NCBI GenBank assembly: GCA_050293845.1
Contig: JBNKNM010000155.1
Location: forward strand, 1 to 13,244
Source of the DNA: Pseudobacteriovorax sp.
Lineage (GTDB): Bacteria; Bdellovibrionota_B; Oligoflexia; Oligoflexales; Oligoflexaceae
DNA: 13,244 nucleotides
Direction: 5' to 3'
Below, one piece after another: positions 1 through 13,244 of the stretch. How positions within the stretch are numbered: position 1 is the stretch's first letter; each line of letters opens with the position of its first letter. The notes under the pieces are model-generated. The model saw only the letters and a program-made list of their open reading frames with translations, had not been told where the DNA came from and did no database searches. A program made the translations under genes and the position numbers.

Positions 1-114
1 TCGCAAATTCAAGGAATTAATAAGTCAAAAATCCAAATTTGTTTTCTGGACGTCTATAGTAGGTTACCTCGATTGAGATCATATCCATTGCAATTAAAAA
101 AGATAGATGAGAAT

Positions 115-2184
115 TCACTTTAGCTTATTTGGTTTTTTTTCAGTAACGCTTATGACTTCATCGGCGATGTTTTCTATAGCGAGAACTTTTTTACTAGCAC
201 CTAGCTGTTCAGCAGACTTCGGCATGCCGTATACCACGCAGCTTTTTTCATCCTGAGTTATGGTGTAGGCACCATTTTCGCTGAGTTTCAGTAGGCCTTT
301 AGCACCATCAGCTCCCATACCAGTTAATAAAACCCCCACACGAGGACCTTTTAATGCAGCTAAGGAATGAAAAAGAACATCTACAGATGGGCGATGGCCA
401 TTCACTTTTTCTCCATCATAAACCTTAACCTTATACTGACTCCCTGACTTGACCACCTCCATATGGAAATTGCCAGGAGCAATCAACGCCAGACCAGATT
501 CTAGGGTATCACCATTTTCTGCTTCTTTCACATTGATCTCACAAAGATTATGCAGTCTCTCGGCAAACGATCGGGAATAAAATTCTGGTATATGTTGCAC
601 GATAACAATAGGAGGAATATTTGCTGGCAGTTTTATTAGAACCTTCATGATGGCTTCTGTACCACCTGTAGAAGCGCCAATGGCAATAATATAGGATGGG
701 TCAAAATTATTGGCAAAAACAGTATTTAGCCCTTTTAGATCATCATTAGGGTTGTTTTTAGTCGATTTTATAGCTTGGTTAAGCTTAGCTTCCAGAACTT
801 GTTTTTCCCGATCAGAAATTGTAGCAAAATCGCTTTTTAAATAGTCTGTAGCACCAGATTCCATTGCTTTAGCTAGTTTTCCCTCGTCTTGACGCGAAGA
901 AGCTACCAAAATTGTAGGAATATTAACGTGACTTTTTATTTTATTCAGATGAATGTAAGCATCGCACTCTAAGATAAGAAGATCCGCTTCTTTTTTTCTA
1001 ATACGGTCCACAGCTTCGCTGGCAGAACGCACAACATCGAATCCTACTGACTTAAAGCCAGGTATTTGGTTGATGACTGTTCTAATATTGGGAGATATTT
1101 TTATTGATGATTGTAATGTTATAACTTTGATTGTTTCTTGAATAGGGTTTGATTTTTTAATATAACTCGTTTTTGTTCCCTTGTCTACATTTTTAGCAAG
1201 CTCAAGACGGTGTGGCTTTTTATGGATACTAGATTGCTTACGGTGGTGTGTTTGCCTTAAATCAGTAGATTTTTTTCGAGATACATTTGCTTCTTCGGAC
1301 TCTTTTTTAGTATCATTCACAGAATTAACTACGGACTCAACACTGGATTTGGTATATATGGATTTTCCAAGATGTTTGACAGGTAATTTGGCTCCTAATA
1401 GGGATTCTGATACTCCAATTAAAAATAATCCATAAGGTTCCATATTTTTTAAAATATTTCTTGATATGGATTCTATTTCTTGAATTGAAAAATAGATAAA
1501 GACATTGCGGCAGAAAATTATATCGAATTTCTGCAAAAAAGTTTCTTTGTTTAGTGTCAGAAGATTGATGGTTTTGAATTCACAATGATCCTTCAAAGAG
1601 TTTTTAACCTTTGAAAAATTAGAAATATTTCCTTGCCCTCTAGTCCAGTGATTGGAACGATAATTTATAGGGACACGGCTGAGTTCTTCATTGCTATAGA
1701 CTCCATTTTTAGCCCAATGTACCGATGCTCCATCAACGTCACTAAACAGAATTTTGTAATCTAAACTAGCACCCAATTGTCTGAGGTGGTAGTCCAAAAA
1801 CATGGCAATGGTATAACCTTCTTGACCTCGGGAACAAGCAGCACACCATATGTTAATACTAGTTTTTTTTTGCTCTTTTATTTGGGCTATAAATTGAGGC
1901 AATATGGAATTAAGGTGATCAAAATGAACCTGTTCACGAAAGAAAAATGTATGATGAGTAGTAAGCAGTGAAATTAGAACAGGAATCTCATCTTCCTCGT
2001 GATTTTGCAGATACTCCCAATATTCTGCGGCACACAAGCCTCCCATGTTGCGCAGATGTTTGCTAAGTCTTGATAGTACCAGTGAATACTGCTTTTCCCC
2101 CAGTTGAACACCGGTAATGCTGGATATTTTCTTGGCAATTGCTTCAAAAATCTGACGATCATGGGATTCGGCAACAGCAGACAA
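115..2184 (-). CDS. cheR-cheB: CheR-CheB fusion: N-terminal CheR methyltransferase, basic linker, degenerate receiver domain, C-terminal CheB methylesterase
   Basis: CheR motifs TTHHTFFFRE, IWCAACSRGQEGYTIAM and FDIIFCRNVFIYF in residues ~1-280. CheB motifs IAIGASTGG (Ser505), IVQHIP, HRPSVD and LTGMGADG at the C-terminus. TTG start with AAGGAG 8 nt upstream (2193-2198). One uninterrupted 689-aa frame. Confidence 0.93.
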   Translation of the reverse strand: MSAVAESHDRQIFEAIAKKISSITGVQLGEKQYSLVLSRLSKHLRNMGGLCAAEYWEYLQNHEEDEIPVLISLLTTHHTFFFREQVHFDHLNSILPQFIAQIKEQKKTSINIWCAACSRGQEGYTIAMFLDYHLRQLGASLDYKILFSDVDGASVHWAKNGVYSNEELSRVPINYRSNHWTRGQGNISNFSKVKNSLKDHCEFKTINLLTLNKETFLQKFDIIFCRNVFIYFSIQEIESISRNILKNMEPYGLFLIGVSESLLGAKLPVKHLGKSIYTKSSVESVVNSVNDTKKESEEANVSRKKSTDLRQTHHRKQSSIHKKPHRLELAKNVDKGTKTSYIKKSNPIQETIKVITLQSSIKISPNIRTVINQIPGFKSVGFDVVRSASEAVDRIRKKEADLLILECDAYIHLNKIKSHVNIPTILVASSRQDEGKLAKAMESGATDYLKSDFATISDREKQVLEAKLNQAIKSTKNNPNDDLKGLNTVFANNFDPSYIIAIGASTGGTEAIMKVLIKLPANIPPIVIVQHIPEFYSRSFAERLHNLCEINVKEAENGDTLESGLALIAPGNFHMEVVKSGSQYKVKVYDGEKVNGHRPSVDVLFHSLAALKGPRVGVLLTGMGADGAKGLLKLSENGAYTITQDEKSCVVYGMPKSAEQLGASKKVLAIENIADEVISVTEKKPNKLK

Positions 2185-2202
2185 GTGTGGTTCTCCTTTT
2201 GT

Positions 2203-4347
2203 CTAATCCTTAAAGTTAGGATCATCAGCAGAAGGTATATCTTCAAAACCTGACGAGACTTTTTTAAGTGATGAGTTTGAACTGGTGTCACTTTCTTCCG
2301 CGATCTCGTCTTCATCATGGTCGGAACTAATCTTATGGACATTGGTAGGAAGGTCGTCGGAAATACTTTCGGTTGCATCTAAATCTAGTATAGTTTTATC
2401 TTTAGCTTTCTTTCTTTTTTTGAACTTAAACATTTCAAAAAATTCTTCGATGAAATTAAATTCAAAACCCTGTTGATTTGTAGCGGAGTCTTTATCAGCT
2501 CCGAATATCTCAGATTCTAGTTCCAATATAGCTTGACTTAGTATTTCAGATTGTTCTGATAAAAGATTAGAGCAATCACTGGTTTCATGAGCCATGTCCG
2601 AATTGGAGTGGGTTGTGGCGTCAAGCTCATTCATCGCGATAGAAATATTGTGGACGCCTTCCGCTTGCTCTTTAGATGCATTGGATATTTCATGCATGAG
2701 TTCTTTAACATGACTAACATGATCCACTACTTCTCCCAATATCTCATCGCAACGATTGGCAACATCAACACCTCCAGCGACCTTGTTACTGCCTTCTTGA
2801 ACCAATTTACCCATTTGTTTCTTTGAATCCTTTACAATATGCTCCACACTTTCACGGCTGGTTCGTAACAGTTCAGATATTTCCTTTGAAGCATTACCAC
2901 TCATCTGAGCTAAGTTTCCTACCTCTTCAGCAACAACTGCAAAACCTTTTCCATGATCACCTGCTCGAGCTGCTTCGACCGATGCATTAAAAGAGAGTAG
3001 CTTTGTTTGAAAAACAATATCGTTAATAATAGTTGTTTTGCTGGATATTTTTCCGATGATTTTTACAATACTCTCTATTTGTTGGTTTCCTTCTTCAACA
3101 CGGGTCATCATCTGGGTAATGGAGTTTTGAATCTCATCCATTGCTTCGCGCATCTGATTTACTGCTTCTCGCCCTTCAAAAGCAATTTGATGTGAAAGAT
3201 TAGCTTTCTCGGCCGAAGAATTGGCATTTTCCACACTTTTATTAACCATGGCTGTGATTTCATTCAGCGTGGCAACCGTTTCCTGGATTGCAGATGCTTG
3301 TTCAGTGGTGGCAACAGAAACACGATTCGAAGTGCTTTTGAGATTAACACTGCTTTTTTTAGTGTCATGGGAAGATAATCTAATGCGATCAGATATGAAG
3401 GATAAAGCCTTTGTGGTTCGATTGATCAATAACAGCGCTATAAACATGATTAAGAAGGTGATAAACACAACAGTTGTTTTAACCACATTTATAAAACTCT
3501 CAATTTTTTGAGTACCTTTAATCTGATCCTGGGTAGTCTTTTCTATGGTATCTATACCTTTAAGGATATACTCTTCAGCAGTAAGAATATGTTTTTGTAG
3601 ATCTTGGGAACTATTTTTTAATTTTATATGATTTTTATGAATTTGATCTAATAGATTGAGATAATTAGAGCTCAATCTTTCAAGATTGATTAGTTTAGAA
3701 GAATTTGATCCGCTAATGATTTTTAGTAGCTCTTGGTGTGCATTTTTAGTGTTACCTATGTAACTAGTCTTCCAAGTGCTTAAGTAATCCTTACTAGCTT
3801 CTATAAATTTGTTAGCATAAAGAGTTATTTTGTATTTTCTAGGGCCAACTAATTCACCAGTTTGTTTGTTGATTTGCTGGCTTAACTTTGAAAGTTCTCC
3901 TATCATTCCTTTTCTTTGGTTTCCTTCGGAAGATGCTAGTTTAACTATTTCATTGAAGGAATTGATGTAGGACTGGAGGCTGTTATCTATAGTTTTGATA
4001 GCCTCTTTTTCTAGAATATCTTTAGCATCATTATCAAGAGTTTTTATTGACTTCTGGAAATCGCTGTAACTTTCCTTTATGAGGTCTAGATATATTTCAT
4101 CTCTGGAACTCATAAAGTCTTTTTCTGTTCTGGTAATCTCGAGCATTTGTATCTGGAGATTAAATAGATCGGTCTCAATTTTTTGAAAATAGTTTATGGA
4201 ACGCCGATATTGGTTACTGACAATATTTCCCAAAAAGACACTACTAATAATACTAGCTGTGGTAATGATAAATATTGATCCTAAAATGATACGCATTTTC
4301 CCTTTGAGGGATAGGGATGCTAGTAGGTTTGCAATAAATTTCATCAT
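2203..4347 (-). CDS. Methyl-accepting chemotaxis protein (2 TM, ~245-aa helical periplasmic sensor, no obvious HAMP, long C-terminal tail)
   Basis: Hairpin-tip motif [36 protein letters not shown] and methylation-type EQ/QE pairs ([16 protein letters not shown]). TM1 ~res 20-41, TM2 ~res 293-311. ATGA overlap with the cheW stop; the start could be the second ATG (4344). Confidence 0.95.
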
Positions 4348-4886
4348 ACCGCCTTTTGCTCAGTTGTTGGGTTTTGGATAAGCTCTTTATCTTTATGATC
4401 AAGAATTTTATCTACATCCAAAAAAAGAACTAGATTTTTGTCACTTTTATAACATCCAGTAACAAATTCGGTTGAAGGGTTTGATTCAATTTCCGGTGGA
4501 GGAGAAAAATCTTCATTATCGATGGCAATGACTCTGTTAATAGAATCAACCACAACACCTAACTGAGTGTATTCCAAGTCAACAATAATAACTGCTGTTT
4601 CTGTAGTAGATTCTTGTTCTGAAATCTTCATTCTTTTACGAAGGTCGATTACAGATAAAACTTGACCCCTGAGGTTCATAATACCTAGATAGTATTCAGG
4701 GGTGAATGGGACATTTGTGGTTTCTGGGACAGCGATTACTTCCTTTACAGTAAGAAGAGGAATAGCAAATTTCTCTTCACCTAAATTAAACTCCAGATAA
4801 CGACCGCAATCTAAATGCCCATTTTTTGAAGAGTGAGTTTCATCTAATTTGGGCTCACCATTGTTAAAGTCAAATGTTTCAGTCAT
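4344..4886 (-). CDS. cheW: Chemotaxis coupling protein CheW
   Basis: [38 protein letters not shown] and LGVVVDSI motifs. AGGA SD, and ATGA overlap with the cheA stop at 4883-4886. Confidence 0.96.
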
Positions 4887-6616
4887 GCTGTGATCCTTTT
4901 CGCAGTTAGGTCAATCAATTTTCGCCTGCGAATCAAGTTTGAAAGTTCAACAATGAGCGCCGGCTTTCCATCGCCGAGTATAGTGCTTCCACTAAACTCC
5001 TTAAGTCCTTGAATTTCATTGCCGAGGTTTTTGATAACAATCTGCTGCCGGCCTACAATCTCATCTACAATAATAGCGAAGATTTTATCCTGAGATTGAG
5101 CTATTAGTGCTATTTGTTCCCGATTTTTTTCAAGTGTATCAATGTTGAACAGGTCATCTAACCTGAATACTGGTAAGCGTTCTCCTCTCAGAGTAAGTAC
5201 TTCTCCAAGGGCGGTAGATTTTGCAATTTCAAAGTCTTTTATTTTGACGCTTTCTCTGATATCTGCTAATGGTATAACAAATTTCTCTATACCAGTTTGT
5301 ACTACAGTGCCTTCGATTATGGAAAATGTTTGCGGAAGGGTGATTCTAAATTGACTCCCTTTATGGAGGGTTGATTTGATGTCAATTTCTCCCGACATTG
5401 CTTTGATATTGTTACTCACTACGTCCATGCCTACACCGCGCCCGGAGATATCTGTAACTTTATCTTTTGTACTAAAGCCGGGATGAAAAATGAGATGCTG
5501 GATCTCAGAGTTAGACAGCTTGGCTTTAGAACTAATAATTCCTAATTTAATAGCTTTTTCACGAATTACATCCAAATCAATACCGCTGCCATCATCGGTG
5601 ATGTAAAAGACTAATCTTCCGGCCTCATGGCAGGCTTGAAGAACGATATTTCCTGTGGGAGGTTTACCATTTTTCTCGCGAATATCAGGTAGCTCAATAC
5701 CGTGATCCACTGCATTACGAATGATATGAACCAGAGGATCACCAACGAGATCTAAAATGGATTTATCGACTTCAACATCTTCACCAATAACCTGTAAGTT
5801 GACTTTTTTACCAAGTTTTGTTGTGATGTCGCGTACGATGCGGCGCATTTTTTGAAAGATAGGCTTTAAAGGTAGCATCCGCAAGGAAACAGAAACGTCC
5901 TGAACGTCTTTGCTAATTTTAGAAAGTTGTTTAACCGTGCTCTCTAAAGCTGTGCCAGAAAACTGGTCAATCTGTTCATCTAAGACTGTTAGCAAGATCG
6001 CCATTTCTCCGATATAGTTGACAAGCTTATCAATTCTTTCCTGACTAACTTTGATTTGTTCTTGGCTTTTTCTTTTATGACCATGAGATTGATGCCCCAT
6101 TGCTCTTTGTTGGTGGTCATGGTGATCTTCAGTTAGCTCCTCCTCTTCATCAAAGAAACCAAATCCACTAGCAGGAGCGGCTTTTTTTGCTGTCGCTGCT
6201 GATGTATTCAAGGGCAGTTTTAGCTTCTCAATTTCTTGGACTAACTCGTCAAAGTTAAAGGATGCTGACAGATCATCTTTTAAAGTCTCGATCATCTCTT
6301 TGATGCGGTCATTGCACTTTAATAGAGTTCCAATAACTTCCCGGGAAATCGATAATCGATTCTCTTTAACTTCTAAAAGTAGAGCTTCTACTTCATGGGT
6401 AAATTTACCTACTGGACTCAAACCAACTGCCATGGAGCTGCCTTTTAAACTGTGAGCAGCTCGAAATACCTGGTCAATAACACCAGTCTCGTGGGGGCTA
6501 TCCTCAAGACTTAAAAGCCCCGCTTCCATTTCTTCGATAAACTCATCAGCTTCACTTAAAAATGTTTGGATCAGCTGCTCCATCTCAGAATTTTCGAATA
6601 CTTGGCTCAAGTACAT
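4883..6616 (-). CDS. cheA: Chemotaxis histidine kinase CheA lacking a P2 domain
   Basis: HPT motif FRAAHSLKG, dimerisation helix, HATPase motifs HIIRNAVDHGIE / DDGSGID / ISGRGVGMDVV, and a C-terminal CheW-like P5. The real start may be the TTG at 6610, because AAGGAG abuts the ATG at 6616 but lies 6 nt from the TTG. Confidence 0.96.
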   Translation of the reverse strand: MYLSQVFENSEMEQLIQTFLSEADEFIEEMEAGLLSLEDSPHETGVIDQVFRAAHSLKGSSMAVGLSPVGKFTHEVEALLLEVKENRLSISREVIGTLLKCNDRIKEMIETLKDDLSASFNFDELVQEIEKLKLPLNTSAATAKKAAPASGFGFFDEEEELTEDHHDHQQRAMGHQSHGHKRKSQEQIKVSQERIDKLVNYIGEMAILLTVLDEQIDQFSGTALESTVKQLSKISKDVQDVSVSLRMLPLKPIFQKMRRIVRDITTKLGKKVNLQVIGEDVEVDKSILDLVGDPLVHIIRNAVDHGIELPDIREKNGKPPTGNIVLQACHEAGRLVFYITDDGSGIDLDVIREKAIKLGIISSKAKLSNSEIQHLIFHPGFSTKDKVTDISGRGVGMDVVSNNIKAMSGEIDIKSTLHKGSQFRITLPQTFSIIEGTVVQTGIEKFVIPLADIRESVKIKDFEIAKSTALGEVLTLRGERLPVFRLDDLFNIDTLEKNREQIALIAQSQDKIFAIIVDEIVGRQQIVIKNLGNEIQGLKEFSGSTILGDGKPALIVELSNLIRRRKLIDLTAKRITA

Positions 6617-6656
6617 CTCCTTGGACTAAAATATGACACTATTTCAATCTAAAGGG

Positions 6657-6683
6657 ATATCGGCAGTTTCTGAGCTTGTCTTA
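6657..6683 (-). promoter_or_regulatory. Sigma28 (FliA)-type promoter of the che operon
   Basis: Minus strand reads TAAG-N15-GCCGATAT versus consensus TAAA-N15-GCCGATAA, about 40 nt upstream of cheA, the expected context. Confidence 0.8.
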
Positions 6684-6722
6684 GAGCTTTAGAAATTTAT
6701 TCTCTTACCTATTGGAAAATAT

Positions 6723-7973
6723 TCATAGTCTTAAATTAGTATTAGGAACTTGTATTTGGACTACAGTTCCCTGTGTTGTACTTCTAATCGATAAGCTTCC
6801 ACCAAAAGCTTCCACAACAAGCTTGGTTACCGAGAGACAAAATCCACCGGATTTTTCGCCACGAGCTGCTTCGCTCTTTGAGACAAAATCAAAGTCAAAC
6901 ATTTTGCTGAGAGTGTTTGGAGGAATGCCTTTTCCCTCGTCGGAAATAGATATTACAAAAAAACGTCCCTTAGTGTGCCCCGAAATAGTAATTGTTCCTT
7001 GAGGAGGGGAAAAACGGATAGCATTATATAGCACATTTCCTAGCACCACCTGCTGGCATAAGTGCCTGTCGACAAAACCTATCCCCTGAGAATCTATGTC
7101 ATCCAAATCAACTTTGACTCCAGAGGACTGGGCAAAATCAATGAGAGATGCATGACAGCCCACAATCAGGTCTTTCATTCTGTAAGCATCAATACGTAAA
7201 AAATGGGGAGGGTGGATAGCTTCAAATCCACGAAGACTATGGAGAACACGATTGATGACTTCAGAAGAACGCTCAACCTTTCTCCATAGCTCAAGTTGCT
7301 TTTCGGGGTTTCCATCATATGTGCCAGTGGCTGCAATTTGAGAACACCCTAAAATCAGAGTGAGTGGGTTACTAATGTCATGGCATGCTGATCTAATAAG
7401 GTTTTTAAAAGAATTTTGCTTGATGGCATAATTGCGACGAAATTGCTTGATAATAACCACGAAGCCAAGATAGGCTACCAGTAGAGCGAGAAGTGCAGGA
7501 AACGCTTGTAGGGGATGATTATATGAGACGTTTGATCCCTTTATTAGTAATAGTATACTAATCATAGAAAGACCTCCTAGCCCCATCCATCTGTCCAATG
7601 GGGTGGCGGCGATGAGGACTAGTAACGGAACCAAAATTAACATAAGAAATAACATAGACCAAGAGCTGCCAAGTATCCCCTCGCATACAATAAGCCCAAT
7701 AAAATAAATCAGCAGAATCTTATTAATTTTAGTTTCATCTGCTTCAGAGCCAATGACATTGACTAATAATGTACTGACCACCACTGTCGTAGTGAGCAAA
7801 ACACTTGTAATACCAAGAAAACCCCATAAAACATGTACCAATGTATAGATTTGTCCCGCTAGTAAAGATATGTCATACACCTCTTTAGAGGGTGTGTAAT
7901 TCAAATCCTCTGTATGGAATAGTCCTTTCCAGGGAGTGGTCATTGAGCTTAGTAATTTAGTTAAAGCTATCAT
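6723..7973 (-). CDS. Multi-TM sensor histidine kinase (HisKA + HATPase_c) with degenerate G2 box
   Basis: About 5-6 hydrophobic N-terminal helices. H-box CHDISNPL, N-box GNVLYNAIRFS, G1 DEGKGIP; G2 reads SGGFCL instead of GxGLGL. Start uncertain (weak SD). Confidence 0.88.
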   Translation of the reverse strand: MIALTKLLSSMTTPWKGLFHTEDLNYTPSKEVYDISLLAGQIYTLVHVLWGFLGITSVLLTTTVVVSTLLVNVIGSEADETKINKILLIYFIGLIVCEGILGSSWSMLFLMLILVPLLVLIAATPLDRWMGLGGLSMISILLLIKGSNVSYNHPLQAFPALLALLVAYLGFVVIIKQFRRNYAIKQNSFKNLIRSACHDISNPLTLILGCSQIAATGTYDGNPEKQLELWRKVERSSEVINRVLHSLRGFEAIHPPHFLRIDAYRMKDLIVGCHASLIDFAQSSGVKVDLDDIDSQGIGFVDRHLCQQVVLGNVLYNAIRFSPPQGTITISGHTKGRFFVISISDEGKGIPPNTLSKMFDFDFVSKSEAARGEKSGGFCLSVTKLVVEAFGGSLSIRSTTQGTVVQIQVPNTNLRL

Positions 7974-8129
7974 GAGGCATCAACTTTCTAATATGTGGCA
8001 GTTTCCATGAAACCAAGCCAGCATAAACTGATTCAGTTCACGAAGTAAAAATTTCTTACTAAAATAATACGAATTGTAGCTGTTAAATCCCAATAGTTAA
8101 AGGGAAAGAAGCTGTAGTTAGGTTTAATT

Positions 8130-8156
8130 TTAAGTGCTGGGTATAATTTCCGATAA
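8130..8156 (+). promoter_or_regulatory. Sigma28-like promoter upstream of the lipoprotein gene
   Basis: TTAA-N15-TCCGATAA, about 55 nt before ATG 8211. Confidence 0.55.
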
Positions 8157-8210
8157 GAAAGTGGCATATTATGCCGCAGAGGTAATGAAAGTCAGTGTAT
8201 TGGGATCTTT

Positions 8211-9062
8211 ATGATTTTTATCCTATTGATAATATTGGGCTTTAATTCGTGTACCAGCAAGGATAGCAGAGATTATCGGGAAGATATTGCCATTCGTCAA
8301 TCATCCTCCGATGATAGTCAAGTAGAGGCCGAGATTGGAGTTTCCGAGGATGTTCTTTCCCGCCAAGAAGATCGATTCGAAGTAATACCAGAGCAAGACG
8401 CGGTTGTTGCACTGGCCTATAAATCTTGTTTAGAAGCCAAGCAAGAGCAACCAGAAGCCAGTGACGGAGTTTTTCCCCTTTACCATATGTCTGCTAACAA
8501 CGAGATTGTCAGTTATCTTGGATATTGTGACATGAGCACCGATGGAGGCGGTTGGACTTTGGTCATGAACTATCTTCATCAAGGTTTGACGAATCCCCCC
8601 TTGGTACTGCGGAATCAAAACTTGCCGCTGATAAATTCAAGTACTTTGGGAGATGATGAGCAAAATACAGAATTTTGGGGACATGCAGTGCCGAGTCTAC
8701 TGGCTAATATCCCTTTTACAGAAGCTCGTTTTTTCTGCCGAACCGGCGCCCACAACAGAACCCTGCACTTTAAGACAAGTGAGCCCCAGTGTTTGGACTA
8801 TCTTAAAACTGGTAGTGGCAATTGTCAAAATGTTGGCAATGCCTTTACAGCTTTACTGGGGCATGACACAAGCCTGCCATTGGCGGCTATGGCTCCCAAT
8901 TCTGACCAGATGGATCTGGCCCTAACTTCATCTCTAATGAGAGATACCAATGGGACAGTGAACTGGGAGTTGGCATCAGGTGGTGGTAACGATGATTGGG
9001 AATGTGATGATGACATAGATGATAATTCACAAAATACTCTCCACCGTGCTTGGGTTCGTTAG
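8211..9062 (+). CDS. Putative lipoprotein with fibrinogen-like (YCDxxxxGGGW) domain
   Basis: Hydrophobic leader ending FNSC (lipobox-like). SCLEAK...DGVF...YCDMSTDGGGWTLV matches the fibrinogen-related/intelectin N-terminal signature. Several Cys and an acidic C-terminus DDWECDDDIDDN. Confidence 0.78.
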   Translation: MIFILLIILGFNSCTSKDSRDYREDIAIRQSSSDDSQVEAEIGVSEDVLSRQEDRFEVIPEQDAVVALAYKSCLEAKQEQPEASDGVFPLYHMSANNEIVSYLGYCDMSTDGGGWTLVMNYLHQGLTNPPLVLRNQNLPLINSSTLGDDEQNTEFWGHAVPSLLANIPFTEARFFCRTGAHNRTLHFKTSEPQCLDYLKTGSGNCQNVGNAFTALLGHDTSLPLAAMAPNSDQMDLALTSSLMRDTNGTVNWELASGGGNDDWECDDDIDDNSQNTLHRAWVR

Positions 9063-9950
9063 TCACTCAGAGCTCTGACTGGGGAGAGAATTGATCAAAA
9101 TATCAACAACGGCACTATTACTATTGGCCTCATCTTTATGCATATAGATACCATAGTCTTTAGCAATGAGACTGAATGGAAGTTTTTCTAATACTACCAG
9201 ATGTTTTCGGTATCGATCAGCATCTAAAAAAGTACGGGCTAGGAAAGTAGTTCCCACTCCTTCTTTTACCAGCTGCATTTGCAGGGCTATGTCATTGATT
9301 TCCCACACATCTTGAAAATAGTCACGGATTTTCTTTTTAGAAGGACGTGCAGTGGGATTATCCAACCATGAAGAAAGGAGTACGCTCTTCCTTAGAAAAC
9401 GTAGAGGATCATCTTTATAATGGCTGAGATAAGGATTTTTTTTTCCTGCAACCAAAAAGGATCGCTCTTGCATCAGCTTTAACTTAAATAAGCCGTCCAT
9501 ATTACTCTGAAACGGACCCACTCCAATCGCCATCTGTCGCGCTTTTACTGCGTGTACGATTTCACGCGCTGGAAGGCGGTTTAATCTGATCTGGGCTTCT
9601 GGTAGCGATTGATGTAAATTTCGCACTAAGTCGACGGCAAAGTAATGGGCCATCAGGTGATCCATAGCGATGTCGAATTTCTGTAAAAAGCCTCGTTTGA
9701 ATCGGGCTAATTGACTTTGAAAGTTTAGCTCGCTACCCACCACACTTTTTGCGTGTTTGAGCAATTCCATCCCGATGGGAGTCAGTTGAATAGGGTTTGC
9801 TCGTATAACCAACAGTTCCCCGATCTTACGTTCTAAATTTTTTAAGGATTGACTTACAGCTGGCTGGGTGAGGTGTAGCTTTTTTGCAGCGCGAAGAAAC
9901 CCTCCCTCTTCATAGATTGTCAGCAAAACTTTTAGCTCTTGGATTTCCAT
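9063..9950 (-). CDS. LysR-family transcriptional regulator
   Basis: HTH motif GGFLRAAKKLHLTQPAVSQSLKNLERKIG...LTPIG. Start reassigned to ATG 9950 (MEIQELKVL, 295 aa) with AAGGA 8 nt upstream; the ORF-track extension to 10001 is AT-rich promoter DNA. Confidence 0.93.
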   Translation of the reverse strand: MEIQELKVLLTIYEEGGFLRAAKKLHLTQPAVSQSLKNLERKIGELLVIRANPIQLTPIGMELLKHAKSVVGSELNFQSQLARFKRGFLQKFDIAMDHLMAHYFAVDLVRNLHQSLPEAQIRLNRLPAREIVHAVKARQMAIGVGPFQSNMDGLFKLKLMQERSFLVAGKKNPYLSHYKDDPLRFLRKSVLLSSWLDNPTARPSKKKIRDYFQDVWEINDIALQMQLVKEGVGTTFLARTFLDADRYRKHLVVLEKLPFSLIAKDYGIYMHKDEANSNSAVVDILINSLPSQSSE

Positions 9951-9989
9951 ATAATCAATCCTTATAGATATATAATAAATATCAATTAT
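9950..9989. promoter_or_regulatory. Two LysR-type T-N11-A dyad boxes (ATAA-N7-TTAT) in the divergent lysR / citrate synthase intergenic region
   Basis: TATAA-tcaatcc-TTATA at 9950-9966 and ATAA-atatcaa-TTAT at 9975-9989. Confidence 0.6.
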
Positions 9990-10052
9990 ATTTATAATCA
10001 TTTTTTCCCGATAATCAAACTTGAAACAAGATAAACTGGATCAGAAAAGGAA

Positions 10053-11177
10053 TTGATTTTGATAAAAGAAAACATACACCGTGGTCTAACTGATATTTAT
10101 GTTGATACCACCGAAATTTCACTAGTAAATGGCAATGAGGGAAAACTGATCTATCGTGGCTATCCCATAGAAACTCTGGTGCATCAGCCTTTCCTAAAGG
10201 TGGCTTATCTTCTCTTACAAGGAGTTTGGCCTGAGGATCAGGAACTCTTAGAGTTTACAAAAATTTTCAAACTGTCCGGTACTCTGAGTCGATCTGATAT
10301 CCATATAATCAATGCCTTACCTACGAATTTACATCCCATACGAGTTTTGCAGGGACTGGTGCCTCTTTTTGAAGAGAGACAGCAAGATTCTGTCGAGGAG
10401 CAGGGGATCAATTTGATCGCTAAAATTCATATGGCACTTGCAGCTTACTATCGTAAATCAAAAGATTTACCTATTTTAGACGCTCAACCTGATCTCGATT
10501 TATTAGATAATTTTTTTTACTGCTTTCACGGTCGTCAGCCTAGCAGTGATGAAAGCAATATTTTTCGCGTCACTCAGATCATACAAATGGAACATGGTTT
10601 TAATGCTAGTACCTTTGTCACAAGATCGGTGGCTAGTACGCTGGCAAGTATACCTGCAGCAATTGCTGCAGGTATAGGAACTTTATCGGGTTCGCTCCAT
10701 GGTGGCGCTGATGAAGCTGCCTTAAGAATGGCCAAAGACATTCCCCATATAAGTGAAGTTGATCCCTATATTCGGAGAAATTTAGCAAATAAACAAAAAA
10801 TCATGGGTATGGGACATCGTGTTTATCGTGTGGTTGATCCTCGAGCCAATATCCTTAAACCTTTAGCTAGAAATTTGTGTTCCGGAAGTCCATTTGAGCA
10901 AGATTTTTTAATTTTAGAAGAAGTCGAGCGTGTAATGGAGAGCCTTATGAAGGCAAAAGGAAAAGCCATAAAGGCTAATGTCGAATTTTATAAGGGTGCT
11001 GTTCTCCAAGCTTTAGGATTTCCTATGGAATACTTTACTTCCCTATTTGCTTGCGCTCGTATATTTGGTTATGTGGCACATTTTTTGGAAAGCAGGAAGG
11101 ATAATAAATTGGTACGGCCTAAGGCCTATTATATAGGACAAAGACCCTCTAATGATTTTAACGGGGCAATTGAATAA
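10053..11177 (+). CDS. Citrate/2-methylcitrate synthase family protein (short type; NVEFY variant)
   Basis: GKLIYRGYPIE, EHGFNASTF, GSLHGGADE, MGMGHRVY..DPRA, NVEFY, FACARIFG and LVRP..Y motifs. The start is probably the in-frame TTG at 10059 (7 nt after AGGA). Confidence 0.92.
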   Translation: MILIKENIHRGLTDIYVDTTEISLVNGNEGKLIYRGYPIETLVHQPFLKVAYLLLQGVWPEDQELLEFTKIFKLSGTLSRSDIHIINALPTNLHPIRVLQGLVPLFEERQQDSVEEQGINLIAKIHMALAAYYRKSKDLPILDAQPDLDLLDNFFYCFHGRQPSSDESNIFRVTQIIQMEHGFNASTFVTRSVASTLASIPAAIAAGIGTLSGSLHGGADEAALRMAKDIPHISEVDPYIRRNLANKQKIMGMGHRVYRVVDPRANILKPLARNLCSGSPFEQDFLILEEVERVMESLMKAKGKAIKANVEFYKGAVLQALGFPMEYFTSLFACARIFGYVAHFLESRKDNKLVRPKAYYIGQRPSNDFNGAIE

Positions 11178-13068
11178 CAAATTTGGTCTGTGGGTATTCT
11201 TCATCAAGGTACAATTTGCCATTATGATGAGTCATAATTCCACCGGCTATGCTCAGCCCTAGCCCCTTGCTTTCAGTGTTATCTGTAGTGAAAAAGGGAT
11301 CAAAAATTTTATTGTGTACCGAGAAAGGAATTCCAGGTCCGCTATCAATGACGCTGATTTCAATTTGGGTGACTGTTTGACGATATTCGATGGTGATGAC
11401 CTTATTCTGGCTCTTGTTGAGTGCTTCGATTGAGTTGTTTATCAGAATCAGAAGGACTTGCATGATTTGTCCCTGGTTGCAATGGACATAAATATCGGTA
11501 ATGGGCTGTGTGATAAGTTTTATGCCAAGACTATTGAGCCGTTCCCGGCAAAGATCCAAAGCAAATTGTACTGTTTCTCTGATGTTGACTTCAGCGAATT
11601 GGGGCTTTCCTGTATCATCGTGTGAATATGCTTTCAAAGCATCAATAATTGATAATACTCGCTTTACTCCGCTATCGATTTTGCTTAAGGAAGTTTTAAA
11701 GTCGGATATATTTATATTGTTACTGCTGACCATAGCATTAAGTCGATATTGATGTCCGGCAATAATAGCTAGAGGATTATTTAGTTCTTGGGCCAGTCCG
11801 TTGGTTAAAGTGCCCAAAGAGGAAATTCTTTCTTTTTGATAGAGCTGATTGGGATCAATGCTAGTTGATTCCGGTATTTGTTGGGGAGTATGTTCTGTTC
11901 CTATAGTTGTAAGTGATGTTTTATTAACAGGATTATAGCACATTATAAAAATAGTAGAAAAGATAAAGTTATTGACAAGCAGTATTGTCATTAACTTAGA
12001 AATATATGTAATATCAACAGGGTAAAAGCTAGATTCCATTGCTACGACCGTTACTATAGCTACAGAAGTTGCAGCGAAAATCAATAGTGCTCCGGGAAGG
12101 TTATTTTTACTTTTTAAAATATGCATCACAGCTATAATCACAAATAGGCAGCCTGTAATAAGAGATAGTATTAGTAGTATAAAATTGGTAGTCTGAGGAA
12201 TATTTAAAAAAGTCGTAGGAAGAAGTAGTATGATAGCAAGACTCAATCTATATAATGCTACTTTCCCGTACTTTCCCATACTTTCTTTTGCGATCTTGTA
12301 GACAAATATTTGCAATAGGACGAGTGATAACCATAATAGTACTGAAATAGTGAAATGACTTATATTTGGAAAATTTGTCCAATAACTGAGAAAAATGATG
12401 CCATAAATTTTTCCCAAAATCATGGTAATCATCAAGTTTGCTGCCAATAACAAGAGATAGCTCCAACGATTCCAAAGGTAGGCTAGAAATCCAATTAATA
12501 GATTAGTTACCAATAAGCTTCCCCACAAGATACCGTCGATGGCTTTGTTTTTTTCCATGGATGTATAGAAGTTTCTTTGATCTTGAATTGATATTTTAAA
12601 GTTTTTGAAAAAAGGTTTGTATATACGAATTAAGAGTCTTATGCTTTCTTCTGGTTCTATTTGCAAAGGAATAGCGTAGCCAGCCATTCGCACTTGGTAG
12701 GAAAGTTCGGATAGGCTTACACCCTGTCGATATGTTTTTTTGATTGTTTCATCGCGATAAATGTAAAAATCAATTTCAGAAATAAGTGGGCTTTTTACCG
12801 TCAAAAAAAGTTTCGCTATTGAGGGTAGTTTGTTTGTGATGTTACAGTTAAACCAATTGTTCTGAGCATATTCCAGGCCTTTTGTTGGTATGTTGTTGAT
12901 TTTATTTAAAATATCGTCGGGATTAGCGATTCTCTCCAAAGTCATTGAATTACAATTTGTGGTTATTTCTTGTTTGTACTCGTAACGATCAATGCTAATA
13001 ATTGCTGTTGCAGGTGTGATCCAAGCAAGCAAAAGCGAAGCAGTTAGTATGAAATGCAATACTTTCAT
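11158..13068 (-). CDS. 7TM-DISM-like membrane sensor histidine kinase homolog with H-box His->Gln (probable pseudokinase)
   Basis: Signal peptide, ~150-aa extracellular domain (NNWF..I, P.ISEIDFYI), about 7 TM helices. ERISSLGTLTNGLAQELNNPL (canonical GIAHEINNPL), DSGPGI, IFDPFFTT, GLGL. AAGG SD 6 nt upstream. Confidence 0.88.
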   Translation of the reverse strand: MKVLHFILTASLLLAWITPATAIISIDRYEYKQEITTNCNSMTLERIANPDDILNKINNIPTKGLEYAQNNWFNCNITNKLPSIAKLFLTVKSPLISEIDFYIYRDETIKKTYRQGVSLSELSYQVRMAGYAIPLQIEPEESIRLLIRIYKPFFKNFKISIQDQRNFYTSMEKNKAIDGILWGSLLVTNLLIGFLAYLWNRWSYLLLLAANLMITMILGKIYGIIFLSYWTNFPNISHFTISVLLWLSLVLLQIFVYKIAKESMGKYGKVALYRLSLAIILLLPTTFLNIPQTTNFILLILSLITGCLFVIIAVMHILKSKNNLPGALLIFAATSVAIVTVVAMESSFYPVDITYISKLMTILLVNNFIFSTIFIMCYNPVNKTSLTTIGTEHTPQQIPESTSIDPNQLYQKERISSLGTLTNGLAQELNNPLAIIAGHQYRLNAMVSSNNINISDFKTSLSKIDSGVKRVLSIIDALKAYSHDDTGKPQFAEVNIRETVQFALDLCRERLNSLGIKLITQPITDIYVHCNQGQIMQVLLILINNSIEALNKSQNKVITIEYRQTVTQIEISVIDSGPGIPFSVHNKIFDPFFTTDNTESKGLGLSIAGGIMTHHNGKLYLDEEYPQTKFVIQLPR

Positions 13069-13094
13069 AATGAACCTTTTTCTATTCTGCGAGG

Positions 13095-13121
13095 TGATCG
13101 GTATATGAGAGTTTTATTTAA
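13095..13121 (-). promoter_or_regulatory. Sigma28-like promoter upstream of the 7TM kinase gene
   Basis: Minus strand TTAA-N15-ACCGATCA, ending 26 nt before ATG 13068. Confidence 0.45.
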
Positions 13122-13168
13122 TGCCAATAGCTGGGTAAAAATTTTCCAGGATGAGCTTGGTTAGCAAA

Positions 13169-13244
13169 GTCAATTACCCCCACCTAAAGGAGGGGGCTTG
13201 TGAGGTGACTCGCAAGGGAGACTAGTTGACCAGACCACTAGCAA
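13169..13244 (+). ncRNA. 5' part of an OMEGA omegaRNA / HEARO-like RNA at the end of an IS200/IS605-family (IscB/IsrB-type) element; truncated by the window end
   Basis: GTCAATTA (13169-13176) pairs with TAGTTGAC (13223-13230). This helix encloses hairpin CCCCCACC-TAAA-GGAGGGGG and hairpin CTTGTGAG-GTGA-CTCGCAAG (GNRA loop, G.U pair). It matches my recollection of the GTCAACTACCCC...CTAAAG...GGCTTG...GTTGACCAG start of IscB-associated RNAs. Abrupt rise in GC content. Confidence 0.78.

Follow-up and report, generated by a model that had tools for sequence, protein, structure and literature searches.

The last 76 nucleotides of the 13,244-nt stretch of DNA analyzed here (the window, which is the entire contig C155) very probably represent the 5' part of an omegaRNA (HEARO) that belongs to an IscB element of the IS200/IS605 type (positions 13169-13244, + strand). 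The element is highly repeated, and for this reason the assembly breaks at the end of the contig and cuts the RNA. This is a known kind of element, which an earlier note made from the letters of the window had called correctly, and not something new. What the follow-up adds is an IscB family that has expanded recently, to about 40 copies, and whose features are a compact nuclease of 442 amino acids, a defined omegaRNA and an inferred 5-nt TAM (ATGAA). About 28 natural pairs of guide and flank are visible in a single genome, which makes the family useful material on the spread of OMEGA elements; its protein is also a candidate compact editor, although many IscBs have already been characterized. 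The part that could teach something is a possible insertion niche at start codons, with an overlap of stop and start codons.

The earlier note had described a nested junction with a closing helix, a hairpin with a TAAA loop and an 8-bp hairpin capped by a GNRA tetraloop. The sequence is as described, and the minimum free energy (MFE) fold of the + strand RNA reproduces the described three-way junction exactly (-29.2 kcal/mol; z -2.82; 3 of 200 shuffled sequences folded as well). Its closing helix comprises 8 bp, one G.U pair among them, and joins positions 13169-13176 (GTCAATTA) to 13223-13230 (TAGTTGAC), as is also seen in the structure line of the HEARO alignment. The GC-rich hairpin CCCCCACC-TAAA-GGAGGGGG occupies positions 13177-13196, and the 8-bp hairpin CTTGTGAG-GTGA-CTCGCAAG, with its GUGA tetraloop and one G.U pair, positions 13197-13216; both are present on the + strand in the MFE fold and in the HEARO alignment. 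The fold of the - strand is different and weaker (-24.4 kcal/mol; z -1.25; 19 of 200 shuffled sequences as good), in keeping with the proposal that the structured RNA is read from the + strand.

Searching the whole window against Rfam at gathering thresholds yielded zero matches, because the HEARO match is truncated and two thirds of the RNA lie past the contig end. When positions 12900-13244 were scanned with E-value thresholds, HEARO (RF02033) was the sole match, on the + strand only and at 13169-13244 (36.3 bits; E 3.8e-6; the alignment spans positions 1-66 of the 211 in the model and is marked as truncated on the 3' side); the fragment in the window alone thus scores below the gathering score of the model, which is 83 bits. 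The genome itself contains five HEARO matches, three of them above the gathering score. The best of these, on contig C10, covers model positions 1-211 with 119.7 bits, and the complete RNA folds with a z-score of -4.0. Its first 76 nt are identical to those of the window (76 of 76), so that the identity of the RNA that the earlier note had proposed is borne out by the covariance model in the window fragment and in a complete copy.

One could read the 76 nt instead as the TnpA-binding end hairpin of a palindrome-associated element devoid of RNA function, its likeness to HEARO being incidental. The partial score below the gathering score fits this reading, as does the first hairpin, which has a similar counterpart at the far end of the element (CCCGGCC-CTAAAGAGA-CCGGG). 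We nevertheless consider it very improbable: the identical sequence continues in C10 into the 211-position HEARO match and then into iscB, and the + strand folds better than the - strand. The hairpin at 13177-13196 is stem 1 of the omegaRNA and, as DNA, the subterminal hairpin of the transposon end.

The omegaRNA reading is further backed by the recurrence of the boundary at position 13169. A search of the window's own genome with the first 32 nt of the repeat (up to four mismatches allowed) revealed 28 junctions, that of the window included, at which the repeat opens at the same base as 13169 with sequences like GTCAATTA after unrelated 5' flanks. The multi-copy boundary that the earlier note had asked for is hence present at 27 other junctions. 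Twenty-four of the 28 run into a contig end, and the same 76 nt are found at 100% identity at many contig ends. The base preceding the junction is A in nine cases, T in 12, G in five and C in two. For the opposite, ORF-side boundary, which we defined from a fully assembled older copy of about 892 nt in contig C14, 39 junctions were recovered; the repeat ends there with ...CCCGGCCCTAAAGAGACCGGGTTTCCTGGAGAAGTTTGATGAA and is followed by unrelated sequence, and 32 of these junctions lie at contig starts.

None of the five sequencing runs listed for the stretch is registered as RNA. Depths were taken from the Logan contigs of two runs that contain the window: the repeat core stands at 357 vs. about 9 for its flanks (run X1) and at 180 vs. 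about 4.5-5 (run X2). This corresponds to about 40 near-identical copies, a number that is derived from metagenome contig depths, where another organism could carry the same element. By our reconstruction, the family element is about 1.64 kb long. Its 238-nt omegaRNA scaffold is separated by a 65-nt spacer from an iscB ORF of 442 amino acids, which extends to the last bases of the element. The missing interior of the repeat, the fragmentation of the genome into 741 contigs and an estimated contamination of 1.2% raise the question of whether the contig end is an assembly or binning chimera that joins a repeat from another organism in the sample to C155. This is extremely improbable, since contigs of this genome contain 67 junctions with either end of the repeat, several copies are embedded in host sequence to their left and right (C14, C275 and C99), and loose ends occur at the same two boundaries in independent contigs of the two runs.

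Both ends of the repeated IscB element fold as hairpins in single-stranded DNA (z -3.4 to -3.6 on the ORF side; z -1.9 to -3.0 at the omegaRNA end), and the two subterminal hairpins have a C-rich arm and a CTAAAG loop in common. The two element ends differ in sequence, and subterminal hairpins occur in place of terminal inverted repeats, as in IS200/IS605 elements. Apart from the one-sided TAM, the flanks at both ends contain no common duplicated motif, that is, no target-site duplication. The scaffold therefore overlaps a transposon-end hairpin, as had been foreseen, with position 13169 as the element end and a similar hairpin at the opposite end. The omegaRNA side is indeed a transposon end; taking it as the left end did not hold, since in the published convention, in which TnpA defines the ends, it is the right one (Meers et al., bioRxiv 10.1101/2023.03.14.532601).

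The earlier note had expected an iscB gene downstream. In C10, an ORF starting with MLAFVLNRHGK begins 65 nt past the HEARO match, after which this contig also ends; in the older copies in C14 and C275, the ORF begins 68 nt after HEARO. A full-length iscB gene is absent from every contig of the assembly. Contig C321 starts inside an ORF with a canonical IscB N-terminus (PLMP, GLDSGSK, RRMYRRSRRGRK), which is truncated after 173 codons. Querying a protein collection with this fragment led to P0001, a protein of 442 amino acids encoded on a 1530-nt contig. Its N-terminus corresponds to the ORF start in C10 together with the C321 fragment, its residues 297-434 match contig C462 at 99%, and 17 contig ends encode its last 21-34 residues with 100% identity. 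We also noted that C462 (1589 nt) carries its IscB C-terminal fragment between two copies of a 77-nt sequence, together with a run of eight N; this layout is probably a scaffolding or k-mer artifact of the assembly.

Judged by its domain architecture, P0001 is an IscB protein, with nuclease activity predicted. It matches the Pfam profiles RRXRR (3.9e-60; residues 4-181) and HNH (5e-12; residues 201-247) and finds solved IscB chains with E-values from 8.7e-37 to 2.5e-34. Upon alignment to PDB 11hr, the motifs GLDSGSK, RRMYRRSRRGRK, VELASF, HVHHI...N...H and HFVDAAVIA all align, so that the RuvC-I aspartate, the RuvC-II glutamate, the HNH residues and the RuvC-III histidine/aspartate of P0001 line up with those of the solved IscB. 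The PLMP motif, the RRXRR bridge helix, the split RuvC domain and the HNH domain that the earlier note had told us to look for are thus all present in the family protein, any ORF of the window's own copy lying beyond the contig end. Altae-Tran et al. reportedly demonstrated IscB-omegaRNA activity in 2021.

The copies in C14 (43946-44837, corresponding to L003:846-1737) and in C275 (447-1333) consist of HEARO and an ORF of 193 amino acids. They are about 84% identical to each other and about 87% identical to the main family. Their ORFs correspond to residues 1-67 of P0001 joined to residues 308-442; they are without the bridge helix, RuvC-II and HNH, and the Pfam match is restricted to RRXRR at the N-terminus. 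Across these ORFs, dN/dS is 0.82 over the full length and 1.0 for the C-terminal part. Each copy also carries a private deletion of nine codons. Near-neutral dN/dS values together with private, independently acquired deletions mark both ORFs as decaying relics, and we have rejected a functional mini-IscB on these grounds. Miniature derivatives, in which the omegaRNA-side end is joined directly to the ORF-side end, are found in C99 (17460-17667; about 200 nt), C17 (54645-54681; about 60 nt) and C7 (32358-32391; at least 35 nt). The joint of the C17 micro-copy falls in the CCTAAAG sequence common to both end hairpins.

The non-autonomous copies that the earlier note had named as an alternative to an iscB ORF hence exist in this genome, as the 193-amino-acid deletion relics and as elements of about 200 and 60 nt. 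This raises the question of whether the copy in the window is itself a decayed or non-autonomous derivative (omegaRNA only, with a deleted or truncated iscB, or a miniature) that would be mobilized or homed, if at all, by the proteins of other copies. The window copy is seen for 76 nt only, with any ORF beyond the contig end, and the derivatives in C14, C275, C321 (truncated at codon 173), C99, C17 and C7 give this possibility some substance. We consider it unlikely on several counts. The 76 nt of the window are identical to the young main family and not to the old copies that are about 87% identical to it. A high-depth contig follows the C14 mini-copy up to the deletion junction (codon 67), departs from it at precisely this point and goes on as C321-type sequence, which implies that the abundant family does not carry the deletion there. 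This core contig, at a depth of about 40 copies, runs from the omegaRNA into an ORF of the full-length type and extends 196 nt past the deletion point. Finally, the approximately 40 copies estimated from depth are about as many as there are junctions. A copy of the full-length family thus remains our preferred reading of the contig end.

The sequence ATGAA adjoins the repeat at 38 of the 39 ORF-side junctions (for example C99:17662, C46:105 and C38:35622). An empty-site search within the genome that covered the 67 flanks of both ends uncovered a paralogue of one guide-side flank in C158 that reads through the junction and continues with ATGAA exactly there. In a second paralogue, in C290, similarity is lost exactly at the junction and ATGAA is not found, a case that is uninformative or contrary. 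In 16 of the 38 copies, a host ORF of 100 amino acids or more starts with the ATG of this motif, vs. 15.4% among 5000 ATGAA sites drawn at random (binomial p 7e-5). With a lower limit of 60 amino acids, the junction ATG opens an ORF in 17 cases, 14 of them with Pfam matches. In eight of the 17 (PFK, RpiB, Mur ligase, GST_N, MFS_1, EamA, GNAT and Hsp70), the alignment to a Pfam profile begins at profile positions 1-3 and no later than residue 11. Profiles that begin at the N-termini of these ORFs indicate that the ATG is the host's own start codon. Taken together, the read-through in C158, the enrichment of ORFs and the Pfam N-termini show that ATGAA is host sequence and does not belong to the element. 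From these insertion sites we infer that the TAM of the family is ATGAA. Insertion beside a fixed motif of 4-5 nt at one end is typical of IS200/IS605 elements.

The position of this sequence bears on the layout of the iscB gene. Read up to the junction sequence, the element ends ...GGAGAAGTTTG; with ATGAA assigned to the host, the element proper, without the TAM, ends ...GAAGTTTG. The stop codon TGA of iscB is therefore made up of the TG of the element and the A of the host ATG (a TGATG, or UGAUG, overlap), and a Shine-Dalgarno-like GGAG is present inside the element end, 7 nt upstream of the host ATG. Among bacterial genes, starts of the ATGAA kind (Met-Lys or Met-Asn) are the most common. 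It is conceivable, and we advance this tentatively, that the IscB family is adapted to insertion exactly ahead of host start codons, such that a single operon of guide, omegaRNA, iscB and host gene would be transcribed from the host promoter and 5' UTR, with translational coupling between iscB and the host gene. If true, such a start-codon operon would provide the external transcription for IscB guides and, through translational coupling, keep the host gene expressed; a low-cost insertion niche of this kind could also explain the approximately 40 copies. Were the arrangement selected, the TAM choice of a transposon-nuclease pair would be linked to the translation signals of its host, and the transcription of the guide would be explained.

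Shine-Dalgarno-like motifs in the omegaRNA-side flanks were found in eight of 28 cases vs. a background of 16%, which is not significant (p 0.065). A keyword search of open-access text returned no paper on start-codon insertion or on a stop/start overlap of IscB elements. Among more distant relatives of P0001, 32 of 43 loci were analyzed and 31 of these had a stop codon; ATGAA lies at -3 to +15 nt of the iscB stop in eight of the 31, and five of these eight have a downstream ORF of at least 60 amino acids. This is only a hint of generality, judged by the position of the stop codon.

According to the preprint by Meers et al. (bioRxiv 10.1101/2023.03.14.532601), sequence that lies outside the element and upstream of the scaffold provides the guide of IscB omegaRNAs; the guide needs transcription entering from outside, and IscB elements tend to share the orientation of the gene upstream of them. 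The 16 nt of host sequence directly 5' of the scaffold (13153-13168; + strand) are the predicted guide segment of the window copy, as judged from the unrelated flanks of the junctions and from published IscBs. The host gene next to it, at 11158-13068 on the - strand, encodes a 7TMR-DISM sensor histidine kinase (open reading frame list; Pfam HATPase_c and 7TMR-DISMED2). A guide length of about 16 nt is known from characterized IscBs. The kinase gene is transcribed away from the insertion, and the element lies in the intergenic region, 100 nt upstream of its start. The gene upstream of the window copy hence points the opposite way, unlike the tendency of published IscB elements. A simple consensus scan of positions 12900-13244, which is of a kind that does not demonstrate absence, returned no sigma-70-like promoter and no terminator-like site. 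With a divergent upstream gene and no promoter-like site found, transcription of the guide would have to come from the intergenic 100 nt.

A DNA search for a partner contig of C155 in four related genomes found matches of only about 65% identity, which lie within the kinase gene, and revealed no empty site; synteny around the kinase orthologue in genome G002 is not conserved. Elsewhere in the window, positions 115-6616 (- strand) hold a chemotaxis cluster with a 689-amino-acid protein that combines a CheR methyltransferase with a CheB methylesterase, an MCP, CheW and CheA; it is followed by two more histidine kinases, a LysR regulator and a citrate synthase.

The life cycle we envisage for this element, following the published OMEGA model, would begin with a transcript that enters from the host flank and joins a guide of about 16 nt (13153-13168 in the window) to the scaffold. 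The element would be excised by a Y1 transposase (TnpA) provided in trans, and the IscB-omegaRNA complex would recognize and cut the empty donor joint, which consists of the guide match and, directly after it, the TAM ATGAA. The element would then be restored through recombination with a sister copy. The genome contains 23 matches to Y1_Tnp (PF01797), genes as well as fragments (examples are C43:6360-6716, C143:3004-3366 and C31:71-430), the top eight of which are open frames that cover most of the profile. These eight fall into at least three similarity groups. A short-word blastn comparison of the eight best Y1 loci revealed no TnpA gene with matching ends, merely chance matches of 8-12 nt. 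In the flank of the C10 copy, at about 340-500 (- strand), the element appears to sit inside a transposase-like frame (...DFGDVRLSKRVQAFS..., translated by eye), and a 48-nt stretch of this flank recurs in C294 at 92% identity.

HEARO-IscB was not found in the one other genome of the same genus, and nine of 14 searched genomes of a sister genus (g6) contain HEARO followed by IscB ORFs of 377-431 amino acids. These sister-genus elements (L019-L027) differ in their first hairpin (CCCGCCAC-TGAA-GTGGCAGG), and their iscB stop is followed by 50-100 nt of structured sequence; since their ORF thus finishes well short of the element boundary, the close packing of ORF, element end and TAM in the present family is not general. 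The HEARO RNA was first reported by Weinberg et al. in 2009, as cited in the review PMC13565253. The RNA studied here agrees with RF02033 in matching from model position 1, in forming the same three-way junction with the GUCAA...UUGACCAG closing helix and the CCCC..UAAAG..GGGG hairpin, in lying upstream of iscB on the same strand and in having a 5' edge that coincides with the transposon end. It differs in its second hairpin, for which the consensus has a 4-bp stem with a GAAA loop and the present RNA 8 bp with GUGA; the window holds only the first third of the HEARO RNA.

On the protein side, P0001 resembles OgeuIscB and the solved complexes (PDB 7xht, 7utn and 11hr) with E-values of about 1e-35 to 1e-37, and PLMP, RuvC-I, RRxRR, RuvC-II, HNH and RuvC-III align. 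P0001 is shorter, with 442 amino acids vs. about 495 for OgeuIscB and the solved IscBs, and HMMER leaves the C-terminal TAM-interacting part unaligned. The TAM of OgeuIscB is given as NWRRNA in PMC12660989, vs. the inferred ATGAA here. The 193-amino-acid relics are superficially similar to IsrB, which is without HNH, and to the nuclease-dead TldR in their lack of HNH and RuvC-II, but they are far shorter than IsrB and near-neutral (dN/dS 0.82), which speaks for decay rather than for a new functional class.

A close published counterpart is ISGst5 with GstIscB from Geobacillus stearothermophilus, which we compared by its published description (Meers et al., bioRxiv 10.1101/2023.03.14.532601). 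It is likewise a non-autonomous IS605-type element in which HEARO precedes iscB and the right end delimits the omegaRNA side, and for which TnpA is expected to act in trans. The TAM of GstIscB, TTCAT next to the left end, is the reverse complement of ATGAA as written on the iscB strand here. Unlike ISGst5, the present family numbers about 40 copies, and its iscB ORF extends to the very end of the element, with a stop codon that the inferred TAM completes.
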